In this document: piece by piece, positions 1 through 64,000 of the stretch | Numbering within the stretch: the first letter of the stretch is position 1 | How the letters are laid out: each line of letters begins with the position of its first letter | DNA from: Geopsychrobacteraceae bacterium | GTDB taxonomy: Bacteria > Desulfobacterota > Desulfuromonadia > Desulfuromonadales > Geopsychrobacteraceae | NCBI GenBank assembly: GCA_963662315.1 | Contig: OY759353.1 | Location: 768,001-832,000 of the forward strand | Reading direction: 5' to 3' | Length of the DNA: 64,000 nucleotides | Translations under genes and position numbers: made by a program | Notes under the pieces: generated by a model | What the model was told of the DNA's origin: nothing | What the model saw: the letters and a program-made list of their open reading frames with translations, nothing else | Databases searched by the model: none

Positions 1-398
1 CTGACCGCTTCGGTTTGTCACAGCTTCATCAGTTGCGTGGTCGGGTTGGTCGTGGTGCAGAGCAGAGCTATTGTATTTTGATTCCCTCTGAAAATTACAG
101 CCATGACGCCGACCGTCGCCTTCAGGTTATGGTGCAGACCAACGATGGTTTCAAAATTGCCGAGGCCGACCTCGAAATACGTGGCCCTGGCGATTTTCTT
201 GGTACAAGGCAAGCGGGCTTACCCGAATTCAGGGTTGCAAACCTGGTAAAAGATCTCCAAATTCTTGAAGTCGCACGTAATGAAGCATTTGCCTATGTTG
301 CCAAAAGCGATAATCTAGAGACTCCTGAAGCTCAAATTATCCGGTCTGAATTGGTTAGAAGATGGGGGGGACGACTGGAATTAGCCGCTATAGGCTGA
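1..398 (+). CDS. recG: ATP-dependent DNA helicase RecG, 3' part (truncated by window edge)
   Basis: Helicase motif VI '[17 protein letters not shown]' and RecG TRG motif '[25 protein letters not shown]'; ORF runs off the left edge. Confidence 0.95.
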
Positions 399-434
399 TA
401 AGATAAACCTCTGACAAACTTTCAGGAGGCTGAT

Positions 435-1397
435 ATGAGAGCTGTTCAAGTTGAACAATTTGGTGAACCTCAAGTACTTAAAACTGTAGAAATGCCAAGT
501 CCTTATACATTAGAGCATCAGGTAAAGGTTGAAGTTAAGGCTGTTGGGGTTAATCCTGTTGATACATATATCAGAGCCGGTATTTATCCGCTAAAGCCTG
601 ATCTTCCATATGTCCCAGGAAATGATGCCGCTGGCATTATCTCTGAAGTTGGTTCTGGAGTACTACATCACAAAGTCGGGGATCACGTGTATGTCTTTGG
701 ACAGAATATTGGTGCCTATGCAGAGGAACTTGTCTGCAACCAAGCTCATGTTTATAGGCTGCCAGAGAATGTTTCATTTGTCACTGGTGCTGCCGTTGGC
801 GTTCCTTACACTACAGCGTTTTATGGGCTCATTTACCGCGCACAAGCGAAACCAGGAGAAACAATTCTTATTCATGGTGCTAGTGGCGCTGTTGGCTTGG
901 CTGCTATCCAGATCGCCAAGTCATACGGAATGCGCGTTATCGGCACCGCTGGTACTGAACAAGGTATAAGTTTACTCAAAGAACAAGGAGTCATTGCTGC
1001 TCTGAATCACCATGAGAATAATTATCTGGATGCGCTGGGTGAGCTGACATGTGATTGTGGCCCAGATGTTATTCTTGAAATGCTTGCTAATGTTAACCTG
1101 AATAACGATCTGAAGGTAATTGCCCGGCACGGTCGCATTGTTGTTATTGGGAATCGGGGCACGATTGAAATAAATCCTCGTGATACGATGGGGAAAAATG
1201 CATCTATCCTAGGGATGGCTGCTTTTAATGCTTCCAGGGCTGAGTTGTTTCAGATCCATTCGGCAATTTATTCTGGTCTTACAGATGGTCGTTTTAAACC
1301 GGTTATTCGTGTGGAATTACCATTGACCCGAGCAGCAGACGCTCACAAGCTTGTTATGGAACCCGGTGGAAACGGAAAGATTATTCTTGTCCCTTGA
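435..1397 (+). CDS. qor: NADPH:quinone oxidoreductase (zeta-crystallin/MDR family)
   Basis: 'GVNPVD', 'LPYVPGNDAAG', nucleotide-binding 'HGASGAVG', C-terminal 'GKIIL'; RBS GGAGG upstream. Confidence 0.88.
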   Translation: MRAVQVEQFGEPQVLKTVEMPSPYTLEHQVKVEVKAVGVNPVDTYIRAGIYPLKPDLPYVPGNDAAGIISEVGSGVLHHKVGDHVYVFGQNIGAYAEELVCNQAHVYRLPENVSFVTGAAVGVPYTTAFYGLIYRAQAKPGETILIHGASGAVGLAAIQIAKSYGMRVIGTAGTEQGISLLKEQGVIAALNHHENNYLDALGELTCDCGPDVILEMLANVNLNNDLKVIARHGRIVVIGNRGTIEINPRDTMGKNASILGMAAFNASRAELFQIHSAIYSGLTDGRFKPVIRVELPLTRAADAHKLVMEPGGNGKIILVP

Positions 1398-1484
1398 CCT
1401 TTTTAAGGGATATCTATCTAGGGGGTATATGAGATCGTCCGTTAGAAGGACCATTTGGAAACCTCAAATCTGGACGGTAATATT

Positions 1485-1512
1485 AGTTTACATAATATAT
1501 ATTATGCGACGT
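1485..1512 (-). promoter_or_regulatory. dif: dif-like XerCD recombination site (probable chromosomal dif / left junction of element)
   Basis: Minus strand reads ACGTCGCATAA-TATATA-TTATGTAAACT (11-6-11). The right arm and spacer match the B. subtilis dif as I recall it; the left arm has the GCATAA XerC core. Flanking core genes converge on this point. Confidence 0.85.
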
Positions 1513-1945
1513 TAAATATACGTCAATCCTTGGTGGGGTCTCTCGATGACCTCGCCACTCTCCAACCACCAACTTAACCCTAAAGTTACCCCTCTCGCTG
1601 ATGATCTGGTTGAAGTCTCCCTGACACTTCCGGATGATCTCGTTCATGACTTCCTCTTAGTCTTAGACTCACTGACCAATCTCGCCACCATTGTTCGAGC
1701 CAAGACCCGTTTAGCCAGGTACAAAGATAAAGCCGACGATATCCTTCAGGCCGAACGCTTCAAAGAGCGTGATGCTTTCTATGCTCGTGTCGTTAACCTG
1801 TACGACTGTCACATGGCTCGTGGCCTTAAACGTGATGCTGCTATCAAGCTGATCTCTAAGGAGCTACGCAAAGAAAAACATCCTTGGGCCTCGATCGAGT
1901 TGGTCAGGTCTTCTCTTGTTGCTGGTGGCCGGCCTCGTCAACGGA
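1496..1945 (+). repeat. ~450-bp direct repeat, copy A (partner 4034-4486)
   Basis: Direct comparison by eye: about 16 substitutions plus a 3-nt insertion in copy B. Confidence 0.95.
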
Positions 1946-1956
1946 GGAACTCATGA
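1546..1956 (+). CDS. Hypothetical 136-aa element protein (orf1), basic, with a possible helix-turn-helix-like C-terminus
   Basis: Retained in both copies with mostly synonymous differences; stop codon overlaps the rep start (ATGA). Confidence 0.8.
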   Translation: MTSPLSNHQLNPKVTPLADDLVEVSLTLPDDLVHDFLLVLDSLTNLATIVRAKTRLARYKDKADDILQAERFKERDAFYARVVNLYDCHMARGLKRDAAIKLISKELRKEKHPWASIELVRSSLVAGGRPRQRRNS

Positions 1957-2969
1957 ACTCCTCCGCTCCGATCCTTGCGGGGGCGTCCTGTAACACGCCC
2001 CCGCTAAATACAGAACCAACCCTTGATATTGCTACTATTCCTGAACAAAATCGAATAGTTATAGATTGGCTTGAAGTGACACTTCCTGACGAGTTTCGAT
2101 TGCAAAATAAATATCATTCCTTGAAGCATTATATCCGTATCTCTGGGGCTAAATTCAGTACTGCTCCCCGTGGCATGAATGGTTATTTGACCCGCATCAT
2201 TTACGGCAAAGCAGAGATTCTCATGGATGGCTCCGAAGGTATGGGCGTACACGTTATTCTTTCCGGTCAAGCCCTCCGGCAAATGGAGAATAGCCCTCTG
2301 GATTTTCTGCATTGGTGCCTCCACCATGATGGGAAGGTTTCCCGGATCGACCTTGCGTTGGATGATGTATCAGGCGAATTGACCCTCAATCGCGTTAAGC
2401 GTGCTGTTCGTGCTGGTGCTGCTTCCTGCAAGGCTAAACAGTATCGTCACATGGAAAGCGGTAAAGTCTCGACCGGTGAAGTCACTGGGGAAACTTTTTA
2501 TTTTGGATCAGCAAAGAGCGATACTCAGTATCGTATTTATGATAAGGCTGCAGAGCAAGGTCTAGATGGGCATTGGGTCCGCTGTGAAGGTCAATATCGG
2601 CATGAAAACGCTCATCGTGTCGCCCAGTTGGTCCATGCTGCAAAATTCGATATCGGCCCTATTTTCTGCGGTCTTCTCCGAGGCTATCTCAACTTCTTAA
2701 AGCCTTCGAAGACTGATAGCAATAAAAGCCGCTGGAAGGTCGCTTCTTGGTGGCTCGATCTTCTGCAAAGTGCTGAAAAGATAAAACTTTCCGTTCCAAA
2801 ACAGAAACCTACGATGGAACAGAAACTTAAATCGTTCACTAAACAAATGGCTCCAACTCTGGCAATGCTCGCAAGCTATTATCCTTCTCAAGTGATGAAA
2901 GATATGATGATGAATGGTAGATCCAGGTTAACTCAGGAGCAGCTAGAAATGTGTACGATTCCATTCTAA
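1953..2969 (+). CDS. Rolling-circle replication initiator, Rep_trans (PF02486-type; RstA/NicK/pT181 RepC-like)
   Basis: Motifs 'IDWLEVT', 'SRIDLALDD', 'GETFYFGS', 'RIYDKAAEQ', 'WVRCEGQYR'. ATG at 1953 with GGAGG at 1943-1947 is preferred over the TTG at 1884. Confidence 0.9.
   Translation: MNSSAPILAGASCNTPPLNTEPTLDIATIPEQNRIVIDWLEVTLPDEFRLQNKYHSLKHYIRISGAKFSTAPRGMNGYLTRIIYGKAEILMDGSEGMGVHVILSGQALRQMENSPLDFLHWCLHHDGKVSRIDLALDDVSGELTLNRVKRAVRAGAASCKAKQYRHMESGKVSTGEVTGETFYFGSAKSDTQYRIYDKAAEQGLDGHWVRCEGQYRHENAHRVAQLVHAAKFDIGPIFCGLLRGYLNFLKPSKTDSNKSRWKVASWWLDLLQSAEKIKLSVPKQKPTMEQKLKSFTKQMAPTLAMLASYYPSQVMKDMMMNGRSRLTQEQLEMCTIPF
1977..2004 (+). promoter_or_regulatory. Candidate nick-site hairpin (dso/oriT-like) inside the 5' end of rep
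   Basis: Perfect 10-bp stem GCGGGGGCGT/ACGCCCCCGC with loop CCTGTAAC. Confidence 0.55.
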
Positions 2970-3082
2970 CAATTTGCCGTTTATAGGGGAACGGCACTCG
3001 CGCAAGGGTTTCTTAACACTGCACTCCCCTACTCTTTCTCATACTGTCAGTTCTTGTAGTTCCAGCTGCTAGAACGATGCAT

Positions 3083-3112
3083 ACCGGTAGACTCTCTACT
3101 ACCGGTTTTTTT
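3083..3112 (+). terminator. Intrinsic terminator-like hairpin downstream of rep
   Basis: ACCGGTAG-actctcta-CTACCGGT followed by a T-run. Confidence 0.6.
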
Positions 3113-3127
3113 ATGGTGCGGAACAAT

Positions 3128-3404
3128 GCCGGTTGCGGTTGCGGGTTAACCCCGCACCGCACCGGCTTTAACCGCACCGCTCACCAATCCCGCTAGTTAT
3201 TTGCTGCTCCGCTACGCCATGCAAAACCATTTGTTTCTCTAAGAGAGACAGGCGCGCAACAGTTTGTAGCTACCTTCGTTTAGGTCAGGCGGCCCGCAAG
3301 GCCGAGCGACTGGGGACCCGCACGGGGTTACGTCCCCGTGTGGGGATTGGAAGCGATCCTGAACGACGGTAATAAGCCCCGATCTGTAACACTGGGGCGC
3401 TTAT
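3128..3404 (+). other. Hairpin-dense intergenic region (candidate single- and double-strand origin region)
   Basis: Stem-loops at 3128-3166, 3321-3340 (CACGGGG-ttacgt-CCCCGTG) and 3372-3404 (GCCCC-gatCTGTAACACt-GGGGC). Confidence 0.55.
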
Positions 3405-3418
3405 CTCAATTTTTTACT

Positions 3419-3452
3419 TTGACAATGGTGCTAGAAAAGTAGTACTACTTTT
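3419..3452 (+). promoter_or_regulatory. Sigma70-like promoter with an 18-bp palindromic operator upstream of the RHH gene
   Basis: TTGACA at 3419-3424; perfect palindrome AAAAGTAGTACTACTTTT at 3435-3452 covering the -10 position. Confidence 0.65.
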
Positions 3453-3476
3453 ATATTCCAACATGGAGGAAATATT

Positions 3477-3740
3477 ATGGCTCATGCTGACAGGAAGCAA
3501 TTTTCTATTTATTTAACTGATGAGCAAAACGAAAAGATTACTAAGTATGCTAAAAAGCTTGATATCTCAAAGCAAAGAATGATGTCAAATCTCCTTGATA
3601 TCGGTCTGGAAGATGTAGCAGTTCTTGATAAGATGGGCGTTTTGTTTTTAGGCGCAAGGGTTCGTGATCTAGTTCATAAGATCAAAAATGTTGACCCTGA
3701 TAAATTGGAGTCTTATTACGACGAATCGGAAGAGAGTTGA
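3477..3740 (+). CDS. Ribbon-helix-helix (CopG-like) DNA-binding protein
   Basis: 'RKQFSIYLTDEQNEKITKYAKKLDISKQRMMSNLL' has the beta-strand plus two-helix RHH pattern; RBS GGAGG at 3465-3469. Confidence 0.75.
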   Translation: MAHADRKQFSIYLTDEQNEKITKYAKKLDISKQRMMSNLLDIGLEDVAVLDKMGVLFLGARVRDLVHKIKNVDPDKLESYYDESEES

Positions 3741-3782
3741 CGTGTAGGTCAGTTTAATACTAGGATCTCAACCAATAAATGG

Positions 3783-3947
3783 TACAAGGACAGGTAACGC
3801 CAATTACCATATCTTGTATATGACAATTTGAACAGGAAAGCCCCTCAGAGCGCCAACTCCGAGAGGCTTAAACAAGGTGAAGCAGCAGAGCGCCAACTCT
3901 TTAGCTTCGTCGAATACCACCATCCTTCGGGGGATCAGGGGATTCTT
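3783..3947 (-). ncRNA. Candidate counter-transcribed antisense RNA with three UUGGCG-capped stem-loops
   Basis: Hairpin loops CGCCAA (+ strand) at 3798-3803, 3851-3856 and 3891-3896; minus-strand promoter directly upstream. Confidence 0.55.
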
Positions 3948-3952
3948 TTGTG

Positions 3953-3981
3953 ATCATATTTGTAATATGGGGATGTGTCAA
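3953..3981 (-). promoter_or_regulatory. Near-consensus sigma70 promoter firing leftwards
   Basis: Minus strand TTGACA (3981-3976), 17-nt spacer, TATGAT (3958-3953). Confidence 0.7.
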
Positions 3982-4022
3982 CCTCTCTCCTTCTTTGACG
4001 AATTATCAAAGAAAAACGAGAC

Positions 4023-4050
4023 ATTCAAAAACCTATATATTATGCGACGT
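4023..4050 (-). promoter_or_regulatory. Hybrid dif site (right junction): intact XerC arm and spacer, degenerate XerD arm
   Basis: Minus strand ACGTCGCATAA-TATATA-GGTTTTTGAAT; 17 bp identical to the site at 1496-1512, other arm diverged. Confidence 0.8.
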
Positions 4051-4083
4051 TAAATATACGTCAATCCGTGGTGGGGTCTCTCG

Positions 4084-4494
4084 ATGACCTCGCCATTCTC
4101 CAACCACCAACTTAACCCTAAAGTCACCCCTCTTGCTGATGATCTGGTTGAAGTCTCCCTGACGCTGCCGGATGATCTCGTCCATGACTTCCTCTTAGTC
4201 TTAGACTCACTGACAAACCTAGCCACCATTGTCCGAGCCAAGACCCGTTTAGCCAGGTACAAAGATAAGGCCGACGATATCCTTCAGGCCGAACGCTTCA
4301 AAGAGCGTGATGCTTTTTTCTATGCTCGTGTCGTTAACCTGTACGACTGTCACATGGCTCGTGGCCTTAAACGTGATGCAGCTATTAAGCTGATCTCTCA
4401 GGAGCTACGCAAAGAGAAACATCCTTGGGCCTCGATCGAGTTGGTCAGGTCTTCTCTTGTTGCTGGTGGCCGGCCTCGTCAACGGAAGACTTAA
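4084..4494 (+). CDS. Hypothetical element protein orf1, second allele
   Basis: Near-identical to 1546-1956: L5F, one extra F, one K>Q, altered last residues. Confidence 0.8.
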   Translation: MTSPFSNHQLNPKVTPLADDLVEVSLTLPDDLVHDFLLVLDSLTNLATIVRAKTRLARYKDKADDILQAERFKERDAFFYARVVNLYDCHMARGLKRDAAIKLISQELRKEKHPWASIELVRSSLVAGGRPRQRKT

Positions 4495-4649
4495 AGCATT
4501 ACATAAAAGAATTGTTCACCAAGCAAGTCGCCCCGTCCATGGCCTTTCTCTTTAAATATTACGGCCCTGAAACTATGGCCGAAATCATGACAAACGGCAT
4601 GTCTCGTTTAACTCAGGAACAACGGGAACTCTGTTCGATTCCGTTTTAG
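4487..4649 (+). pseudogene. Rep_trans C-terminal remnant
   Basis: 'FTKQVAPSMAFLFKYYGPETMAEIMTNGMSRLTQEQRELCSIPF' aligns with the Rep end 'FTKQMAPTLAMLASYYPSQVMKDMMMNGRSRLTQEQLEMCTIPF'; catalytic region absent. Confidence 0.8.
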
Positions 4650-4654
4650 AAAGG

Positions 4655-4858
4655 TTAATGATTTTCTGCAACCCAAGATTTTTCTATGCGATCAAAAACA
4701 TAATTCTTAACAATATTGCTACCGATAGGACCACCGATGCCTTCAATGCGCAGATCTCCTCCGGCATATTTAGATGACACAGCTTTGGCTTGTTCAAGAC
4801 TATTTGTAGATTCAACTAGTTTGCCATTGACGTAAAGGTTGTAAATGTAATCGGACAT
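4655..4858 (-). CDS. Small hypothetical protein (67 aa), possible element cargo
   Basis: ATG at 4858 preceded by AGGAG; converges on the rep remnant. Confidence 0.55.
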   Translation of the reverse strand: MSDYIYNLYVNGKLVESTNSLEQAKAVSSKYAGGDLRIEGIGGPIGSNIVKNYVFDRIEKSWVAENH

Positions 4859-5070
4859 TTCAACTCCTTGAGGCTGATAGCTATTCACGATGCTGATACG
4901 CTTAATAATTTATCAGAACATTTAGACATGGCAATCCTTCTGTTTTTTTCTGGATGACTGCAAATAAGCTTTCTGAAAACATCTTAATGATTGGGCTTCC
5001 CGCTTTCCAAGCAAAAGCTCTAGCCTGGGATTACAGGCTAGAAAAAATGGATAAATACATGGTGACAATA

Positions 5071-5103
5071 AAAAAGCCGACTTGTTGTTCAAGTCGGCTT
5101 TTT
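5071..5103. terminator. Bidirectional intrinsic terminator downstream of tRNA-Pro
   Basis: AAAAAGCCGACTTG-ttgtt-CAAGTCGGCTTTTT. Confidence 0.85.
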
Positions 5104-5106
5104 ACA

Positions 5107-5183
5107 TGGTCGGGATGATAGGATTTGAACCTACGGCCCCTTGACCCCCAGTCAAGTGCGCTACCAGACTGCGCCACATCCCG
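5107..5183 (-). tRNA. tRNA-Pro(GGG)
   Basis: Minus strand CGGGATGTGGCGCAGTCTGGTAGCGCA...CTTGA-CTGGGGG-TCAAG...GGTTCAAATCC...CCCGACCA; upstream TTGACA-17-AATAAT with a GC-rich discriminator. Confidence 0.97.
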
Positions 5184-5252
5184 TTAAACTTAACAGCGCC
5201 GCGAATTATTAATTATTCAATGTCGCTTGTCAAGGACAATTACCGTGTTTTG

Positions 5253-6149
5253 TTATTGGTTGGAATGTTTTAAGTCCGCGATAATTCCTTCGAGTAATCC
5301 TGAGTCGGAAACCCGAATGTGTTCCTGATTGAATTTATTGGCTAATGCTAGCAATATTTGCATGCCTGGAATAATAAGGTCTCCCCTGCCCGCTTCCATT
5401 CCTAGGAGTTGTTCCCTCTCTGTGATAGAAAGAGGCTGCATATAAGAGTGTATTTCGCTTAGCCAGCCGGTTGATATGGCGGAATTATTAATAAGGTCTA
5501 CATCGTACTCAGTAAGTCCAAGTTGCATGGCAGAGAGCGTTGTCACTGTACCTGCCGTACCGATTAATTCGTAGCGCATATGACCTAGTCCTGCGTTGGT
5601 AAGCCGCTCGACGAAGTCGTTCATTGTCATTTCAATAAAATTTATACAAGCTTCTGCACTGTCATACTCCTCACAAAGTCTAACCACTCCTAAAGGATAA
5701 CTATGTTGAAGTTTTGTCTGCTTATTTTGGATACAGATCAATTCCGTGCTTCCGCCGCCAATATCAATGATAATAGCCGTTTGCGGCATGGGATCCATTA
5801 CGGACAAGACGCCGCTGGTGGTCAGCATTGCTTCGGTGTCACCGGAAATAACGTCGAGTCTGATTCCTGTCTGGTCATGTACTGAGTCAAGGAACTGTTG
5901 GCTATTTTTTGCCCTTCTGACCGCTTCGGTTGCCACCGCACGATAACAAGTAACCTTGGCCTCAGCCATTATTTGGCTGAAGTCTTTCAACGCCGCCAGG
6001 GTTCTGTCCATACTGGCATGATTAAGGCAGCCATTGGAAAATTGCCCAGAAAGACGCGTTACCTGGCGATGATAGAGCTGGGTTCTGTGTTGTTCGTCTG
6101 CGATTAGAAGTCTGACAGTATTGCTACCGACATCAATAGCTCCTAACAT
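5253..6149 (-). CDS. ppx: Ppx/GppA family exopolyphosphatase
   Basis: 'AIDVGSNTVRL', 'ATEAVRRAKN', 'DIGGGSTE', 'GLLEG'. Confidence 0.9.
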   Translation of the reverse strand: MLGAIDVGSNTVRLLIADEQHRTQLYHRQVTRLSGQFSNGCLNHASMDRTLAALKDFSQIMAEAKVTCYRAVATEAVRRAKNSQQFLDSVHDQTGIRLDVISGDTEAMLTTSGVLSVMDPMPQTAIIIDIGGGSTELICIQNKQTKLQHSYPLGVVRLCEEYDSAEACINFIEMTMNDFVERLTNAGLGHMRYELIGTAGTVTTLSAMQLGLTEYDVDLINNSAISTGWLSEIHSYMQPLSITEREQLLGMEAGRGDLIIPGMQILLALANKFNQEHIRVSDSGLLEGIIADLKHSNQ

Positions 6150-7838
6150 TTACTTTTTTCCAATAACGGCTTCAGAAACGTTAAATGTGTGATCGCCTAT
6201 TTTTTCGAAGCTATGCAGCATGTCGATATATACAAGTCCGGGTTGTACCGCACATTCACCGGTGTTGAGGCGCGAGATATGGTTCATGCGTAAACGCTCT
6301 TCCAGATCATCGATAGCGTCTTCATACTCCATGGCACGCTTTTCGATGGTTTTGTCTTCTTTATCCATGGCTTCAATTGTGAATGATAGGAATTCTTTTG
6401 CCTTATTGGCAATCTCTGTCATTTCCGTTTCGCCGAGATCAGAGAAGTTGATTTTCTCCTCAATCTTCCTGCTGCCGAGCTGCCATAAATTTTCACAATG
6501 ATCGCCGATTCGCTCGAGGTCATTGACCATATTCATGAGCGAGCCAATAGTTTCAGAGGTTTCGGTAGAGATAGATTTTTGTGATAATTTAACCAGAAAG
6601 GCCATGATCTCTTTTTGTAGTATGTCAACAAGCTCTTCCTTTTTTTCTAAGCCACGAATGCGTTTATAATCCCCATCCTGAAGGAAAAGAATTGTCTCAT
6701 CGACCATTTCCTGAGCGATCTGAGCCATGCGACGGGTCTCTCGCCGTGCCTGGCCTATGGCAACAGGCGGAGTATTTAAGACCCGGTCGTCAATAAATTT
6801 AACCTGAAAAGTCTCTACATCCAGTTCCCCTCGGATCAACATTGTTGATAATTTGGCCAACAGACCGATAAAGGGTAGAAAAACCAGTGTATTGATAATA
6901 TTGAAGAGCGTATGTGTGTTGGCAATGTGGCGAGCGATGTAGGGTTTGTCTCCAATGGCTGCTGCAAATTGCTGAGCCTGCTCCTGGGTTTGAATTACAA
7001 AATCAGCATCACCTGGTGTGATTGAAGAGATAAATTTTAAAAACAGTGGAAACAGCATCAACATGTAAGCGACGCCAATAGCATTGAACAGAAAGTGGGA
7101 AAAAGCGGTACGCTTGGCAGCTACATTGGTGCCGATAGCTGCCAGGTTTGCAGTTATAGTGGTACCGATATTTTCACCAAGAATTAAGGCGACACTGGCT
7201 TCAAAAGAGATCAGTCCAGAACTCGCTAATGCCAGGGTAATGCCGATCGTTGCACTGCTGCTTTGGACTATAACCGTCAATAGGGCGCCAATTAAAACAC
7301 CAAGCAGTTTGTAATCACCTACAAGAAGAAATAGTTGGCGAAATTCTTCGCTGGTTTTCAGGGGATCAAAGGCTGTTTTCATGGTCGAGAGACCAAAAAA
7401 AAGTAGACCGAAACCGAGGATAATTTCACCTGTATAGCTGGATTTACGGTTACGACTAAAAAGCTTTAGCCCTGCACCGATTCCAATAGCTGGCAAGGCG
7501 AATTTAGTAATTTTAAATGCTATAAGTTGAGCGGTGATTGTTGTTCCGATATTGGCACCAAGTATGACGCCAATCGACTGTACCAGAGACAATAGTCCGG
7601 CGTTAACAAAGCCAACAACCATAACTGTTGTTGCACTTGATGATTGTATGATGGCAGTAACCGCTAAGCCAACCAGCGCGCCAATGATTCTATTGTTGGT
7701 CAGTACCGCCAGAATCTTTCGCATTTTGTCGCCAGCGATCTTTTGCAGTCCTTCGGACATGATTTTCATTCCGAAAAGGAACATTCCAAGACCGCCAAGC
7801 AGGCCAAATAACAGTTTCTGACTGAGCAATACCGACAT
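6150..7838 (-). CDS. Na/Pi cotransporter family protein with PhoU-like C-terminus
   Basis: Two 'QSSSAT' repeats, 'GANIGTT'/'GENIGTT', 'NDLERIGDH'. Confidence 0.92.
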   Translation of the reverse strand: MSVLLSQKLLFGLLGGLGMFLFGMKIMSEGLQKIAGDKMRKILAVLTNNRIIGALVGLAVTAIIQSSSATTVMVVGFVNAGLLSLVQSIGVILGANIGTTITAQLIAFKITKFALPAIGIGAGLKLFSRNRKSSYTGEIILGFGLLFFGLSTMKTAFDPLKTSEEFRQLFLLVGDYKLLGVLIGALLTVIVQSSSATIGITLALASSGLISFEASVALILGENIGTTITANLAAIGTNVAAKRTAFSHFLFNAIGVAYMLMLFPLFLKFISSITPGDADFVIQTQEQAQQFAAAIGDKPYIARHIANTHTLFNIINTLVFLPFIGLLAKLSTMLIRGELDVETFQVKFIDDRVLNTPPVAIGQARRETRRMAQIAQEMVDETILFLQDGDYKRIRGLEKKEELVDILQKEIMAFLVKLSQKSISTETSETIGSLMNMVNDLERIGDHCENLWQLGSRKIEEKINFSDLGETEMTEIANKAKEFLSFTIEAMDKEDKTIEKRAMEYEDAIDDLEERLRMNHISRLNTGECAVQPGLVYIDMLHSFEKIGDHTFNVSEAVIGKK

Positions 7839-7957
7839 GAGCTCTCTCCGTTTAATTAATGAAAAACAAATGTTTGACTAACCGAATTCTAATAGAACAT
7901 CAGATATAATGGTAAATTTTGCGCGAATACTATAATGCATAGGCATAATTCTCAACC

Positions 7958-7991
7958 AAAAAAGGCCAGTGTTAATACACTGGCCTTTTTT
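7958..7991. terminator. Bidirectional intrinsic terminator
   Basis: AAAAAAGGCCAGTGT-taat-ACACTGGCCTTTTTT. Confidence 0.8.
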
Positions 7992-8045
7992 AATAGTGTT
8001 CCGCGTTGGAATAAGTATACTCTTGGGAGACTTATTTATGTCATT

Positions 8046-8516
8046 TTAGCGATTTAACGTTGCCAGAAGCATGGTTCTGTAGTCCTTCTTTGCCGTGCGC
8101 ATCTTACCGATAAAAATTTTCATTATATTCATGGCAATCTGCAGGCCGAGTCTGGGTTTTTCACTGGCAAGAGAATTAAAGGTTTTTCGTTCCAGGCCAT
8201 AAAGAATAGCATTCTCTGCGATTCTGGCCGTGCTCGCTCGCGGCCCCTCATCAATGATGGCCAATTCACCGAAAATATCTCCTGCACCAAGAACAACCAT
8301 TATCTGCTCATCCGTTTCGGCGAGCATCTGAGAAATTTGAACTGTTCCGGATTTAATCAGGTAAAGTGCTTCTCCTGACATGTTTTCAATGAATACCGTT
8401 TTGCCTTCAGCAATTTTTCTGATTGAAAAGACCGAATTAAGATATTCGATTTCCTTGGTAGCCAACCCTTTAAATAAAGGGCTATCGGACAGGTCTGTTA
8501 AGTCAATATCACTCAA
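8046..8516 (-). CDS. Cyclic-nucleotide-binding domain protein
   Basis: 'GDIFGELAIIDEGPRASTA' cNMP pocket; no HTH. Confidence 0.85.
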   Translation of the reverse strand: MSDIDLTDLSDSPLFKGLATKEIEYLNSVFSIRKIAEGKTVFIENMSGEALYLIKSGTVQISQMLAETDEQIMVVLGAGDIFGELAIIDEGPRASTARIAENAILYGLERKTFNSLASEKPRLGLQIAMNIMKIFIGKMRTAKKDYRTMLLATLNR

Positions 8517-8542
8517 TTAAATAAGCTCCGTGTCCCTAATCT

Positions 8543-9046
8543 TTATCTGTAGCTTTCCGCATATTGGATATAATTTAGGGCAGATTGTTTGAGATGATCA
8601 AGCTCTTTTTGTGTTAGTTTTCGTTTGAGCTTTGCGGGGGATCCCATGAAAAGCGTTCCTGCGGGGACCACTGTTCCAGGGCTCACGAGTGCACCGGCTG
8701 CTATCATTGAATCATCTTCGATGGTAACGTTGTCCATAACGACGGCTCCCATGCCAATAAGGCAACGGTTACCGATCGTACACCCGTGTAACGTTACGTT
8801 GTGACCAATTGTAACGTCGTCACCTATATGAGTGGGATAATGTGCATGGTCAACATGAATGACAGTGCCGTCTTGTACATTGGTTCTGTCGCCGATGCGT
8901 ATATAGTTGACATCCCCTCGAATGACAACGTTAAACCATATGCTGGATTGTTTTCCGATAATAACATCACCAATAATTTCTGCTGAGTTGACAGTAAAAA
9001 CAGAGGGGTCCAGTTGTGGATGCATGTCCTGATAGCTATGAAGCAT
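8543..9046 (-). CDS. Gamma carbonic anhydrase family protein (YrdA-like)
   Basis: Hexapeptide repeats, 'RGDVN', 'NVQD', 'IGHNVTLHGC'. Confidence 0.9.
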   Translation of the reverse strand: MLHSYQDMHPQLDPSVFTVNSAEIIGDVIIGKQSSIWFNVVIRGDVNYIRIGDRTNVQDGTVIHVDHAHYPTHIGDDVTIGHNVTLHGCTIGNRCLIGMGAVVMDNVTIEDDSMIAAGALVSPGTVVPAGTLFMGSPAKLKRKLTQKELDHLKQSALNYIQYAESYR

Positions 9047-9135
9047 TATTAAACCTGTAAGAAATGTATGAACTCAGAAAAAAACCCAACCATTATGCAA
9101 ATGGATGGGTTTCAAGCCTTTTGACGTAAAAAACG

Positions 9136-9411
9136 TTATTCGTCGACCCTCTCTCTTAACTCTTTTCCAACTTTAAAGAATGGCAGCTTCTTTTCTTCAA
9201 CCTGGATGATTTCGCCGGTTTTTGGATTCCTGCCCATATAAGCTTTGTAGTCTTTTACCATAAAACTACCAAACCCGCGAATTTCAATCCGATCATTATC
9301 AATAAGCGCCTGAGACATTCCATCAAAAATCAGATTAACAATCTGTTCTGATTTTTTATAGGTCAGATTCTTCTGGATTGATAATGCCTCTATCAGTTCT
9401 GACTTGTTCAT
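9136..9411 (-). CDS. ihfB: Integration host factor beta subunit
   Basis: 'MNKSELI', 'RIEIRGFGSF', 'GRNPKTGE', 'FFKVGKELRERV'. Confidence 0.85.
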   Translation of the reverse strand: MNKSELIEALSIQKNLTYKKSEQIVNLIFDGMSQALIDNDRIEIRGFGSFMVKDYKAYMGRNPKTGEIIQVEEKKLPFFKVGKELRERVDE

Positions 9412-9539
9412 GTAGGGCCCCCTGAGGCTTTAGCCGGTTATGGGTTTTAAAGCAATCCGTTAGTTATAATAATAAAGACTATACATCAAGACTTTTACAT
9501 GTCAACCATAGTGCAAAAAAATCAATGAGTTGGCCTCTA

Positions 9540-10106
9540 TTAAATTATTGTGAAGGGGGAAAGTGTCCAGATGACTTTGGCCTCTTCAGCGCCGATATTC
9601 TCCCATCGATGGGGCAAGTGAGATTTAAAGCATAGACTATCCCCAGTCTCAAGTATGAAAACTTCATCAACGATGGTCATTTTGAGACGTCCTTCAAGCA
9701 TGTAAATCAGCTCATCACCTGGGTGATACATATTTTTCCTTCCGCTCTGCCCTCCTTTTTGTACTGTACAATAGAAGGACATGAATTGCGGGTCACGAAG
9801 CCCAGATGTAAATGATTCCGTATGCATGTTGAAGTCGTCGTCGTAAACGGTTTTGTCGCGCTGCCCTGGCTTTGTATGGACAATCTCATGCGAAGTCGAT
9901 ACGTCTTCAACGAAATAATTAATGCTTTTGTCAAAAACAGTTGCCAGGCGCATTAAGATTTCAACCGAAGGAATTGTCAGCCCTCGTTCAATGCGCGAAA
10001 TCATATTGGAAGATACCTGAGATCTGTCTGCCAGTACCTGAATAGTCATGTCCTGCTTCAAGCGAATCTCTTTAAGTTTTTTACCGACGATTTTTTTTAC
10101 TTGCAT
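9540..10106 (-). CDS. XRE-family HTH plus cupin transcriptional regulator
   Basis: 'ISRIERGLTIPSV' HTH and cupin 'HPGDE...PHRWEN'; ATG at 10106 with GGGAG RBS. Confidence 0.88.
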   Translation of the reverse strand: MQVKKIVGKKLKEIRLKQDMTIQVLADRSQVSSNMISRIERGLTIPSVEILMRLATVFDKSINYFVEDVSTSHEIVHTKPGQRDKTVYDDDFNMHTESFTSGLRDPQFMSFYCTVQKGGQSGRKNMYHPGDELIYMLEGRLKMTIVDEVFILETGDSLCFKSHLPHRWENIGAEEAKVIWTLSPFTII

Positions 10107-10132
10107 GATTATAAATTCTCCCGACTGAAAGC

Positions 10133-10693
10133 TCAAACATTAGGTGGCGGGGAAACGACCCAAAGGATCTTTGCCTGGTCATTGGACCTGTTGCTCCAGC
10201 TGTGCGGGAGGGTGGCCTTGAAGCCGATTGAGTCCCCTTTTTTCAACAGGTAGTCTTCCCCATCAACACAAAAATACAGTGATCCTTCTAATACCATCGC
10301 AAATTCTTCACCGGTATGCACCATCCCCCCTTCCCCGCTATCGCAATGTGGCTCGAGGGTGTCGATGAATACGGAGAAGCCCGGATCCCTCAGTCCTTGC
10401 AGGAGGCTGGTAATCTGATGCTTATCTTCAAAAAAGAAAACCGGTTCGCCATGTCCTTCTTTGGTGAAAATTACAGTACTGCCTTTTTCAGCCTCTTCGA
10501 CAAAATAGCTGAGGCTGAGTCCCAGCGCATCGGCCAGTTTCATTAGGATTTCGACAGACGGTATGGTGAGTCCACGCTCAATTCGCGAGATCATGTTGGA
10601 CGACACCCGAGACATTTCGGCGAGCTCCTGAATGGTCTTGTCCCGTTTCAGGCGCGACGATTTTAACTTTCTCCCTATTAGTTTTTTGATCAT
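10133..10693 (-). CDS. XRE-family HTH plus cupin transcriptional regulator (tandem paralogue)
   Basis: Same 'SSNMISRIERGLTIPSVEILM' helix; cupin 'HTGEE...PHSWSN'. Confidence 0.88.
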   Translation of the reverse strand: MIKKLIGRKLKSSRLKRDKTIQELAEMSRVSSNMISRIERGLTIPSVEILMKLADALGLSLSYFVEEAEKGSTVIFTKEGHGEPVFFFEDKHQITSLLQGLRDPGFSVFIDTLEPHCDSGEGGMVHTGEEFAMVLEGSLYFCVDGEDYLLKKGDSIGFKATLPHSWSNRSNDQAKILWVVSPPPNV

Positions 10694-10953
10694 AATAATT
10701 ACACTCCATTGTTATTTAGAATGATGTTTTATCATGAAAGGTATTTATTGTCAACCTAATATGAGATGCAATTAGTCAGAAGTGGTAAATGAAAGAACTT
10801 TTTAAAAACGATATGTTGCAGAACTATTCGTGCATTATTGTGAAATATGGATAAATTCATAGTTGGAGAAAATCTGAAATATTTAATTATTTATATTGAT
10901 GATATATGATCGCTTCTTCTGGATAAAAATAAAAAGCTGTCACATCGCGTTCA

Positions 10954-13317
10954 TCATGGTTGTAGCTGAAGGCGAATCGTCTTCAATAAGTCAACGGCTT
11001 GGACTGGTTTGCTGAGTAGCGGCACCCCTTCATTAAGCAGTCCCTGCTCGCGTAAACTGTCAAAAGTATACCCGCTCATAAATAAAACCGGCGCTTCAGT
11101 GATCTTTCTGAGCGCGTGATAAAATTCAGGTCCTTTGAGCCCAGGCATTACAACATCCGATACTATGATGTCGATGGCCTCGGAGGTTGATGCTAAATAA
11201 TTCAGTGCAGCTTCGGCACAGTTACATGTATGAACTGAATATCCAACTGCAGTTAGAATGCTCTCAGTTGAATCTCTAACCAGAGGGTCATCCTCTACCA
11301 ATAAGATAGTTTCATTTCCACCGGGAAGATCTCCCGCTAATTCCAGGGTGGGATTAGGCAAGCGCTTTTCTGTTAACGGTAGGTAGATGCTGAAGCAGCT
11401 TCCGTGGCCAAGGGTGCTTTCTACTTTAATATATCCCTTGTGCTGCTTGATGATACCCCAGGCCATAGCTAAACCGAGTCCAGTGCCTTTTCCTGTGTCT
11501 TTGGTTGTGAAAAATGGATCAAATATCTGTTGACGGATTTCAAGGGGAATGCCGGTACCGTTATCCTCAACATTGATTTGCGCATATGCGCCAGGCACGC
11601 CGTAGCCATTTGCTTCACAAAACGATTTATCAATAAAACTGACTTCTGTAGATATGGTCAGCTGCCCGCCATTGGGCATAGCATCCCTTGCGTTGGTTGC
11701 AAGGTTGACCAGGACTTGTTCAAGTTGAGCTGAGTCGGCAAGGACAATGATCTGATTTTGGGCGAGATTCAAATGATGCTCAATTCGGTTTCCTATGGCC
11801 TTAATGAAGATTTCGTGAACCTTTGCAACCACCTGGTTTAAGTCAACAGGTGTTGAGTGTCCTGTTTTTTTTCGGCTATAGGCAAGTAAGCCATTGGTAA
11901 GCTGCGCCCCTCTTTCTGCAGCGGCACCTATTTTTTGAATTTTCCGTAGGACTTTTGGTTGGTTGGCGGTTTGAGTTTCCAATAAGCCTACGTAGCCGGA
12001 GATTACTGTCAATATGTTATTAAAATCATGGGCAATGCCGCCAGTAAGGGTCCCTATTGCTTCCATTTTCTGTGAATGTTGAAGTTGTTGCTCTAGGGCC
12101 TTGCGCCGTGAAATATTGATAAATGTGATGACGGCGCCAACAAGTTGACTGTCCTGATGCATGGGATGTCCCCAATATTCAACCGGTATTGACTGTTTAT
12201 CAGTATTGATAAAGTTGTCTTCATCAGTAATCTTTCGACCATCTCTTATTGCCGTGATATATGGACAGGCAAAGTCTTGTGAGTCTGGTAGACCATGGGT
12301 GAGATTATAGAGCTGCCGCCCCAGGAGGTTTTTCTCACTGCGACCACCAAGGATTTTTAGAGTCGATGGGTTACAAAAAACAATTCTTCCTTCAAGGTTA
12401 ATTCCGACAATCGCTTCAGCTGTTGAATTGAACAGAATGCGTAGCATTTCTTCACTGTGAGAAAGCTCTTTGATGAAATGCAAGCGCTCCCACTCGGCAG
12501 CGGCACGAGAAGAGATGATCGCCAAAAATTCTTCAATATGCTCCTTCTTGTAGATCATTTTTTTTGAATATAAGCACACGGCTCCTAACACAGAATTATT
12601 GTGGGCAATCAGTGGCATTGCGATAAAACAATTGACGTCCTGCATTACTCCAAAGATCGGTTTCCTAAAGTAAACGGACGCATTATTTTCATAGAAGACA
12701 TAATGGCCTTGTTCGACATCTCTTAGCGGCGTTCCTATGGTAGATATTTTAAAACTGGGGATATGTTGATCGTGGTGATAACATGCTCGAATAAAAAAAT
12801 GGGAATCGGCAAAGTTGCCGATGCAGGCTCCATCTGCTCCCAACCAGGCGCATAAGTTTTTTACGATTTCGTCCAGGCATTCATATCCCGTCAGCCCCAC
12901 AGTGCTACGTACCAGGGCCTTTATAGTTTCTTCATATTTTTCCCGGACAGAAATGTCTCTGGCCAGGCAGAAATAATATGTATGGGCATTGATTGTCTGC
13001 TTCCGGCAAGACATTTCGACATGAATCCATACCCCTGCTTTTGTTAACAGGTCTGTTCGATACAGGGCTTTCCCATGAAGATTTAGCTCGTTGCCAATTT
13101 TTTCATAGGCTTGCGATTCTTCCTTGATAATTCGGTTAATGTTGCGTGGCGATAGTAACCTTAGTTCCGCAGAGGTATATCCGAGTAAATCTGTAGCTGC
13201 CATATTGGCATTAAGATAAGCGCCTGGTCTGCCATCGGAAAGGCATTCCGATATAAACAGTGCATCGGGCAGGCCATCATAAATTTCGTTAAAGTTAAGT
13301 TGTGTCATGCTTGTCAT
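10954..13317 (-). CDS. PAS/GAF/PAS hybrid sensor histidine kinase with receiver domain
   Basis: H-box 'GGIAHDFNNIL', 'NARDAM', 'FDPFFTTK', 'GTGLGL', receiver 'LLVEDD...DVVMP...K'. Confidence 0.92.
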   Translation of the reverse strand: MTSMTQLNFNEIYDGLPDALFISECLSDGRPGAYLNANMAATDLLGYTSAELRLLSPRNINRIIKEESQAYEKIGNELNLHGKALYRTDLLTKAGVWIHVEMSCRKQTINAHTYYFCLARDISVREKYEETIKALVRSTVGLTGYECLDEIVKNLCAWLGADGACIGNFADSHFFIRACYHHDQHIPSFKISTIGTPLRDVEQGHYVFYENNASVYFRKPIFGVMQDVNCFIAMPLIAHNNSVLGAVCLYSKKMIYKKEHIEEFLAIISSRAAAEWERLHFIKELSHSEEMLRILFNSTAEAIVGINLEGRIVFCNPSTLKILGGRSEKNLLGRQLYNLTHGLPDSQDFACPYITAIRDGRKITDEDNFINTDKQSIPVEYWGHPMHQDSQLVGAVITFINISRRKALEQQLQHSQKMEAIGTLTGGIAHDFNNILTVISGYVGLLETQTANQPKVLRKIQKIGAAAERGAQLTNGLLAYSRKKTGHSTPVDLNQVVAKVHEIFIKAIGNRIEHHLNLAQNQIIVLADSAQLEQVLVNLATNARDAMPNGGQLTISTEVSFIDKSFCEANGYGVPGAYAQINVEDNGTGIPLEIRQQIFDPFFTTKDTGKGTGLGLAMAWGIIKQHKGYIKVESTLGHGSCFSIYLPLTEKRLPNPTLELAGDLPGGNETILLVEDDPLVRDSTESILTAVGYSVHTCNCAEAALNYLASTSEAIDIIVSDVVMPGLKGPEFYHALRKITEAPVLFMSGYTFDSLREQGLLNEGVPLLSKPVQAVDLLKTIRLQLQP

Positions 13318-13546
13318 TGAACAGTCTCACCTGTCATAAGGTCTTCCTCTTGCGGTTGCCTCTTAATCTCTCAATATATCAATTATCTGTCAATGAGGGT
13401 TTGAATTTCTTATGAAGCGATAAAATTTGAACTTTTTATGGGTGAGGGAGAATTTGTCTTCAGTACTTTTTTTAAATAAAGATCTATGCAAGTTTTGCTA
13501 ACTATGATAGTTTTCTGCGGTTAAATTTATCAAAAGGAGATGTCTC

Positions 13547-13849
13547 ATGCTGACAGTTTTAATCGGACTGCACATCATTGTATCAATCGCACTGATCGTT
13601 ATTGTTCTGCTCCAGATGGGCAAAGGGGCTCAGGCCGGTGCATCGTTTGGTGCAGGTGGCAGTCAGGCAATGTTTGGATCTACAGGTGGCAACTTCATGA
13701 GCAAGGTTACTGCTGGCGCCGCAATTATCTTTATGCTCACCAGTTTGTCATTGGCATACCTTTACAGTTCTCCGTCTTCTCAAACAGTTATGCCAAGTTC
13801 AGTCGCTGCACCTGCTTCCAGTCAACCTGTTACGCCAGATCAAAAATAA
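13547..13849 (+). CDS. secG: Preprotein translocase subunit SecG
   Basis: 'VLLQMGKGAQAGASFG' between two TM helices; followed by tRNA-Leu, the usual arrangement. Confidence 0.95.
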   Translation: MLTVLIGLHIIVSIALIVIVLLQMGKGAQAGASFGAGGSQAMFGSTGGNFMSKVTAGAAIIFMLTSLSLAYLYSSPSSQTVMPSSVAAPASSQPVTPDQK

Positions 13850-13902
13850 TGAAATTCTCTATTGACAGCTGAGACTGTGTTGAGTATATATACGTCCGCA
13901 TT

Positions 13903-13989
13903 GCCGAAGTGGTGGAACTGGTAGACACGCCATCTTGAGGGGGTGGTGGGAGTATTCCCGTGCGAGTTCGAGTCTCGCCTTCGGCACCA
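13903..13989 (+). tRNA. tRNA-Leu(GAG)
   Basis: GCCGAAGTGGTGGAACTGGTAGACACG...CCATC-TTGAGGG-GGTGG, long variable arm, GAGTTCGAGTCTC, 3' ACCA; TTGACA at 13862. Confidence 0.97.
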
Positions 13990-13999
13990 AGATATATTT

Positions 14000-14034
14000 A
14001 GAACGCTCTGTAGAAATTCAGAGCGTTTTTTTTT
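14000..14034 (+). terminator. Intrinsic terminator after tRNA-Leu
   Basis: AACGCTCTG...CAGAGCGTT followed by a T-run. Confidence 0.8.
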
Positions 14035-14294
14035 GTTTTAGACGATATGTATATCGGATACGCCTTCTATTCTCTTTGCTCTTTATTTTTACTTGTCGTT
14101 TTTTCTGCTTTTTATCCATCAGGGGTATATTTTTTTGAAGAGATACTGATTATTACTCTTCTGATAAAGTATAATTTTAGAACGGTCCTGTTGTATTATT
14201 TCTACTTAATACTTGAAAATCTCATCGTTATTGAGTTTAATGGTTTCTAACGATAACTGATAGTTATTACTCTTTCATCAGAATGAGGTGCACG

Positions 14295-16070
14295 ATGCCA
14301 TTAACCGGAGAACTTGAAAATTTACCAATTGTAGATGTCATTCAATTGATTCATTCGACAAGAAAATCCGGCATACTGACCGTTTATAGTCGTCGGGGTG
14401 AAGGTCAACTCATTTTTAATAATGGCTATATTGTCAGTGCGATCCATTCCAATGAAGATTTAAAAATCGGTAAGATTCTGGTTGAAAAGGGCATCATCAG
14501 TGAGTCTGAACTCAATCAGGCCCTTGCTACTCAGCAAGATCAAGATTTTACCCCCGCCCCTCTTATCAGTATATTGCATGAGCAATGTGAAATTTCCAGA
14601 GATGACGCTTATAACGCCCTTGAAACATTGATTGAATTGACGCTTGTTGAAATGATCAGCTGGACCAGAGGTATTTTTACTCTGGAAACTGAAGATATTG
14701 TCATGCCTGACGACTACAAGTATCTACCCAAGGATTTTCAGAATATTAATCTGGATACACAGATGGTTCTGATGGATGCGTTGCGTATTTTTGATGAAAA
14801 AGTCTATGCCGGAGAAATAGAAATATCTGATGAGCCGTTTGAAGGTGAGGTTCCTGGCTTAAATAGTCCGGGCTCACCAATATCTGTTACCAGTATTTCT
14901 GACATGGAGCTTTCTGAAGAAATACTGGGCTTGGCAGACCTGGATCAATTGGAAAGAAAAAAACCGCTGTCGTTTGAAGTTCTCGATACTTTCGATCCAT
15001 TTGATATCCATCGTGAATCTATTGTTCAAGCTCTTCCTTCAATTGCTGAGGAAGAACAAAAAAAGTTGGTCTCTTTTCTGTCAGAGTTCAAACATTTAGA
15101 CCCAAAGCTTGCTCCGCTTAATATGTCCTCTCAAGCTGTCGTTCTGTATAGTTCTGATCAATTTTTACAGCATGCAGTAATGACCGTATGTCGTCGGGAG
15201 GGTCTTTTGACGTTCACACCTGCATCCTTTAAGGATCTTGAAGGGAATTTAAGCAGAGCTCTCAGTAAAGGTTATGATCCGATTCTGGTAATAGGCCTTC
15301 CCGATGATCGCAATGCGGATTTTAGCCATGAAAAAATTGGCTCACTACGATCTCATATCAAGCAACTTTATCCAACTATTCCTCAGATGCAGTTGTCGCT
15401 TCCGGAAATGTATGATTTTTCTCTTAGTGCTTACGATAGTGGTTGTCGTGCCGTTATCCCCTACCCGCTTCTGAATACTTCCGAAACCGTATTGGCGGAT
15501 GATCTAGTGAGATTTCTTCGCGCTTTAACCTTTTATATCCGAAATCTTTTCAATGACGCATCTCATTCGCAATCTGCACTACTAAAAAGTTATTTAACCA
15601 GGCTTGTCAAAACGACCAGAGCTCCTGATATCTCTTTACTCGTGCTTAAATTTGTCAGTGAATTTTTTTCACGGGCTCTTACCCTGGTTATTGACCGCGA
15701 CAGTTTGATCATGGAAAGAAGTATTGGGTTGCTACCGGGAGCAGAACGAAAGGTTGCGGCTCCATTGAGGAAACGTATGGCAATCCCGGATAATCATATC
15801 TTTGCAAGAATGACTGACGCGGACAGTTGTTATTATGATGAAATCTCACCAAGTTCTTTTCCCGATTCATTTTATGCAGATATAACAGCCCCTTTAGACC
15901 AGCATATTCTGCTCTTACCGCTGAAAAGCTGTGGACGCGTGGTAACATTGACATATGCTGATTTTGGTTCACATAATCCAATCTCGGTTCCCCTGGATCT
16001 ATTGCATATTTTTATGAGGCAAGCAGGTCTGGCTATTGAAAACGCTCTGCTGCGGAAAAATATCAGCTAG
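14295..16070 (+). CDS. DUF4388 (PatA_N-like) domain protein with an MshEN-like motif and GAF-like C-terminus
   Basis: 'LTGELENLPIVDVIQLIHSTRKSGIL...SWTRGIF'; 'KIGKILVEKGIISESELNQALATQ'; 'LLLPLKSCGRVVTLTYAD'. Confidence 0.7.
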   Translation: MPLTGELENLPIVDVIQLIHSTRKSGILTVYSRRGEGQLIFNNGYIVSAIHSNEDLKIGKILVEKGIISESELNQALATQQDQDFTPAPLISILHEQCEISRDDAYNALETLIELTLVEMISWTRGIFTLETEDIVMPDDYKYLPKDFQNINLDTQMVLMDALRIFDEKVYAGEIEISDEPFEGEVPGLNSPGSPISVTSISDMELSEEILGLADLDQLERKKPLSFEVLDTFDPFDIHRESIVQALPSIAEEEQKKLVSFLSEFKHLDPKLAPLNMSSQAVVLYSSDQFLQHAVMTVCRREGLLTFTPASFKDLEGNLSRALSKGYDPILVIGLPDDRNADFSHEKIGSLRSHIKQLYPTIPQMQLSLPEMYDFSLSAYDSGCRAVIPYPLLNTSETVLADDLVRFLRALTFYIRNLFNDASHSQSALLKSYLTRLVKTTRAPDISLLVLKFVSEFFSRALTLVIDRDSLIMERSIGLLPGAERKVAAPLRKRMAIPDNHIFARMTDADSCYYDEISPSSFPDSFYADITAPLDQHILLLPLKSCGRVVTLTYADFGSHNPISVPLDLLHIFMRQAGLAIENALLRKNIS

Positions 16071-16099
16071 GTCAAATCGTTATATTTCGAGGAGCCTTC

Positions 16100-17167
16100 A
16101 TGGACATAAAAACATTAAATCAAATTCTTGAAATCGCTTTTGCCAAACGCGTTTCAGATATACATTTTGAAGTTGATAATCCGCCATTTTTCCGTGCGCA
16201 TGGCCAATTGCTGCGCAGCAAACTGCCAAACCTTACACCTAAAGATACGGAGTTTATTGCAGCGACCATTATGGAGCGTAATAAGAGGTCTTTACCTGAT
16301 GATTTCTCTGAATTTGATGCATCTTATGCATTAACCAATGGAGGGCGCTTCCGGGTCAGTCTTTTTCGCCAACGAGGGCATATCGGTATTGTCATGAGGG
16401 TGATACCACCAGAAATAGGGACATTTACAGATCTTAAGCTGCCTGCTGTTTTGGCTGAAATTGTCAAAGCACCAAATGGCCTGATTCTTGTGACTGGTCC
16501 AACCGGTAATGGTAAATCAACCACCCTGGCATCCATGATCAACTATATTAATGAGAAGTACGCGTATAATATTGTCACGATAGAAGATCCCATTGAATTT
16601 CTATTCAAGTCACAGAAAAGCTGTATTATTCAGCGCGAAGTTGGCATTGATACAAAGGATTTTGGGTCAGCACTTAAGGCATCATTGCGCATGGACCCAG
16701 ATGCAATCATGGTTGGGGAGTTACGTGATGTTGAAACCATTGATGCATGTATTAAAGCTTCCGAAACCGGACATCTTGTTTTCTCGACCCTGCATACTCA
16801 AGGGGCTGTGTCTACGATCAATCGCATTGTTGGCCATTTCCCTCCAGAATCTCAAGAAATTATCAGGCAGCGGTTAGCGGATATTCTTGTCGCGATTGTA
16901 TCATTACGTTTGATAGAAGATAAAAATGGTGAAAATGTTATCCCGGTGGTGGAGGTCATGCGTACCACAACAACAATTCAAGCGTGTATCAGGGAAGGCA
17001 ATCTGAATGATATCAGAGCGCATATTGAAAAAGGGAGCGCACAATATCAGATGCAAACCATGGATCAGCATTTGATTCAACTATGCAAAAAGGGCCTCAT
17101 TACTGTACGTGAAGCCAAGCGTGTTTCCAATTCTATGGACCTTGAAAGGAAGCTGACTTTTACTTGA
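16100..17167 (+). CDS. PilT/PilU-family type IV pilus retraction ATPase (paralogue)
   Basis: Walker A 'GPTGNGKST', 'TIEDPIE', 'DPDAIMVGELRD', 'TGHLVFSTLHT'. Confidence 0.9.
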   Translation: MDIKTLNQILEIAFAKRVSDIHFEVDNPPFFRAHGQLLRSKLPNLTPKDTEFIAATIMERNKRSLPDDFSEFDASYALTNGGRFRVSLFRQRGHIGIVMRVIPPEIGTFTDLKLPAVLAEIVKAPNGLILVTGPTGNGKSTTLASMINYINEKYAYNIVTIEDPIEFLFKSQKSCIIQREVGIDTKDFGSALKASLRMDPDAIMVGELRDVETIDACIKASETGHLVFSTLHTQGAVSTINRIVGHFPPESQEIIRQRLADILVAIVSLRLIEDKNGENVIPVVEVMRTTTTIQACIREGNLNDIRAHIEKGSAQYQMQTMDQHLIQLCKKGLITVREAKRVSNSMDLERKLTFT

Positions 17168-17277
17168 GAATGATAAATTACGAGGCTTTTGACCAAATAG
17201 AGGTCATTTCAGCCGTTTGATATAAAGCGGCAATCTTTAAGTGGCGGGAGGTTCATAATATCTCCCGCCAACAGATT

Positions 17278-17886
17278 TTATTCTATCCAGGCGGTATCAC
17301 CGCTTCCCTGGCGCAGAATCTCAATCTCATCATCCAATAGACTAATAACCGTTGATGCTTCATTTATAGATATTCCCCCATCGATTACCAAATCGACTAA
17401 TTTGCCAAGTTGATCATTGATTTCATAGGGATCTTCAGGTGTTTCCTGCCCTGAGATATTTGCACTTGTGGTAACCAGTGGGTGACCAAGTTCTCTTACA
17501 ATAGCTTGGCAAATAGGACTGGCCGGGATTCTGATGCCGACGGTTTTTTGTTTAGTGCTCAATGACTCCGGAACGACTTTGGTTGCATTGAGAACAAATG
17601 TATAGGCTCCAGGCAGGTGACGTTTCATTATTTTAAAAGCAAAATTGCTGACTTGGGCGTAATTCGATATTTCCCCAAGATCTGAACAGATAAATGAAAA
17701 AGGCTTTTTACTGTCGCGCTGCTTGATCTGAAAAATCTTTTTAATAGCTTTTTTATTATAGATGTCACAACCGATACCGTAGGTGGTGTCAGTTGGGTAA
17801 ATAATAACGCCGCCCTGTCTAAGGGTTTCTACGACCTGTTGGATGAGGCGAGGCTGAGGGTTTTCAGGATTAATAGTAATAAGCAT
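17278..17886 (-). CDS. Sua5/YciO/YrdC family threonylcarbamoyl-AMP synthase
   Basis: 'YPTDTTYG', 'KQR', 'TTSANISG'. Confidence 0.9.
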   Translation of the reverse strand: MLITINPENPQPRLIQQVVETLRQGGVIIYPTDTTYGIGCDIYNKKAIKKIFQIKQRDSKKPFSFICSDLGEISNYAQVSNFAFKIMKRHLPGAYTFVLNATKVVPESLSTKQKTVGIRIPASPICQAIVRELGHPLVTTSANISGQETPEDPYEINDQLGKLVDLVIDGGISINEASTVISLLDDEIEILRQGSGDTAWIE

Positions 17887-17916
17887 AGCAATCTCCCTAT
17901 CAATAGCAGATAGTTA

Positions 17917-18183
17917 TCATAATAACATTTTCAAGCCTGAGGTCTGTTTCATCGCTTCGTAAATCGCTGTCAACTGTTCATAGCTGTGCAGGGCAACAAA
18001 GACGGTAATTGCCTGGTAGTTGCCGTTTCCACTCGGTCTGCGTTTTACGTTATTTTGCCCCACCGGAACGTGTTTTTCAATAGCCGCAATTATGTCCCTG
18101 TGGAAAACATCGCCTGAGATGCCAACTGCCTTAAACTGATAATGGCATGGAAATTCAATAAGTTGTGAAGGGTCATTTGTCAT
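17917..18183 (-). CDS. YbeD/DUF493 family protein
   Basis: 'LIEFPCHYQFKAVG', 'SGNGNYQAIT'. Confidence 0.85.
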   Translation of the reverse strand: MTNDPSQLIEFPCHYQFKAVGISGDVFHRDIIAAIEKHVPVGQNNVKRRPSGNGNYQAITVFVALHSYEQLTAIYEAMKQTSGLKMLL

Positions 18184-18195
18184 AATAGTCCCTCG

Positions 18196-18639
18196 TTACT
18201 GTCCGGTGTGTCCAAATCCGCCTTTGCCTCGGGGCGTTTCATTTAGGTCTGCCACAACCTCAAGAGTCGCCTGTGATACGGGTGCAACAACCAACTGGGC
18301 GATTCTCTCTCCTGAGCGAATAATAAAATCATCCTTACCATAATTGATCATAATGACCGAGACTTCCCCTCGATAGTCGGCATCTATTGTGCCGGGGCTG
18401 TTGACTAAGGAAATCCCGTGCTTTATGGCGAGTCCCGAGCGCGGACGCACCTGAATTTCATACCCTTTGGGAATGGCAAAGGCGAGCCCGGTGGGGATAA
18501 GGGCGCGCTCACCATGTCTTAGGATCAGATCTTTCTCAATGAGCGCGCAAATGTCCATGCCCGCAGCCATTTCTGTCATGTATTGAGGAATCTCTGCGTC
18601 AGGGTGTAACTTTTTAATCTGAATTAGAGGGTGGTCCAT
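18196..18639 (-). CDS. dut: dUTP diphosphatase
   Basis: 'AAGMD', 'RPRSGLA', '[10 protein letters not shown]', '[10 protein letters not shown]'. Confidence 0.97.
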
Positions 18640-18657
18640 GTGATGTCTCCGCTTCTA

Positions 18658-18699
18658 TTAAACAGCCGGCGAAAAGAGACCTTAACGCCGGCTGTTTAA
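18658..18699 (-). terminator. Stem-loop or terminator after pnp
   Basis: TTAAACAGCCGGCG...CGCCGGCTGTTTAA. Confidence 0.65.
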
Positions 18700-18722
18700 A
18701 TCTGTACTATATAATGAAGCGA

Positions 18723-20822
18723 TTATTCGTCTTCAGACAACTCCATTCCAAGGGCTGCTTTGCGCGAAAGCTTGATTTTTCCCTGGCGGTCTATGCCGAT
18801 ACATTTAACCAGAACCTGGTCCCCTTCGTTTAAGACGTCTGTTACATTACGAACGCGCTCATTGGCGAGCTCGGAAACGTGCACAAGACCATCAGTCCCG
18901 GAGAAAATTTCTACGAAAGCACCAAATTCCATGATCTTTTTGACGGTACCCATATACAGCTTATCAACCTCTGCTTCCTGGGTGAGGTCGCGAATCATTT
19001 TTATGGCCTGTTTTGCCGCAGCCCCATCAGCGGATGCGATATTAATCGTTCCATCATCCTGAATATCGATAGCACAACCGGTAGCTTCGATAATTCCACG
19101 GATGTTTTTCCCTCCGGAACCGATGACAGTGCGGACCTGATCTGACTTAACCTTGATGCTGGTGATCTGGGGCGCATGCTGAGACAACTCTTTGCGGGGG
19201 GCTGCAATTGCTTTGGCCATTTCTCCAAGGATATGAATCCGGCCAGCTTTAGCCTGCTGTAAAGCTTTTTGCATGATTTCCTTGGTAACACCTGAAATCT
19301 TGATATCCATCTGCAGGGCGGTAACGCCTTCTGCAGTACCGGTAACCTTGAAGTCCATATCACCGAGGTGGTCTTCATCTCCAAGGATGTCGGACAGGAT
19401 GGCAATGTCATCCCCTTCTTTGATCAGTCCCATCGCAATACCAGCAATGGGTTCAGAGATTGGCACACCTGCATCCATCAGGGACAGGGATGCGCCACAG
19501 ACAGATGCCATGGATGATGAACCATTCGACTCAAGGACATCGGAGACGATACGAATAGTATATGGGAAGTCTTCATGCTTAGGCAAAACCTGTGCTGCAC
19601 TTCGCTCTGCAAGCATACCATGACCAATCTCACGGCGGCCCGGAAACAAGCGCATGCTGGTCTCACCAACACAAAATGGGGGGAAATTGTAGTGAAGCAT
19701 GAATTTTTTCATTTCCATGCCCTGAATATTATCCATACGTTGTTCGTCAACGGATGTACCGAGGGTTGTGGTCACCAGCGCTTGAGTTTCGCCGCGGGTA
19801 AACAGAGCACTACCATGGGCACGTGGCAGAACGCCAACCTCGCAGGTAATGGGGCGGATAGTTTCCATGTCACGGCCATCGATGCGGACGCGATCGCGTG
19901 TTACCATCCGGCGAACAACCATCTTTTCAAGGCTGCCTAACGCGCCAGAGATTTCTTCTTCCCGCCCTTCAAATTCAGTTGCAAGCAACTCCTGAACACG
20001 CTGCCGATTCTCGGCAAGGGCTGCGTAGCGATCCTGCTTGGCCCGAATCTTTACTGCTGCGACAACCTCAGTTTCAGCGACCTCAGTAACGCGAGCTACC
20101 AATGCTGCATCTTTTTCCGGTACGCTAAATTCACGTTTTGCGTTGGCGACCAGCTTAGTCAGCTCTTCTTGAGCCTGAAGCAGAGGCTGCAATGCCTCAT
20201 GGCCAAAGAAGATTGCATCTAGCATTTCATCTTCGGTTAAAAATTCCGCTTCACCCTCAACCATCATGACTGCGTCTTTAGACCCAGCAATGACGATTTC
20301 AACATCGCTCTCCTTCATCTGCTGTAAGGTCGGATTGGCAATGAGTTCGCCATTGACACGACCAACACGGATGCCGGCAACTGGTCCATCGAAGGGGATA
20401 TCCGAAATAACAACGGAAGCCGAGGCGGCAACCATAGCATATGTATCTGGGTCGTTGATGAGATCTGCCGAAATAACGGTTGGCATGATCTGAGTATCAA
20501 ACATGTACCCTTTGGGAAATAATGGGCGCATTGGACGGTCGATCAAGCGAGAGATAAGTGTTTCACGCTCTGACGCACCGCGTTCGCGACGGAAGAAAGA
20601 GCCAGGAATTTTGCCACTGGCATAAAACTTTTCGGCATAGTTAACGGTAAGGGGGAAGAAATCCTGTCCTTCACGCATTTTTTTTGCTGAGACAGCAGTA
20701 CATAAAATTTTTGTTTCACCGTATGTAACAACAACAGCGCCATCTGCCTGGCGCGCAACTTTACCTGTCTCTATGGTTAATGGTTGACCGTTAAATTCGA
20801 CTTCAACCTTTTGATAGGCCAT
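18723..20822 (-). CDS. pnp: Polyribonucleotide nucleotidyltransferase
   Basis: 'FFRRE', 'SNGSSSMAS', '[10 protein letters not shown]', KH and S1 domains. Confidence 0.98.
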
Positions 20823-20984
20823 AAAATACTCCTTATTGTGAGCTCCAGCCGTCTGGAACCCGGTTTAAAAAAGCTAGGAGGATGACCCGAGACAAAGCCC
20901 CACTTTCGTCGGGATTTCTCTCCGGACAGCCTCCTTAGCACAAACAAAGCAGCATGTCGGAACATTCCAACATGCTGCTCAAAA

Positions 20985-21251
20985 TTAACGACGAATACCG
21001 AGGGCTTTAATAATAGTCCGGTAACGCTCAACATCCTGTTTAATCAGGTAGTCGAGCAAACGCCGACGCTGACCAACCATTTTCAACAGACCACGACGGG
21101 AGTGATGGTCTTTCTTGTGGGTCTTGAAATGCTCTGTCAGGTAGGTGATTCTTTCGGTCAGAAGAGCGATTTGAACTTCTGGTGAACCGGTATCACCTTC
21201 ATGACGCTTGTACTGTTCAATGATTTCTTGTTTACGTTCTGTGCCGAGCAC
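20985..21251 (-). CDS. rpsO: 30S ribosomal protein S15
   Basis: '[13 protein letters not shown]', '[20 protein letters not shown]'. Confidence 0.98.
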
Positions 21252-21364
21252 TGTGTTCTCCTTTTGTTTGTGATCGATAAAGCCAGTGGCGTGGCTGTTT
21301 TATCATTATCTCAGGCTGCGATTTCTACCATAGTTAGAGTACTTATGTAAAGATCAAACTACTA

Positions 21365-22276
21365 TTAATTAGTCTTTGCTAGGACTCTGATCAGCTCGAA
21401 ATCCCCCCGTTTTTCTTTGGCGCGGGATGGTGCAAAGTAAGCCATAGCTGCAAGATCATCTGCTGCACATAACCTGACCAGATCCCCTTCCTGAATAGTG
21501 TTATCAGAAAGTGATACGTTGGCTAGCCCAGGAGGTATCCCAAAAGATAATTGCTGTATCGCAACGGTGTCAAGCATGGCAGTTGGATAATCTCGCAAAG
21601 CGGTGCTTAATGAGAGCAATGCATGTTGACGCACCTGCTCATCTTCGAGTTCTTCCAAAGTGAAGCATTCTGCTAGGGAAAAGTTTCCAGTGGTAAGTCT
21701 CTGTAACGCGGTGAGGTGCGCGCCGCAGCCAAGCCGATCACCGATATCTTGGGCCAGGGTGCGAATATACGTTCCTTTAGAACATGCAACCTCTAGGGTA
21801 ATCCTATTCTCTTGAATTGCAATTATATCGAGGCAATGAATGGTAATCTCACGAGCCTCTCGTTCAACTTCAATACCCTGACGCGCATATTTATAAAGGG
21901 GAATGCCATTCTTTTTTAAAGCAGAATACATCGGAGGAACTTGCTTGATCTGCCCGGTAAATTCACGACAGATCCCAGGCAGAGCTGAGGGAAAATCCGA
22001 CGGAACAGGTTGCTGAGCAATAATCTCACCCTCGGAGTCGAGAGTCGTGGTCGACACACCCAAAAGTAACTCTGCCCGATATGATTTGTTTTCCGCCAGT
22101 AAAAATTGAAGAATCTTGGTTCCCTCACCAATCGCAACAGGCAAAACACCAGTTGCAAGAGGATCAAGCGTTCCGGCGTGACCAACCTTTTTAGTATGAA
22201 ACAGACGACGAATGCGGCGCACACAATCATGCGATGTCATACCGCCAGATTTATTTAATAGAAGTAATCCGTGCAC
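21365..22276 (-). CDS. truB: tRNA pseudouridine(55) synthase
   Basis: 'KVGHAGTLDPLATGVL', 'CSKGTYIRTL'. Confidence 0.97.
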   Translation of the reverse strand: MHGLLLLNKSGGMTSHDCVRRIRRLFHTKKVGHAGTLDPLATGVLPVAIGEGTKILQFLLAENKSYRAELLLGVSTTTLDSEGEIIAQQPVPSDFPSALPGICREFTGQIKQVPPMYSALKKNGIPLYKYARQGIEVEREAREITIHCLDIIAIQENRITLEVACSKGTYIRTLAQDIGDRLGCGAHLTALQRLTTGNFSLAECFTLEELEDEQVRQHALLSLSTALRDYPTAMLDTVAIQQLSFGIPPGLANVSLSDNTIQEGDLVRLCAADDLAAMAYFAPSRAKEKRGDFELIRVLAKTN

Positions 22277-22282
22277 GTGAAA

Positions 22283-23242
22283 TTAGGCTAACAACTTATC
22301 AAGGAGGCTGTAGACTGTTCGCCTGGTGGTTTTAAGCGAGCCAGAGAGCGTTGCTCCTGCAGCATTATGGTGGCCACCGCCACCGAGCTCGCGCGATAGC
22401 GTGCCAACATCAACGGTTCCCCGGGAACGAAAACTGACTTTAAACGTCTGAGCATCTTTCTGATTAAAAAACAATGCAACCTCAACACCCCGAATCGCAC
22501 GGGGATAATTAACAAAGCCATCAGCATGCTCACTGGTTGCTCCCGATTGGCGCAAATCTTCGAGTGTCATAGCCATTGAAGCATAACGACCGCAGGGTGA
22601 AATATCCAGCGACGGGAGAACAAGAGATAATAATTTCATCCGCTCCGGTGGGTAACTTTCGTAAAGGCTGCAGGCCATTTCCCAAGGATCAACTCCACGC
22701 TCGACAAGCTTGCTGGAAACATCAAAGGCTTCAGGATTGGCGCTCGAGTAACGGAAAGATCCCGTATCGGAAAGTATTCCGAGATAGAGGCATTTGGCAA
22801 CAGAAGTTGAAATATCATATTCGCATGCTTCCAGAATGCGATAAATCATGACAGCTGTTGCGCTCGCTTCAGTATCAAGATAGCAGATGTCCCCAAAATC
22901 AGAGTGCGGATGATGATCAACATTAATAACTGTTTGCGCGATGGCCTTAACATCAATTCCGGCCCGGCGCAGATCACCAGAATCAAGGACAAAGCAAACA
23001 TCGAAAACTTTGTCTGTTGGTACGCCATTAACCAGAAAATCATTTTCCGGAATAAAGCCCATTATGTCAGGGACGCCATCAACGTTGAACGCGGTAACAT
23101 CTTTGCCGATATCGCGCAGAGCAAGGGCTAAACCCAAAGTTGACCCAATTGCATCGCCATCTGGATTTTCATGGGCAACGACAAGAAAACTGTGATTATT
23201 TTGAATCTGTTGACGTATCTGCTGCAGGATCATCGAGGTCAT
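22283..23242 (-). CDS. nrnA: DHH family phosphoesterase (NrnA)
   Basis: 'HENPDGDA', 'VDHH', 'DTGSF', 'GGGGHHNAAG'; start approximate, overlaps the rbfA end. Confidence 0.88.
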   Translation of the reverse strand: MTSMILQQIRQQIQNNHSFLVVAHENPDGDAIGSTLGLALALRDIGKDVTAFNVDGVPDIMGFIPENDFLVNGVPTDKVFDVCFVLDSGDLRRAGIDVKAIAQTVINVDHHPHSDFGDICYLDTEASATAVMIYRILEACEYDISTSVAKCLYLGILSDTGSFRYSSANPEAFDVSSKLVERGVDPWEMACSLYESYPPERMKLLSLVLPSLDISPCGRYASMAMTLEDLRQSGATSEHADGFVNYPRAIRGVEVALFFNQKDAQTFKVSFRSRGTVDVGTLSRELGGGGHHNAAGATLSGSLKTTRRTVYSLLDKLLA

Positions 23243-23579
23243 CCTTAACCTGGCGTAAAAGTGCTTCAATTTTTTGTCCATAACCGATGGACTCATCATA
23301 ATGAAAGCGCAGATCCGGAACTGAACGCATGCGCATAATCTGGCTGAGTTGACGCCGCATAAACGGCGCTGACTTTTTCAACCCCAGTTCCGCATCTTTA
23401 CGTTCCTCTGCCTCATCCGTTACAGTAAAAAATACCTTAGCTATGCTTAAGTCTCGTGCAACCTTAACATCAGTTATAGTGACACTGGATATCCGTGGAT
23501 CCTTGAGGCCAAACATGATTAACTGGCTCAACTCTCTAAGAATCTGTTCGGCAACTTTTTCAGGGCGATAACCACTCAA
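23196..23579 (-). CDS. rbfA: Ribosome-binding factor A
   Basis: 'KDPRI', 'DLSIAKVF', 'PDLRFHYD'; position after infB. Confidence 0.95.
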   Translation of the reverse strand: MSGYRPEKVAEQILRELSQLIMFGLKDPRISSVTITDVKVARDLSIAKVFFTVTDEAEERKDAELGLKKSAPFMRRQLSQIMRMRSVPDLRFHYDESIGYGQKIEALLRQVKDDLDDPAADTSTDSK

Positions 23580-23582
23580 AGC

Positions 23583-23879
23583 CTATTTATCTCCATAATT
23601 TATTAAATCAGTATCAATGCTGATAATTTCAGCCAACCCAGCCTGATAGATGTCGTCTTCAATCTGTGCGAATACGGCCAGAATAACAGAATCGTGACTG
23701 GCAGTCATGCTTCCGCCTAAAACAGCTCTTTGCAAAAGATCCAGACACCCCACTTCGGCAATAGAGACAGGGTGTCTGGATCTTATTCGGTTTAATATGC
23801 GGGCAACGGTAGATCTTTTTTGTTTGCGGGTGTGACAGTCAAATAACCGCATATCGATGATGATGACTCCGACCGTCAT
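23583..23879 (-). CDS. DUF503 (YlxP) family protein
   Basis: 'KQKRS...VSIAEV'; conserved position between infB and rbfA. Confidence 0.8.
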   Translation of the reverse strand: MTVGVIIIDMRLFDCHTRKQKRSTVARILNRIRSRHPVSIAEVGCLDLLQRAVLGGSMTASHDSVILAVFAQIEDDIYQAGLAEIISIDTDLINYGDK

Positions 23880-23891
23880 ACCGCTTCACAA

Positions 23892-26735
23892 TTAAAGAGA
23901 TGTTTTGATCTCTTCCATCTCAAAGACTTCGATAATGTCACCAACCTTAATGTCATTGTAATTTTCAAGGCCGATACCACACTCGTATCCAGTGGCAACT
24001 TCACGCACGTCATCCTTGAAGCGCTTAAGGGAGCTGAGTTTACCTTCCCAGATAACGACATTGTCACGGACAAGACGTGTCTGAGCGTTACGAATAATTT
24101 TACCATCAAGAACGTAGCAACCTGCAATCGTACCAACCTTGGAAACATGGAAGGTATCGCGAACCTCAACGTGTCCAAGCTCTTTTTCCTTCAAGGTCGG
24201 CGCCAGCAGGCCTTCCATAGCATCGCGGATGTCATTGACGGCATCGTAAATGACGCTGTACAGGCGAATATCAACCTTTTCAGTCTCTGCCAAGATCCGT
24301 GCCTTGGCTTCCGGTCTGACGTTAAAACCAAGAACAATAGCGTTGGACGCTGTTGCCAGAGTAACATCACTTTCCGATACACCGCCAACACCAGTGTGGA
24401 TAACATTCAAGCGACAGGCAGCGGTCGAAAGTTTTTCCAAGGCATCTCTGACAGCTTCGACAGATCCCTGAACATCAGCTTTGATGATGACAGCCAGTTC
24501 TTCAACTGTACCTTCCTGCATCTTGGCAAACAATTGGTCAAGAGAAACTTTACTGCTTTTAGCAAGATCAAGTTCTCGCTGCTTTGACTGGCGGTGTTGC
24601 GAAACGTCTTTAGCCGCCTTCTCATTTTCAACCGCGTGAAAGGTGTCACCGGCATCGGGCACGCCACCCAGACCAGTCACTTCGACAGGGAATGACGGTC
24701 CAGCTTCTTTCACTTGAGTACCATTTGCTGCAGTCATTGAGCGAACTCGGCCAAAATGGAGCCCGGCAACGATAGAGTCGCCAATTTTCAGGGTTCCGTC
24801 TTGAACCAGAACGGTCGCTACGGGACCACGACCTTTATCAAGGCGAGCCTCGACGATGGACCCTTTGGCGCGCTTTTCCGGGCTGGCTTTGAGTTCAAGC
24901 ACTTCGGCCTGTAACAATATCATTTCAAGAAGAGATTCAAGATTAAGATGTTGTTTGGCCGAAACTTCAACGAAAATAGTATCGCCACCCCACTCTTCAG
25001 GGACCAGCTCATACTCGGTCAACTCCTGTTTGACCCGGTCCGGATTCGCATCAGGCTTGTCGATCTTGTTAATAGCAACAATGATCGGCACCCCGGCAGC
25101 TTTGGAGTGGTTGATAGCCTCTCTGGTCTGAGGCATGACGCCGTCATCTGCTGCTACAACAAGGATAACAATATCCGTTACGCCGGCACCACGGGCACGC
25201 ATCGCGGTAAATGCTTCGTGTCCAGGGGTGTCGAGGAAGGTAATTTTACCGCCATCAATTTCGACGTCATAGGCACCAATGTGCTGAGTAATACCACCAG
25301 CTTCACCCGCGGTGACGTTAGCGGCACGAATTGCATCGAGAAGACTTGTTTTGCCATGGTCAACGTGGCCCATGATGGTGACGACTGGCGGACGAATCTC
25401 CAATTGACCGGAGCTGTCCTCACTGGCTGTTGAAGATTCGACTTCGAGAATAGTCTCTTCATCGAAGGCAACGTTTTCGACTTCGTAACTGAATTCAGCC
25501 GCAAGTATGGCAGCTGATTCGTAGTCGAGAGGATGATTAATCGTAACCATGGTCCCCTGACGCATAAGTTCAGCGATAAGTTCACTCGCTTTAACGCCCA
25601 TACGCTTAGCCAACTCACCAACAGTAATAGAGTCGCTGATACGAATAATGCGCTTGATTGCTTTAGTGATTGTTGGCTCAACAGTTTTACTTTGTTTACC
25701 CTGTTTGCCGCCACGTTTCTTTTTTGAACCCATGCGGCCGGGTTCAAAAACTTCGACCCGACGACCTTTTCTTGATACGCGCCCATCCTGTTCATCAAAG
25801 GTCTCATCATTGCGGCGACCTTTTTTACGTTTTTTGTTGGTGCGTCCTTCTTTTTCAGGCAGCGGCTGCTCAATCGGAGCAATCGGGGCAACATCAACAC
25901 GTTTGCGTGCTGGTCTTGGTGCCTCGGTACGTTCGGTACGTTCAGGGCGGTTGGGCCGTGCTGGACGCTCTGAATGCCGACCGGCAGGTTGTGATTGTTT
26001 TTGCAGCTGTGGCAACTCAACACGGCCAAGAATCTTAGCTCTGTCTCCAGTCGGTTTGTCTGGATTGATTCTTGCCGGGCTATGATGTTGCTCGGGTTGT
26101 TTTCTGGGTTTGTCCGGAGCTTTGGCTCTTGGTGTATACGGAGCGTGCGCTTTAACCTCTGCCACTTTAACTGTTGTTGCTGGCACCTCAGGCTCTGGTG
26201 CAACAATCTCTGTTTTCTGGGCGATTTCTTTAGGCTCCTCCGGCACTTCGACTGTAGGCTTGTCAAATACTGGAGTGGCTGGGGCATCACTAATAGCAGA
26301 CTCAACAACTGTTGCGGGGGGCTGCTCCTCAGAGGCCTCGGTTGCTGGTGCTGGAGTCACTGTTTGAGTCGTTTCAGTTTCAGGCGGCTTGGTTGCAACA
26401 GACGGTTCATCCATGTCAGCACTGGCGACTACTGCGGCACCGGAAACCTCGTCTAGAGAAGGCTCTTCGGGTACCGATGCAGCCTCAACTTCTGCTGTAT
26501 CTTCCTCTTTCTGAACTACGGTTTTTCTTCTTCTGATCAGACCTGGTTTGATTCTTGCCTCTTCAATCGTCTCGCCAGACGCATCTTTTGAAGATTCGAA
26601 TCTTCTGACCTCATCGTCGCTCAGCATGCTCGTCGCGGAATCGACCGTCACGCCGGCATCGGAGAGTTTCTTAATCAGATCTTTAACATCAAGACCCATA
26701 GTTTTTGCGAGTTCGCTGACTCTTACCTTGCCCAT
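23892..26735 (-). CDS. infB: Translation initiation factor IF-2
   Basis: '[13 protein letters not shown]', 'DTPGHEAF', 'NKID'; long N-terminal region. Confidence 0.98.
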
Positions 26736-27334
26736 CAATTCTCCCTTACCAGTAGCCTGTATCTAGATAATTCATTGAGCATTGTATCGACAAGACTACC
26801 TGAAAGAATGCCTACAACACTTCTTTCCTCTTTGCCGAGTATTTGCCCTATCTTGTCTTTATTAAACACCCTCATATGCGGTATCTGCAAACGGATTGCA
26901 GCAGATTCAACCTTCTTGCCAATTTCAGGAGAAATGTCCTGGGCAATGACAATAAGACCGAATTCACACTGGGGTTTGCGAAGCTGATCAATGACCATGT
27001 TACTACCGGACGAAATGATTCCGGATTTACGCGCCATGCCCAGCAAACTTTCAAACCGATTCATTATTGCATTAGTCAGCTGCCACTCAAGACTTGAGTA
27101 GTCTGCTTTTAGGCAGTGCCCACGGAAACTGCGCATGAATCCATTTTTATCAACAGCTTTCTTTAAACAGGCAGGATTTAAACAGGTATAAGCACCTCTG
27201 CCTGGAAGCTTGTGACGGTAGTCGACCAATAGTTGACCATCTGGAGCTACAACGTAACGGATCAGCTCGTTCTTGTCCAGCGTTGCCCGACAGGCAATGC
27301 ATGTCCTTTGCGCCCCTTCTTTAACCTTACCCAT
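26735..27334 (-). CDS. YlxR (DUF448) fused to an L7Ae-like domain
   Basis: 'RTCIAC...GRGAYTC' followed by 'LGMARKSG...IGQILGK'. Confidence 0.85.
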
Positions 27335-27346
27335 AATGCTTAAATA

Positions 27347-28468
27347 CTATTCCTGTTCAGAAGCATTTTCGTCGTCAGCAGGTTGATTGTCTCCAGCCTG
27401 AGCGGCGGCCGCTTTGGCCTCTTCCTGCTCTTCCTCCTGAGCTCTTGTCTCACTTTTAATATCGATCTTCCAGCCAATCAGTTTTGCAGCAAGGCGTACG
27501 TTCTGTCCTTTTTTACCAATAGCTAAAGAAAGTTGATCGTCAGGAACAATTATTTCCATTGATTGACCTTCTTCATCGACATAAACCCTGGACACTTCAG
27601 CAGGAGCTAAAGCCGCACACGCATAACGCGCTGGATCGGGAGTCCAAGGAATGATATCGATACGCTCGCCACGCAGTTCGGTAACAACATTCTGAACTCG
27701 GGAGCCACGCATACCAACACATGCTCCTACGGGATCAACATCAATATCATGAGAAACAACTGAAATTTTCGCACGGCTGCCAGGCTCACGGGCCGCCCCC
27801 TTGATCTCTACAATCCCTTCAGCAATTTCTGGCACTTCCGAGCTGAACAGCGATATGAGTAGACCCGGATGGGTACGGGACAGGATAATTTGAGGCCCCT
27901 TGGCAGACATTTTAACTTCGGAGATATAGGCACGCACACGATCAGACTGGCGATAGTTCTCACGCGGGACCTGCTCACGATTCGGCAACAATGCCTCAGC
28001 ACGGCCAAGGTCTACAATCAAATCACCACGTTCGTAGCGTCTTACAATACCATTAACAATTTCACCAACACGGTCTTTGAATTCATTGTAGACGCCTTCA
28101 CGTTCAGCTTCACGTACTTTCTGAATGATGACCTGCTTTGCTGTTTGTGCAGCAATCCTACTAAAACTACCAGCTTCCAGCATCATCCCGAGTGAATCGC
28201 CGATCTCGACATCAGGATCGACTTCGCGAGCTTCCTCGATATCAATTTCTTTGTAAGAATCGACAACTTCATCTACAACAGTAACAAATTCAAAAACCTC
28301 AACTTCGCCGATTTCGTCATTATAATGAGCTTCAAGATCTCTGGTATTTCTGAATTTCTTATTAGCTGCAGAAAGGACAGCAGACTCTAGAGCTTCAACA
28401 AGAACTTGACGATCTATGCCTTTATCCTTAACAACCTGATCGATGATGTGATTGAGGTTACCCACCAT
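27347..28468 (-). CDS. nusA: Transcription termination factor NusA
   Basis: '[11 protein letters not shown]', S1 and KH domains, '[12 protein letters not shown]'. Confidence 0.98.
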
Positions 28469-28529
28469 CCTGTATATCCCCTTTTAAATGCTTGCCGACA
28501 CGATTGCCGGATGTGAAAAATTGTTCAAC

Positions 28530-29012
28530 CTAAAATTCGAATTTCAGGTTTGCCTTCTCTATTTGATCAAGATTCAATTCAAGTTCGACTTTTGCACGGC
28601 CCTGCAATTGAAGTTTAATGGTGTCGCCTGTTACGTCTACAAGGGTACCCATAAACGTTTTTTGCGCCTTTTTACCGTCTTCAACAGCAACAGGGAGGAT
28701 GGTTTTTAGCTTTATCTGTTCGCCAACAAAACGCAGAAAATGTTCCCTGGTTTTAAGGGGACGCTCGATTCCCGGAGAAGACACTTCAAGATTGTATGCT
28801 GTCGGAATAACATCTTCAACATCAAGCAAGGAACTTATTTCACGACTAGCATCAGCACAGTTATCAAGGGTGATGCCACCTTCCTTGTCGAGAAAAAAGC
28901 GCAAGGTCCAGCCATGCGGCTCCCGCTTATACTCAAGGTCTACCAGCTCAAGGCCTAAATCTTCAAGTACCGGCTGAACAAGATCTGCAATTTTTTCTAT
29001 TACTGAAACCAT
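28530..29012 (-). CDS. rimP: Ribosome maturation factor RimP
   Basis: 'YNLEVSSPGIERPL'; first gene of the nusA operon. Confidence 0.95.
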   Translation of the reverse strand: MVSVIEKIADLVQPVLEDLGLELVDLEYKREPHGWTLRFFLDKEGGITLDNCADASREISSLLDVEDVIPTAYNLEVSSPGIERPLKTREHFLRFVGEQIKLKTILPVAVEDGKKAQKTFMGTLVDVTGDTIKLQLQGRAKVELELNLDQIEKANLKFEF

Positions 29013-29028
29013 ACAACCTCTAGGCAAT

Positions 29029-29057
29029 AAAAAAAGCGAGCCATGGGGCTCACTTTT
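29029..29057 (-). promoter_or_regulatory. rimP-leader-like attenuator hairpin
   Basis: Minus strand AAAGTGAGCC-ccat-GGCTCGCTTTTTTT just upstream of rimP. Confidence 0.55.
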
Positions 29058-29123
29058 CAATGTTTCTTTAAAACTGCACTTTTATAGCACTTCGATTTAA
29101 AGCTTGCAAGAAAAATCTGGTTA

Positions 29124-29441
29124 TTATTCATATCTATAAAGATTGGGTAGAACTTTATTATTGTTGCGTAATCGGGCTTTTCTTAAAAAATCGGGCTGAA
29201 CCAGGTACCCTTTTGTGTTAGCAAGATAACTGTCAATCATGGCCTTTCTTACAGCGTCTATTTTATGCGTGGGAACGGCCATTTGATCAAGGACCTGCTG
29301 ATAGCTGATGTTCCTGTCATTCAGAGATGTGACCTTAACGAGAATGGAAACCTTATTGTAGTCGCCAAAATAGCGATTTGACTGGTCAAAGAACTGAACG
29401 ACGATTGTGTTATCAAGTGCTACTTCCTGAATCAGAGTCAT
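29124..29441 (-). CDS. Hypothetical protein
   Basis: ORF abutting the trmJ-like gene; 'FFDQSNRYFGDY'. Confidence 0.6.
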   Translation of the reverse strand: MTLIQEVALDNTIVVQFFDQSNRYFGDYNKVSILVKVTSLNDRNISYQQVLDQMAVPTHKIDAVRKAMIDSYLANTKGYLVQPDFLRKARLRNNNKVLPNLYRYE

Positions 29442-29442
29442 A

Positions 29443-30180
29443 CTATTTTCTCGCAAGTTTGGCGCCTGAAAAAACGTCGATCTGGTTAAACAGGCCCCTC
29501 AAAATTTTGACTTCTTTTTCATTTAACCCGGCACGACCAAGCATCCTCCGATAACTGCGCAGTATGTGATCCGGGTTTTGAGGGTTCAAATAGCCAATGT
29601 TGATCAAGGTTTGGCGCATATGCTGAAACATGCCCTCAATTTGCTCATTGGTTGCCAGACTCTTGCGACCGTAAGTCTGTTTCTGCATAACACCATTGAC
29701 CCTGATAACTTCATACAGGCAGAGACCAACTGCCTGTGCCAGATTCATAGAAGGCTGTTGGTCGGACGTCGGGATGGTAATAAAATGATGGCATAAATCA
29801 AGCTCATTGGTCAGCAGACCATTGTCTTCTCGCCCAAAAACAAGAGCGACGGTCCCTTCTTCTGTGGCCGGTACAATTATCTCGGAGGCATCTTCCGGAT
29901 GCAGCATGTTTTCACGGTAACGTCCAAAACGGCGTGTCGTTCCGAAGCTGGCAACACAATCATTTAGGGCGCCGGCCAATGAACTGAATATCTTGGCATT
30001 TTCCAAAACACCAGTGGCCTTGACAGCCATCATTTGCGCATCGCGACATAAGTGATCAACTTGGGGGTTAACAAGGCGTAAATCAGTAAAACCAAAATTA
30101 AGCATTGCTCGACATGTTGACCCGATATTGCGTGCTCCTCGTGGTTCAACCAGGACAACGGCCAGATTATTTCTGTTCAA
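29443..30180 (-). CDS. trmJ: SPOUT RNA methyltransferase, TrmJ/LasT family
   Basis: 'NIGSTCRAMLNFG', 'VFGREDNGL', 'SMNLAQAV'. Confidence 0.85.
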   Translation of the reverse strand: MNRNNLAVVLVEPRGARNIGSTCRAMLNFGFTDLRLVNPQVDHLCRDAQMMAVKATGVLENAKIFSSLAGALNDCVASFGTTRRFGRYRENMLHPEDASEIIVPATEEGTVALVFGREDNGLLTNELDLCHHFITIPTSDQQPSMNLAQAVGLCLYEVIRVNGVMQKQTYGRKSLATNEQIEGMFQHMRQTLINIGYLNPQNPDHILRSYRRMLGRAGLNEKEVKILRGLFNQIDVFSGAKLARK

Positions 30181-30200
30181 AACTACTCCTGTTATTGCAG

Positions 30201-30638
30201 TCAGGTGGACAATATAAAGGGTAACATTTCCGGAGCAAACCCGGATTCACGATAGTGCCTGAACCTGTCTCGGGACTGATCCGCCAAAATCTCATCGTAA
30301 ATTTCTGCAAGATCGATGACTTCACTGAAATGCTTTATGAAATTAATGGAGCAGGGATTTCCCATGATCAACGTTGTTGCTCCATTACAATTATTTTCCT
30401 GTGCGGTAATGACGATTGGCTCTGAATGACAATCGATAGCCCCACTGTCAAAGCAATGCGGCAGAAATGAAGCTTTGTCCCAGGTCCATAAAAACCGATC
30501 CAGTGCAATAGCCTGCTCCGGTTCCTGCAAATAAACAAGTATCCGTTGGCCATTTCTACTAAAAAAAGATTCGATAAGCTGGCATAGCAACCGGGCCTTC
30601 TCCGGACGTTCCTGCTTAACAAAGTAGAGTTTGGTCAT
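30201..30638 (-). CDS. holC: DNA polymerase III chi subunit
   Basis: 'LDRFLWTWDKASFLPH', 'SRDRFRHYRESG'. Confidence 0.85.
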   Translation of the reverse strand: MTKLYFVKQERPEKARLLCQLIESFFSRNGQRILVYLQEPEQAIALDRFLWTWDKASFLPHCFDSGAIDCHSEPIVITAQENNCNGATTLIMGNPCSINFIKHFSEVIDLAEIYDEILADQSRDRFRHYRESGFAPEMLPFILST

Positions 30639-31837
30639 GATTGCTTTAAGAGCTCCTGCATCAGTTTGTACCCGGGAAGAATATCGTTGCAGGCCTGCTT
30701 GGCGTAATTTTCAGTGTAAGAACAGTCCTTGTTATTCTGTTTTTTTGAAGAATCAAAAATAATATAGGGAACGGGGGCTGCCGTATGAGTACGTTTTGCA
30801 ACCGGGGTTGGGTGATCAGGGGTGATTAAAATTCGACAATCACCAATCTCATCAAGGTTGTCGAGAATAGTCCCAACAACCTCTTTGTCAAAACTTTCTA
30901 TGGCGCCAATCTTTTCTTGCAGCAGTCCGCCGTGGGCCGCTTCATCAGGAGCTTCAACATGAACGTAGACAAAATCTTTGTCTTTCAACGATGCAATTGC
31001 GTATTCGGCTTTACCTTTATAGTTGGTGTCAATATAGCCGGTTGCTCCGGGAACCTCGATGATATCCAACCCCGCATTTACCCCGATCCCTTTAATTAAA
31101 TCAACTGCAGAGATAACCGATCCGCTAAGTCCAAAAAGTTCCTTGTAGGTTTGCATCGAAGGTTTTTTGCCGTGCCCCCACAGCCAGATAGAGTTTGCAG
31201 GAACCTTATGGTCTGCAACCCTGCGATTGTTGACGGGGTGATCATGAAGCAGCATCTGGGCTGAATTAGTCAGGTCATAAAGAACGTCAGCGCCTTCCCC
31301 TTGGGGTAAGTAATCTTCGATACTTAGGGTTGAAATGTCATGTGGAGGGGTAAATGTCAGTTGTTCTTTGCCGTTTTTCCAGACCAGCAGGTGACGGTAT
31401 GAAACGCCAGGGTAAAACATAAATTCATCACCACCCAGTTCTTTCTGTAGGGTAGCAATAAGCTCTGAACTTTCTGATGTGCTGATGTGCCCTGCTGAGA
31501 AGTCACCCATATACAATTTACCGAAATGAGCTTCAAGCCAGACAAAGTTAAGTCGGAAAGCGACATCGTTAGGGTCTAAAGCCACTCCCATGCTGGCCGC
31601 TTCCAGTGGCGATCTGCCGGTATAGCAATCCTCGGGGTTGTAACCAAAAACTGATAGATTTGCGACATCGCTTCCAGGATGATACCCTGGTGGAACTGTC
31701 GCAGCGAGTCCAAGAAAGCCACTCCGGGCCAGGCGGTCCATATTGGGAGTGAAAGCAACTTCTAATGGTGTCTTCCCTCCTAAATCGGTATTGGGTTCAT
31801 CGGACATACCATCACCAAGAAGAACAATATATTTCAT
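30635..31837 (-). CDS. apgM: Cofactor-independent phosphoglycerate mutase (ApgM type)
   Basis: 'LGDGMSD', 'PGSDVAN', 'HVEAPDEAAH', 'PDHPTP'. Confidence 0.88.
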   Translation of the reverse strand: MKYIVLLGDGMSDEPNTDLGGKTPLEVAFTPNMDRLARSGFLGLAATVPPGYHPGSDVANLSVFGYNPEDCYTGRSPLEAASMGVALDPNDVAFRLNFVWLEAHFGKLYMGDFSAGHISTSESSELIATLQKELGGDEFMFYPGVSYRHLLVWKNGKEQLTFTPPHDISTLSIEDYLPQGEGADVLYDLTNSAQMLLHDHPVNNRRVADHKVPANSIWLWGHGKKPSMQTYKELFGLSGSVISAVDLIKGIGVNAGLDIIEVPGATGYIDTNYKGKAEYAIASLKDKDFVYVHVEAPDEAAHGGLLQEKIGAIESFDKEVVGTILDNLDEIGDCRILITPDHPTPVAKRTHTAAPVPYIIFDSSKKQNNKDCSYTENYAKQACNDILPGYKLMQELLKQS

Positions 31838-31849
31838 TATTGCAACCTT

Positions 31850-32743
31850 TTAACCCCTCGGGTGAAATTGTGTGTGAATCTTTTTCAGACGCTCTTGCAG
31901 AACATGGGTGTATATCTGAGTCGTTGAAATATCTGCATGCCCCAGCATACTTTGAACCGAACGCAAATCTGCACCATTCTCAAGCAGGTGGGTCGCGAAA
32001 GAATGACGCAGAATGTGCGGGTAGACCGGTTTACTGATGCTGGCTTTTAATGCGTAAGCGCGTAAATTTTTCCAGAATCCCTGACGACTCATATTGAGTC
32101 CGTGGCGATTCAGAAATACGAAATCGATCTTGTTGTCTTTTTTTAGAATTAATCTACCCTCGTGCAGATAATCAAGTAAAAATTCGAGAGCGACCTCCCC
32201 CAAAGGAATAAGACGCTGTTTTGCCCCCTTCCCTAGCGTTGTAATACACCCAACATCGGCTTTGATGTCACTTAACTTCAGATTGACCAATTCCGATACC
32301 CGCATGCCGGTTGCGTACAGGACTTCAAGCATGGCCCGGTCTCTTTGAACCGCAGGACCTGAACCTTGTGGTGCGGTCAGTAAAGATTCAACTTCACTCT
32401 GAGATAACAGCTTTGGCAGGGGTTGATAAATCTTAGGGGTTTCGATTAGAGCCGAAGGGTCCACAATGAGAAGGTTTTCCTTAACCAGAAATCGATGAAA
32501 GCCTCTTATGGAACTTAACACGCGTGCCCGACTGCGCGGAGAAATTGCCTTCTTTTTCTGCAAGAAGGTCAAATATTCAATAACGTGCGTCTGCTGGATC
32601 TCTGCTGCCCCTGAAAGATGACATTGTCCCTCCAGATAGTCGGCGTAATTTGTCAGGTCGCGACCATACGCACTCAGGGTGTTTGGGGAAAGCCCTTTTT
32701 CCACCGTCAGAAAATTTAAAAAACGATCGATAAGATCATTCAT
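31850..32743 (-). CDS. xerD: Site-specific tyrosine recombinase XerD
   Basis: 'LYATGMRVSEL', 'HILRHSFATHLLENGADLRSVQSMLGHADISTTQIYTHV', 'HPRG' end. Confidence 0.93.
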   Translation of the reverse strand: MNDLIDRFLNFLTVEKGLSPNTLSAYGRDLTNYADYLEGQCHLSGAAEIQQTHVIEYLTFLQKKKAISPRSRARVLSSIRGFHRFLVKENLLIVDPSALIETPKIYQPLPKLLSQSEVESLLTAPQGSGPAVQRDRAMLEVLYATGMRVSELVNLKLSDIKADVGCITTLGKGAKQRLIPLGEVALEFLLDYLHEGRLILKKDNKIDFVFLNRHGLNMSRQGFWKNLRAYALKASISKPVYPHILRHSFATHLLENGADLRSVQSMLGHADISTTQIYTHVLQERLKKIHTQFHPRG

Positions 32744-32752
32744 GCCAGGTAA

Positions 32753-35446
32753 TCAGCCTAAACGTTCAAGGAGCACTGATTTTATCTCCTCGATTTTCTT
32801 CGGATTGGTAATTTTCTGACCAAAGATATCCTGAACATAAAAGACGTCTGCCGCCTGATCGACTTTTGTCGCAATTTTGGAAACGGCAATATAAAGGCCA
32901 AGCTCTTTTAATGTTCTGGTGATCTCGTAGAGGAGACCGACTTTGTCAGTAGCATAGATATCCAGGACGGTAAAATTATCAGAAACCTCATTGTCGAGCT
33001 CAACCTTATTGGGCCGTTTGGGCCGATCACGTTTGATGGTGAGGTATGAAGGCTGATGGCATTTAGCAATCAGGTCTTCTACTTTGACACGTCCTTCGAT
33101 AACCGCTGACAGGTCGCGTTCAACCCGTTTCCATTTTTGAGCATTATCGACAACTTCTCCAACGGTATTGTTTACCTGCAAAATGTCAAGAACTGCACCT
33201 GTTTTTCTGGTATGAATCTGGGCACCCAAAATGTTGATTGAATGGGAAGCAAGCACACCGGCTATATAGGAAAAGAGTCCGGGACTATCAATGGTAGCGA
33301 TGGTCAATTCGGTATAATTAGAATCATGGTAATGCTGCACGTCCATAGCTAAAGAGTCTTTGCCACGGCTCAGGGCCAGGCGCAAGTGAGGGATAATCTG
33401 CTTAGACCGATAACTCATTAAATAACGATTATTGAGACTGTTAATCGCACGATTTACTGTAGCCTCGGAAAATTCACCCAGAAGTGCCTCACGAACTTTA
33501 CGTTTACGATTACGTGCTTTTTCAGAACGCTGCTCCTGATAAAAGTCCTTTTTCTCTATAATGTCATAGGTTTTTTCATAGAGTTCCTGCAGTAGGGACC
33601 CTTTCCATTCAGTCCAGACATCCGGGCCGACAGCCTTGATATCTGCAAATGTCAGCAGGTACAGCATGCGCAGATTCTCGCTCATGGTCATCAGTTCTGC
33701 AAATTGAGCGATCATGTTCATGTCCTGCAGATCGCGGCGTTGAGAAATATGTGCCATCTTCAAGTGATGCAGTACCAGAAATTGCAGCCGTTGCGTGTCT
33801 TCGCGATTAAGCCGCATGCGCCGAGCTATGGTCGGAATCATCTCAGCACCACGAATGCTGTGGTCCTTGCCGCTCCCCTTGCCAATATCATGAAACAGAA
33901 TAGACAGCAGCAGCAGCTCTCTTTTTTCTATATTGTTAGCGACATCGGTAAGCAATTCATGCTCTTTGGCGTATTCACCTGTCCATAATTTTTCCATTTC
34001 TTCAATGGCGAACAGCGAGTGAATGTCGACGGTGTAAATATGGTAAAGATCAAATTGAACCTTACAATAAATATTCTTGAATTCAGGAATGTATGCGTTT
34101 AGTAGATGCAGATGGTGCATTTTACGCAAAGTTTGGCCAACACCTTTGGGTTTGCGCAGGATCGCCATGAAGGAATCATTCATCCGTTTTGAGCGCCTGA
34201 CCTTGTCATTAATAAGATGAAGGTTCTCGCGTATCAGGAGTTTGAGCTCAACGGCCATTTCAGCTTCCTGCTTATGAGTCAGCTCAAAGGCGACCATCAT
34301 AAGAGCTGGGTCTTGAATGATCAAATTGTCATCTTTTATGCGCAACTCGCCACGGATGATATAAAATCCATCCTCAAGATTGCGTCGCCCCAGAAAGGTG
34401 AAGACGCCGTTCGGCTGGTTGCGGCGCGTTGCATTTAAAATGATTTTTGAGGCCAGGTGTTCAATGCGAATAGCATTGGCATAATAGTCCTGCATGAAGC
34501 TTTCTACTGCAGAACTGGACGAGTTTTTTCTATAGCCTAAAAAGTTGGCTATCTTTTCCTGTAATTCAAAAGTTAGTTGGTCCGATTTTCTTTGATTGTT
34601 GAAGTGTAGAAAATTACGAATATTCCATAAGTAATTCTGAGCCTTTTGATATTCGTCAATTTCTTCCTCAGAGACAATGCCTTTGATCAGTAAATCACGC
34701 AAATTGGCAGCTTTGAATTTGACTCTGGCAATCCATAGCGCGTCCTGCAACTCCCTGAGTCCTCCTTCCCCTTCTTTAAGGTTTGGCTCAAGCAAATAGA
34801 CAGATGATCCGTATTTGCGTTTCCTTTCTTCTCTCTCCTCAAGTTTAGCCACAATGAAATTCTGAGTATCATGGCTGATTACATAGGGGATAACCGTTTC
34901 GACGAAATTATGGAAGACCGTCTGACTGCCGGTCAGAAAACGGCCGTCCAGAAGGGATGTTCTTACGGTACTATCCTTGGCTTCTTCGATACAACTACTT
35001 CCCGAACGGACACTGTAGCCGATATCCAGGTTGAGATCCCATAACATGTAAAGCATACGGTCGGATATTGACTTGGCGGTAGCTGCTCCTTCCGGAGTAT
35101 AATAAAACATCAGGTCGAGGTCCGAGCGAGGACTCATCTCGCTCCGGCCGTAGCCACCAAGAGCGATCAGTGCACAACCGTTTACACCTCCGGGGTCAAG
35201 GCCTACAGTTGAAGCCTGATAAAGCCCAACTGTTAGCTGATCATAAATCCTAGTCAGTTCATTTACAATTTTACGTCCGCCGAATCCGCTCTCATTGAGC
35301 TTTGCGATACGGGTCAATTGCTTGGCAAGATAGTCACCTGCAGCAGCGACAATTGTACTTCTTTGTTTGTCAAAGTCTAAAACCCGATCAAAAAGAAATT
35401 GATCCTGATCATTTTCTAAGATTTGACTGGTTGTGGTCATCGTCAT
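32753..35446 (-). CDS. glnD: [Protein-PII] uridylyltransferase
   Basis: 'ALGGYGR...SDLD', HD domain 'HIYTVDIH...FHDIGKG', two ACT domains. Confidence 0.96.
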   Translation of the reverse strand: MTMTTTSQILENDQDQFLFDRVLDFDKQRSTIVAAAGDYLAKQLTRIAKLNESGFGGRKIVNELTRIYDQLTVGLYQASTVGLDPGGVNGCALIALGGYGRSEMSPRSDLDLMFYYTPEGAATAKSISDRMLYMLWDLNLDIGYSVRSGSSCIEEAKDSTVRTSLLDGRFLTGSQTVFHNFVETVIPYVISHDTQNFIVAKLEEREERKRKYGSSVYLLEPNLKEGEGGLRELQDALWIARVKFKAANLRDLLIKGIVSEEEIDEYQKAQNYLWNIRNFLHFNNQRKSDQLTFELQEKIANFLGYRKNSSSSAVESFMQDYYANAIRIEHLASKIILNATRRNQPNGVFTFLGRRNLEDGFYIIRGELRIKDDNLIIQDPALMMVAFELTHKQEAEMAVELKLLIRENLHLINDKVRRSKRMNDSFMAILRKPKGVGQTLRKMHHLHLLNAYIPEFKNIYCKVQFDLYHIYTVDIHSLFAIEEMEKLWTGEYAKEHELLTDVANNIEKRELLLLSILFHDIGKGSGKDHSIRGAEMIPTIARRMRLNREDTQRLQFLVLHHLKMAHISQRRDLQDMNMIAQFAELMTMSENLRMLYLLTFADIKAVGPDVWTEWKGSLLQELYEKTYDIIEKKDFYQEQRSEKARNRKRKVREALLGEFSEATVNRAINSLNNRYLMSYRSKQIIPHLRLALSRGKDSLAMDVQHYHDSNYTELTIATIDSPGLFSYIAGVLASHSINILGAQIHTRKTGAVLDILQVNNTVGEVVDNAQKWKRVERDLSAVIEGRVKVEDLIAKCHQPSYLTIKRDRPKRPNKVELDNEVSDNFTVLDIYATDKVGLLYEITRTLKELGLYIAVSKIATKVDQAADVFYVQDIFGQKITNPKKIEEIKSVLLERLG

Positions 35447-37152
35447 CGTTTGGCAACCTGATCTAAGCTAGCGGAATAGTGTTTCACACCGTTGGCAATG
35501 CCAGAGGCAACACGTTGTTGAAATGATTTTGAAGTAAGCCGTTTAACTTCGCGCGGGTTGCTGATAAATGCAGCTTCCACAAGTACAGAGGGCATAGTCG
35601 CTCCGAGTAATACATGAAAAGGCCCCTGTTTAACTCCAAGGTCACGAATATTGCTGTACTTGGATTCCAAGCCCTTGACCAATGCCTGTTGGACCTCCGC
35701 AGCTAGCCGACTGGATTCGTTGATTTTAGCATTTGCCATCAAGTCGAACAAGATCGCTTCGAGATTACCCACATCCTGCATTGACGTACCGTTTTCCCGT
35801 GCTGCGACCTCGGCAGCCTTGTCGTTTTTTGACAGATTCAGAAAGTAGGTTTCAGTTCCATAAGCCTTGGAATTTCTACTCGCATTAGCATGCAAGCTGA
35901 TAAACAGGTCTGCTCCGACCTTATTGGCATAGGCGGTACGTTCTTTAAGTTCAAGAAAACGGTCCTCGGTTCTGGTCAGTAACACTTTGACTTTAAGCTG
36001 TGTGCGCAATTCTTCGGCGACAGCCTTGGCCAGTTCCAAGGTGACATCTTTTTCAAAAACATTATCAGGGCCAACTGCTCCAGGATCTTTGCCCCCATGG
36101 CCCGCATCAACAACGATCAGGTGTATCCCCTCATCATGTTGTTCCTGAGGCACATGGAGTACAGGAATCTTATCGGCCTGATCATTTAAGATATTGGCAA
36201 TGTCATCATCTTGCGAGGCGGGCGCTGGAATCGCATTTTGACTGGAACTGATGCCTGCAGCAGTTGATGAACCGAGTACGTCAATCACTACCCGGTAAGG
36301 ATTTTGTAATAAATTAAGGCGATATTCTGTTTGTTTGTTCAGGTCTATAACCACGCGGGTTTTGTCAACGCTGTATTGAGCGGTTCTGACCTGCTTGACC
36401 AGCCCATTCCTGATCGGTACCTCTGGAGCGACAGTCGGACTTGTTTGGGTATACATCAGATCGAAGAAGATACGGGGACTGTCACCATTCAGAACGACAG
36501 GCTTGGCGACCACCGGAGCCGTAAGGTCCAGTACGATGCGAGTATATTCGGGGCCGCTCCAGTAGCGAATTTTCTGCAAGGTTGGTGCAGAGCCAACACT
36601 CTCATCAGCATATTTATTTAGCGCTTCGGGGGCAGGAGGAACGGTAGAATCTTCAAGGCCCAGAGCCTTGATACGACTCTGTGCCTGCCTGACCATGTCG
36701 CCTGAGGCATAGGAAGACACTATCTGCTGATAGTAAGATTGCGCCGCAGGAAAATCCTGCAGTCTGGTTTCTGCGGTTCTGCCAGCATGAAACAGGGCAT
36801 CATCAGCAAGAGAGCTGTGTGGAAAACTCTGAATCAACCGTTTATAGGCTATAACTGTTTCACGGGCGTCATCAGTGCGGCCAGAAGCCATTGATAAGCC
36901 ATCCCAGGTGCGGCCGAGTAAATACAGGGCTTTATCCAGTGACGGGTCCTGCGGGTGACTCTGGATATAACTGGAGAAACGGCGAATCAAGCGCTCCCAA
37001 TTGAGGCGCTGTTTCTGTAACGATACGGAAGTGGCCAGTTTCCGGTAGTCATTGCGAAGAGCATCATACGATTCTGCGTTCACCGGTCCTGCTGCGAGTA
37101 AACAGATCAGTAAACTGACAATTGACAGAATAACTTTATAATATTTCATCAA
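35443..37152 (-). CDS. N-acetylmuramoyl-L-alanine amidase with TPR-like and AMIN domains
   Basis: Signal peptide, '[11 protein letters not shown]', 'FISLHAN', 'PSVLVE'. Confidence 0.9.
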
Positions 37153-39764
37153 AGTAACTTTTTTAGCTCATGCAGAATATTTAACGCTTCAAGTGGGGTC
37201 GTCTGACTGACATCAATACGCTCAAGATGAGCCCTGACAACATCTTCAATTCCGGTCGAAAATAATGAAAGTTGATTGCTGGTCGCTTTTTTTGGTTTCT
37301 CTGTGCTTTCACCAATGCGGGGTTCGCCTTCTCGAACGAACTCACCCTTTTCAAGATTACGTAGAATCTCTTTGGCCCGGGCGATTACCGTGTCCGGGAG
37401 GCCAGCCAATCGGCCAACCTGAATACCGTAGGAACGGCTGGCGCCACCGGTGATAATCTTTCTTAAAAAAATGATCTGATCATTCCATTCTTTGACCGCG
37501 ACGTTGTAATTTTTAACTCGATTGCGGGTTATTGCCAAGTCAGTAAGTTCGTGGTAGTGGGTGGCAAACAAGGTTTTTGCAGCAATCTTGGGATTATCAT
37601 GAAGATATTCAGCGACAGCCCAGGCAATGCTGACACCATCATAGGTTGATGTCCCCCGACCAATCTCGTCCAGAATAATCAGACTGTTTGCTGTGGCATG
37701 GCGCAGGATGTTCGCTGTCTCGGTCATTTCGACCATAAACGTAGACTGCCCTTTGGCGAGATTGTCACTGGCTCCAACACGAGTGAAAATACGGTCAACA
37801 ACGCCAATATGCGCGTTTTCAGCGGGAACAAAGCTACCAATTTGCGCCATCAGGGTGATCAGCGCAACCTGACGCATAAATGTTGATTTTCCAGCCATGT
37901 TGGGGCCTGTAATTATCAACAACTGGTTTTTGTCCTGATCAAGAAGCGTATCATTCGGGACGAAGGCTTCTTTCAAAGGCATCCCTTCGACCACTGGGTG
38001 GCGACCACCATCAATTTTGATGATACCTGATTCGTCGATAACCGGTGCGACATAATTGCGCTCATGGGCCAGATCAGCAAGTGCCAGCAATGAATCTATC
38101 TCAGCTAACGCTTCAGCACACTGCTGAATCTTCTTGGAGTCTGCCGCGGCTTTCAGGCGTACCTCCTGAAACAGGTTGAATTCCAGCTCAACCATACGAT
38201 CTTCAGCACCAAGTACCTTATCCTCATATTCCTTAAGGCGTGGTGTAATAAACCGTTCGGCATTCGACAACGTCTGTTTACGTTGATACTCTTCTGGGAT
38301 CCGGTCCAGATGGCGGTTGGTTATTTCAATAAAATATCCAAAGACTTTATTGTATTTAACTTTCAGACTGCTGATGCCGGTTTTTTCGCGTTCTTCCTGT
38401 TCTAACCGGGCGATCCAGCCTTTGCCTTCACGGCTGATAAGGCGTAATTCATCTAGTTCAGGATGAAACTGATCGCGAATCAGTCCGCCATCACGCAGGA
38501 CAAAGGGCGGATCATCGACAATGGCCTTCTCCAGAAGCTGGCAGAGTTCAGGAAGCAGGTCAAGTCTCTGGCGCAAACCTTTTGCGTAATTGCTATTCAG
38601 TGAGGCCATCAGATCATCAATCTGCGGTAATTGTTGCAGAGAAGATCGCAACGCGACAAGATCTTTGGCATTGGCACTTGCCATGGAAATTTTGCTGTTT
38701 AAACGTTCCAGATCGTAGACGCCATCAAGACCTTCGAGAAGATCAATCCTTAGCAGACTCTGGTCAACCAGTTCAGCTATGGCTTGCTGACGGGCAAGAA
38801 TCTGATCTTTGTTGATTAACGGGTAGTGAATCCAGTGGCGCAGGGTTCTGCCTCCCATAGCCGTAACCGTGCGGTCCAGTACCCCAAGCAATGATCCACG
38901 TTTCTTACCGTCCTGCAGTGTTGCTGTAAGTTCGAGGTTGCGACGGGTGCTGTCGTCAAGCAACATATAGTTTTGAGTGAAATATGTTTCAAGAGTACGG
39001 AGGTGTTGCAAATCACTTTTCTGGGTCTGTTTTAGGTAATACAAAACTGCCGACGCTGCTAACTGTGCTGCAGGAAGGTTCTCGCAGCCGAGAGCCTGTA
39101 ACCCCGGGACATTGAAAAAGGTGCGTAACTGTTCATAGGCGTAATCGGTTTCATAAACCCAGTCGGGAAGCAGGTTACACATGATTCCATCAAGTAATGG
39201 CGCAATCAACTTGTTAAGCGATTGACCGGTTTCGCTGTCGGCAAAGAGAATTTCACGTGGTCTGAGGGAACCTATTTCACTTTCAACCTGCTCGAGCGAA
39301 TCAACCTGAGTAGCACGAAATTCCCCGGTGGTTATGTCGACGTGCGAAATACCATAGAGCTCACCAATCTGGGTAACCGCCAGCAGAAAATTATTCTCTT
39401 TCGGCTCAAGGATGTCCGTGTCGGTGACCAACCCCGGCGTCACAACCCGAACGACCTCTCTTTTGACGATGCCTTTTGCTGTTTTAGGGTCTTCAACCTG
39501 TTCGCAAATGGCAACCTTGTGCCCTTCAGACACCAACTTGGCAATATATCCCTGGCTGCTATGGTAGGGGATTCCACACAATGGTACTGCATCGGCATCC
39601 CCTTTGTTTCTGGACGTAAGGGTTATCCCTAAAACACGCGATGCGACAATCGCATCGTCCATAAACATCTCATAAAAATCACCAAGACGGAAAAATAGGA
39701 TGGAATCCGCATAATCAGATTTTATTTCAAGATATTGGCGCATTAATGGTGTTGCTGTAGACAT
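37149..39764 (-). CDS. mutS: DNA mismatch repair protein MutS
   Basis: 'TPLMRQY', 'GDFYEMF', 'GPNMAGKST', 'DEIGRGTST'. Confidence 0.98.
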
Positions 39765-39978
39765 ATTAAGAAATCCTGCGTTGCCTGCGTTCTCCAGGAG
39801 AGCTGTATTCACGATATATAAATCACGCATCCTAGCAAAGCAGCATACACAAGTAAACCAGCAAGGTTAAATTAGTCGCCTGGGAACCTTGACCAAATGG
39901 GTATGGAAATGCTAAGAGTTTTGGTTTGTTATCTATTAATCGCAGATTCTTATCGCGGTGAGCCTGGAGTGAGGTTAT

Positions 39979-40473
39979 ATGCTATCTTCAACGCAACTGT
40001 TCGACATCGATACCTTTAATATTGCCAGTCTGGAAGACGAGGGGCGTGTTGATCGTCTTTGTCATGAACTTTTGATTCTGTTTCACGCAGATCTTGTGGG
40101 ATCACAGGAAACAGAACCATTGCTTGCTGGCAGTATGGCTCGCGGTGCCGACTACTTTTTACGCGATTATATGATCGATTGTCAGCGAAGAAATATTTTC
40201 CATATCACTCCGGAACTGTTACGTAGCTTTGGGGGATACTGGTATATAATTAACAATATCGAACCCGCTATGGAAGAATTGGCCCCTATTTTAAGCGGTG
40301 TGAAGCAGTTTTACTCTTATTGCCATACCAACGCTTTGATCTCGCAGGAAATACTGACGGCGATTTCTGAGGTCTGTAATGATCATATGTATTTCCGGGA
40401 CCGCATAGAGTCCTTTTTCACCCTTGAAGATGACGGGTATATGGTTTGGAAAAGTGAATGCCCGGTTTCATAA
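39979..40473 (+). CDS. Hypothetical protein
   Basis: 164-aa ORF with RBS, divergent from mutS. Confidence 0.7.
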   Translation: MLSSTQLFDIDTFNIASLEDEGRVDRLCHELLILFHADLVGSQETEPLLAGSMARGADYFLRDYMIDCQRRNIFHITPELLRSFGGYWYIINNIEPAMEELAPILSGVKQFYSYCHTNALISQEILTAISEVCNDHMYFRDRIESFFTLEDDGYMVWKSECPVS

Positions 40474-40484
40474 AGGGGAAAAAC

Positions 40485-41420
40485 ATGGTTTTATCTGAAA
40501 ATATCAAGATCAGAGCGGCTACTTTTTCTGTGTGCGGGGCACTGTCCCTGGCTATTATCAAACTTATTATTGCCTTTTTCAGTGGCTCGATGGCAGTTCT
40601 GGCCTCAGCAATCGATTCACTACTGGACATTCTGATGTCAGGCGTTAATTTTGCAGCTATTCGGCATGCGGAGCAACCCCCCGATCAAAGGCACCCTTTT
40701 GGGCATGGGAAATTTGAAACTCTTGCAACGCTGATCCAGGCACTAGTTATTTTTTCTTCCGGAGGCTGGGTTGTCTATGAAGCGGTGACACGCTTAAATC
40801 AGGGGCAACGCTTGAATAACCTTAATCAGGGGATAGGAGTTCTGGCTTTAAGTTCCGTAGTCTCCTGGTTTATTGCCCGCCATCTGTCGAATGTGGCCAA
40901 ACTGACGGACTCAACGGCTCTTGAGGCCGACTCCCTGCATTTCAGAATGGATATTTATACCAACCTGGGCTTGATGGCTGGTTTATTGTTTGTTCGTTGG
41001 TTTAAGATTTACTGGCTAGATTCGGCATTATCCATTCTAGTTGCTTCATATATCCTTCATGAAGCTGTTCAACTTGTAAAACGAAGCCTTACCGACATGC
41101 TTGATCAAGAGTTGCCAGAGGATATTCAGAATCATGTTCATCAGTTAATTCTCAGCCACGATGGTCCCCTGTCCGGCTATCATGGTTTAAGAACCCGGCG
41201 GGCCGGATCGTTAAAAATAATGGATTTTCATCTTGAAGTCTGCAAAGACATGACCGTTTCTGAAGCACATAAACTTACTGATAGTCTTGAGAAACGGATC
41301 GAAAGAGAAATTCCTGGTTCTGATGTCATTATCCACATTGATCCTTGTGATGCTGTAGAATGTCCGGGACGTGACAAATGCTTGTTAACCAGGAGTCGGG
41401 TTATAAATAAGCTTAAATAG
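40485..41420 (+). CDS. Cation diffusion facilitator (FieF-like)
   Basis: 'ASAIDSLLD', 'HPFGHGKFE', 'ADSLHFRMD', 'IIHIDP'. Confidence 0.9.
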   Translation: MVLSENIKIRAATFSVCGALSLAIIKLIIAFFSGSMAVLASAIDSLLDILMSGVNFAAIRHAEQPPDQRHPFGHGKFETLATLIQALVIFSSGGWVVYEAVTRLNQGQRLNNLNQGIGVLALSSVVSWFIARHLSNVAKLTDSTALEADSLHFRMDIYTNLGLMAGLLFVRWFKIYWLDSALSILVASYILHEAVQLVKRSLTDMLDQELPEDIQNHVHQLILSHDGPLSGYHGLRTRRAGSLKIMDFHLEVCKDMTVSEAHKLTDSLEKRIEREIPGSDVIIHIDPCDAVECPGRDKCLLTRSRVINKLK

Positions 41421-41486
41421 ATTTGATAAGACCGCAAACGAATATTTGAGCAAGCCCTCTTTTAGTAGCGGAGGGCTGGTTTAGCC

Positions 41487-42575
41487 TTATCTCCCCATGC
41501 AGATCCCCAAAGCTTCAGCGGTAGCAACCAGATCGCCTGCCGGATCAACCAGGTTTTGTCGTGATACGGCATCACGTAAGTTGACACTTTCTATGGTTGT
41601 GCCTTTTAAGGCGACCATTTTGTTGTAGCTATGGTTGGCAATAAGTTCAACAGCTTTTACCCCGAAGCGTGTTGCCAGAATTCTGTCAAACGGAACGGGA
41701 GATCCGCCCCTTTGCAGATGCCCCAAGGTAACGACTCTGGTTTCAATATCAATGCTGTGAGACATCTGGCTGGCAACCTCTTGAGCTATACCACCAAGAC
41801 GGACGGCTCCGAAGTTGGCCACAGAGATATCCTGGATGCTTTGAACTCCGCCGTGCGGGGCTGCACCTTCAGCGACCACAATGATTGAAAATTTACTGCC
41901 ATGTTCCCTGCGTTTCTGTATAGCCGCACACAATTTTTGAATTGAATAAGGTATTTCAGGGATAAGGATGGCATCGGCAGAGCCGGCAATACCAGATTCC
42001 AGAGCTATCCATCCGGCGTCTCGCCCCATTACCTCAACGACGATGGCACGATGATGGCTCTCGGCGGTAGTATGCAGACGGTCGAGCGCCTCGGTCACAA
42101 TACTAACAGCTGTTCGGTAGCCAAAGGTAATATCCGTGGCACGTAAATCATTATCAATAGTTTTCGGGACACCTACGACGTTGAGGCCTTTTTCCGCAAG
42201 CCCCAGAGCGATACGTAGCGTTCCATCGCCACCAACAGCAATAAGAGCATCTGCGCCCAGATCCGAAAAGGTTTTAATAACCTGGTCAGAGATGTCCATT
42301 ACTTCATTTTTTCCATCAATAGTTACAGGGTAACTAAATGGATTTCCTCGATTGCTTGTTCCCAGAATCGTTCCTCCTCTGGCCAGCAGCCCGCGCACGT
42401 CAGATAAATTGATATCACGCCAGCGACGAGACCCGACCAGTCCGTCAAAACCATCCTCGATACCGATAACCTTCCAGCCCTGTTGGTTGATTGCTGTTTT
42501 AGTAACAGCACGAATAACTGCGTTGAGTCCAGGACAATCCCCTCCCCCGGTTAATATAGCGACAGTTCTACTCAT
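41487..42575 (-). CDS. pfkA: 6-phosphofructokinase
   Basis: '[10 protein letters not shown]', 'GGDGT', 'PKTIDND', 'EVMGR'. Confidence 0.93.
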
Positions 42576-43009
42576 TTAGACGTCTCCTTATCTGATGAAT
42601 TAATGCCTTTGGCATCTGTAGCGATTGCAAGGTTTGTAAACCCGGCCGATCTGGCCATATCCATTATTGTCACAACCAGTCCATGCTTCACATCCTGATC
42701 GGCCATCAATATGAAAGAACTATGCTTAACGATATCCTGATTCATGTTATCTAAATAAACCTGCAAGGCAGCTGTTGTTACCTGTTCACGGTCCAGGTAT
42801 ATCTCACCGGTTGAAGTAAGATAGATATGCAGATCAAGCTTTTGCTTTTCAATACGCTCCGCTCCTGACGTCGGAAGCTTGATACTTAAACCGGGCTGCT
42901 CGACAAATGTCGTTGAGATCATGAAAAAAATAAGCAGGAGAAACACCACGTCAATCATTGGCGTCAGATCAATTTTAGGAGACTCCTGAATTTTTCTGCG
43001 AAAACCCAT
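42572..43009 (-). CDS. exbD: ExbD/TolR biopolymer transport protein
   Basis: '[16 protein letters not shown]'. Confidence 0.88.
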
Positions 43010-43016
43010 AATCAGA

Positions 43017-43616
43017 TTATCCTTCAAGCAGATCGATGACGTGCATCGTTGCCTCTTCGAGATCGAGAACCAGTCGATCCGAACGACTTAATAAATAGCG
43101 ATGTACAAGGATCATCGGGACAGCTACGGTTAATCCGGCGGCCGTTGTAATCAAGGCCTGTGAAATACCTCCTCCCAATGTCGCAGGAGATCCTACCCCT
43201 TCGCGAGAGATGACATTAAATGCTTCAATCATACCTAATACCGTTCCCAGCAGGCCAATCAGGGGGGCAATATTCGCGATAGTGCCAAGCAGTCCCAGGT
43301 AACGTTGTAACGAAACAGCTTCTCTCTCACCAACCTCTTCTGCGATGCCCTTTAAGTGACTACGACCGCGATCGGGATTTCTTAAGACCATGTGCAGGAT
43401 TCTGGCCAGGGCTGACTGACGTGATTGGCACAGACTGTAGGCTTCTTGAACTTTGTTGATAGTAATCAAATGGACAATCTGGACGTACAGTTTTCTTAAT
43501 TGTCTTTTCGTCTTGTAATAGGCAAAAAACCTTTCCATAAATATAGCCCAACCAATTATTGAACATAACAGGATCGGGTACATTAATGGACCGCCCTGGT
43601 GGAAAATTTCCTTCAT
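43017..43616 (-). CDS. exbB: MotA/TolQ/ExbB proton channel protein
   Basis: '[14 protein letters not shown]', '[13 protein letters not shown]'. Confidence 0.88.
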
Positions 43617-43641
43617 ACTGAGAGTCCGTCCTTTAGCGCAT

Positions 43642-44160
43642 TTAGGTGTTAAAATCTATATGATAGCCATGAACTGTTGAGCCGAATTCTATCAATCCAA
43701 CGGAGTGAATTGGAGAATGACGCTTGTCTGTGGGGCTTCCGGGGTTGAACATCAGTGTTCCTTTGCAGTGATGACACACCGGAATATGGCTGTGCCCGTA
43801 AACTATCACATCAAGGGATTGCCCGGCAAATAAGGAAAGAATACGATCTTCAAGACCTACAGGACTACCCCATCCATGAATCAAAGCGACCTTGTAACGA
43901 TTAATATTTAATATACGGTATTGAGGAAGTTCCATTAATCGATGATCCATGTTGCCACGAACTGAAATCATAGGAATCGGATAAAAACAGGCGGCAAGAT
44001 CTGGACAGACATGATCTCCCGCATGCAGGATGGCATCAACTCCATTAAAAGGGCCAGTTACCAGCTTTTCTGCTAAGTTTGCACATTCCTTCATATCCGT
44101 GAGGTGGGTGTCTGATAATATCCCTACGATTTTATAATCGTAGCTTTGCTTAGCCGACAT
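43642..44160 (-). CDS. YfcE-like metallophosphoesterase
   Basis: 'SDTH', 'HAGD', 'GNMD', 'GHSH', 'NPGS'. Confidence 0.9.
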   Translation of the reverse strand: MSAKQSYDYKIVGILSDTHLTDMKECANLAEKLVTGPFNGVDAILHAGDHVCPDLAACFYPIPMISVRGNMDHRLMELPQYRILNINRYKVALIHGWGSPVGLEDRILSLFAGQSLDVIVYGHSHIPVCHHCKGTLMFNPGSPTDKRHSPIHSVGLIEFGSTVHGYHIDFNT

Positions 44161-44454
44161 GACGTACTCACTTTTTTAAATAATGCTCAGAAAATAGAAA
44201 TAACATTGTAAATTTAACCTTTGGCTGAAAAATACTTTTCAGTTAAAAAATACCTTCCATGATGGAAAGATGCTGAATAATCAATATGATAGCATTTTGT
44301 TATAGACCTTAAGTCTTGACATTACTCAACGCTGCATATAGTTTTTCTGTCTACTGCACTATGATCACGTAATTATTAAAAAAAACAACGCTATACTGTT
44401 AAGTCATTAGGTTCAGTATGCCAACTCACTATCATTGCGGGAGGAGAGACCCAT

Positions 44455-46716
44455 ATGTCAATGCGTGAAGATGCCCTCAATTACCACAGTTCAGGCCGAA
44501 AAGGCAAAATCGAAGTTATCACTACCAAGCCTTGCGCGACCAGTCGTGATTTGTCCCTAGCGTATAGCCCCGGGGTTGCTGAACCCTGTCTTGAAATTGA
44601 AAAAAATCCTGATGATGCCTACAAATATACCGCAAAAGGAAATCTGGTCGCAGTAGTCTCCAACGGTACGGCTGTTCTTGGTCTTGGTAATATCGGAGCA
44701 TTGGCCGGCAAACCGGTTATGGAAGGGAAAGGCGTTTTGTTCAAGAGTTTTGCCGATATCGATGTTTTTGATATTGAAGTTGACACGCAGGATCCGGATG
44801 AGCTGATTCGTACGGTTCAGTTGTTAGAGCCAACCTTTGGCGGTATCAACTTGGAGGATATTAAAGGCCCCGAATGTTTTTATATTGAAGAGCGCCTCAA
44901 GGAATTGATGGACATTCCGGTCTTCCATGATGATCAGCATGGTACGGCAATTATTGCTGCAGCGGGAATGCTGAACGCCCTTGAGATTGTCGGCAAAAAA
45001 GTTGAAAACGTTAAGATGGTTGTCAATGGTGCCGGAGCTGCCGGAATAGCATGCGCAAACCTTGCAATCAGCATGGGTATCCAAAAAGATAATGTTATTT
45101 TATGTGATACCAAAGGTGTCATTTACAAGGGGCGTACCAATGGTATGAACGTGTATAAAGAGCGCCTAGCCGCAGATACCACAGCCAGAACCCTGGAAGA
45201 TGCAATGGTAGACGCAGATATATTCTTTGGTGTATCGGCCAAAGGCGCCTTGACCAAGGATATGTTAAAGTCTATGGCCGCTGATCCTATTGTGTTTGCT
45301 ATGGCGAACCCGGATCCTGAGATTACCCCTCCCGAAGCCAAGGCTGTGCGTAGCGATGTTATCATTGGTACTGGGCGTTCTGATTACGCAAACCAGGTGA
45401 ACAATGTTCTGTGTTTCCCCTTTCTGTTTAGGGGGGCACTGGACACCAGTGCCAGCGCCATTAACGATGCAATGAAGCTGGCTGCGGTGAAAGCTCTGGC
45501 CGAGTTGGCCAAACTTGATGTCCCTGATTCTGTACGCAAGGCCTACGGCGGGGAATTGATTCAGTTTGGTCGCGAATATATTATTCCTAAGCCGTTTGAT
45601 CCTCGTGTCCTTTTGCATGTCGCACCTGCTGTCGCACAGGCAGCTATGGATTCCGGAGTTGCAAGACGACCTATTGAAAACATGGAAAAATATTTGGAAT
45701 CTCTAGAGGCGATGCAAGGTCGCTCCAAGGAGATCATGCGTGGGCTTATCAATAAGGCCAAGGCAAACCCTAAACGTATTGTCTTCCCTGAGGGTGAAGA
45801 AGATAAGGTTCTGCGTGCTGCCCAGATTCTCTTGACCGAAAAGATCGCTTATCCGATCTTGCTTGGCAATGAGACAACGATTAAAAAACGCGCTCAAGAA
45901 ATGTTTCTTGACCTCGAGGGCATTGAAATTATCAACCCGACACAGTGTGACAAGTGCGATGATTATATTCAGACCTTGCTGGCAAAACGGCAACGTAAAG
46001 GAGTGACCCAGTCAGGTGCCCGGCGGCGTATTACAACCAATAACAATTATTTTGGGGCAATGATGGTTGCCAAAGGGGATGCGGATACCATGCTCTCAGG
46101 TATCAACCAGCATTATCCTGAGACTATCCGCCCTGCGCTCGAAGTCATAGGCAAGCAGGATAAGCTCTCTAAAGTGCATGGCATGTACATGATGGTCTTC
46201 AAGAAGAAGGTTGTGTTCTTTTCTGATGCCACTGTTGATATTGACCCGACAGCTGAAGAACTTGCTGAAACGGCCATATTGACCGCTGAGAAGGTTCGCC
46301 AGTTTGGTATTGAACCACGTGTCGCCATGTTGTCCTTTTCCAATTTTGGAAGTTCGACACATCCTTCTGCAGTGAAGGTTAAAAAAGCTACGGCACTGGT
46401 AAAACAGCAGGCTCCAAATTTAATTGTTGATGGTGAGATGCAGGCGAATGTTGCGTTGGATCCAGAATTTATGCAGACGCAGTATCCTTTCTCTGATTTA
46501 AAAGGCGACGCTAATGTCTTTATTTTTCCGGACTTACAATCTGGAAACATCAGCTATAAATTACTGAGTAAACTAGGAGGGGCTGAGGCAGTCGGGCCTA
46601 TTCTGATGGGCATGCAACACCCTGTCCATGTGCTGCAGCGTGGCGATGATGTCGTTGATATAATCAATATGGCAGCAGTTGCTGTGGTCGATGCACAGGA
46701 ATATTCCAACCGGTGA
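44455..46716 (+). CDS. maeB: NADP-dependent malic enzyme with phosphotransacetylase-like domain
   Basis: '[13 protein letters not shown]', 'FHDDQHGT', 'GAGAAG', C-terminal PTA domain. Confidence 0.96.
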
Positions 46717-46743
46717 GAAAGTAATCGCCTCATTGTCGATGGG

Positions 46744-46775
46744 ACGGGAGTGTAAAATTTACACTCCCGTTTTTT
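46744..46775 (+). terminator. Intrinsic terminator after maeB
   Basis: Inverted repeat ACGGGAGTGTAA...TTACACTCCCGT followed by a T-run. Confidence 0.85.
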
Positions 46776-46874
46776 ATGAAACTTCCATTTATGCACCGTT
46801 CTTGCTAGGATGCGGGCAAAATTCTGAGTAAAGATATCGTTAAAAACATAAGCTATAAAGAAAAGAGATAAACA

Positions 46875-48263
46875 ATGAAATATTGTAGTACTCGTGGTCA
46901 TGTTAAGGGATTAAGTTTTACCGAAACAATTATGATGGGTCTTGCTGATGATGGTGGACTTTTGCTGCCTGAGCAAATACCGTCTTTTTGTCAAAAAGAC
47001 ATGGAAAGCATGTCCAACCTACCCTATGCTGATCTCGCTTTTCAAATTATCTCCAGATTTGCCACTGACATACCGTCACAAGATCTAAAAGATATTATTG
47101 ACCGGTCGTATCAGTCATTTAATCATAAAGATATCACTCCGCTTATTAAGAGAAACGGTCTTTTTATCCTTGAACTGTTCCATGGTCCGACTCTGGCATT
47201 TAAAGATGTAGCGTTGCAGTTTCTGGGAAATCTGTTTGAGTATGTTCTCGCCAAAAATAATCAACGCATGAATATCATCGGCGCAACCAGTGGTGATACC
47301 GGCAGCGCAGCTATTTACGGAGTGCGCGGTAAAGATAATATCAATATTTTCATTCTTCATCCCAAGGGGAAGGTTTCATCTGTTCAGGAATTACAGATGA
47401 CTACCGTTCTTGATGAAAATGTATTCAACCTGGCGATTGAAGGCACTTTTGATGATGGCCAGTCAATTGTTAAAGAGATATTTGGTGATCTGAAGTTCAA
47501 GGAAGAACATGCTCTTGGTGCGGTAAACTCCATCAATTGGGCGCGTGTCCTTGCCCAGGTGGTTTATTATTTTTATGCCTGGTTTCGGGTCCAGGAGCAA
47601 ACGGGTGCTGAACGCGTTGAATTCTCAGTGCCTACCGGAAATTTTGGTGATATTTTTGCTGGTTATATCGCCAAGCAGATGGGGGTTCCGGTTAACAGGC
47701 TTATTTTAGCGACCAATGCCAACAATATCCTGAGTCGCTTTGTGACCAATGGTGATTATTCCACCGCTGAGGTTCAGCATTCCCTTTCTCCTTCTATGGA
47801 TATACAGGTTGCCAGTAATTTTGAACGGTATCTCTATTATCTTTATAACTGTGATGCCGTGAAGGTTCAGCAAGCGATGGATAGTTTCAGGCGGTCTGGC
47901 TGTTTGCATTTCAGTGTTGAGGAAATGGATCAGGTTGCTGCTGATTTCGCTTCCGCCTATATAACTGATGAGCAGACCATTGCGACTATTTCCCAATTTT
48001 ATGCTGAAACTCAATACGTTCTGGACCCTCATACGGCCGTTGGCATAGCTGTTGGTAAAAAAATTGGAACGCCCGGTATCCCTCTAGTCTGTCTGGCAAC
48101 AGCCCACCCGGCCAAATTTGGCGAGACGGTTGAAGCGGCAATTCAGCTTACACCTGAATTACCAGCAGCCTTTGCCGATCTGAAAATGAGAGAAAGGCGT
48201 GTTGCTATTCTCAAAGCTGAGACAGAAATCATAAAAAAATACGTTGCGGAAAATTCGATCTGA
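46875..48263 (+). CDS. thrC: Threonine synthase
   Basis: 'ELFHGPTLAFKD', 'ATSGDTG', 'NSINWAR', 'PTGNFG'. Confidence 0.96.
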   Translation: MKYCSTRGHVKGLSFTETIMMGLADDGGLLLPEQIPSFCQKDMESMSNLPYADLAFQIISRFATDIPSQDLKDIIDRSYQSFNHKDITPLIKRNGLFILELFHGPTLAFKDVALQFLGNLFEYVLAKNNQRMNIIGATSGDTGSAAIYGVRGKDNINIFILHPKGKVSSVQELQMTTVLDENVFNLAIEGTFDDGQSIVKEIFGDLKFKEEHALGAVNSINWARVLAQVVYYFYAWFRVQEQTGAERVEFSVPTGNFGDIFAGYIAKQMGVPVNRLILATNANNILSRFVTNGDYSTAEVQHSLSPSMDIQVASNFERYLYYLYNCDAVKVQQAMDSFRRSGCLHFSVEEMDQVAADFASAYITDEQTIATISQFYAETQYVLDPHTAVGIAVGKKIGTPGIPLVCLATAHPAKFGETVEAAIQLTPELPAAFADLKMRERRVAILKAETEIIKKYVAENSI

Positions 48264-48360
48264 CAGACTGGTTTTTTATGAGTTGCCATGCTAGATTTCT
48301 TAATTAGAAGAAGCTTTTGGGTAGAATTTTAGAAACTTTTTTAAATTGTGGGAGGACGGC

Positions 48361-49182
48361 ATGGAAAACATATCGACAGACAAAATTTTAGAATTAGCCC
48401 AAAGTTATGGCCTACCATTGGTGTGGGCCTTAATTATTTTGGTCGTTGGCCGTATCGCGTCAGGAATAATTTCTAATGCGGTTGCCAAGGTAATGATCAA
48501 AAGTAAGGTTGATGAGACACTGGTCAGGTTCATGAAGAGCCTGATTTATATGGGACTCATGACTTTTGTCGTTTTGGCAGCTCTTGGCAAGCTAGGAATT
48601 GAGACAACATCCTTTGCCGCCATCATTGCCGCTGCTGGTTTGGCGATTGGCCTTTCATTGCAGGGAACTCTTGGTAACTTCGCAGCGGGTGTCATGTTGA
48701 TTCTCTTTCGTCCTTTTAAGGCGGGCGATTTTGTTGACGCTGGCGGGGTGTCTGGGGTTGTCGAGGAGGTGCAGATTTTTAGCACAAAAATGCGTTCCGG
48801 CGATAACAAAGAGATTATTGTTCCCAATGGTCAAATCGTTGGAGGAACCATCGTTAACTATTCAGCCAAGCCGACGCGACGGGTTGATCTGGTAATCGGG
48901 GTCAGTTATCAAGATGATTTAAAAAAAGTACGTTCAGTGCTTGAACAAGTGCTCAGTGAGGATGAGCGGGTATTAAAAGATCCTGCGCCAACTATTGGCG
49001 TTCTTGAATTAGCTGACAGTAGTGTTAATTTCGCCGTACGGCCGTGGGTAAATAGCGGTGACTATTGGCCTACGCTGTTTGCTTTGCAGGAAAATATTAA
49101 GTTGCGCTTTGATGCAGAAGGGATTTCCATCCCCTTCCCGCAACGTGATGTCCATATTGTAAAGGATGATCAGGTTGCATGA
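48361..49182 (+). CDS. mscS: Small-conductance mechanosensitive channel
   Basis: 'GLAIGLSLQGTLGNFAAG', 'RPFKAGD', 'GISIPFPQRDVH'. Confidence 0.92.
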   Translation: MENISTDKILELAQSYGLPLVWALIILVVGRIASGIISNAVAKVMIKSKVDETLVRFMKSLIYMGLMTFVVLAALGKLGIETTSFAAIIAAAGLAIGLSLQGTLGNFAAGVMLILFRPFKAGDFVDAGGVSGVVEEVQIFSTKMRSGDNKEIIVPNGQIVGGTIVNYSAKPTRRVDLVIGVSYQDDLKKVRSVLEQVLSEDERVLKDPAPTIGVLELADSSVNFAVRPWVNSGDYWPTLFALQENIKLRFDAEGISIPFPQRDVHIVKDDQVA

Positions 49183-49252
49183 CCGATCAGATCTAATAAG
49201 CTTGCCTTGCATTTGGATGAAGACCTTGATGCTTTACCTTTTTCCATTCAAC

Positions 49253-49282
49253 AAAAAAGCCCCGGAACTCCGGGGCTTTTTT
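49253..49282. terminator. Bidirectional terminator between mscS and glnA
   Basis: AAAAAAGCCCCGG-aact-CCGGGGCTTTTTT. Confidence 0.88.
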
Positions 49283-49302
49283 GTTGATACTCGGTCTCGA
49301 TA

Positions 49303-50712
49303 TTAGCAATCGAAATAGAGGGAGAACTCAAGTGGTACTGGACGCATACGAACAGTATCAACCTCAGCTTCTTTTTTATAGCTGATCCACATATCGATAA
49401 CATCTTTAGTGAAGACATCGCCTTTGAGGAGGAATTCATGGTCAGCCTCAAGGTTAGCCAGCGCATCTTCAAGAGAGCTTGCAACATTTGGAATGTCTTT
49501 AAGCTCTTCAGGAGAAAGACCGTAAATGTCTTTATCTAGGGGTTGGCCTGGATCGATTTTGTTTTCGATACCATCAAGACCTGCCATAAGCTGGGCAGCA
49601 AAGGCCAGATAACCGTTGGCAGAAGCATCAGGAGTACGGTATTCAACACGTTTGGCTTTTTCGTTGCTGGTAACAGGAATACGCAGCGAAGCAGAACGGT
49701 TACGGTTTGAGTAAGCCAGGTTGACAGGAGCTTCAAAACCAGGAACAAGACGTTTGTAGGAGTTGGTGGTTGGGTTGGTAAATGCACACAGCGCCTTAGC
49801 GTGTTTCATAATACCACCAATGTAGTACATAGCAATTTTAGAGAGACCACCATAGCCATCACCTGCGAACAGGTTTTTACCGTCTTTCCAGATTGACTGG
49901 TGGCAGTGCATACCTGAACCGTTGTCACCGAAAATTGGCTTAGGCATAAAAGTAACTGTTTTGCCATTACGGAAAGCGACATTTTTGATGATGTATTTGA
50001 ACCACTGGAGGTTATCACCCATTTTCAACAGTGAATCAAAACGCATATCGATTTCAATCTGGCCACCGGTAGCTACTTCATGGTGCCCACATTCGATGGT
50101 CAGTCCGCATTCTTGCAGAACGATCATCATTTCATTACGCAGATCGATCATGCTGTCGGTCGGAGCGCATGGAAAGTAACCCTCTTTGTTGCGAGGTTTG
50201 TAACCAAGGTTAGGGAATTCTTCACGACCGGTATTCCAGATACCTTCAACGGAATCAACACTGTAGAAAGACTCATTTTGTCCTGAAGCGAAACGAACAT
50301 CATCAAAAACAAAACACTCTGGCTCAGGACCAAAATAAGCGGTATCACCAATGCCACTTGACTTCAGGTAAGCCTCGGCTTTTTGGGCGATAAAGCGTGG
50401 GTCTCGGGTATATCCTTCGCGGGTAATCGGATCAACGATGTTACAGATAAGACTCAGTGTGGTCATTTCTGGGAAAGGGTCGATCTTTGCAGTAGCCGCA
50501 TCCGGCAGAATCAGCATATCTGAATTGTGGATTGGCTGCCAACCACGGATTGAAGAGCCATCAAAGCCGAGACCGTCTTCAAAGATGTCAGCACTGAACT
50601 CGCTGATAGGAGTGGTGAAATGTTGCCAGATGCCAACAAAATCAAGGAATTTATAGTCGACAAACTGAACATCATTTTCTTCTGCAAATTTTACTACTTC
50701 ACTTGGGCTCAT
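49303..50712 (-). CDS. glnA: Glutamine synthetase type I
   Basis: 'FDGSSI', 'HHEVA', 'MPKP...[10 protein letters not shown]', 'NRSASLRIP'. Confidence 0.98.
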
Positions 50713-50782
50713 CGTTGATTTCTCCTTTTGATTGATGATTTCCACAGGAATGTTTCTTCTTAACGAAGAAATTGATTACGAT

Positions 50783-51133
<351 letters not shown>

Positions 51134-51179
51134 TTAAAAAATGCTACTCATGATTACAGGTTAAACAGGACGAATTATA

Positions 51180-51195
51180 AGCAAATATCCTGCCA
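51180..51195 (-). promoter_or_regulatory. Sigma54 (-24/-12) promoter for glnB-glnA
   Basis: Minus strand TGGCAGGATATTTGCT. Confidence 0.8.
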
Positions 51196-51332
51196 GCTAT
51201 CAACGTTCGTTCAATAAAATAAATAGTACAAAATTTCAGACGCATAGAGGTCTGAAGAGACTAAGTCGTAACCTTCTGGTAATGTGTTAATGTTTCGGCG
51301 ACTAAAAAATGAGCAGGAATATTTTCCGGTGG

Positions 51333-52670
51333 TTACTTTTTAGACAACCCAAAAGTTTCTCTCTTCTTTAGATAGTTTATGCTTTCACAATGATAAGTCT
51401 GCGGAAACATGTCCAGTGGTTGACTGGACACTAATTCATATCCGTTATTAACTAGACATTCAAGGTCCCTGGCTAATGTCTGAGTATCACAAGATACATA
51501 TACTATATGATTTATATCAGAATTAGCAATTTTCTTTGCAATCGCATAGGCCCCATTTCTGGGTGGATCAAGAACCAGAATGTCTACAGCGCTCGTTTGC
51601 CTGATTGTGTCGATTGCTGTCTCAGCATTGTCACAGATAAAGGATGCGTTGTGGACTCCCAGTCTTTTTGCATTGGAGCAGGCCATTTTTATTGAAGAGG
51701 AAGATTCTTCAACACCAATGACACTTTTGACTTTGCGCGCCAGTGGCAGTGAAAAATTTCCCATGCCGCAATAAAGATCAACGACAGACTCATTGCCTGT
51801 TAAAGGAATCAATGTTTTGACAATAGAGACCATGCGCCGATTTTGGTCCAGATTGATCTGGGCAAAACTGCCCGCCTGGTACGCTAATCTTAACTCAGGA
51901 TTATCAATAGCAATATGCAGATTTCCATCACCAGCAATAATATCGCGCTGTTTTTTATTCCCCATTTGCAGAATGACATCAGAGTGGTTGGATAGTACTT
52001 TGATCCGGTCAGCCAGACCAGATTTGTCGTTACCCAGATAATGAACAGTGATTGCGATTTTGCCATCACTGTCAGTTGCAAGATCTATCTGCGGAATGTG
52101 ATCGGCATGTTTGCTGCCGGAAATCAGTTGGCGCAATGCCTTAAGAGTGTGATTCATCTCCGAAGAGATAAGTGGACAGGTCTCAACACTTACGACATAG
52201 CGTGACTTAGGGCGATAAAATCCGGTGATGAATCCGTCCCTGGTGTTATAACACTTAATCTGTACGCGACTACGGTAACCAAATTCTTTTGGAGCCACAA
52301 TAATTGGAAGTATTGTGTTTTCGGATACTCTGCATTTACGGATTAGCGAATCGCGAAAAAGAGAATTTTTCCATTGAGCCTGTATGTGGTATGGAAGATG
52401 CTGCCACTGACAACCACCACACTCATCGGCTACCGGGCACAATGGTTCTCTTCGATCGCACGACGGCAAAACGATTTCAACCAGTTGAGCCTCAGCGTAA
52501 TTTTTTTTGGAATGTGTAATACGAAAGCGCACCACATCCCCTACCGCTACCTTTGGGATAAAAACTACCTGTCCATTGTAGCGGATGAGGCCATTGCCAC
52601 CATTAACCAAACTTTCAACGGTTAATGGTGGAGAGACATCAAAATCTGCTGGGGTAATTGCTTTGCTCAA
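51333..52670 (-). CDS. rlmD: 23S rRNA (uracil-5)-methyltransferase, RlmD/TrmA family
   Basis: TRAM domain, 'CGGCQWQH', 'DLYCGMGNF', 'LDPPR', 'YVSC', 'DMFPQT'. Confidence 0.88.
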   Translation of the reverse strand: MSKAITPADFDVSPPLTVESLVNGGNGLIRYNGQVVFIPKVAVGDVVRFRITHSKKNYAEAQLVEIVLPSCDRREPLCPVADECGGCQWQHLPYHIQAQWKNSLFRDSLIRKCRVSENTILPIIVAPKEFGYRSRVQIKCYNTRDGFITGFYRPKSRYVVSVETCPLISSEMNHTLKALRQLISGSKHADHIPQIDLATDSDGKIAITVHYLGNDKSGLADRIKVLSNHSDVILQMGNKKQRDIIAGDGNLHIAIDNPELRLAYQAGSFAQINLDQNRRMVSIVKTLIPLTGNESVVDLYCGMGNFSLPLARKVKSVIGVEESSSSIKMACSNAKRLGVHNASFICDNAETAIDTIRQTSAVDILVLDPPRNGAYAIAKKIANSDINHIVYVSCDTQTLARDLECLVNNGYELVSSQPLDMFPQTYHCESINYLKKRETFGLSKK

Positions 52671-52672
52671 TA

Positions 52673-53941
52673 TCAGCCCTGCTTCGGAGTGAAAGTGTCG
52701 GCTTCGAAACTTAACGTAGCAAAATAATCCTTAATGTCCTCTGCCCTTCTGATGAGCTCAACGGTTCCGTCAGCTTTAAGCATCAGTTCTTTGGGGCGCA
52801 GACGGGCATTATACTGGAAACCCATAGCATGACCGTGAGCTCCGGTGTCGTGAATCACTAAAATATCACCGTCGTTGATCTCCGGAAGTTCACGTTGAAT
52901 AGCAAATTTGTCATTATTTTCACAAAGAGATCCGGATACATCATATACCTTGTCCTTTGGAGCATTTTCTTTGCCAATGACATCAATGTGGTGGTAAGAA
53001 CCATAAAGAGCAGGACGCATAAGCGATGACATGCAGGCATCAACGCCAACGTAGTCACGATAAATATTCTTGTGGTTAATAGCAGTTGTGACAAGGCAAC
53101 CATGCGGACCTGTCATATAGCGGCCACTCTCCATGTACATGCGTGGGGCATAGCCGTGTGTGGTTTTAAATTCGTTAAACAGCGTGGTAATTTCTTTGGC
53201 CATCTGTGGAATGTTCAGTGCTTCTTGGGCAGGCTTGTATGGAATACCAAAACCACCACCGATATTGACAAATTCCAGCTGGATGCCAAGCTCTTTTTCA
53301 ATAGATTCAGCCAGCGACAGTACCATACGAGCGGTCTCTACCATATAAGTGTAATCAAGCTCATTCGATGCAACCATTGTATGCAGACCAAAACGCTTTG
53401 CCCCTTTAGCCTGGGCTAGGCGGTAAGCTTCAACAAGCTGTTCATGAGTCACACCATATTTAGCTTCTACAGGATTGCCTATGATAATATTCCCCGTCCG
53501 CCGTGGACCCGGATTATATCTAAAGCAGATCAGTTCAGGAAACTCTGGAACTTTATCGATCAGGGAAATGTCATCTAGATTAAGAACGCAACCCCCTTCA
53601 GCTATCGCAGCGTTAAATTCTTCGGTCGTGGTGTTGTTGGAGGTGAACATAATATCTTCACCACGCCCACCAGCGTTACGGCTCAAAACGAGTTCTGCAA
53701 TGGAACTACAATCATAACCGAAACCCATTTCCTGCATCAGGTTGAGAATCTGGGGATTGGGCAGAGCTTTAACTGCATAATACTCACGAAAGCCGTCAAT
53801 GCCGGAAAATGCGTTTTTAAGATATTCACCGGTTTCTCTTATGCCGACTTCGTCGTAAATATGAAAGGGAGTGCCGTAATGTTCGGCAATTTCGGCGACT
53901 ACAGGGAATAATCTGTCTTTAAAATCTTGAGACATTGGCAT
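52673..53941 (-). CDS. lysA: Diaminopimelate decarboxylase
   Basis: 'YAVKALP', 'NIGGGFG', 'ESGRY', 'GSLCENND'. Confidence 0.9.
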   Translation of the reverse strand: MPMSQDFKDRLFPVVAEIAEHYGTPFHIYDEVGIRETGEYLKNAFSGIDGFREYYAVKALPNPQILNLMQEMGFGYDCSSIAELVLSRNAGGRGEDIMFTSNNTTTEEFNAAIAEGGCVLNLDDISLIDKVPEFPELICFRYNPGPRRTGNIIIGNPVEAKYGVTHEQLVEAYRLAQAKGAKRFGLHTMVASNELDYTYMVETARMVLSLAESIEKELGIQLEFVNIGGGFGIPYKPAQEALNIPQMAKEITTLFNEFKTTHGYAPRMYMESGRYMTGPHGCLVTTAINHKNIYRDYVGVDACMSSLMRPALYGSYHHIDVIGKENAPKDKVYDVSGSLCENNDKFAIQRELPEINDGDILVIHDTGAHGHAMGFQYNARLRPKELMLKADGTVELIRRAEDIKDYFATLSFEADTFTPKQG

Positions 53942-53952
53942 AAGAGAACTCC

Positions 53953-54414
53953 TTAACTTTCTATACTGTTTAAATTAATTTTTCTTGATTCTTTGAATGT
54001 GTTTAAAACGACTTGGGTCCTGGTACTTGCGACTCCAGGTAATAGGCTTATCTCATGACAAACGATACGCCCCAACTCTTGATTGTTTGAAATCCTCAAT
54101 TTTAATAGTATGCAATCTTCCCCGCTGACATAGTGAATATCTTGAATACAGGGAATAGCCATAAGTGCGGTTATGGTCTCATTAAAATCAGGAAATATCC
54201 CTCGCACTTCAACAAATGCTGTGAGCCCTTGCTTGAATGCCTCAGGATTCAATCTGACTTCATATCCTTCAATAATCTGACGTTCTTCCAGTTTGCGAAT
54301 CCGCTCCAATACAGCAGACGGAGCCATACCTACCTGTCTTGCCACTTCCGCATTGGGAATTCTAGCTTTTTCCTGAAGGATTGTCAGAATTTTATAGTCT
54401 ATCTCGTCGATCAT
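53953..54414 (-). CDS. Lrp/AsnC family transcriptional regulator
   Basis: 'DEIDYKILTILQEKARI...VLERIRKLEE'. Confidence 0.92.
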   Translation of the reverse strand: MIDEIDYKILTILQEKARIPNAEVARQVGMAPSAVLERIRKLEERQIIEGYEVRLNPEAFKQGLTAFVEVRGIFPDFNETITALMAIPCIQDIHYVSGEDCILLKLRISNNQELGRIVCHEISLLPGVASTRTQVVLNTFKESRKINLNSIES

Positions 54415-54476
54415 TCTATTATTTCCCCTATTAATAGAATATCGTTCATTCTCTAAAGAAAGTCAATATGGTCTAA

Positions 54477-55463
54477 TCAAGGCAAAACTCCAAGTACTTT
54501 GGAGATCAGGTAGCCTGAATACACTAGATAAATCGTAACAAGCAGACCGCCCTCAATTCTGGAGATCTGGCGATGTTTACGCAAACCAATACAGGCAATA
54601 AAAAGCCCTATGGTCAACATTGCCATAATTAAGCTGTCACGGTACAGAACTTCATGGTCAACATTTAACGGATGTATGACGCCGGCGATACCGACGACAG
54701 CAAGAGTGTTAAATAAGTTCGACCCGAGGACATTCCCAAGCGCCAGATCATGCTCCCCTTTTCTGGTAGCAACTATGGAGGAGGCCAGTTCCGGTAAAGA
54801 AGTCCCGATGGCAACAATAGTCAAACCAATAATGAGATCACTGACACCATAGGTATGAGCAATGGTTACTGCGGCCCAAACAAGGGCACGGGAGCTGAGA
54901 ATGAGAAGAAGCATCCCTACCAGCAGCCAACTAATGGATGCTTTTAAGGGCATGACGTTCATTTCGAGTTTAACATCAAGATCCACCTCTAAACTGTCAT
55001 TACGGGCTCGTAACCCCATAAAGATCCACCAGCCCATAATCAGGCTGAATACACCCAGTAAAACCAATGCATCGAGGCGGCTGAGATAAAAATCAAATAG
55101 TTGCCCAATACCCAGAAACGTTACAACCAACAAAATGGGCAGTTCTTTACGTAGAATCCCTGACTTAACTGAAATGGGGTTAATGATGGCGGTGACGCCA
55201 AGGATAAGAGCAATATTTGAAATGTTGGAACCATAAGCATTTCCCAAGGCCAGCCCAGAGTTCCCTTGTAGGGCAGATATGGCAGACACGATCATCTCGG
55301 GAGCAGATGTTCCAAAGCCGATAATAACCATTCCAATCAAGAGTGATGGCATGCCGGCATGATGAGCTGTTGCCGCAGCGCCTTCGACAAATTTATCAGC
55401 ACTCCAAATGAGAACAGCCATTCCGAGAATAAGTACAAGCAAGGGGACTGCAAGAGAAGACAT
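54477..55463 (-). CDS. Calcium/sodium antiporter (YrbG/CaCA family)
   Basis: Alpha repeats 'GTSAPE...GSNI' and 'GTSLPE...GSNL'. Confidence 0.9.
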   Translation of the reverse strand: MSSLAVPLLVLILGMAVLIWSADKFVEGAAATAHHAGMPSLLIGMVIIGFGTSAPEMIVSAISALQGNSGLALGNAYGSNISNIALILGVTAIINPISVKSGILRKELPILLVVTFLGIGQLFDFYLSRLDALVLLGVFSLIMGWWIFMGLRARNDSLEVDLDVKLEMNVMPLKASISWLLVGMLLLILSSRALVWAAVTIAHTYGVSDLIIGLTIVAIGTSLPELASSIVATRKGEHDLALGNVLGSNLFNTLAVVGIAGVIHPLNVDHEVLYRDSLIMAMLTIGLFIACIGLRKHRQISRIEGGLLVTIYLVYSGYLISKVLGVLP

Positions 55464-55502
55464 AGCTGAATATCCAGATAATAAATTAGAAAACAATAAA
55501 CG

Positions 55503-55624
55503 AGCAGGTAGTCATAGCTTAAAGCAAGTGACGACTCAAATGAAATCGCCAAGACACCAGTGCATTTTGCCTGAGAGTGGCAGGCAGATGCAATGACAAC
55601 CGAAAAAATTTACCCTCCCCTGCT
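55503..55624 (-). ncRNA. Possible yybP-ykoY (Mn2+) riboswitch-like leader
   Basis: Minus strand AGCAGGGGAG...GTCATTGCA...TGCACTGGTGTC...CCTGCT with a closing AGCAGG/CCTGCT helix upstream of a cation exchanger; not a perfect consensus match. Confidence 0.4.
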
Positions 55625-55782
55625 TTTTATTTGGCTGTTATTGAGATATAATCAATTTATAGAAGAAAGGAGGAATGCCTATCGAAGACGACGAAATAGC
55701 AGTTCTACATAGCGTTCCACCCAATCCGGTAGCTTTAAGTTTCCGGAAGATCCTGTGAGTAAGGATATTTTATTCAATAATG

Positions 55783-55848
55783 AAGGCCCGTTTTTAAAAA
55801 GCGGGCCTTTCACTTTAAACCCACTTTATTAATTCTTTAAGTGGGTTT
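55783..55848. terminator. Two adjacent terminator-like hairpins
   Basis: AAGGCCCG...CGGGCCTT and AAACCCACTT...AAGTGGGTTT. Confidence 0.65.
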
Positions 55849-55858
55849 TATATGCCAA

Positions 55859-56617
55859 TCAACCGAGGAAATGAGATACCTCTTCAAAAAAGTTATCAAG
55901 TTCTCGGTTCACAAAATATCGGTTATCAGTTCTATTCAGCATGACTTCACCTTTATTGACTATAATCGTTGGCGCGCTGGTCAAATACGGTAAGTGAGAA
56001 GCCGGTGCTACCTGAAGTGAAGAACCAAGAATCAGTAATAAATCACAATTTTTTACAACGAGCTCTGCTTCGGAAAAATGATTCACCGCTTCACCGAAAA
56101 AAACGATATCTGGTTTCAAAACTCCTTTGCATTTTTGGCACCGAGCAACTGGATAACTAGAACTTGCAGTGATTGCATCCTTCCACCAGACATAGGATAG
56201 ATTTGAATAATAAGTGTCACACCCGGTACAATGGGCACTATTGTATGAACCATGGAGGTCTATAATCCGCCTGTTACCAGCTTGGTAATGTAATAAGTCG
56301 ATATTTTGCGTGATAATATGATCGAGGAGTCCCCGATTTTCAAGCCGGGCTAAAAAACGATGGGTATAGGTTGGTTTGATATTATTGATTGAATTAATAA
56401 AATCGTTTGTAAAATAGTAAAAATACGCGGGTTCAGAGTAGAAATAATTAATGTCAAAAACTTTTTCAGGATCATGCTTTTTGGTTACATAAAGACCTTG
56501 AGGACCTCGGAAATCTGGAATTCCTGCCGCTGTTGAAATTCCGGCACCAGATAAAACTGCAATGGAAAGACTCGACTCTATCAATCTGGCACACTGCAGG
56601 GAAGATATTTCCTTCAT
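55859..56617 (-). CDS. cobB: Sir2/CobB family NAD-dependent protein deacylase
   Basis: 'GAGISTAAGIPDFRG', 'TQNID', 'LHG', two CxxC, 'KPDIVFFGE', 'GSSL'. Confidence 0.9.
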   Translation of the reverse strand: MKEISSLQCARLIESSLSIAVLSGAGISTAAGIPDFRGPQGLYVTKKHDPEKVFDINYFYSEPAYFYYFTNDFINSINNIKPTYTHRFLARLENRGLLDHIITQNIDLLHYQAGNRRIIDLHGSYNSAHCTGCDTYYSNLSYVWWKDAITASSSYPVARCQKCKGVLKPDIVFFGEAVNHFSEAELVVKNCDLLLILGSSLQVAPASHLPYLTSAPTIIVNKGEVMLNRTDNRYFVNRELDNFFEEVSHFLG

Positions 56618-57231
56618 GGCAAGCTTCATCCTTAATCAGTAATAAAATTACACATCGTGTATTGCTTTTAGCATAAGCCCCTCCAGACAACAAGAACACT
56701 TCCAAGCGAAGGAATTGTGTGGGTTATTTAAACCGAGAGAAAATTGTGGGTAGACCTTTGGTTCGCTGATTATCGGCGCAGGATTTGCTAGCATTCTGAG
56801 TAAAAAATGATATTTCGCCCATGCTTGTAAGGATCTTGTGTCTGTTGACTGGCTATTGATTTTGCCAGTCTATTTTTAATATTAAGAAATTATCAGCGTA
56901 TATCTGCAAAGATAAAGCTTTTAATAATTGATATGTTAGCCCTAACAACCTCGTCTAAAGATCAGCAACGATTATCCGGATTTAGCGAACGAGCTTGTCT
57001 TAAGAAAGAAATAATCAGTACCCCAAATCATAAAAACGATGCGAATTTTATTGTTAAACGCGGTTGCTTGCGGGAGTCTGAACCTGCTGATATTTTCAGC
57101 ACCCGTGTCAAAAACTTATGCAGAGCCGATGAGAAAATCCATTATCAATATGAATTAAATTTAAATGCTCCTGGGCCAACAGATGAATTATTTACGTTCA
57201 GGAGCCAATCGCTTGAAAAGGAGTTAAGAAC

Positions 57232-57528
57232 ATGTCGCAAGCACAAACCAAGACCGATAGATATGTTTCGTTTAAAGGTATTGAAGAGGATAAAAATACC
57301 AGAGAATTCATCCGTCTGCTCAGGGTCCATATTGATGACCCTGAAAAGACCAATGCGTTCTGGGAAAGATACAAACAAATGCTCGCAGATTCTGAGTCGG
57401 GACGGTCTGGAAAGGATTATCTCTTTCTAATTCATAGTTACATCAATATCTTAAGAGATTATCTTGAAGAGATGGATGATGCCATGGCGCTTGCGCTGCT
57501 TGAAAAAATCGAAGCTGAAAGCTGTTAA
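57232..57528 (+). CDS. cowN: N2-fixation sustaining protein CowN
   Basis: 'DRYVSFKGI', 'FWE', 'LFLIHSYIN', C-terminal 'ALALLEKIEAESC' match the CowN pattern as I recall it; RBS AGGAG. Confidence 0.75.
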   Translation: MSQAQTKTDRYVSFKGIEEDKNTREFIRLLRVHIDDPEKTNAFWERYKQMLADSESGRSGKDYLFLIHSYINILRDYLEEMDDAMALALLEKIEAESC

Positions 57529-57550
57529 TCGTTTCTTTGATAATCGGTAA

Positions 57551-58918
57551 TTATTCCTTTCTCCTTTGGAGAATGCCGACAATAAAAATAGATAATGAGA
57601 TTCCAAGTCCAAGGTACAATGGCTGCACCTGCTGGAATTTTGTTACTCCGAATCCGATGACACAAAGAGGAGCGATCAGAATAGAGAGAGCTCCTGCTTT
57701 GCGTAGGTTGAACTTGGAAAAAAACACGGCAAAGGTAATAGGAAAAAAAAGCGTAGAGCCACGTAATCCCATCGACAGAAAGCTCCAGTCCATAATCGCT
57801 GACCCAAGGTTAAAGAGCAAGAGCACAAAAGCACCAGCGACAATGGCTATTGTCAGTAAGCGGTAGTAAATCAGACTCAACTTTTGGTTCAAAAACAATG
57901 ATTTTAACACATCTACTTTAAGCGTAGTGGATACCCCGAGCGCTAAGCCGGAAGCGGTCCCTACGGCAGCTATCAGCAAGGTTGCGAAAGCCACTCCTGC
58001 GAAAATATCCGGGGTATAATGAAGTAAAAAAGTGGGTAGTGCCAGTGCACTTTGCAAATCTGGGCTAGTTTGTTTCATAAACAATCCAACCAAAATACCC
58101 AATAAGCCGAGAGGCGGGATGAAGATTGCGCTGAGTAAAGCCCCTTTACGCGCGGATGTTGCGTCCTGAGCAGAGAAAATAGCCTGCAGGTAAGTTTGCG
58201 TTGAAATAACGCCAACAATCATAGACAGAAGGTCTGAAATTCCTTGTGCAAAGCCATAACCAAACAGGCTGAACCATGGATAATCGGGGAAATGAGCGGT
58301 CAAAGCATTTATTCCCCCGGCCTGACAGATGGATATAACGCCAGCAGCGACCATGGTGAGATAGATTAAGGCCATTTTGACCATCCCAGTGGCGCCTGCA
58401 GCCTTCATTCCTCCCCCAAGGGTAAATGCCAATACCAACAATGATGAAATACTGGCGCTCCAGACCAACGGCATATCAAACAGAACCGCAAGGATTGCAC
58501 CGCATGCCAGCAACTGGGCGACAATCTGGATAAACATACCGATGGCAGAAAACAGGCTGGCAATTATCCTTGCCCTTTCTCCATGGTACCTGCTGATGAA
58601 TTCAGGAATTGTTTCGACCTGACTATTACGTAATGGCATGGCAAAAAAAATGGCCAGACAAAAACAGGCGATTCCTGCACCAAGGGTAAACCACCAAGCT
58701 GAAAGCCCCCATAAAAAAGCCAGTTGTGCAGTGCCGATTGTTGATGCTCCTCCGACCAATGTACCGGTAATGGCTCCAAATACATTCCATGGCCCGGATT
58801 TACGTCCACCCAGGGAAAAATCGTGGCTACTTCTCGCTTTACTTTTGCCTCCCCAAGCCATGTAAATAATCAAAGTTAATGTCAGGCAAAATGATACCAG
58901 AAAAAGAGGAGTGGTCAT
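57551..58918 (-). CDS. Sodium:solute symporter family protein
   Basis: 'DFSLGGR', 'VGGASTIG', 'TIPEF...RY', many TM helices. Confidence 0.85.
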   Translation of the reverse strand: MTTPLFLVSFCLTLTLIIYMAWGGKSKARSSHDFSLGGRKSGPWNVFGAITGTLVGGASTIGTAQLAFLWGLSAWWFTLGAGIACFCLAIFFAMPLRNSQVETIPEFISRYHGERARIIASLFSAIGMFIQIVAQLLACGAILAVLFDMPLVWSASISSLLVLAFTLGGGMKAAGATGMVKMALIYLTMVAAGVISICQAGGINALTAHFPDYPWFSLFGYGFAQGISDLLSMIVGVISTQTYLQAIFSAQDATSARKGALLSAIFIPPLGLLGILVGLFMKQTSPDLQSALALPTFLLHYTPDIFAGVAFATLLIAAVGTASGLALGVSTTLKVDVLKSLFLNQKLSLIYYRLLTIAIVAGAFVLLLFNLGSAIMDWSFLSMGLRGSTLFFPITFAVFFSKFNLRKAGALSILIAPLCVIGFGVTKFQQVQPLYLGLGISLSIFIVGILQRRKE

Positions 58919-59182
58919 GTTATGGCATCCTATAATCTATTGTGAGACATGGGTTTGAACGGAATATATTCCCCCTTAGCCAGTTTTTGAAAAACTATTC
59001 GCGCTGCAATTGCGCGTTAAGAAAGGATTATTTATACAGAATAAAATTATGCCAATTATATTTATCTATGAAATTGACAAGTTCGATATTAATAATTAGT
59101 ATCATACAAATGAGAGAATTTACGAGTTCTCTCAAATCGGGTTCCAAGGAAGCATCCCCCTCCGCTTTTTTGGAACCCTTTT

Positions 59183-60298
59183 TTATTCCAGGCGTTGTTT
59201 TATTTCATAGATCTTCTTCCAAGACTGATCAATCCTATCCCTTGGTATTTTGCCCTCATTGATCAGATTAAGAATAATCGCTATTTTCCGCTGCAACAGG
59301 TCTGGTTCGAATTTTAAATTATTACCAAAAATCAATAAATCATTTCCGGCCATAATGGCATGGTACAAAATCTCCTGCTCAGAATAGTGTTTTTGTAATG
59401 CATCCATCTGCAGATCATCTGAAATAACCAACCCTTTATAGCCAAGTTCTGTTTTTAATAACTGAGTGATAGCTTTTGTGGATAACGAGGCCGGATAATC
59501 TGCATCGATAGTGTTGTTAAAAACATGGGCAACCATAACCATATCGACTATCCCCTGACTGATAAGTGCTTTATAGGGCTGGAGCTCATACTCGTGCCAA
59601 AGTGTCGAAATATCGACGTAGCCGAGGTGTGAATCATTAAGGGAACTTCCGTGACCAGGAAAATGTTTCAGAACCGTTAATATTTTATATTGTGTGTGTG
59701 CCCTTATGAACATTGAGGCTAAGCGGGTTACGGTTTCGCTATCAGCCGCATAGCAACGTTTCAGCTTAGCGATAACAGGGTTATCGGGATTAGTGCACAG
59801 ATCTACAACAGGTGCCAGATTTATATTGATACCATTAAGGGCTATCTGTTTAGCCGTGTGGTTAAACTCCTGCATTATTGCGGTGTCGTCCTGCCACGTC
59901 CCAATATAAAGAGCGTCACTCCCACGATTAAAACCATTATGTTCATTCAGCCTGGCGACCCGGCCTCCTTCCTGATCAACAGCAATAAATAATGGTATCT
60001 GAGAGCTATTTTTAAGTTCGGTTGTCAACTGTTTCAGCTGCTGTGGCGAGGCAATATTTCTCGGTCGGCTTTTTAATGCAACGTCATAATCAAAAAGAAT
60101 GACTCCACCCAACATGTTTTTATTCAGGGCAAGTCTTATGTCGTCAGCTTCACTCAGTGTTAATCCACGAAATCCGACCACCATCATTTGTCCAATTTTC
60201 TGTTCCAACGTTAAATCTGGCACTGCGGCAGCAGCTGTTGTAGGCAAGAAATAAATACTGAGGATAATAATTAGCAGAGAACTGAAGTTTTTGCGCAT
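59183..60298 (-). CDS. nagZ: Glycoside hydrolase family 3, beta-N-acetylglucosaminidase (NagZ-like), secreted
   Basis: 'DQEGGRV', 'KHFPGHG...DSH', 'SDDLQM'; signal peptide. Confidence 0.85.
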   Translation of the reverse strand: MRKNFSSLLIIILSIYFLPTTAAAAVPDLTLEQKIGQMMVVGFRGLTLSEADDIRLALNKNMLGGVILFDYDVALKSRPRNIASPQQLKQLTTELKNSSQIPLFIAVDQEGGRVARLNEHNGFNRGSDALYIGTWQDDTAIMQEFNHTAKQIALNGININLAPVVDLCTNPDNPVIAKLKRCYAADSETVTRLASMFIRAHTQYKILTVLKHFPGHGSSLNDSHLGYVDISTLWHEYELQPYKALISQGIVDMVMVAHVFNNTIDADYPASLSTKAITQLLKTELGYKGLVISDDLQMDALQKHYSEQEILYHAIMAGNDLLIFGNNLKFEPDLLQRKIAIILNLINEGKIPRDRIDQSWKKIYEIKQRLE

Positions 60299-60408
60299 AT
60301 AGGATCCGATTAAGATGTTGAACGCTCTTCCCAACATTAATATTGTTTAAATAATTGGTGTCAATATGTTACATTGCACTCAGTCCTTACTATTATGAGA
60401 GGGTGCTC

Positions 60409-61470
60409 ATGGCAAAAATAGATAAATTATTTCAAATCTTAAAGCAAAAAGGCGGGTCAGATCTGCATTTATCTCCAGACAATGCTCCTTTGATCCGAGT
60501 TTCCGGTCAGCTGCAGCCCGTAGTTGAACAGGTTCTTAACCATGCTCAATATCGTTCTTTACTATACGAAATAATGACAGAGCAGCAACAAAAAGATTTT
60601 GAGGAACGCCGGGATCTTGATTTCGCCTACGAAGTGACTGAGCTGAATGCCCGTTTTCGCGCTAATATTTTCATGGGAAGGCTTGGTATCAGTGCGGTAT
60701 TCAGAATTATCCCGGCGACTATCCTTACTGTCGAACAACTGGGCCTTCCCCAGACTGTATTGAATCTAACCGAGTACAAAAAGGGGCTTATTCTGGTGAC
60801 AGGCCCTACCGGCAGCGGCAAGTCAACAACACTGGCCGCAATGATCGACCATATCAACAAGACTCGAAACGAACATATTCTCACGGTTGAAGACCCGATT
60901 GAATTTGTGCACAAGCCTCAGGGCAGCCTTATTAACCAACGTGAAGTAGGAATTCATACCAAAAGCTTTGCCTCTGCATTGAAAGCCGCATTACGTGAAG
61001 ATCCGGATATTATCCTGGTTGGAGAAATGCGTGATCTTGAAACAATAGAGCTTGCTATTACAGCAGCAGAAACCGGGCACCTGGTTTTTGGAACGTTGCA
61101 CACCAGTAGTGCTGCAAAAACCGTTGACCGCCTAGTCAATGTTTTCCCGACTACGCAGCAGGAACAGATAAGAACCATGCTTTCAGAATCTTTACGTGGT
61201 GTTGTCGCTCAACAGTTATGCCGGACAATTGATGGCAAACGATGCGCTGCCCTTGAAATACTGAAAGTCAATGCGGCATCAGCAAACCTGATTCGCGAGG
61301 GAAAAACTTTTCAAATCCCTTCAATTATTCAAACCGGGAAAAAAGAAGGAATGCAGCTGATGGATCAGGCTTTGCAGGATCTGGTTAAGCAAAAGCGGAT
61401 TAGCGTCGAAGAAGCAACTCGGTTCGCTGTCAATAAGAATCTGTTCCAAACCAATGAAACGGGAGCTTAG
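60409..61470 (+). CDS. pilT: Type IV pilus retraction ATPase PilT (paralogue)
   Basis: 'SDLHL', 'GPTGSGKST', 'LREDPDIILVGEMRD', 'ANLIREGK'. Confidence 0.92.
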   Translation: MAKIDKLFQILKQKGGSDLHLSPDNAPLIRVSGQLQPVVEQVLNHAQYRSLLYEIMTEQQQKDFEERRDLDFAYEVTELNARFRANIFMGRLGISAVFRIIPATILTVEQLGLPQTVLNLTEYKKGLILVTGPTGSGKSTTLAAMIDHINKTRNEHILTVEDPIEFVHKPQGSLINQREVGIHTKSFASALKAALREDPDIILVGEMRDLETIELAITAAETGHLVFGTLHTSSAAKTVDRLVNVFPTTQQEQIRTMLSESLRGVVAQQLCRTIDGKRCAALEILKVNAASANLIREGKTFQIPSIIQTGKKEGMQLMDQALQDLVKQKRISVEEATRFAVNKNLFQTNETGA

Positions 61471-61472
61471 CT

Positions 61473-61922
61473 ATGGATGATCATCGGATATCTGTTGAGA
61501 CAAGGTACGTTGACATATTGCTCACTAATGGCAATCAGGTCTCTGGTGACATGTTTCTCCAACTACACGGCACCAAGTCATATGAACCGCAAAGGATTGA
61601 AGAGTTATTGAACGGGGAAAATGAATTTATTCCTGTACGTCATGGCGACAGGGTCTTTCTGTTGAACATCAGACACATTGTTTCTTTGACCTGTGATGCT
61701 GACAGCGAGCTCACTGATTTACAGCGTTTAGGGGAACAATATAGTGTTTCTGTGGAAACTGTTAACGGTCAACTGGATGATCTTCAGGTTTTTGTCAATC
61801 TCCCTTCGGGAAAACAGCGAATTAAAGATTTCTTGAATCAAAGAAAGACATTTTTATTATTTATAAAAGACAATAAGGGAATCTATTTGCAAAGAGATAT
61901 GATTGTCCGGGTAAGCGATTGA
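61473..61922 (+). CDS. Hypothetical protein with an internal two-fold repeat
   Basis: Starts 2 nt after the pilT stop; halves 'RIEELLNGENEF' and 'RIKDFLNQRKTF'. Confidence 0.75.
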   Translation: MDDHRISVETRYVDILLTNGNQVSGDMFLQLHGTKSYEPQRIEELLNGENEFIPVRHGDRVFLLNIRHIVSLTCDADSELTDLQRLGEQYSVSVETVNGQLDDLQVFVNLPSGKQRIKDFLNQRKTFLLFIKDNKGIYLQRDMIVRVSD

Positions 61923-62021
61923 AAAAACTTACAAATAAATAATTCACTATATGGAGGTGACTCTGGTGGAATTCAGGGTCACCTCCGTTTGATTGTTTTA
62001 AACGATATTTAGATCAAGTGA

Positions 62022-63041
62022 CTATCGCTCGGGCAGCGTTTTTTTTAAATCTAAAGCGACATCGACAATCATATCCTCCTGACCTCCTACCATCCGACGT
62101 TTACCCAGTTCCATTAAGATATCGCGCATATCAATACCGTATTTTAGTGAGGCCGTCTCGGCATGGCGCAAAAAGCTGGAATAGACGCCTGCATATCCAA
62201 GTGACAGTGATTGCCGGTCAACCTGAATAGGACGATCTTGAAGTGGCCGAACGATATCCTGAGCTGCATCCATCAGGGCAAACAGGTTACATTGATGGGG
62301 AATATGACTGCGGTCGGCAACGGCAATAAAAGCTTCCAGAGGTGTGTTCCCTGCCCCGGCACCATTTCCCGCAAGGGCAGCATCGACACGAATAGCGCCC
62401 ATATTTACGGCAGCTATTGAGTTGGCAACACTTAATGCCAGATTGTGATGGCAATGAATGCCAACTTGGGTCGCAGGATTAAGGGTTTGTTTAAAGGCAT
62501 CAATTCTTTCCTCAATCTGGTTGGTCAACATAGCTCCTGCAGAATCGACAACATAAACACAACCTGCGCCATAGCTTTCCATCAATTTAGCCTGCGCTGC
62601 AAGTTGCTGCGGAGCGATCATATGCGACATCATCAAGAAACCGATCGTATCCATCCCTAACTCTCGGGCCATTGCAATATGCTGCCTTGAAATATCAGCT
62701 TCCGTACAATGAGTGGCGATCCGCACCGACCTTGCTCCAGCGCTGTACGCATGTTTCAGGTCGTCAACGGTACCTATCCCGGGGATCAGTAATACGGTAA
62801 TAAGGGCATTTTCAACCACTTCTGCCGCCGTTTCTATCCACTCAATATCCGTATGCAAACCAAATCCATAGTTAAAGCTACTGCCGCTAAGACCATCACC
62901 GTGACAAACCTCAATGCCATTAACACCCGCTTTATCAAGTGCTGCGGCAATGGTACGGACCTGATCTTTGGTATATTGATGACGAACCGCATGCATCCCG
63001 TCTCGTAGTGTTACATCCTGAATATATAAATGATTTGTCAT
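62022..63041 (-). CDS. dmpG: 4-hydroxy-2-oxovalerate aldolase
   Basis: 'DVTLRDGMH', 'HGDGL', 'ATHCTEAD', 'HCHHNL', '[10 protein letters not shown]', 'VGGQEDMI'. Confidence 0.95.
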
Positions 63042-63952
63042 ACGAGCCTCTCAGCTGTCTTAAGTGCTGCAGACGTCATGATATCGAGGTTCCCCGCATA
63101 GGATGGCAGGTAATGAGCAGCGCCTTCAACTTCAAGAAAAATAGAGGTTTTAAGCCCGGAAAACTGTCCATATCCAGGGATGTTAACCGGTCTATTCGCC
63201 TCAATTTTATCGATCTGGACTTGCTGTTTAAGTCGATAACCTGGGACATAGGCCTGGACTTTTTCAACCATTTGAGCAATTGATTGCACGATCTCTTCAG
63301 GAGCAGCATCCTGACTCAGAACGTATACGGTGTCACGCATGATGACCGGCGGTTCAGCGGGATTTAAGATGATGATGGCTTTACCCCGATCTGCCCCGCC
63401 GACAGTTTCGATAGCTCGCGAAGTTGTTTCCGTAAACTCGTCAATATTGGCCCTGGTTCCCGGACCGGCAGATTTGGATGAAATGGAGGCAACAATTTCT
63501 GCATAGGGAACACGTTTCGATACTCTGGCAACTGCTGCGACCATAGGAATAGTCGCCTGCCCTCCACAGGTAACCATATTCAGATTGTCTTTATCCAGAT
63601 GTTCATCGAAATTAACGACTGGAACAACATATGGGCCAACTGCGGCAGGGGTAAGATCTATAACTTTTTTACCATCTCTGCGTAAAATTTCTGCATGGTG
63701 GTAATGCGCACCGGCGGAAGTTGCATCGAAAACAATTTGAATATCTTTATATAAGGGCATTTTTAAAAGGCCGTCTATCCCCTCATGAGTAACAGGAATA
63801 TTCATCTTTTGGGCGCGAGCCAAACCGTCAGAGCCCGCATCGATCCCAACCAAGACAACCATCTCCAGCACCTGTGACAGCTTTGTAATTTTAATCATCA
63901 GGTCTGTTCCTATGTTTCCCGAACCTATGATGGCAACTTTGGTAAGCGGCAT
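63038..63952 (-). CDS. dmpF: Acetaldehyde dehydrogenase (acetylating)
   Basis: '[11 protein letters not shown]', '[12 protein letters not shown]', '[11 protein letters not shown]', 'YAGNLDIMT'. Confidence 0.95.
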
Positions 63953-64000
63953 GCAATTTCTCCTTGATTGCGGTGATTATTCGATCAGAGACAATTCAAC

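Follow-up and report, generated by a model that had tools for sequence, protein, structure and literature searches.

A 2538-bp element occupies, spacer to spacer, positions 1496-4033 (plus strand) of the 64,000-nucleotide stretch of Geopsychrobacteraceae DNA analysed here (the window), where it lies integrated at dif, is bordered by a 17-bp direct repeat, and carries three genes: orf1, one for a Rep_trans initiator and one for a protein with a weak likeness to RHH. From the arrangement of the DNA, we consider it highly probable that this is an IMEX of the TLC/GGI type with the life cycle proposed below. The IMEX reading, put forward in a first-pass annotation of the window, is backed by comparison: the identity of the dif site, a 17-mer shared by both borders, empty alleles in relatives, the recurrence of related elements whose sites match those of their hosts, xerC and xerD genes in the host, and no integrase of the element's own. 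The refuting conditions set out in that annotation were each examined, and none told against it.

The sequence at 1485-1512, AGTTTACATAA-TATATA-TTATGCGACGT, is the real dif of the chromosome, a complete 11-6-11 site (no strand assigned) consisting of a XerD-side arm (1485-1495), a spacer (1496-1501) and a XerC-side arm (1502-1512). It had been described as a full dif-like site, and its position at the terminus, its uniqueness in the genome and its conservation in relatives agree on this. Cumulative GC skew has its maximum at genome position 771,000 (1-kb bins), 1.5 kb from the site at 769,485; the site has no other match in the genome at up to 6 substitutions, and no better dif was found elsewhere in the 4,709,195-bp genome. 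Exact copies of the 17-mer formed by the spacer and right arm stand at 1496 and 4034 and nowhere else (4,709,195 bp, both strands), the next best genome matches having 3 mismatches, and identical or nearly identical dif sites lie beside recG/qor in relatives. The naming of the arms as XerC and XerD is putative and follows the consensus together with the motif given for Vibrio dif in PMC12715192.

The right border of the element is a hybrid site at 4023-4050 (no strand assigned), ATTCAAAAACC-TATATA-TTATGCGACGT, which presumably represents the attP sequence. Its spacer and XerC-side arm are identical to those of dif (6/6 and 11/11) and its XerD-side arm is scrambled (4/11, with 7/11 mismatches), just as first reported. 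The two halves of a direct repeat (1496-1948 and 4034-4489) share 96-97% identity, their period being 2538-2541. A search of 1300-5300 found no pair of inverted dif-like sites. Pfam, PHROG and NCBIfam scans of every ORF in 1513-5070 detected no integrase, capsid, Zot or conjugation domain, in keeping with the absence of such genes noted at first pass, and Zot (PF05707) had no match anywhere in the genome.

Both host recombinases are encoded in the genome. The xerD gene is at 31850-32743, where it had been placed, and is read from the minus strand (TIGR02225; 377.3 bits, above the cut-off of 329.6), and xerC is at 1317545-1318417 of contig C1 of the host genome (G000; 343 bits against a cut-off of 335). 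We infer that the element has a circular form, depends on Xer, replicates by rolling circle and gives orf1 a role, as follows. A 2.5-kb circular double-stranded form would carry one attachment site identical to 4023-4050, composed of the non-consensus XerD-side arm, the host 6-bp spacer and the host XerC-side arm. The host XerC/XerD would bring this site together with dif and swap strands inside the spacer. The left junction would then join the chromosomal XerD arm to the XerC arm of the element as a fully functional dif, while the right junction would be a crippled hybrid site, hardly usable by Xer/FtsK, so that the element would stay integrated. The next arrival would enter the regenerated dif, which would leave the newest copy beside qor and the older, decayed copy towards tRNA-Pro. 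Extrachromosomal replication would proceed by rolling circle via the Rep_trans protein, with a structured non-coding region as the likely origin of lagging-strand synthesis. Situated beside the good arm and translationally coupled to rep, orf1 would most likely act as a helper or controller of Xer recombination, which is the least certain step of the cycle.

Every letter of the left junction agrees with the dif of relatives, which makes repeated arrival at dif plausible; regeneration of dif at this junction, as originally suggested, is consistent with the exact match and with the tandem copies in relative G004. Contigs of 4 public runs contain the integrated structure alone, and neither a circular junction nor a free form was detected; a circle junction would be nearly indistinguishable from the junction of copy 1 and copy 2, from which only a few SNPs would set it apart.

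Elements of the same architecture, 2.2-2.7 kb in length, are present in six relatives (G004, G009, G014, G107, G084 and G147). In the window, the rolling-circle initiator (338 aa; 1953-2969, plus strand) matches Rep_trans (PF02486) with an E value of 7e-45 and Rol_Rep_N with 1.5e-7. It aligns with PDB 4cij_A over 250 residues (E 6.8e-37), including the RIYDK/RFYEK stretch with the conserved Tyr, and is ~31% identical to the Reps of small Firmicutes plasmids. Assignment to the MobT relaxases of integrative conjugative elements was rejected (NF041493, 68 bits against a cut-off of 600). The last of the three genes encodes an 87-aa protein (3477-3740, plus strand) that resembles RHH regulators weakly (RHH_3 E 0.08, below threshold) and matches phrog_4085, of unknown function, at 2.3e-5; its model has a pLDDT of 57 and a strand-less beta-alpha-alpha-like pattern, and homologues are found in the elements of G003 (83%), G107 (51%) and G014 (29%). 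Of the three-gene content initially described, the Rep_trans part stands and the RHH part is a weak call.

Downstream of rep, a terminator scan identified a GC-rich hairpin of 8 bp with a T run after it (3083-3106, plus strand), which is a terminator or, by analogy with pT181-type origins, possibly a nick-site hairpin. The single-stranded DNA fold of 2970-3476 has a z of -6.7, and the conserved structured non-coding element at 3283-3364 (plus strand) is a candidate single-strand origin on the evidence of conserved pairing and recurrence in relatives. Of its 29 predicted pairs, 8 show compensatory changes (5 sequences); it is 84-86% identical in G004 and G014, is also present in the G003 element, which carries the other Rep family, and has no match in Rfam. 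The non-coding right end (3741-4022, no strand assigned) is likewise conserved, with nhmmer matches in the elements of the six relatives named above and of G003. It contains a 14-nt direct repeat (3846-3859 and 3886-3899) and a strong minus-strand promoter-like site from 3981 to 3953 (TTGACA-17-TATGAT, 11/12 match); no plus-strand promoter for orf1-rep was found near the dif site.

The terminal gene, orf1 (136 aa; 1546-1956, plus strand), begins 33 bp from the XerC-side arm, and its stop codon overlaps the start of rep (ATGA). Pfam, PHROG and NCBIfam give no match to orf1, nor do 72,556 plasmid records; a library of 1.8 billion proteins contains 73 representatives of its family, which is present in 44 of the 233 genomes of the order. 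The model (pLDDT 91.7) has a beta-hairpin, a helix of 60 residues and, at the C-terminus, a small helical domain; the C-terminal 65 residues bear a weak likeness to DNA-binding domains of the HTH or winged-helix kind (best Z 6.7). The homologues were examined for the adjacency to dif that the first-pass annotation had raised: a dif or hybrid site lies upstream within 150 bp in 45 of 62 family matches and within 1 kb in 53 of 62 (46 loci), counts that overstate independence because the relatives are kin. Family genes always lie 9-49 bp from the site's good arm, and their partners are two unrelated Rep families or, in mini-elements of 1-1.6 kb, an RHH gene alone. DUF3653 (PF12375), a known Xer activator domain, was found in none of the element proteins and in 0 of the 233 genomes of the order. 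The adjacency to dif, the variety of Rep partners and the absence of DUF3653 argue that orf1 is a candidate new Xer co-factor.

It is quite possible, if short of probable, that orf1 is not a recombination helper and acts instead as a regulator of replication or copy number coupled to rep, or serves to keep the element at dif through maintenance or addiction, for instance as a toxin working with the RHH protein. A regulator would fit the overlap with the start of rep and the HTH or winged-helix likeness of the C-terminal domain, but the Rep partners of orf1 come from two unrelated families, and some elements with orf1 have no Rep. An addiction function would fit the mini-elements, in which CopG/RHH stands directly before a long orf1 in the usual antitoxin-toxin order, as well as the persistence of intact orf1 in decayed copies; in the window, however, no RHH gene adjoins orf1. 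Both proposals leave the constant 9-49-bp abutment on the good arm unexplained. A broader reading, to which we tentatively give nearly but not quite even weight, is that the orf1 family constitutes a previously unrecognised Xer-hijacking factor, a functional counterpart of XafT without sequence or fold kinship, that defines a dif-resident superfamily across Desulfuromonadia. Such a superfamily would take in 2.2-2.7-kb replicons whose initiators are of the Rep_trans or the HUH type (REP_ORF2-G2P), mini-elements of 1-1.6 kb in which an attachment site is accompanied by nothing more than an RHH gene and a long orf1, and mirror-image forms that copy the XerD-side arm in place of the XerC-side arm and would collect on the opposite side of dif. 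One small protein beside a 17-bp half-dif would then suffice for DNA integration at the terminus.

To the right of the hybrid site lies an older copy, whose identity to copy 1 ends at 4489. It had been taken for a second related copy, and related it is, as orf1' (136 aa; 4084-4494, plus strand) is intact and 96% identical to orf1 in amino acids; it is not a full copy but a remnant, with Rep cut to a diverged stretch of its last ~44 codons (4515-4649, plus strand; tblastn 59% identity to Rep residues 295-338). The two orf1 genes differ by 14 synonymous and 4 nonsynonymous codon differences and one inserted codon, a mostly synonymous pattern that would fit two separate arrivals. No right-hand hybrid site of the older copy was found. 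A 77-aa ORF (4655-4888, minus strand), which belongs to no family and has no homologue in the loci of relatives, either came as cargo of the old copy or is no gene at all. The copy of the element in G002 is also decayed.

The attachment sites of relatives follow those of their hosts. G004 has dif and 4 hybrid sites with a period of 2437 bp, forming four tandem copies with 0 mismatches between them. Hybrid sites with the host's own spacer and XerC-arm variant are found in the other five genomes with elements of the same architecture and in G119, G193, G195, G083, G075 and G325; the host spacer variants mirrored in this way are TATACA, TATCTA, TATTTC, TATATC, TATAGA and TATGTA. The degenerate arm has no conserved inner bases across elements, and the attachment sites of relatives include both arm types. 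Smaller relatives of 1-1.6 kb consist of an RHH gene and a long orf1, so that the earlier claim of a minimal type needs a qualifier: the element is small and has three genes, and these relatives are smaller still.

An inovirus prophage (Zot, coat B, Rep_trans) is situated between dif and an orf1-family member in G014. The presence of a Rep_trans gene at dif in this prophage, together with the frequency of decay (copy 2 of the window and the G002 copy), might suggest that the unit is the stump of an inovirus prophage once integrated at dif and not a self-standing minimal class. We regard this as very unlikely, since at least 7 genomes repeat the three-part architecture at 2.2-2.7 kb, its ORFs intact and its borders running exactly from site to site, the four copies in G004 are identical, the G014 prophage has no orf1 and a Rep that is 24% identical, and the window's genome has no Zot gene. 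Classification of the element itself as an Inoviridae prophage was rejected, as it has neither a Zot/pI assembly ATPase nor a major coat protein.

The integrated array is flanked by chromosomal genes. On the left is a qor-like zinc-type dehydrogenase gene (435-1397, plus strand; ADH_zinc_N 1.3e-22, ADH_N 1.2e-15), which is syntenic with recG in relatives, and on the right are tRNA-Pro(GGG) and a terminator hairpin (5071-5183, minus strand; ARAGORN, Rfam, inverted repeat I3). The first-pass annotation had pointed to relatives as a place to seek an empty dif, and unoccupied alleles are present in G010, G012, G007 and G011. In G010, recG, dif and tRNA-Pro lie inside ~600 bp; in G012 and G007, chromosomal terminator sequence directly follows dif; and tRNA-Pro adjoins dif directly in the empty alleles. 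That a tyrosine integrase acted in trans, or that the element is an island targeted to tRNA-Pro with a coincidental dif neighbourhood, is scarcely credible: although tRNA-Pro is 1 kb to the right and another Rep_trans element, at 3.74 Mb, has two integrases and an HTH_17 protein, the Rep of that element is 33% identical, the border repeats are dif halves and not tRNA ends, dif and tRNA-Pro are already neighbours in empty alleles, and the orf1 family is still at dif where dif is away from tRNA-Pro.

Read as an IMEX, the element is about half the size of the TLC-phi satellite of Vibrio cholerae, whose replicase is a Cri-type protein as opposed to the Rep_trans protein found here. Both retain a XerC-like arm and spacer beside a divergent XerD arm (with our putative naming of the arms), and both are small, have no capsid genes, are stacked at dif with other IMEXs and have a terminal gene by attP. 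They differ in that no DUF3653/XafT domain is present in orf1 or in the 233 genomes of the order, in that the degenerate arm has no conserved inner bases here, and in phylum. In the TLC literature, the XerC arm and central region of attP resemble dif and its XerD arm diverges (PMC5357621), the first and the fifth of the inner base pairs are important (PMC9226527), and the terminal gene xafT next to attP helps Xer (PMC6744903, PMC12715192); a degenerate XerD arm guards against FtsK-driven excision (PMC5357621 on GGI; PMC9226527). The GGI similarly lies between dif and a site that resembles it and has a degenerate XerD arm, which, according to PMC6744903 and PMC5357621, blocks FtsK-driven excision, and the authors there proposed that some unknown factor from another superfamily activates Xer. 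The GGI itself is an island of 57 kb for type IV secretion, whereas this element is 2.5 kb and has a rolling-circle Rep.

RS1, at ~2.5-2.7 kb, is similar in size to this element. RS1 and CTX-phi, with RstA, resemble it in having a Rep_trans-family initiator, small regulators and tandem arrays at dif, and one relative, G014, also houses an inovirus, as in the CTX/RS1/TLC arrays. CTX-type integration, as outlined in PMC5357621, involves a folded single strand with two inverted sites, whereas this element has one double-strand-type site and no inverted dif-like pair. The plasmids of the pT181 family (Rep of PDB 4CIJ) share a Rep_trans protein with a Tyr-containing R-x-Y-x-K stretch and a size of 2-3 kb (plasmid H1, 3169 bp), but differ in their ~31% Rep identity, their Firmicutes hosts and the lack of orf1 among the 72,556 plasmid records. 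We know of no dif-like site on plasmids of this family.

Vibrio dif-type double-jelly-roll (DJR) and CTX-I prophages, as described in PMC12715192, have attachment sites that mimic either a full dif or 17 bp of it, the spacer with a single arm ('left-armed' or 'right-armed'); they also have fixed pairs of terminal genes by attP, and mixed tandem arrays. They are full phages with xafT/p15, whereas the elements described here are plasmid-sized or smaller and have an unrelated terminal gene. Both arm types occur among the relatives, and a DJR-capsid prophage is present at dif in G016.

The candidate element is bounded by two dif-like sites. The first, at 1485-1512 (AGTTTACATAA-TATATA-TTATGCGACGT), has the full 11-6-11 layout described in the first-pass annotation, with palindromic inner bases, and its position and conservation bear out the assignment. 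Cumulative G-C skew of the single-contig genome (1-kb bins) reaches its maximum at 771,000 and its minimum at ~3.05 Mb, and the site, at 769,485 in genome coordinates, lies ~1.5 kb from that maximum. Allowing up to 6 substitutions, the full 28-mer matches nowhere else in the genome, and no better dif was found elsewhere. Beside recG/qor in relatives from the same genus, family and order, the 28-mer recurs identically or with 1-3 changes. Empty sites, which had been proposed as a check, were found among these related genomes (G numbers): recG, the dif site and tRNA-Pro all lie inside ~600 bp in G010, and chromosomal terminator sequence directly follows the dif site in G012 and G007.

The second site, at 4023-4050 (ATTCAAAAACC-TATATA-TTATGCGACGT), shares with the first an exact 17-mer comprising the spacer and right arm, as expected from the earlier description of an identical spacer and XerC arm joined to a scrambled XerD arm. 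This 17-mer occurs exactly twice in the 4,709,195-bp genome, the next best match having 3 mismatches. The two neighborhoods are alike from the first spacer base on, over ~455 bp at 96-97% identity and with a period of 2538-2541. Both host recombinases are encoded: xerD, at 31850-32743 on the minus strand, where it had been annotated, scores 377 bits (cut-off 329.6), and xerC, located at 1.32 Mb in the genome, scores 343 bits (cut-off 335). We provisionally label 1485-1495 the XerD-side arm because it is near-invariant across the order and agrees with its counterpart in the Vibrio dif motif of PMC12715192. The naming of the arms otherwise follows the usual convention, and a reversal would alter labels only. 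In one relative that lacks orf1, the terminal gene adjoining the attachment site (locus L018, G001), the first ~14 bases to the right of dif resemble the element start and may be the scar of a lost copy. At another locus (L055, G223), the gene for a XerC/XerD-like recombinase that shares 40% identity with XerD ends ~30 bp to the left of dif, with an orf1 element on the opposite side.

Three genes had been assigned to the 2538-bp unit between the sites (copy 1). orf1 (1546-1956, 136 aa) has a stop codon that overlaps the start codon of rep (1953-2969), whose product matches Rep_trans (E 7e-45) and Rol_Rep_N (1.5e-7). The Rep protein aligns with the plasmid initiator 4cij in the PDB over 250 residues (E 6.8e-37), including the tyrosine-containing R-I-Y-D-K stretch, and shares ~31% identity with Reps from Firmicutes plasmids of 3 kb. 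Assignment as a MobT relaxase was rejected (68 bits against a model cut-off of 600). The third gene (3477-3740, 87 aa) is a less certain case, as its ribbon-helix-helix (RHH) character is weakly supported: RHH_3 was matched at E 0.08, the other match was phrog_4085, of unknown function, and the structural model (pLDDT 57) was too poor for structure searches. No integrase, capsid, Zot or transfer gene was found between the two sites, in agreement with the original reading, and Zot had no match across the entire genome.

The non-coding parts of copy 1 hold several features. A hairpin followed by a T run lies at 3083-3106, and a 500-nt non-coding stretch has an unusually strong predicted single-stranded DNA fold (z = -6.7). 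Within this stretch, an 80-nt element at 3283-3364 is 84-86% conserved in G004 and G014, and 8 of its 29 predicted pairs show compensatory changes among five sequences. It recurs in elements whose Rep families differ, and may be either a single-strand origin or a small RNA; an Rfam search of 1300-5300 returned tRNA-Pro alone above threshold, and nothing for this element. In a public sequencing run (X4), a 2135-nt contig with a depth of 348 (flanks ~98) matches the window at 3091-3331 only and then continues into unlike sequence; it may represent another replicon in that sample that shares the non-coding module. The conserved right end (3741-4022) carries a strong promoter-like site on the minus strand (3953-3981, near-consensus TTGACA-17-TATGAT), the -35 box of which is kept in G004, G009 and G014. 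This site is antisense to the RHH-like gene and directed away from the attachment site. Near the attachment site, no plus-strand promoter for orf1 scored above the scan threshold.

The related second copy reported to follow the hybrid site was found as a remnant. Its orf1' (4084-4494) is intact, while the diverged rep is reduced to its last ~44 codons (59% identity); the tRNA-Pro terminator lies beyond it, after an intervening 77-aa ORF of unknown origin. To the right of this copy no third hybrid site was detected at up to 3 mismatches, nor by alignment with G002. orf1 and orf1' differ by 14 synonymous and 4 nonsynonymous codon changes and one inserted codon, a pattern expected of two related elements that arrived separately as opposed to in-place duplication and drift. 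The intact copy adjoins the complete dif and the decayed copy lies farther away, as expected if newcomers enter a regenerated dif.

We also determined how widely orf1 occurs and whether its relatives are found at dif. orf1 belongs to no Pfam, PHROG or NCBIfam family, and a Pfam scan of 62 aligned family members revealed no shared family. A search of 1.84 billion representative proteins returned 73 at E <= 0.001. Within the order, profile matches were obtained in 44 of 233 genomes (38 of the 147 of high quality), spanning 24 of 71 genera; in a sample of the phylum, the 6 positive genomes among 401 all belong to the same class. No match was found by tblastn among 72,556 plasmid records or 50,697 phage records, and a scan of viral contigs yielded no relative. 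The association with dif was scored at 46 loci, comprising 37 regions (the best match per further genome) and nine prior loci including the window. A dif or hybrid site lies within 150 bp upstream of the orf1 5' end in 45 of the 62 matches at these loci, and within 1 kb in 53. Four of the nine misses lie at sequence ends or gaps (two G205 matches at a contig start and an N run; G167a and G167b at contig ends), and the others are two G014 fragments, G006b (none within the 8.7 kb fetched), G005 (site 2 kb away) and G147b (1.5 kb away).

Although hybrid sites were searched for by arm sequence only, the spacers they carry (TATACA, TATCTA, TATTTC, TATATC, TATAGA or TATGTA) are those of their respective hosts, and so are their arm variants, as with TTATGGGACGT in G325, a member of another order. 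In G004, dif is followed by four hybrid sites at a spacing of 2437 bp, and the four units are identical. Taken together, the dif anatomy, the empty sites and the recurrence with host-matched spacers and arms make it very probable, from sequence comparison, that the element is an integrative mobile element exploiting host XerC/XerD (IMEX), as first proposed. This kind of element is already known; the host group, the plasmid-sized architecture and the orf1 marker family are new in the literature searched. No paper in that literature connected IMEXs with Geobacter, deltaproteobacteria or Desulfobacterota in this way. To our knowledge, IMEXs have been worked out almost solely in Vibrio, Neisseria, Xanthomonas and enterobacteria. 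The same Xer strategy would now extend to Desulfuromonadales, a group used for bioelectrochemistry and subsurface metal cycling, with a different and unannotated terminal gene, and orf1 together with a half-dif offers a marker for annotating dif and its cargo there.

The genes that accompany orf1 vary. It is followed by Rep_trans in G000 (the source genome), G004, G014 and G107, and by an unrelated REP_ORF2-G2P initiator in G009, G147, G084, G003, G075 and G221. A long form of orf1, which forms one clade (100/100 support), occurs in units of 0.95-1.6 kb with dif at one border and a hybrid site at the other, holding besides orf1 only a small RHH/CopG-type gene (G193, G195, G083, G119, G075, G178 and G325). 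The element lies on the opposite side of dif in G003, G178, G075, G221 and G016. There its outer border retains the spacer and XerD-side arm, the XerC-side arm being degenerate, and here too orf1 adjoins the good arm and is oriented away from it. The side changes at least 4 times on the tree, which ruled out the possibility that the copied arm is set by the orf1 subfamily. One-armed attachment sites of both kinds are known from Vibrio prophages, according to PMC12715192, so the opposite-side form is not new in itself.

orf1 keeps a fixed position next to the attachment site, is not tied to one replication module and is present in mini-elements that lack Rep, and DUF3653, the domain of the only known element-encoded Xer activator (XafT), was found in 0 of 233 genomes of the order. 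Together these observations suggest that orf1 serves the integration/excision step or its control, a part like that played in TLC-phi by XafT, which is reported from gamma- and beta-proteobacteria (PMC6744903). The authors of that paper raise the possibility that islands whose arms are degenerate encode Xer activators from a different superfamily. Alternatively, orf1 may have a regulatory or addiction function. Its confident model (pLDDT 91.7) shows a beta-hairpin and a 60-residue helix, together with a C-terminal domain that is small and helical and ends in a basic tail; Foldseek found nothing in the PDB at E <= 0.001, and the ESM Atlas returned unnamed clusters only. A wider structure search (VIA) placed residues 67-136 on assorted winged-helix/HTH domains, with a best Z of 6.7 (rmsd 3.0, 64 aligned) that is below the level deemed meaningful. 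A predicted complex of XerD (30-row alignment) and orf1 (62 rows), run without controls, scored 0.00 and counts neither for nor against an interaction. Elements of 1-2.5 kb are small enough to be rebuilt as test plasmids, making FtsK-independent recombination of attachment sites with a ruined arm directly testable.

Other residents of dif were also observed. In G014, a 6.5-kb inovirus (L017, 3335-9870) encoding Zot, DUF2523, coat protein B and Rep_trans separates dif from a 2.5-kb orf1-Rep element; a hybrid site there has the TATACA spacer of the host, and the arrangement is like that of phage-plus-satellite arrays. In G016, a 10.4-kb prophage (L023, 1391-11769) encoding a double-jelly-roll capsid (P2_N/P2_C) as well as an SLT lysozyme occupies the XerD side of dif, and its border site keeps only the XerD-side arm and spacer. 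The two ends of a metagenomic contig of 1944 bp (L113) overlap exactly over 55 nt, a signature of circular or tandem DNA. Its Rep shares 61% identity with that of the window, and it carries neither orf1 nor a dif-like site. These features hint that the Rep module can exist as a free rolling-circle replicon of 1.9 kb. Movement of the element between cells could involve inovirus packaging, mobilization or uptake by transformation. Outside the window, a second Rep_trans gene in the source genome (L032, G000:C1:3733000-3752000; 33% identical) is accompanied by two tyrosine integrases, an HTH_17 excisionase-like gene and CI/CII-like regulators; this relative is integrase-bearing, whereas the dif element is integrase-less.

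Contigs of four public runs (X1-X4) from one study, possibly of the source sample, reproduced the integrated arrangement; neither a free circle nor a variant marking the circle junction, which is distinguishable from the copy 1/copy 2 junction by SNPs only, was seen in these contigs, from which rare forms are dropped. A joint from 1525 to 5100 in X1-X3 (depth 111, 104 and 313) has only 30 letters on one side with the intervening letters unknown, and is unusable as evidence; an empty allele might account for it, or a different organism with dif and tRNA-Pro in common. Several contigs from X1-X4 match through dif and then diverge at window position 1519-1520 into differing sequences, which could come from other organisms with the same dif or from other dif cargo in the community.

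Follow-up and report, generated by a model that had tools for sequence, protein, structure and literature searches.

orf1, a hallmark gene of small integrase-less elements in the dif site of Desulfuromonadia and a candidate accessory factor of Xer recombination

The analysed stretch of DNA (the window) comprises 64,000 nucleotides of the chromosome of a Geopsychrobacteraceae bacterium and contains two copies of a small gene, orf1, each located next to a site for the recombinases XerC and XerD. The question raised by this locus is what the product of such a gene does, and whether it may help the host recombinases to integrate the element that encodes it.

Both the IMEX lifestyle and Xer activators encoded beside attachment sites are already known. 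XafT (VC1465) of TLC-phi of Vibrio cholerae is reported to consist of an HTH_XRE and a DUF3653 part and to bind XerD, and its gene adjoins the attP of this satellite on the XerC-arm side (PMC6744903, PMC9226527). This attP is described as strictly requiring XafT because it has no XerD arm (PMC6744903, PMC9226527, bioRxiv 10.64898/2026.06.12.731946). XafV, the 136-aa ORF136 of VGJ-phi, is presented as a structural relative of XafT, which adjoins attP in every element of its type and boosts XerC-first reactions of a two-armed attP; according to the same source, a resident XafT or XafV increases later IMEX integration in Vibrio (10.64898/2026.06.12.731946).

The dif site and the element integrated in it

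The features of the locus are listed below with their window coordinates, strand and the basis of the assignment.

1485..1512, + strand: chromosomal dif (sequence, GC skew, empty sites in relatives)
1546..1956, + strand: orf1 copy A, 136 aa (ORF list, codon comparison, dN/dS, AF2 model)
1953..2969, + strand: rep, rolling-circle initiator (Rep_trans PF02486 and Rol_Rep_N; Pfam E 7e-45)
3083..3113, + strand: terminator-like hairpin with a T-run, closing the orf1-rep operon (terminator scan)
3241..3370, + strand: conserved GC-rich structured non-coding stretch (identity to the array of genome G278, DNA folding)
3477..3740, + strand: 87-aa RHH-like ORF (Pfam RHH_3 E 0.08; PHROG 4085 E 2e-5)
3846..3899, + strand: two copies of the 14-nt repeat CAGAGCGCCAACTC (repeat and hairpin analysis)
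4023..4050, + strand: attP-derived junction (sequence, repeat comparison)
4084..4494, + strand: orf1 copy B, solo, 136 aa (ORF list, codon comparison, dN/dS)
4506..4649, + strand: rep remnant, the last ~47 codons (blastx)
5107..5183, - strand: tRNA-Pro(GGG) (tRNA search; right chromosomal neighbour of dif in relatives)
31850..32743, - strand: host xerD (TIGR02225, 376.9 bits, over the cut-off)

The site at 1485-1512 is the chromosomal dif. It is composed of a XerD arm (1485-1495, AGTTTACATAA), a centre (1496-1501, TATATA) and a XerC arm (1502-1512, TTATGCGACGT), and AGTTTACATAA-TATATA-TTATGCGACGT reproduces the proteobacterial dif layout of a XerD arm, a 6-bp centre and a XerC arm. Along the 4.71-Mb chromosome, cumulative GC skew is highest at about 760-770 kb, which is the position of this site, and lowest at about 3.05 Mb; near the terminus no other site of the dif kind is present. 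Relatives that lack the orf1 family possess an empty dif, found in the order recG, dif, terminator, tRNA-Pro in G022 and between a recQ-like gene and an unrelated gene in G172, of the same genus; the 13 bp that follow the XerC arm in the window recur at this empty G172 site. Besides xerD in the window, the host genome encodes XerC (G000:1317545-1318417; TIGR02224, 343.1 bits, over the cut-off) and FtsK with a gamma domain.

The similarity between the regions of copies A and B starts at the dif centre, and the sequence from the XerC half onward is common to dif and the element. The junction at 4023-4050 includes a XerD arm (4023-4033, ATTCAAAAACC), a centre (4034-4039) and a XerC arm (4040-4050). 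Its centre and XerC arm are identical to those of dif, and its degenerate XerD arm matches the dif arm at 4 of 11 positions; the G278 array shows the same combination. A right-hand junction, consisting of the degenerate arm, the centre and the chromosomal XerC arm, was sought after copy B and after the solo orf1 of the homologous locus L003, and none was found. In three runs of one sample, out of four runs, all consisting of contigs, position 1525 is joined to 5100 and both orf1 copies are bypassed. This joint was not counted as an excision, since it has only 30 letters on one side and is not a core-to-core dif product.

The ORFs of the element are limited to orf1, Rep and the RHH-like ORF, and it has no recombinase of its own. 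The stop codon of orf1 copy A overlaps the start codon of rep (ATGA). The non-coding stretch at 3241-3370 shares 86% identity with every unit of the G278 array and folds as DNA at -30.5 kcal/mol (z -2.75); it is possibly a single-strand origin. The two CAGAGCGCCAACTC copies are located 40 bp apart, each within the loop of a small hairpin, and are conserved in the G278 units. Judging by this arrangement, the pair is likely to be the double-strand origin or a Rep site. The 87-aa ORF showed weak matches to Arc-like repressors in the PHROG search and is possibly a repressor. It was rejected as a second hallmark of the elements, being missing from the G278 unit and having no similarity to the RHH protein of the mini-elements described below. 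The tRNA was the sole match of the Rfam scan.

On these sequence features, the element appears to be an integrase-less TLC-type IMEX, with an attP of the degenerate-XerD-arm kind, residing in the chromosomal dif. The likeness to TLC, as the latter is described, includes the lack of an integrase, the rolling-circle Rep and the formation of arrays at dif.

The rep remnant beyond copy B is closer to the Rep of another locus, L050 (77% identity by blastx), than to the Rep following copy A (59%), while the orf1 proteins A and B are 97% identical. It follows that either orf1 has been homogenised between the neighbours or the attP-orf1 block is mobile as a module.

Divergence of the two copies and distribution of the family

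The direct repeat that holds orf1 (1496-1948 versus 4034-4489) is about 0.45 kb long, with 96-97% identity and a spacing of 2538 bp. In both copies the ATG of orf1 lies exactly 33 bp past the 11-bp XerC arm (1502-1512 and 4040-4050), a distance that an earlier note on this DNA had put at about 33 bp. The codon-by-codon comparison of codons 1-133 gave 15 substitutions, 13 of them synonymous and 2 non-synonymous (L5F and K105Q), and one additional TTT (Phe) codon in copy B, past codon 77, within a T-run. These are exactly the approximate counts, made by eye, of the earlier note, including the Phe insertion. The final three codons and the stop differ between the copies because these cease to resemble each other at the rep junction. 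Over the full orf1, the Nei-Gojobori method yielded 14 synonymous and 4 non-synonymous differences, with dS 0.155, dN 0.013 and dN/dS 0.085, and the binomial probability of the synonymous excess is 3e-6. The comparison across homologs that the note had proposed gave dN/dS 0.127 against the L003 homolog, and close copies overall fall at 0.085-0.13.

Thus, orf1 is a real gene under purifying selection, as the note had held. The 13:2 pattern records purifying selection since the split of A and B and says nothing of selection after copy B lost its rep. The persistence of orf1 in the copy lacking rep, also pointed out earlier, was borne out, as copy B is followed by nothing of rep but the ~47 last codons. 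The copies are distinct alleles and not an assembly duplicate, again in agreement with the note, because in two samples of the public Logan contigs A and B lie on separate pieces, and the TTT insertion is missing from a variant of copy B in one sample.

A word-indexed search of 5.8 billion proteins returned 7 relatives of orf1, and a profile search of 1.84 billion representatives returned 97 at E <=0.001, including 34 at E <=1e-10. The family was found in 80 of the 401 sampled genomes of the class Desulfuromonadia, representing 43 of 103 genera. Among 401 genomes sampled across the phylum, 6 matched; all six belong to Desulfuromonadia, and the other classes gave 0 of 387. No orf1 match was obtained by tblastn of plasmids and phages, and pattern scans of IMG/VR and JGI metagenome contigs with the close-family alignment revealed no relative, so that these collections yielded no free circular form of the elements.

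Genes of the family nearly always adjoin dif, often as tandem arrays. A match to the 26-nt dif probe (<=7 mismatches, within 1.5 kb) accompanies 29 of the 30 best loci, the exception being L037. In 18 of these 30 loci there is also a half-site with the centre, the XerC arm and a degenerate XerD arm, and one more locus is ambiguous. In G278, dif is followed by four orf1+rep units 2437 bp apart and, at the end of the array, by a solo orf1; a further copy, which diverges, is located across dif.

The short forms on the XerC side encode 133-149 aa and start 24-36 bp past the XerC arm. In the mirror short forms, the gene begins 15-33 bp outside the XerD arm and is oriented away from this arm, and at the far junction the XerD arm is retained and the XerC arm is degenerate (L004 and L049, with a long-form equivalent in L030). 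The elements thus comprise both attP polarities, XerD-arm-less in the window and XerC-arm-less in the mirror elements, which were found across dif in L004, L032, L035 and G278. Left- and right-armed attP sites have been described for Vibrio IMEXs (PMC12715192). The long forms encode 160-245 aa and are the last gene in elements of 1.4-1.7 kb. The coding content of these mini-elements is limited to an HTH_17 protein, an RHH protein and the relative of orf1; Rep is lacking. The long-form genes lie 130-230 bp from the degenerate arm, compared with 33 bp from the good arm in the window. The maximum-likelihood tree of 41 proteins separates long and short forms into two clades (100/99), with the mirror forms inside the short clade.

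The Rep partner of the short forms is Rep_trans in the window, G278 and G110, and the unrelated REP_ORF2-G2P in L004 (twice), L038, L040, L043 and L035. A 4-nt overlap of the orf1 stop with the start of rep is present in each of the nine intact short-form elements examined, with both Rep families. The 20 distinct short-form genes include 9 with a Rep, 2 with a remnant only and 9 with nothing Rep-like within 1.4 kb; eight of the last nine are intact full-length ORFs, that is, solos beside dif. The deletion junctions of copy B and of the L003 solo are unlike each other, which indicates that solos arose more than once. Several family matches carry internal stops and are pseudogenised. The G278 unit encodes orf1 and Rep and nothing else, and with elements possessing Rep_trans, REP_ORF2-G2P or no Rep at all, orf1 is the sole protein common to all of them. 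orf1 is a hallmark of small integrase-less elements in the dif of Desulfuromonadia, and this distribution favours a link of the gene with dif over one with Rep.

Predicted fold and comparison with known Xer activators

The orf1 product is a protein of 136 aa and 15.5 kDa. Searches of both copies against Pfam (to E 1), PHROG and NCBIfam gave nothing above noise, and none of the 67 aligned family members matched DUF3653 (PF12375), FtsK_gamma (PF09397) or the HTH or RHH families of Pfam (hmmscan, E <=0.01). A profile search of PDB sequences returned nothing meaningful. The AF2 model, built on the 67-row alignment, has a pLDDT of 91.5. It predicts a beta-hairpin (strands 13-17 and 21-25), a helix of about 60 residues (30-91), two further helices (96-109 and 117-126) and a basic tail, and its C-terminus forms a small, basic, HTH-like three-helix domain. 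The best-conserved columns are P29, G93, L107, W114 (in an HPW motif) and G128.

Foldseek comparison of the model with PDB and BFVD gave no match at E <=0.001, and the ESM Atlas returned only unnamed clusters (0.91). The VIA-align search matched residues 67-136 only, and weakly, to DNA-binding domains of the HTH and winged-helix kinds (Z 5.2-6.7, below the trust level of 8); the best matches, all under this level, were cullin WHB (6.7), the DeoR DNA-binding domain (6.2), TnpE, Mu transposase, Fis and a small terminase. The alignments of this search hardly extended into the N-terminal part. The earlier note had called the product an unknown protein, and the HHpred/Foldseek type of check that it proposed leads to the same view for Pfam, PHROG, NCBIfam, PDB and BFVD.

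The likeness to XafT, as far as XafT is described, concerns position: in both cases the gene of a small protein adjoins the XerC arm, and the XerD arm of the attP is degenerate. A general architectural parallel may be added. XafT is reported to have a dimerisation domain (PMC9226527) and a small effector domain, and the orf1 model combines a long helix with a small C-terminal domain. The differences are considerable. XafT contains HTH_XRE and DUF3653, neither of which occurs in any of the 67 orf1 family members; no Pfam match to an N-terminal XRE-type HTH was found in orf1, where the model places the beta-hairpin and the long helix, and the predicted fold as a whole (hairpin, 60-residue helix, three-helix domain) is unlike that of XafT. 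DUF3653 proteins are described from gamma- and beta-proteobacteria (PMC6744903, PMC9226527), unlike the orf1 family, which is found in Desulfuromonadia only. Binding to XerD is reported as demonstrated for XafT and is putative for orf1.

XafV, as presented, is similar to orf1 in its 136 aa and in the location of its gene directly alongside attP. It differs in serving a two-armed attP and XerC-first reactions, and family-level hhalign gave 0.4% for orf1 against XafV, which itself has a weak DUF3653 match. The same value, 0.4%, was obtained against a 27-sequence DUF3653 alignment (relatives of the Cf1c protein). DUF3653 is absent from the host genome and from all 401 sampled Desulfuromonadia genomes, so no known Xaf is available in the class.

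The gamma domain of FtsK (PF09397), the host activator of XerD, is small, helical and of the winged-helix type, and the C-terminal domain of orf1 gave weak HTH/winged-helix matches. However, the comparison with 13 FtsK-gamma domains of the host genome and relatives gave 0.2%, FtsK gamma is absent among the 50 structural matches listed, and the orf1 model has no predicted wing. Having no profile kinship to DUF3653, XafV or FtsK-gamma, orf1 stands outside every known activator family.

Possible functions of the orf1 product

The reading preferred here is that orf1 encodes an accessory factor of the element, which would let the host XerC and XerD recombine a one-armed attP with dif without FtsK. 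This reading is tentative, with a probability of roughly 0.4. The earlier note had suggested such a factor, for activation or directionality, by analogy with XafT, and its proposal is supported in part. As part of this reading, the protein would most likely be a functional analog of XafT/XafV on an unrelated fold. The long helix would form a dimer, and the conserved basic three-helix domain would contact XerD/XerC, the DNA next to the core, or both of these. In this way the dimer might bridge and stabilise the synapse of dif with a site to which a single recombinase binds, and the stabilised synapse would license strand exchange without FtsK.

As only 33 bp separate the XerC arm from the ATG, the promoter of the operon should lie upstream of attP or across it. 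No + strand promoter was predicted by the consensus scan within the 33-bp leader or directly ahead of it; the closest promoter-like site is located at 3737-3766, upstream of the copy-B attP. Transcription may reach orf1-rep through attP from the tail of the element, in which case the operon would be on in the circular form and in inner array units, and off, for want of a promoter, in a single integrated copy.

A number of observations argue for an accessory factor. The site is a true dif, the host possesses XerC, XerD and the FtsK gamma domain, and the element has no recombinase. Its attP is poor in the XerD arm and so belongs to the class that, in TLC, is reported to need XafT (PMC6744903, PMC9226527, 10.64898/2026.06.12.731946). 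The genes xafT and xafV are described as adjoining their own attP, xafT on the side of the XerC arm (PMC6744903, 10.64898/2026.06.12.731946). The orf1 family is tied to dif, is common to elements with either of two Rep families or none, and gave no match on plasmids, phages or IMG/VR contigs. The 401 sampled genomes of the class have no DUF3653, eight intact Rep-free solos persist beside dif, and dN/dS stays at 0.085-0.13.

The absence of sequence relation to DUF3653, XafV and FtsK-gamma argues against this role, and the C-terminal domain, weakly like an ordinary HTH or winged helix, would fit a regulator equally well. The stop/start overlap with rep in every intact short-form element is the pattern of a co-regulated partner. 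As far as is known, no element-encoded factor takes part in the integration of CTX-type IMEXs. The position of the gene is not uniform either, since the long forms are found 130-230 bp from the degenerate arm. A hallmark protein encoded next to att may also act elsewhere, as PSB15 (ORF9) of the Xanthomonas phage phiLf-UK illustrates. This DUF3653 protein is reported to bind the packaging signal and the membrane and to be dispensable for integration (bioRxiv 10.1101/2024.03.19.585677).

The main rival is that orf1 encodes a DNA-binding protein that regulates its own operon with rep or controls its copy number, or else an accessory protein of Rep, the alternative already named in the earlier note. 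We consider this rival rather unlikely, if less so than the other alternatives. The 4-nt overlap in nine of nine intact elements with two Rep families is just what such a partner of rep would display. A basic HTH-like domain is predicted at the C-terminus, the last helix is variable at its surface positions and the helix before it conserved, and the long form shares its operon with RHH and HTH_17 regulators. In pMV158-type rolling-circle plasmids, copG, upstream of repB, is a small co-translated repressor gene, and orf1 is placed in the same way directly upstream of a rolling-circle rep. Nevertheless, compared with proteins of the CopG/RepA type, orf1 is three times longer, has no RHH match in Pfam and occurs without rep, and its model combines a two-strand hairpin with one long helix in place of the strand-helix-helix of CopG. 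The family is kept in Rep-less mini-elements, which already hold two other regulator-type proteins, and in the eight intact solos; a single subfamily accompanies two unrelated Rep families, which makes a Rep-specific contact unlikely, and the 33-bp leader showed no repeated operator. An adaptor for mobilisation or packaging, recognising a DNA signal of the element for a helper phage or a transfer system by analogy with PSB15, seems improbable. Structural and transfer genes are absent from the elements, which must therefore hitch-hike, PSB15 gives a precedent for an IMEX hallmark of this kind (10.1101/2024.03.19.585677), being like orf1 a ~15-kDa hallmark protein of dif-integrating elements, and a conserved structured non-coding stretch is present at 3241-3370. 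Yet PSB15 is of the DUF3653 family, unrelated in sequence to orf1 by family-level hhalign, a Zot/pI-type assembly gene was not found in the host genome, no orf1 relative was found in the phage and viral-contig collections, and the solos are intact though no element DNA is left there for packaging.

It is also conceivable, albeit quite unlikely, that a resident role accounts for the retention of orf1 beside dif. This role might be immunity to, or exclusion of, related elements, or that of a landing-pad helper for later integrations, favoured by selection on the host or on the community of elements. The eight intact solos and the 9 of 20 genes with no downstream Rep suit this explanation, as do the independent origins of solos, deduced from the copy B and L003 junctions, and the location of a solo at the chromosome-distal end of the array, with newer units inside, in both the window and G278. 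The effect reported for resident XafT or XafV in Vibrio (10.64898/2026.06.12.731946) points in the same direction. Against it, solos group in the tree with the intact copy of the same genome and so may be of recent origin or kept alike by gene conversion, deletion is least likely at the dif-proximal end irrespective of function, and pseudogenised copies exist; the landing-pad version is, besides, a sub-case of the accessory-factor reading. A chance ORF without function in duplicated DNA, for which only the lack of annotation and of a known family could speak, is refuted by the 13:2 synonymous excess (P 3e-6), the 97 relatives at E <=0.001 in proteins and 80 of 401 class genomes, and the confident AF2 model (pLDDT 91.5). 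The widest form of the accessory-factor reading, in which the family would be a third kind of Xer-hijacking factor, unrelated in structure to those known, for one-armed attP sites of either polarity, with solos acting as resident helpers that stack arrays, is an unlikely extension.

The searched literature on IMEXs, dif and Geobacter or its order yielded no report of an IMEX in Desulfuromonadia, and that on Xer activation factors yielded no activator family besides XafT/XafV. What is new is a protein family without recognisable domains at the att-adjacent position, restricted to Desulfuromonadia, associated with both attP polarities and present in minimal Rep-less units. It marks dif-integrated elements in about a fifth of the sampled genomes of this class, which includes metal reducers of the Geobacter type. 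In the sources cited, the element-encoded Xer activators belong to one structural family, the DUF3653 proteins XafT and XafV. If orf1 is indeed a helper of Xer recombination, the hijacking of chromosome-dimer resolution would have evolved more than once, with unrelated proteins, and attP with orf1 would constitute a compact two-part system for studying FtsK-free activation of XerC/XerD. Even if orf1 is a regulator, the family serves as a practical marker for IMEXs and dif in Desulfuromonadia.

Insertion on both sides of dif

Elements carrying an orf1-like gene were also found in mirror-image orientation, on the XerD side of dif, in loci cut from related genomes.

Mirror-image elements on the XerD side of dif
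L004, 5484-5924, minus strand: orf1-like gene
L032, 1201-1629: orf1-like gene
L035, 2460-2759: orf1-like gene
L048, 13472-13897: orf1-like gene
L030: mirror-image element

The orf1-like gene of these elements starts 15-33 bp past the XerD arm, and at the far junction in L049/L004 and L030, the XerD arm is retained and the XerC arm is degenerate. The location of the mirror-image elements therefore indicates both-sided stacking at one dif in several genomes.

The likeness of the two recombination sites in the window also continues past the XerC arm.

Sequence past the XerC arm
Window 1513-1525: 13 bp, TAAATATACGTCA
Window 4051-4063: the same 13 bp

At both sites, this sequence and the outer end of the XerC arm together make up an inverted repeat. 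It also occurs, with a single change, at the unoccupied dif in locus L060 of G172, a genome that belongs to the same genus and lacks orf1. Thus, the identity between attP and dif exceeds the canonical 28 bp.

Candidate cis-acting sequences

Most of the Rep-less mini-elements contain one to three copies of the palindrome TTGTCSGACAA. The loci given below are not the only ones.

Palindromes of the TTGTCSGACAA type
L026, 1047-1087
L029, 2424-2465
L036, 959-979
L037, 1345-1365 and 3071-3091
L024, 368 and 2012

In these mini-elements, the palindrome is often situated 70-90 bp from the degenerate attP arm; it is absent from the element of the window. Of the three small DNA-binding proteins, one possibly uses the palindrome as an operator or an accessory site.

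The element of the window has non-coding features of its own.

Non-coding features of the window's element
3241-3370: GC-rich structured block
3953-3981, minus strand: promoter-like site (TTGACA, 17 nt, TATGAT; 11/12)

The block is 86% identical to every unit of the orf1 and rep array in G278, a conservation far exceeding that of the remainder of the element tail, and has no match in Rfam. The block may serve as a single-strand origin or have some other cis function. The promoter-like site, the top-scoring one of the region, is directed leftward, into the origin-like repeats, has no ORF behind it, and may be the promoter of an antisense or primer RNA.

Other Rep genes and the extent of the orf1 family

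At G000:C1:3739224-3742606 of the source genome, outside the window, a second Rep_trans gene adjoins two tyrosine-recombinase genes; this locus is a separate integrative element with its own integrases. In L004 (7138-9443), the Rep located 3' of the plus-strand orf1 homologue is cut short: read from its ATG, the frame closes at 253 aa. The ORFs directly after it look like insertion-sequence genes.

The additional Phe codon of copy B (window 4314-4316) lies within a T run. A copy-B contig from another sample (run X4) lacks this codon, which is therefore polymorphic.

In L058, from genome G166, which was scored as family-negative, an ORF on the minus strand (~1390-1500) starts ~30 bp past the XerC arm. 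Its translation (..TPLEDDQV..) resembles the orf1 N-terminus. The ORF is a diverged or decayed orf1 copy, so that the 80 of 401 Desulfuromonadia genomes scored with the family are a lower bound.

Follow-up and report, generated by a model that had tools for sequence, protein, structure and literature searches.

The origin of plasmid pT181 is situated inside repC, and the nic site of ICEBs1 lies within the 5′ end of nicK. Engineered Ff phagemids combine a plasmid replicon with a phage origin that is driven by a helper. RepC and RepD of pT181 and pC221, whose origins comprise a nick hairpin (ICRII) and a binding site (ICRIII), and RepSTK1 of pSTK1 belong to the PF02486 family. At the origins of these plasmids, the nick is exposed in the loop of a conserved plus-strand hairpin, and the nick core is common within the family and specificity resides in a flanking site, according to the available excerpts of PMC4797284 and PMC1851628. 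The nic sites of Rep_trans and MOBT enzymes are described as a GC-rich hairpin in which a stem of ~7 bp closes a 12-nt loop that contains CT'AA (PMC9371924, available excerpt), and the excerpt of PMC4797284 likewise gives a hairpin architecture for Rep_trans nic sites. CTXphi/RS1 and TLCphi, the integrative mobile elements that exploit Xer (IMEXs) and satellite filamentous phages of Vibrio cholerae, have no integrase, insert at dif and occur in tandem or mixed filamentous-prophage arrays, where circles arise by rolling-circle replication between the origins of adjacent units (available portion of PMC4246890). The CTXphi initiator has been placed among the Rep_trans proteins (available portion of PMC5714925).

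Here, we analysed a 64-kb stretch of DNA (the window, to which all coordinates refer) that appears to contain a 2.54-kb integrase-less rolling-circle replicon at the chromosomal dif, with a truncated second unit behind it. The element would be an IMEX of the filamentous-phage-satellite kind. Taken as a whole, the reading of this locus as a dif replicon with one hairpin (hairpin 1) as its double-strand origin and another (hairpin 2) as an origin-type hairpin of a different Rep lineage is moderately favoured by the evidence presented below.

Unit structure and dif setting

The left junction of the array is formed by a dif-type site (1483–1510, no strand assigned), in which a 6-bp centre separates two 11-bp arms. 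In the 4.7-Mb genome, cumulative GC skew peaks at this junction, at window position 1538, and is lowest at 3.06 Mb. The dif-type site was present at 95–100% identity in five of six same-genus genomes, near-identical arms were observed in all four same-genus genomes for which the region was retrieved, and the 28-bp site stands beside the same flanking gene across the genus. The right chromosomal flank of the array, tRNA-Pro(GGG) (5107–5183, minus strand), also follows the dif region of same-genus genomes. The right arm of the dif-type site is repeated at 4040 and was found at every unit junction of the window, as well as in those relatives that have a unit junction.

The full unit (1496–4033, plus strand; 2538 bp) is defined by direct repeats (1496–1948 and 4034–4489) with 96–97% identity and a spacing of 2538–2541. 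The corresponding units in relatives were 2437 bp (four tandem copies), ~2518 bp, ~2363 bp and, in a circular case, 1889 bp. The gene content is limited to orf136, rep and orf87, all on the plus strand, with no recombinase, coat or Zot gene. The conserved first gene, orf136 (1546–1956), gave no family match in Pfam or PHROGs and has homologues in the relatives L005, L007, L071, L073, L155 and L224. The third gene, orf87 (3477–3740), encodes a weakly ribbon-helix-helix-like regulator (RHH_3, E 0.081, below the cut-off; phrog_4085, E 2.3e-5), with a homologue in L071. Upstream of it, a −35-like TTGACA (3419–3424) and a 12+12 palindrome (3432–3455), both read directly from the plus strand at 3419–3455, may act as its promoter and operator.

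The non-coding part between rep and orf87 contains, on the plus strand, a terminator-like hairpin followed by a T-run (3083–3106) and a conserved folded block (3284–3364), which is a candidate single-strand origin or small RNA. The block was 84–86% identical to those of L005 and L007, its open reading frames differed from element to element, and 6 of its 26 predicted pairs showed compensatory changes among four sequences. An Rfam scan of 1300–5300 (E up to 1) returned the tRNA as the sole real match, with none on the hairpins or the folded block. Using blastn with 2970–4033, the block was found in the satellites L005 and L007 and was absent from both inovirus prophages described below.

The partial second unit (4034–4649, plus strand) consists of an orf136 copy and a rep remnant without hairpin 1. 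This remnant (4425–4649) retains only the C-terminal ~46 aa, which are 57% identical to rep residues 293–338, and the 9-mer of the nick hairpin was not found in the partial unit. Remnants are common in dif arrays; besides the truncated rep, G155 has a remnant with orf136 only, and the copy of L007 is cut by an IS. The G155 remnant was considered as a possible nick-site footprint and rejected, because its break lies ~12 nt past the rep ATG and not at the nick.

Like CTXphi/RS1 and TLCphi, the element is thus inserted at the chromosomal dif, in the terminus of replication, has no recombinase of its own and carries a dif-like arm at each junction, the features by which IMEXs are recognised; its integration was probably catalysed by XerC/XerD, judging from its position. 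Unlike those elements, it resides in another host order, its unit (1.9–2.5 kb across the family) is much smaller, its accessory genes are unrelated and its origin is embedded in rep. The two intact origins in direct order that characterise a CTXphi-type array do not occur in the window, where the second unit lacks hairpin 1, and are present in G158, a genome of the same genus with four units.

The Rep protein and the hairpin in its first codons

The rep gene (1953–2969, plus strand) encodes a Rep_trans rolling-circle initiator of 338 aa, as indicated by Pfam, PHROGs and PDB matches. It matched PF02486 over profile positions 1–199 of 201 (E 7e-45; 153.5 bits versus a cut-off of 29.6), which is also the family of RepC, RepD and RepSTK1, as well as PF18106 (Rol_Rep_N; E 1.5e-7) and phrog_453 (replication initiation protein). 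The best solved match was RepSTK1 (PDB 4CIJ; E 6.8e-37). Residues D38, D133, R194, Y196 and E212 aligned to D9, D116, R177, the catalytic Tyr and E196 of RepSTK1, active-site residues named in the available text of PMC4797284; the match was made by alignment alone, and the chain numbering is offset by ~2. The protein therefore appears to possess the Rep_trans catalytic tyrosine with an arginine nearby, along with all three acidic residues that bind the metal.

Hairpin 1 (1977–2004, plus strand) occupies rep codons 9–18, the ATG being at 1953. The earlier note had described a GC-rich 10-bp stem-loop in the 5′ end of rep, and this structure was fully borne out: the stem is perfect (1977–1986 with 1995–2004) around an 8-nt loop, and its DNA fold (−14.3 kcal/mol, z = −6.9) was equalled by none of 200 shuffles. 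In an alternative register, a 12-nt loop is closed by a G5C core stem, so that the hairpin shows the nic-site shape of a GC-rich inverted repeat of ~7 bp, a loop of ~12 nt and the expected cut strand. This agrees with the note's premise that Rep_trans/MOBT enzymes nick in the loops of GC-rich hairpins, and the architecture resembles the oriT of ICEBs1, ICESt3 and Tn916 (MOBT), with its GC-rich inverted repeat of ~7 bp, 12-nt loop and nick in ..TAA.. (PMC9371924, available excerpt). Both window loops contain GTAA in place of the published CT'AA, with TAA as the common part. CTAA occurs in the relative L073 and several distant relatives, most Nitrospira-type relatives have GTAA or GTCA, and several relatives share CTAAC loops with MOBT nic sites.

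Conservation points in the same direction. A near-identical hairpin was found at the matching rep codons in all five close relatives (61–73% aa identity), with the G5/C5 core invariant in the six sequences and one stem pair showing a compensatory change. Of 131 distant relatives, 115 carried, no more than 120 nt from the start of rep, a GC-rich hairpin whose loop contains TAA or TCAAA, compared with 0/130, 1/129 and 2/121 in control windows and 16/131 on the opposite strand. Hairpin 1 is thus very probably the double-strand origin of the Rep_trans initiator, in accordance with the earlier proposal that one of the two hairpins in the unit is the origin. By analogy with the known sites, the nick is predicted between T1991 and A1992, i.e., between rep codons 13 and 14. 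Rep would bind, extrude the hairpin, cut the plus strand in the loop and reseal it at the next copy of the site. Since the site lies inside rep codons 9–18, only unit-length products, from hairpin 1 to hairpin 1, restore rep.

The site also differs from its described counterparts. Unlike pT181-type origins, it belongs to a chromosomal element at dif and not to a free Gram-positive plasmid, has a GTAA loop, and is not abutted by an ICRIII-like repeat; the nearest inverted repeat, a 7-bp one at 2034–2059 (plus strand), begins 30 nt past the hairpin. We infer that this repeat is a candidate Rep-binding site, as its placing mirrors the adjacent or nearby binding loci in the available parts of PMC1851628 and PMC9371924. 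The MOBT oriT sites serve relaxase conjugation with a T4SS, whereas the element has no transfer genes, and the nic site of ICESt3 is given as intergenic in the available source, unlike hairpin 1 inside rep.

A second, orphan hairpin and its possible roles

The earlier note had drawn attention to CTGTAACAC, which indeed occurs twice on the plus strand, at 1988–1996 within hairpin 1 and at 3384–3392, 1396 bp apart. There was no further match on either strand of the window, where 0.21 were expected and 2 of 100 shuffles reached two copies; of the 19 copies in the 4.7-Mb genome, the other 17 had no stem in their printed context. A scan of both window strands for hairpins with a stem of at least 5 bp, at least four G-C pairs and a 6–16-nt loop with a TAAC-type core, criteria that were chosen after data inspection, retrieved hairpins 1 and 2 only, compared with a mean of 0.42 per 64 kb (~0.02 per 2.5 kb) in mononucleotide shuffles.

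Hairpin 2 (3372–3404, plus strand; analogous nick T3387/A3388) pairs GCCCC at 3376–3380 with GGGGC at 3394–3398 around a 13-nt loop, and the stem is extended by four A-T pairs (3372–3375 with 3401–3404) across a 2-nt bulge (3399–3400). The pairing proposed for the second motif copy therefore exists, but its fold (−5.1 kcal/mol, z = −0.8) was matched by 41 of 200 shuffles, so the stem alone does not rise above chance, and with 5 bp and a 13-nt loop the fit to the nic-site shape is weak. As for motif conservation among homologues, hairpin 1 is kept in all five close relatives and hairpin 2 is not kept in four of them: it is missing in L005/L006, L071 and L072, and in L007 the 9-mer is inverted and lies outside any hairpin. 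Homology to L005 and L007 ends at 3370/3371, directly before hairpin 2.

The affinity of hairpin 2 lies elsewhere. Over a stretch spanning its loop core and 3′ flank, it was identical at 19 of 21 nt to the rep-5′ hairpin of an inovirus prophage in G068, a genome of the same bacterial order as the host of the element, and the loop core, right arm and 3′ flank recur at the rep 5′ end of inovirus prophages in both G068 and G118. An intact 7-bp counterpart in the same orientation, ~50 nt before the regulator promoter, was found in the metagenomic relative L073. Four of seven stem pairs covaried among the phage-type sites, a class of four sequences, three of which were used to define the search pattern, and the single new genome match is at about chance level (one match with the reversed control) and takes its meaning from its context only. 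In the phage-family register, three of seven pairs form in hairpin 2, and its left arm resembles the 7-bp consensus minus 2 nt. In G118, the satellite adjoins an inovirus prophage whose genes include Zot (E 8e-17), Coat_B (E 2e-10) and Rep_trans; in G068, an orf136 remnant adjoins another inovirus. Hairpin 2 thus looks like an orphan, slightly decayed origin cassette of a phage lineage. It would belong to the Rep_trans lineage of the dif-integrated inoviruses of the same bacterial order, as a cassette of ~40 nt set between the conserved folded block and the small-regulator promoter, with the copy here degraded. As a secondary site, which the earlier note had suggested, hairpin 2 has the origin-type architecture and the phage-origin homology in its favour, and its absence from four of the five relatives and its degraded stem against it.

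The same note had assigned both hairpins to the element's own Rep, with initiation and termination between them releasing a rep-bearing circle of ~1.4 kb and a rep-less one of ~1.1 kb, the smaller being a satellite of the satellite. Such a model is favoured by the 9-mer core, which is identical and equally oriented at both sites, and by the report attributed to Zhao and Khan that pT181 replication can be terminated with less sequence than is required to initiate it. Reps of one family can also cut each other's nick sites in vitro, as stated in the available excerpt of PMC1851628. However, a nick at the predicted place, between rep codons 13 and 14, would deprive the 1.4-kb circle of the rep promoter, the ATG and codons 1–13, so that it would not be rep-bearing, and on the side of hairpin 2 the next stop in frame stands at 3373–3375. 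Because the stem polarity is opposite, with the G-rich arm on the left in hairpin 1 and the C-rich arm on the left in hairpin 2, neither hybrid junction can form a hairpin. No contig joining ~3390 to ~1994 was observed over positions 1–6000 in four runs from one study, as far as contigs, which drop rare forms such as rare circles, can tell, and the contig depth was 187 for the element versus 193 for the flank. The dual motif is absent in four of five close relatives and was not enriched family-wide: across 115 loci, there were four non-tandem extra copies of the own-loop 9-mer (one in the window, two in L007 and one, outside any hairpin, in L109) versus 5.4 expected. We therefore consider release of the two circles, and with it a satellite-of-satellite, improbable.

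An even less probable reading is that hairpin 2 has nothing to do with replication and either matches the motif by chance or acts in transcription, as a terminator or as an upstream part of the regulator promoter. The weak hairpin does stand 15 nt before the −35-like hexamer, with a T-run 9 nt after it, the inverted 9-mer of L007 forms direct repeats within the regulator promoter, and a prior of ~0.02 for a 9-mer shared within 2.5 kb is not negligible when many features are scanned. A role as terminator was rejected, as hairpin 2 was not called terminator-like, and it is not needed as the rep terminator because the canonical one is already present at 3083–3106. Chance would not be expected to produce the 19/21-nt agreement with a phage origin, the geometry of the loop or the counterpart in L073. 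Scans of viral contigs, in which the flank patterns served as a chance control only, gave 39 and 7 loci for two flank patterns, with a stem of >4 bp in 0 of 46 and a Rep_trans gene at none; a 16-mer around hairpin 1 gave two loci, neither in a GC hairpin context.

It is more conceivable, if still doubtful, that hairpin 2 is a dead relic without present function, i.e., a fossil or recombination scar of module exchange with an inovirus or some other element residing at dif. Shuffles fold as well as its degraded stem, the cognate phage is absent from this genome, dif arrays are rich in remnants (the truncated rep, G155 and L007), the hairpin stands exactly at the end of the L005/L007 homology, and the contigs of a second sample break on either side of it. 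Against decay alone, the conserved stretch comprises the hairpin and ~10 nt of flank, a shape that suits a minimal origin and not a piece of a gene; the L073 copy at the equivalent place is intact, with stem changes that are compensatory relative to G068; and both orphan copies are in rep orientation.

The remaining reading makes hairpin 2 a cis site, at which the Rep of a helper inovirus starts or ends strand displacement or with which the element's own Rep cross-reacts via the nick core. We put this forward tentatively, as a real possibility that falls short of an even chance. Either role would make the element phagemid-like. Like an Ff phagemid, the element would unite its own origin and a putative helper-phage origin in the same orientation on one replicon, and the available portions of the sources on CTXphi, RS1 and TLCphi contain no report of a second origin-type hairpin from another Rep lineage. 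The genome of the host gave no Zot-family match, and its only other Rep_trans gene, at 3.74 Mb, was rejected as a sign of a resident helper because it neighbours a tyrosine integrase and lacks a hairpin of this kind. Hairpin 2 is probably idle at present, since the genome lacks such a phage.

A broader, speculative and rather unlikely extension is that dif mini-replicons are natural phagemids, with their own origin and a portable ~40-nt cassette duplicated from a co-resident filamentous phage's origin. The helper Rep would then trigger single-stranded DNA formation and packaging, or the satellite would soak up the helper Rep, and the shared nick core would be the joint for module swapping at dif. 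Nick cores that are common and cross-cut within a plasmid family, with replicon-specific binding sites, are described in the available part of PMC1851628.

Meaning for dif replicons and their phages

For a so far uncharacterised family of very small dif replicons in metal-reducing sediment bacteria, hairpin 1 supplies a precise, testable origin with a predicted nick position. An origin hairpin within the first rep codons is the rule across distant Rep_trans genes, including those of Nitrospira, Oscillospiraceae, Chloroflexi and archaeal bins, and this rule is useful for annotation. Should hairpin 2 prove to be a relic, all that remains is an ordinary origin and a fossil. If it is true that a phage Rep uses hairpin 2, the element would be a natural satellite bearing the origin of its helper, and its hairpin would provide a way for helpers to be sensed or for filamentous phages to interfere with one another, and a route by which modules could be traded at dif.

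A probable Xer-exploiting element at the dif site and its relatives

The element occupies 1496-4033 (2538 bp) on the plus strand and comprises orf136, a rep gene encoding 338 aa (1953-2969), a GC-rich non-coding stretch and the small gene orf87 (3477-3740). It is followed on the same strand by a partial second unit (4034-4649), in which the orf136 copy is 96-97% identical, hairpin 1 is deleted, and the rep remnant, which stems from a different rep (57% identical), keeps just its final ~46 residues. The Rep protein belongs to Rep_trans (PF02486, E 7e-45), with an additional Rol_Rep_N domain. Among solved structures, RepSTK1 is nearest to it (4CIJ, E 6.8e-37), and the metal ligands, the arginine and the catalytic tyrosine that PMC4797284 names for RepSTK1 are matched in the alignment by D38, D133, R194, Y196 and E212. 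No recombinase gene was found in the element. At the left junction (1483-1510), two arms flank a centre in the manner of a dif site, and along the 4.7-Mb chromosome cumulative GC skew reaches its maximum at window position 1538 and its minimum at 3.06 Mb. The site is matched at 95-100% in five of six genomes of the genus, adjoining the same flanking gene, and the four genus genomes in which the region was compared showed near-identical arms followed by differing inserts or remnants. Given the lack of a recombinase, the dif-type junction, the skew peak and the genus-wide site, the element probably exploits Xer at dif and belongs with the integrative mobile elements that make use of Xer (IMEXs). 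Contigs from three runs of one sample also connected 1525 with 5100, leaving out the entire array, at ~60% of the chromosomal depth and with a shorter side of only 30 letters; this join may reflect other strains or elements with a common dif arm, or a unitig-overlap artefact. Several alternative continuations followed 1519/1520.

Among close relatives, a genome of the same genus (G158, loci L005/L006; Rep 72% identical) holds four tandem units of 2437 bp each, and one of the same family (G118, locus L007; 73%) holds one unit and a second unit cut by an IS3-family insertion. The metagenomic relatives were L071 (68%; a full unit and a divergent partial unit), L072 (61%; a 1944-bp contig) and L073 (62%; a unit of about 2363 bp). 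The 55-bp terminal direct repeat of L072 implies a 1889-bp circle or tandem; its gene content is rep and two small genes without orf136, which is therefore dispensable in at least one lineage. In G118, the neighbour of the satellite is an inovirus prophage that encodes Zot, Coat_B and a Rep_trans protein of its own; in G068, from another family of the same order, two dif-type sites flank an inovirus prophage, which adjoins an orf136 remnant.

Other remnants and Rep lineages were also observed. In G155, of the same genus, just orf136 and the first few rep codons are present between dif and tRNA-Pro (L224, 538-1207), a deletion remnant whose break lies elsewhere than at the nick site. Another replication protein, bearing an HUH-type PHFH motif, has left remnants (L007, 7932-8390; L155, 5849-6163; weak PF23343 match, E 2e-4) that share dif arrays with the satellites, beside odd low-complexity repeats (WRSMAINGD...). 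A second Rep_trans gene in the window's own genome (L002, G000 3,740,498-3,744,394; 33% identical), beside a tyrosine integrase and small HTH genes, is part of another integrative element, one that lacks the GC hairpin. The genus also contains a third Rep_trans lineage (L214 and L215 in G158, L206 in G156), which has its own rep-5' hairpin, with an 8-bp C-rich left arm and a 12-nt loop containing GATAAC, and has the AAATACAGA flank in common with hairpin 1.

Hairpin 1 at the 5' end of rep

The earlier note had described two GC hairpins sharing CTGTAACAC, and both copies were confirmed on the plus strand (1988-1996 and 3384-3392, 1396 bp apart). They are the only two in the 64-kb window (expectation 0.21; two copies in 2 of 100 shuffles); the whole genome contains 19, and no stem was present in the inspected flanking context of the other 17. 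Scanning both strands of the 64 kb for origin-type hairpins (stem of at least 5 bp with at least four G-C pairs, loop with a TAAC-type core; criteria chosen after the data had been seen) returned only hairpins 1 (1977-2004) and 2 (3372-3404), against 0.42 per window in mononucleotide shuffles.

Hairpin 1 has a perfect 10-bp stem and an 8-nt loop (-14.3 kcal/mol as DNA, z = -6.9) and spans codons 9-18 of rep (start at 1953). A hairpin occurs at the same codons in all five close relatives, with an invariant G5/C5 core and ~10 identical bases directly 3' of it; L072 carries a compensatory C-G to G-C stem change and a loop ending in GTAAC, and the L073 loop contains CTAAC. In more remote relatives (Nitrospira, Oscillospiraceae, Chloroflexi, archaeal bins and others; 25-40% identity), we looked for a perfect stem of 6 bp or more, including five or more G/C, and a 4-16-nt loop containing TAA or TCAAA, on the coding strand and no farther than 120 nt from the presumed start of rep. 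Such a hairpin was found in 115 of the 131 loci holding the 5' end (145 loci in total), compared with 0/130, 1/129 and 2/121 same-size control windows at +300, +540 and -400, respectively, and 16/131 on the opposite strand of the rep-5' window. Own-genome or overlapping duplicates (L001, L003, L004, L006) and motif-chosen loci (L150, L151) had been left out beforehand.

According to PMC9371924, MOBT relaxases and Rep_trans initiators nick at CT'AA in the loop of a GC-rich hairpin, and the nic site of ICESt3 has a 7-bp repeat around 12 nt. Hairpin 1 has this build, although its own loop reads GTAA rather than CT'AA. The conservation among relatives and the nic-site build support the earlier proposal of a double-strand origin, and we take hairpin 1 as such, a new member of a known origin kind; by analogy, the cut is predicted between T1991 and A1992. 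A 7-bp inverted repeat (2034-2059) lies 30 nt 3' of hairpin 1 and a 12+12 palindrome (3432-3455) 28 nt 3' of hairpin 2; this like spacing may mark binding sites or be coincidence.

Hairpin 2 and the proposed sub-circles

Hairpin 2 pairs GCCCC with GGGGC around a 13-nt loop, and beyond a 2-nt bulge four A-T pairs lengthen the stem to 3372-3404; the fold (-5.1 kcal/mol, z = -0.8) is no better than those of shuffles. Dual nicking by Rep had been suggested to release sub-circles of 1.4 and 1.1 kb, a model that fails as stated. The predicted cut falls between rep codons 13 and 14, so the 1396-nt circle would carry neither the promoter nor the ATG nor the first 13 codons, and a stop at 3373-3375 closes this frame on its hairpin-2 side. 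The left arm is G-rich in hairpin 1 and C-rich in hairpin 2; therefore, both hybrid junctions would be unfoldable and neither circle could re-initiate. No back-joint from 3390 to 1994 was present in the contigs of four runs from one study, which cannot exclude rare molecules, and the element depth in these contigs equalled the flank depth (187 vs 193 in X1).

The motif is absent at the hairpin-2 position from L005/L006, L071 and L072, and among the 115 relatives extra copies of the own loop 9-mer were not enriched (four non-tandem vs 5.4 expected); the dual site is thus not a family trait. In L007 (5395-5435), an inverted 9-mer lies within two direct repeats in the promoter of an unrelated small regulator, with no hairpin, possibly an operator or a hint that the motif doubles as a protein-binding word. 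Homology of the window to L005 or L007 ends at 3370/3371, directly before hairpin 2, and that to L071 restarts in orf87 from ~3465, which places hairpin 2, with its own cassette of ~40 nt, in a non-conserved stretch between two conserved modules.

Between rep and hairpin 2, a conserved folded block of ~80 nt (3284-3364) recurs in L005 (1817-1897) and L007 (5116-5198 and 8536-8599). Six of its 26 predicted pairs show compensatory changes across the four sequences, the open frames differ between elements, and no Rfam match was found; a single-strand origin, a packaging signal and a small RNA are candidates. In run X4, from a second sample, 3091-3331 lay on a 2135-bp contig (depth 348 vs about 97) and a separate contig began at 3381 (3381-3793), a pattern indicating that variant elements have the folded block in common and diverge both before and after hairpin 2.

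Hairpin 2 is not a random occurrence. Its features recur at three further sites, with a 13-14-nt loop ending in the 9-mer, a 7-bp stem and a short A/T-ATC flank six bases past the motif: the rep 5' ends of the G118 and G068 inoviruses, and an intergenic site in satellite L073, oriented as rep and ~50 nt before a small regulator promoter. The G068 site came from a pattern search of 233 genomes of the order, which gave three matches, two of which had defined the pattern, against one match with the reversed control. From loop core through flank, the window and G068 are identical at 19/21 positions. Both-sided changes occur in four of the seven stem pairs across the four sites, and all four unpaired cells of the alignment belong to the window copy, whose left arm resembles the consensus minus two bases and pairs in a register shifted by one; fold energies of the other three sites range from -7.3 to -8.4 kcal/mol (z = -2.2 to -3.0). 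Since the two phage Reps share only 24-25% identity with the window Rep, and 31% between themselves, the shared nucleotide core reflects a constraint on DNA, not protein. The idea of a second site holds insofar as hairpin 2 resembles a phage origin, whereas its absence from most close relatives and its weak fold speak against it.

Proposed working of the element

Anatomy, conservation, homology and position at dif are all seen in the sequences. As to mechanism, we infer that Rep would cut hairpin 1, be carried round and reseal at the next hairpin 1 copy. In tandem arrays such as the four units of G158, this could release unit circles from the chromosome, as described for tandem CTXphi/RS1 in PMC4246890. 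The second unit in the window has no origin, which closes this route here; what would remain is excision through Xer or the replication of a circle that is already free. As for hairpin 2, an inovirus-lineage Rep may find there a place to work on the satellite, or the Rep of the element itself might cross-react with it, which is conceivable because nick cores are shared within the family and binding sites confer specificity (PMC1851628). Since neither a Zot-family gene nor a second hairpin of this type was found in the own genome, hairpin 2 is probably idle in it; a present or recent function seems possible but doubtful, and a mere relic is in our view unlikely. A limited literature search, covering sources in part, returned no published description of such a satellite with an orphan origin-type hairpin from a second Rep lineage, and we suggest the novelty of this hairpin only tentatively. 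The element itself probably belongs to the IMEX/satellite kind, as a new and small representative.

Follow-up and report, generated by a model that had tools for sequence, protein, structure and literature searches.

What might three consecutive hairpins, all capped by the same six bases and lying in the path of a convergent promoter, be doing in a small mobile element? An initial annotation of the 64-kb window (the whole stretch of DNA analysed here) proposed that they form an antisense RNA system for copy control or attenuation, and our analysis points to the same kind of answer. We put at roughly two in three the probability that the hairpins are the core of countertranscript (cis-antisense RNA) control of the rep operon in a dif-integrating rolling-circle element, acting by loop kissing and probably through attenuation.

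The element unit occupies 1496-4033 (2538 bp) and is followed by a partial second copy that is 96-97% identical. This tandem repeat (D1) starts at 4034, which matches 1496, and begins inside the central region of a dif-like site. The chromosomal dif at the left junction (1485-1512, plus strand) reads AGTTTACATAA-TATATA-TTATGCGACGT and the dif-like attP of the element (4023-4050, plus strand) reads ATTCAAAAACC-TATATA-TTATGCGACGT; the arms of the chromosomal site are presumably those of XerD and XerC, going by the E. coli dif consensus, and we found no third dif-like site in the window. The full dif 24-mer occurs once in the genome. The cumulative GC-skew maximum of the genome, at 769538 (window 1538), falls next to the dif at 1485-1512, and contigs of four sequencing runs that come from other organisms match ~1484-1517 only, which is the ~30-bp dif core. 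The skew peak and the match of the foreign contigs to this core together indicate that the element sits in the true terminus dif and is thus a rolling-circle IMEX, as first proposed. Besides its insertion at the terminus dif it carries a dif-like attP but lacks an integrase of its own, its only ORFs being ORF136, Rep and an RHH-like gene, and the assignment is further supported by the Rep_trans match of its initiator (E 8.4e-45) and by the start of the tandem repeat in the centre of the dif-like site. A joint from 1513 to 4381 was seen on one low-depth contig.

ORF136 (1546-1956, plus strand) encodes a conserved protein with five homologues at 37-52% identity. It has no match in Pfam, PHROG or the PDB sequences, and its predicted model (pLDDT 79) gave no Foldseek fold match. 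Its stop overlaps the start of rep in an ATGA, both in the window and in two related loci, L002 and L004. Rep itself, the rolling-circle initiator (1953-2969, plus strand), matches Rep_trans (PF02486) above the cut-off, at the E value given, and Rol_Rep_N (PF18106) at E 1.7e-07. The third gene (3477-3740, plus strand) encodes an 87-aa putative repressor of the RHH/CopG type, an assignment made on weak matches throughout: RHH_3 at E 0.081, RHH_1 at E 0.0028 for the homologue on L068, and CopG at E 0.08 as the top PDB match of the profile. Its structure model (pLDDT 58) was too poor for use. The second copy (4084-4649, plus strand, 96-97% identical to 1496-1948) is defective, with ORF136 intact at 4084-4494 and rep internally deleted at 4425-4649, and the leader in the window now reads into it. 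Between rep and the RHH-like gene, at ~3280-3370, lies a conserved, covarying and structured non-coding region with a hairpin, CACGGGG-TTACGT-CCCCGTG, at ~3318-3343. As a candidate origin this region is better than the three-hairpin array, and its hairpin is a candidate nick site or double-strand origin.

The three CGCCAA-capped hairpins were confirmed from the sequence. Hairpin 1 has an inner stem at 3793-3808 (GGTAA-CGCCAA-TTACC) and an outer stem, TACAAG/CTTGTA, at 3783-3788 and 3813-3818; its loop is CGCCAA on the plus strand. Hairpin 2 (3838-3869), assigned to the minus strand, reads AAGCCCCTCAGAG-CGCCAA-CTCCGAGAGGCTT, has the loop UUGGCG in the minus sense, and is the likely terminator of the countertranscript. 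On the plus strand 11 of its 13 positions pair, leaving the two mismatches C.A and A.C, whereas on the minus strand both mismatches turn into G.U and the stem has 13 bp. Hairpin 3 (3879-3908), GAAGCAGCAGAG-CGCCAA-CTCTTTAGCTTC, is likewise assigned to the minus strand with the loop UUGGCG; its lower stem has 5 bp and its upper stem 4 bp, with a 3x3 internal loop between them. The initial annotation had described the stems as different and the hexaloop as the same. The hexaloop is indeed the same, but the stems are not wholly different: hairpins 2 and 3 have the exact 14-mer CAGAGCGCCAACTC in common (repeat family D6), so that their inner stems are alike and their outer stems alone differ. The convergent promoter, which we call Pas, was also confirmed: it reads TTGACA-17-TATGAT on the minus strand (3953-3981, running from 3981 to 3953) and scored 11/12 in a promoter scan.

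The hexamer CGCCAA occurs 56 times in the 64-kb window, counting both strands, and within the element it is found solely in the three loops. When a same-loop triple is defined by stems of at least 3, loops of 6 and a span of 150 nt, this triple is unique in the window, and any such triple arose in 1 of 200 block shuffles. Folding of the minus-strand RNA 3741-3950 gave z = -2.33, equalled by 4 of 200 shuffles, and that of the plus strand 3741-4083 gave z = -1.46, equalled by 8 of 100.

Relatives of the module were sought by protein and by RNA structure. In full form it is present in ten genomes of the order (its own and nine others), and a reduced form with one hairpin is present on one metagenome contig, L068. 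Close relatives of Rep (62-74% identity) came from three genomes of the same order (L002/L003, L004 and L072) and from L068. There are four tandem copies in L002/L003, while L068 is a 2496-bp contig whose terminal redundancy shows it to be circular or tandem. Six more genomes with the module, L093, L094, L095, L096, L106 and L108, were added by a minus-sense covariance model built on hairpins 3 and 2 (model R1, as distinct from plasmid R1), which matches the window at 3828-3911 with 96.8 bits; at E 1e-20, none of the six has a Rep_trans match. Upstream of the module in L093 and L095 is a different protein, which has an H-F-H motif and no Pfam match; that this is an HUH-type initiator is a guess. 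L093 comes from the genus of the window's genome and occupies the same qor-dif locus as the element described here. Pairwise identity between modules is only 50-77%, and among the contigs of four sequencing runs a sludge metagenome has an ~85% relative of the module.

Searches further afield returned little. Among 273 PLSDB plasmid records and 74 INPHARED phage records Rep has no close relative, every match being below 60% identity and the best at ~32%; IMG/VR gave five loci by Rep, all distant. The four loci that the hairpin-2 pattern picked out in IMG/VR were all unrelated phage terminators, and three of the weak matches to model R1 (L097-L099, from among those at E 2.8e-4 or worse) were ordinary terminators on examination. 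The metagenome scan yielded the single locus L068, and a class-level Rep search of 401 genomes found nothing past the four known ones, our own included. The distant Rep_trans loci L073, L074, L081, L084 and L085 (33-38% identity) have neither the module nor such promoters, and a dif-like motif is present in L081 alone.

The signals around the hairpins have been kept along with them. Pas, as TTGAC[AG]-17-TAnnnT, is retained in 11/11 modules. A second promoter, P2 (3737-3766, plus strand, TTGACG-18-TAGGAT), lies at the end of the RHH-like gene and would serve the leader; it precedes hairpin 1 in 9/11 modules (8/8 by pattern, plus L106) and was not found in L108 or L068. Its forms are TTGAC[TG] or TTGATG, a spacer of 17-18 nt, and TAGGAT, TACCAT, TACGAT or TAGATT. 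In the window and all three relatives scanned, Pas scored 10-11/12 and P2 9/12. We saw no conserved plus-strand promoter between Pas and the ATG of ORF136 when eight elements were compared by eye. Minus-strand hairpin 2 with its U-run was called as an intrinsic terminator in 3/3 relatives scanned (L072, L002 and L093). In the window, where hairpin 2 is followed by a weak U-run (UUUCCUGUUC), the terminator scan called neither this hairpin nor the one on the plus strand. The predicted countertranscript, placed from Pas and the terminator position, covers 3828-3946 on the minus strand; it would be ~117 nt long if it ended after hairpin 2 and ~170 nt if it ran through hairpin 1. A survey of sequencing runs that contain this stretch listed none recorded as RNA. 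As the antisense terminator of the relatives follows the second hairpin, the countertranscript probably carries two hairpins, with hairpin 1 in the leader only.

On the plus strand a putative attenuator (3912-3952) follows the three hairpins. It consists of a weak hairpin at 3912-3945 and then UUUUGUG, and its complement would form the 5' stem-loop of the countertranscript. In 10/10 modules a plus-strand hairpin with a U-run separates hairpin 3 from the Pas -10; it was called as a terminator only in L002. Neither strand is consistently favoured in its region: the minus strand is the more stable in 6/10 and the plus strand in 4/10. It coexists with hairpins 1-3 in the minimum-energy fold, and no mutually exclusive antiterminator (pre-emptor) pairing, which classical attenuators have, was evident in the minimum-energy folds. 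A candidate antiterminator might form at long range, the 3' arm of the plus-strand hairpin pairing with the 5' flank of hairpin 2; such a match sets an A-run/C-run against a G-run/U-run and may be a by-product of the two terminators.

The loops themselves vary between elements, and they vary together. Read in the minus sense and in the order hairpin 3, 2, 1, all three are UUGGCG in the window and L094, UUGCAG in L004 and L106, UUGCCG in L093 and L095, UUGUCG in L096 and CUGUAA in L108. Three identical loops are thus found in 8/10 elements, with five different hexamers; the exceptions are L002 (UUGGUG, UUGGUG, UUGGCU) and L072 (UUGGCG, UUGCAG, UUGCAG). In the reduced form, L068, one good hairpin carries CUGCAA and a second CUGCAA lies within a large loop. 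On the plus strand the loops of the relatives read CTGCAA, CGGCAA, CGACAA, CACCAA or TTACAG. When loops were shuffled among elements, a mean of 0.40 elements had all three identical, and 8 was reached in 0/20000 shuffles. Between the window and L093, the same G-to-C change has occurred in all three loops, yet the RHH proteins are 83% identical. Gene conversion is an unlikely cause, because hairpin 1 has only its loop in common with hairpins 2 and 3; selection on the loop is the better reading. Even in L002 the hairpin-1 loop, AGCCAA, pairs with the countertranscript loop UUGGUG at 5/6 positions, one of them a wobble. YUNR is a U-turn motif, and we considered it as a description of the loops, but only some loop types fit it and the CA, CC and UC codes do not.

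Concerted change of repeated identical motifs, as in these 8/10 elements, is also the classical signature of protein-binding repeats. The loops, as RNA or single-stranded DNA, could be three sites for one protein encoded by the element, whether the RHH-like protein, ORF136 or Rep, with which the code co-evolves, and ORF136 has no known function. We regard this as improbable, although it is the best of the alternatives. No such protein is common to all modules, and the code tracks none: L002 has no RHH gene, the proteins upstream of the module vary, and the 83% identical RHH proteins of the window and L093 accompany different loops (UUGGCG and UUGCCG). A second RHH type (L004 and L095) goes with two further codes. 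L093 and L095 have the other upstream protein and no Rep_trans match at E 1e-20. A loop-reading protein would also leave both the conservation of Pas and the minus-strand terminator unexplained.

The initial annotation had looked to covariation in homologues as a check, and the stems do covary. An alignment of eight modules (27 pairs) was 96.3% paired with seven compensatory pairs, values reached by 0/500 shuffles on four of five measures and by 1/500 on the fifth; in ten distinct modules (22 pairs) pairing was 98.6%, with seven compensatory pairs and 12 compensatory cells, and 0/500 shuffles reached this on any of the five measures, although alignment A11 was fitted to the structure of the model and the modules are related, so that the shuffle counts overstate independence. 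Slid controls of the ten-module alignment were 35-61% paired. The pairing also favours one strand. Hairpins 2 and 3 pair in 215/218 cells (29 of them G.U) on the Pas-sense strand against 187/218 on the other, and in 7/8 modules the hairpin-2 RNA taken by itself has a folding energy of -19 to -23 kcal/mol in the minus sense against -10 to -13 in the plus sense. The inner stem of hairpin 1 is unbiased (37/40 cells minus, 38/40 plus). This pattern fits a minus-strand RNA that would contain hairpins 3 and 2, and a role for hairpin 1 that lies chiefly in the plus-strand leader.

Strand bias likewise weighs on a different reading, in which the hairpins act in a rolling-circle single-stranded DNA intermediate, as a single-strand (lagging-strand) origin or as a packaging signal, and the promoter is incidental. 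Such intermediates are expected with a Rep_trans initiator, and the array occupies non-coding DNA ahead of the replication genes, with attP beside it; the Ff intergenic region, to which it could be compared, has a hairpin array of its own. In elements of this type it is usually the coding-sense strand that is displaced or packaged, but the intact form of hairpins 2 and 3 is found solely on the opposite one. Known single-strand origins have loops that are conserved family-wide, whereas the loops here are element-specific. Around the hairpins a sigma-70 promoter, which is of the double-strand type, and terminators with U-runs have been conserved, and the conserved, covarying region at ~3280-3370 is available as an origin. 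Together these leave the single-stranded role slightly less credible than a loop-reading protein.

A dif-like site or a chromosomal dif arm adjoins the module in 8/8 elements read: a TTATGCGAC site follows Pas in 7/8 modules and L093 has a chromosomal dif arm there. The dif-like site lies 40-125 nt further along the plus strand, past the hairpin and U-run, and in L093 and L108 the orientation of the site is opposite to that of the module. Least probable of the alternatives is that the sense/antisense pair is real but does not control copy number, a short P2 transcript (~178 nt, to the plus-strand hairpin and U-run) and the countertranscript insulating or gating transcription across attP and so modulating Xer integration or excision, or superinfection immunity only; the constant neighbourhood of the site, its two reversals and the presence of the plus-strand hairpin and U-run in 10/10 would suit this, but in the circle ORF136-rep comes next downstream with no conserved promoter of its own that we could see, and any effect on read-through would therefore also affect rep. 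Control of Xer recombination by RNA has no precedent known to us, and a limited literature search turned up none.

Countertranscript control of the rep operon is the reading we prefer, and it is supported in silico by Pas in 11/11 modules, by stem covariation, by minus-strand pairing through G.U and by the minus-strand terminators of the relatives. In the circular or tandem form, P2 and the RHH-like gene's own promoter would both give rise to a leader containing hairpins 1, 2 and 3 with their CGCCAA loops. Next in this leader would come the weak hairpin and U-run, then attP, and then ORF136 and the translationally coupled rep. As the leader is separated from the genes by attP, the module would drive rep only in these forms. 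Pas would produce an RNA of ~110-120 nt with a 5' stem-loop followed by the complements of hairpins 3 and 2 (loops UUGGCG), the latter acting as terminator. Pairing of the two RNAs would begin by loop-loop kissing between UUGGCG and CGCCAA and would lower ORF136-rep expression. The likeliest route seems to be premature termination at the plus-strand hairpin and U-run, much as in pT181 and pIP501, because the countertranscript would stop ~135 nt short of the ORF136 ribosome site, and just past its target come a hairpin and U-run. With no pre-emptor pairing found, the attenuation step is an uncertain part of this scheme.

Why should all the loops be the same? The two central loop bases may be a code for specificity, in incompatibility or immunity. 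Complementarity between sense and antisense RNA is automatic and needs no three identical loops. We propose, as our own argument, that kissing is any-to-any: if it is indifferent to which hairpin it involves, a single code on all the loops would serve the element best. Kissing of this kind would raise the rate of binding and keep interference between the element and other IMEXs at the same dif to a minimum. Hairpin 1, which in most relatives would lie outside the countertranscript, may be an early docking site on the nascent leader, recognised through its loop only.

How far does this resemble known systems? The initial annotation had suggested a layout like that of plasmid R1. In R1, so far as the portion of the source available to us goes, copA lies over the copB-tap-repA intergenic region, there are two promoters, and tap and repA are coupled (PMC5717011). 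The same order recurs here, with a small putative repressor gene upstream (RHH/CopG-like, on weak matches), a second promoter at its end (P2, 3737-3766), a convergent antisense gene over the leader, and the coupling of an ORF to rep, by the ATGA of ORF136. The six-base loop UUGGCG/CGCCAA is involved in both. There are also differences: R1 is a theta replicon and ours a rolling-circle Rep_trans IMEX, there are three target hairpins here with one common loop, and the coupled ORF is a conserved 136-aa protein rather than a short leader peptide. Loop polarity is reversed relative to R1, as had been claimed. Here UUGGCG would be on the antisense RNA, while in R1 5'-rUUGGCG-3' is reportedly on the target RNA, to go by the title of Asano et al. 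1998. A direct block of translation, unlike in R1, is unlikely, given the ~135 nt between the end of the antisense RNA and the ORF136 ribosome site.

The loop had also been recognised as the kissing motif of R1 and ColIb-P9. The hexamer is identical, but homology does not follow: CGCCAA in the window is one code among several in the family, and so gives no sign of common descent with either plasmid. Nor did the Rfam search, a check that had been proposed alongside, match any family in the region; CopA, ctRNA_pT181, ctRNA_pGA1, ctRNA_p42d and RNAI had no match in window positions 1-8000 or in 3740-3990 at E up to 10. Matches in L072 to ctRNA_pGA1 (29 bits against 45) and ctRNA_p42d (15 against 50) were below threshold and driven by terminator shape, and we discarded them.

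Nearer in mechanism are pT181 and pIP501/pAMbeta1, with which the module would share a countertranscript against the rep leader, kissing hairpins, and a hairpin and U-run just past the target. The pT181 initiator presumably belongs to the same Pfam family, Rep_trans, and pIP501 has a repressor protein alongside its antisense RNA. Our module differs from them in that no pre-emptor pairing was evident in its minimum-energy folds, in having attP between the putative attenuator and the genes, and in having no Rfam ctRNA match in the window. RepB, the initiator of pMV158, is of a different family. The pMV158/pLS1 replicon is similar to the system proposed here in replicating by rolling circle and in being controlled both by an RHH repressor and by a short antisense RNA whose promoter is convergent (PMC4485353, PMC5717011), CopG acting together with RNAII (PMC5717011), and CopG is also the weak top PDB match of our RHH-like profile (E 0.08). 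In the parts of these papers that we had, however, RNAII blocks repB translation through its 5' tail and not through multi-loop kissing (PMC4485353).

Hexaloop kissing would be shared with the I-complex systems (ColIb-P9 Inc RNA, IncB/K RNAI). Those systems, as partial sources have it, depend on a pseudoknot in which the loop pairs with a complement further downstream. We found no exact ColIb-type loop complement between hairpin 3 and the rep start in 4/4 elements (window, L002, L004 and L072), and no TTGGCG on the plus strand of the element, so that the pseudoknot partner is a difference in all four. Where the module recalls them is in its variable central dinucleotide: in the available part of the source, a few top-loop bases decide the incompatibility of I-complex plasmids (PMC10724649). 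The predicted antisense RNA, at ~110 nt with several stem-loops that would kiss their complements, also resembles that of ColE1. ColE1 RNAI is an antisense RNA of ~110 nt with several kissing stem-loops, but its loops differ from one another and its target, RNAII, is a primer precursor, and Rfam RNAI has no match here.

Antisense-RNA copy control is textbook knowledge for plasmids, and a limited literature search found no description of it for dif-integrating elements. Sequence comparison supports a known kind of control, operating on a kind of element for which we found no earlier description. A more far-reaching possibility, which we think doubtful though still worth stating, is that the shared hexaloop is an evolvable address code, to which the loop of hairpin 1 is kept trans-complementary. 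The codes GC, CA, CC, UC and GU (CUGUAA in L108) would then be orthogonal immunity groups of small IMEXs competing for one dif, and the module may move as a cassette between elements with unrelated replication proteins. Within the family at least five loop codes occur naturally on a single scaffold, the three hairpins having changed together, and this series gives a direct way to test the evolution of kissing-loop specificity and incompatibility. Orthogonal RNA attenuator parts have been engineered from pT181, according to the part of the paper available to us (PMC3753616), and the loop-code family may be a ready source of parts of that kind.

A strongly conserved non-coding stretch at window positions 3280-3370 (GAGCGACTGGGGACCCGCACGGGGTTACGTCCCCGTGTGGGGATTGGAAGCGATCCTGA) includes a 7-bp hairpin, CACGGGG-TTACGT-CCCCGTG, and is also carried by L002 and L004, two loci in other genomes that encode close Rep relatives, where the stems show compensatory changes. 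This stretch is a candidate replication origin for the element, with the hairpin as the putative nick site. The G+C-rich palindromes at 3110-3190, among them GGTTGCGGGTTAACCCCGCACC, lie directly 3' of the rep terminator (3083-3106) and might be a single-strand origin.

In most relatives the module carries two plus-strand copies of the motif (AC)ATTAGAAA, one directly 3' of P2 and the other directly 5' of hairpin 2, and hairpin 1 is thus flanked by them. The copies are found at 2150-2235 in L002, 5755-5830 in L004 and 3405-3490 in L072, and also in the genome loci L093-L096; the motif is absent from the window. It may be either an operator or what remains of a duplicated unit.

In L068, a metagenome contig of 2496 bp, the module is reduced to a single good hairpin, whose loop reads CUGCAA on the Pas-sense strand. 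On that strand, L004 and another genome locus, L106, have the loop UUGCAG, of which CUGCAA is the reverse complement. The first ~133 bases of the contig recur at its end, so it was assembled as a circle or a tandem of ~2363 bp. The window's own genome holds a second Rep_trans gene elsewhere (L081, G000:C1:3741998-3742894; 33% identity), and no hairpin module of this kind lies near it.

ORF136 (window 1546-1956) is kept in all five Rep_trans elements, and in L096 its start lies 3' of attP. Its model (pLDDT 79) predicts a beta-hairpin, a helix of 60 residues and two short helices; when the model was compared with solved structures, no resemblance was found. The partial second tandem copy (window 4034-4650) also retains ORF136, and its rep is reduced to the N- and C-terminal ends, fused in frame into 74 amino acids. 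No further dif-like site follows this copy within the window, and the right end of the IMEX array is therefore eroded. Some 450 nt beyond this end lies a minus-strand tRNA-Pro (GGG) with a terminator hairpin (5068-5183; hairpin 5071-5103, a perfect 14 bp).

The chromosomal dif (window 1485-1512, genome 769485-769512) coincides with the maximum of the genome's cumulative GC skew, at 769538. The minimum is at 3059608, and the replichores are therefore unequal, at ~2.29 and ~2.42 Mb. In the relative genome G118, which carries L004, the second tandem copy is broken by an IS3-family insertion (6300-7378) and is followed by an unlike small element encoding a protein with an H-F-H motif (7932-8390). 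IMEXs of different kinds therefore sit in an array at the dif of G118.
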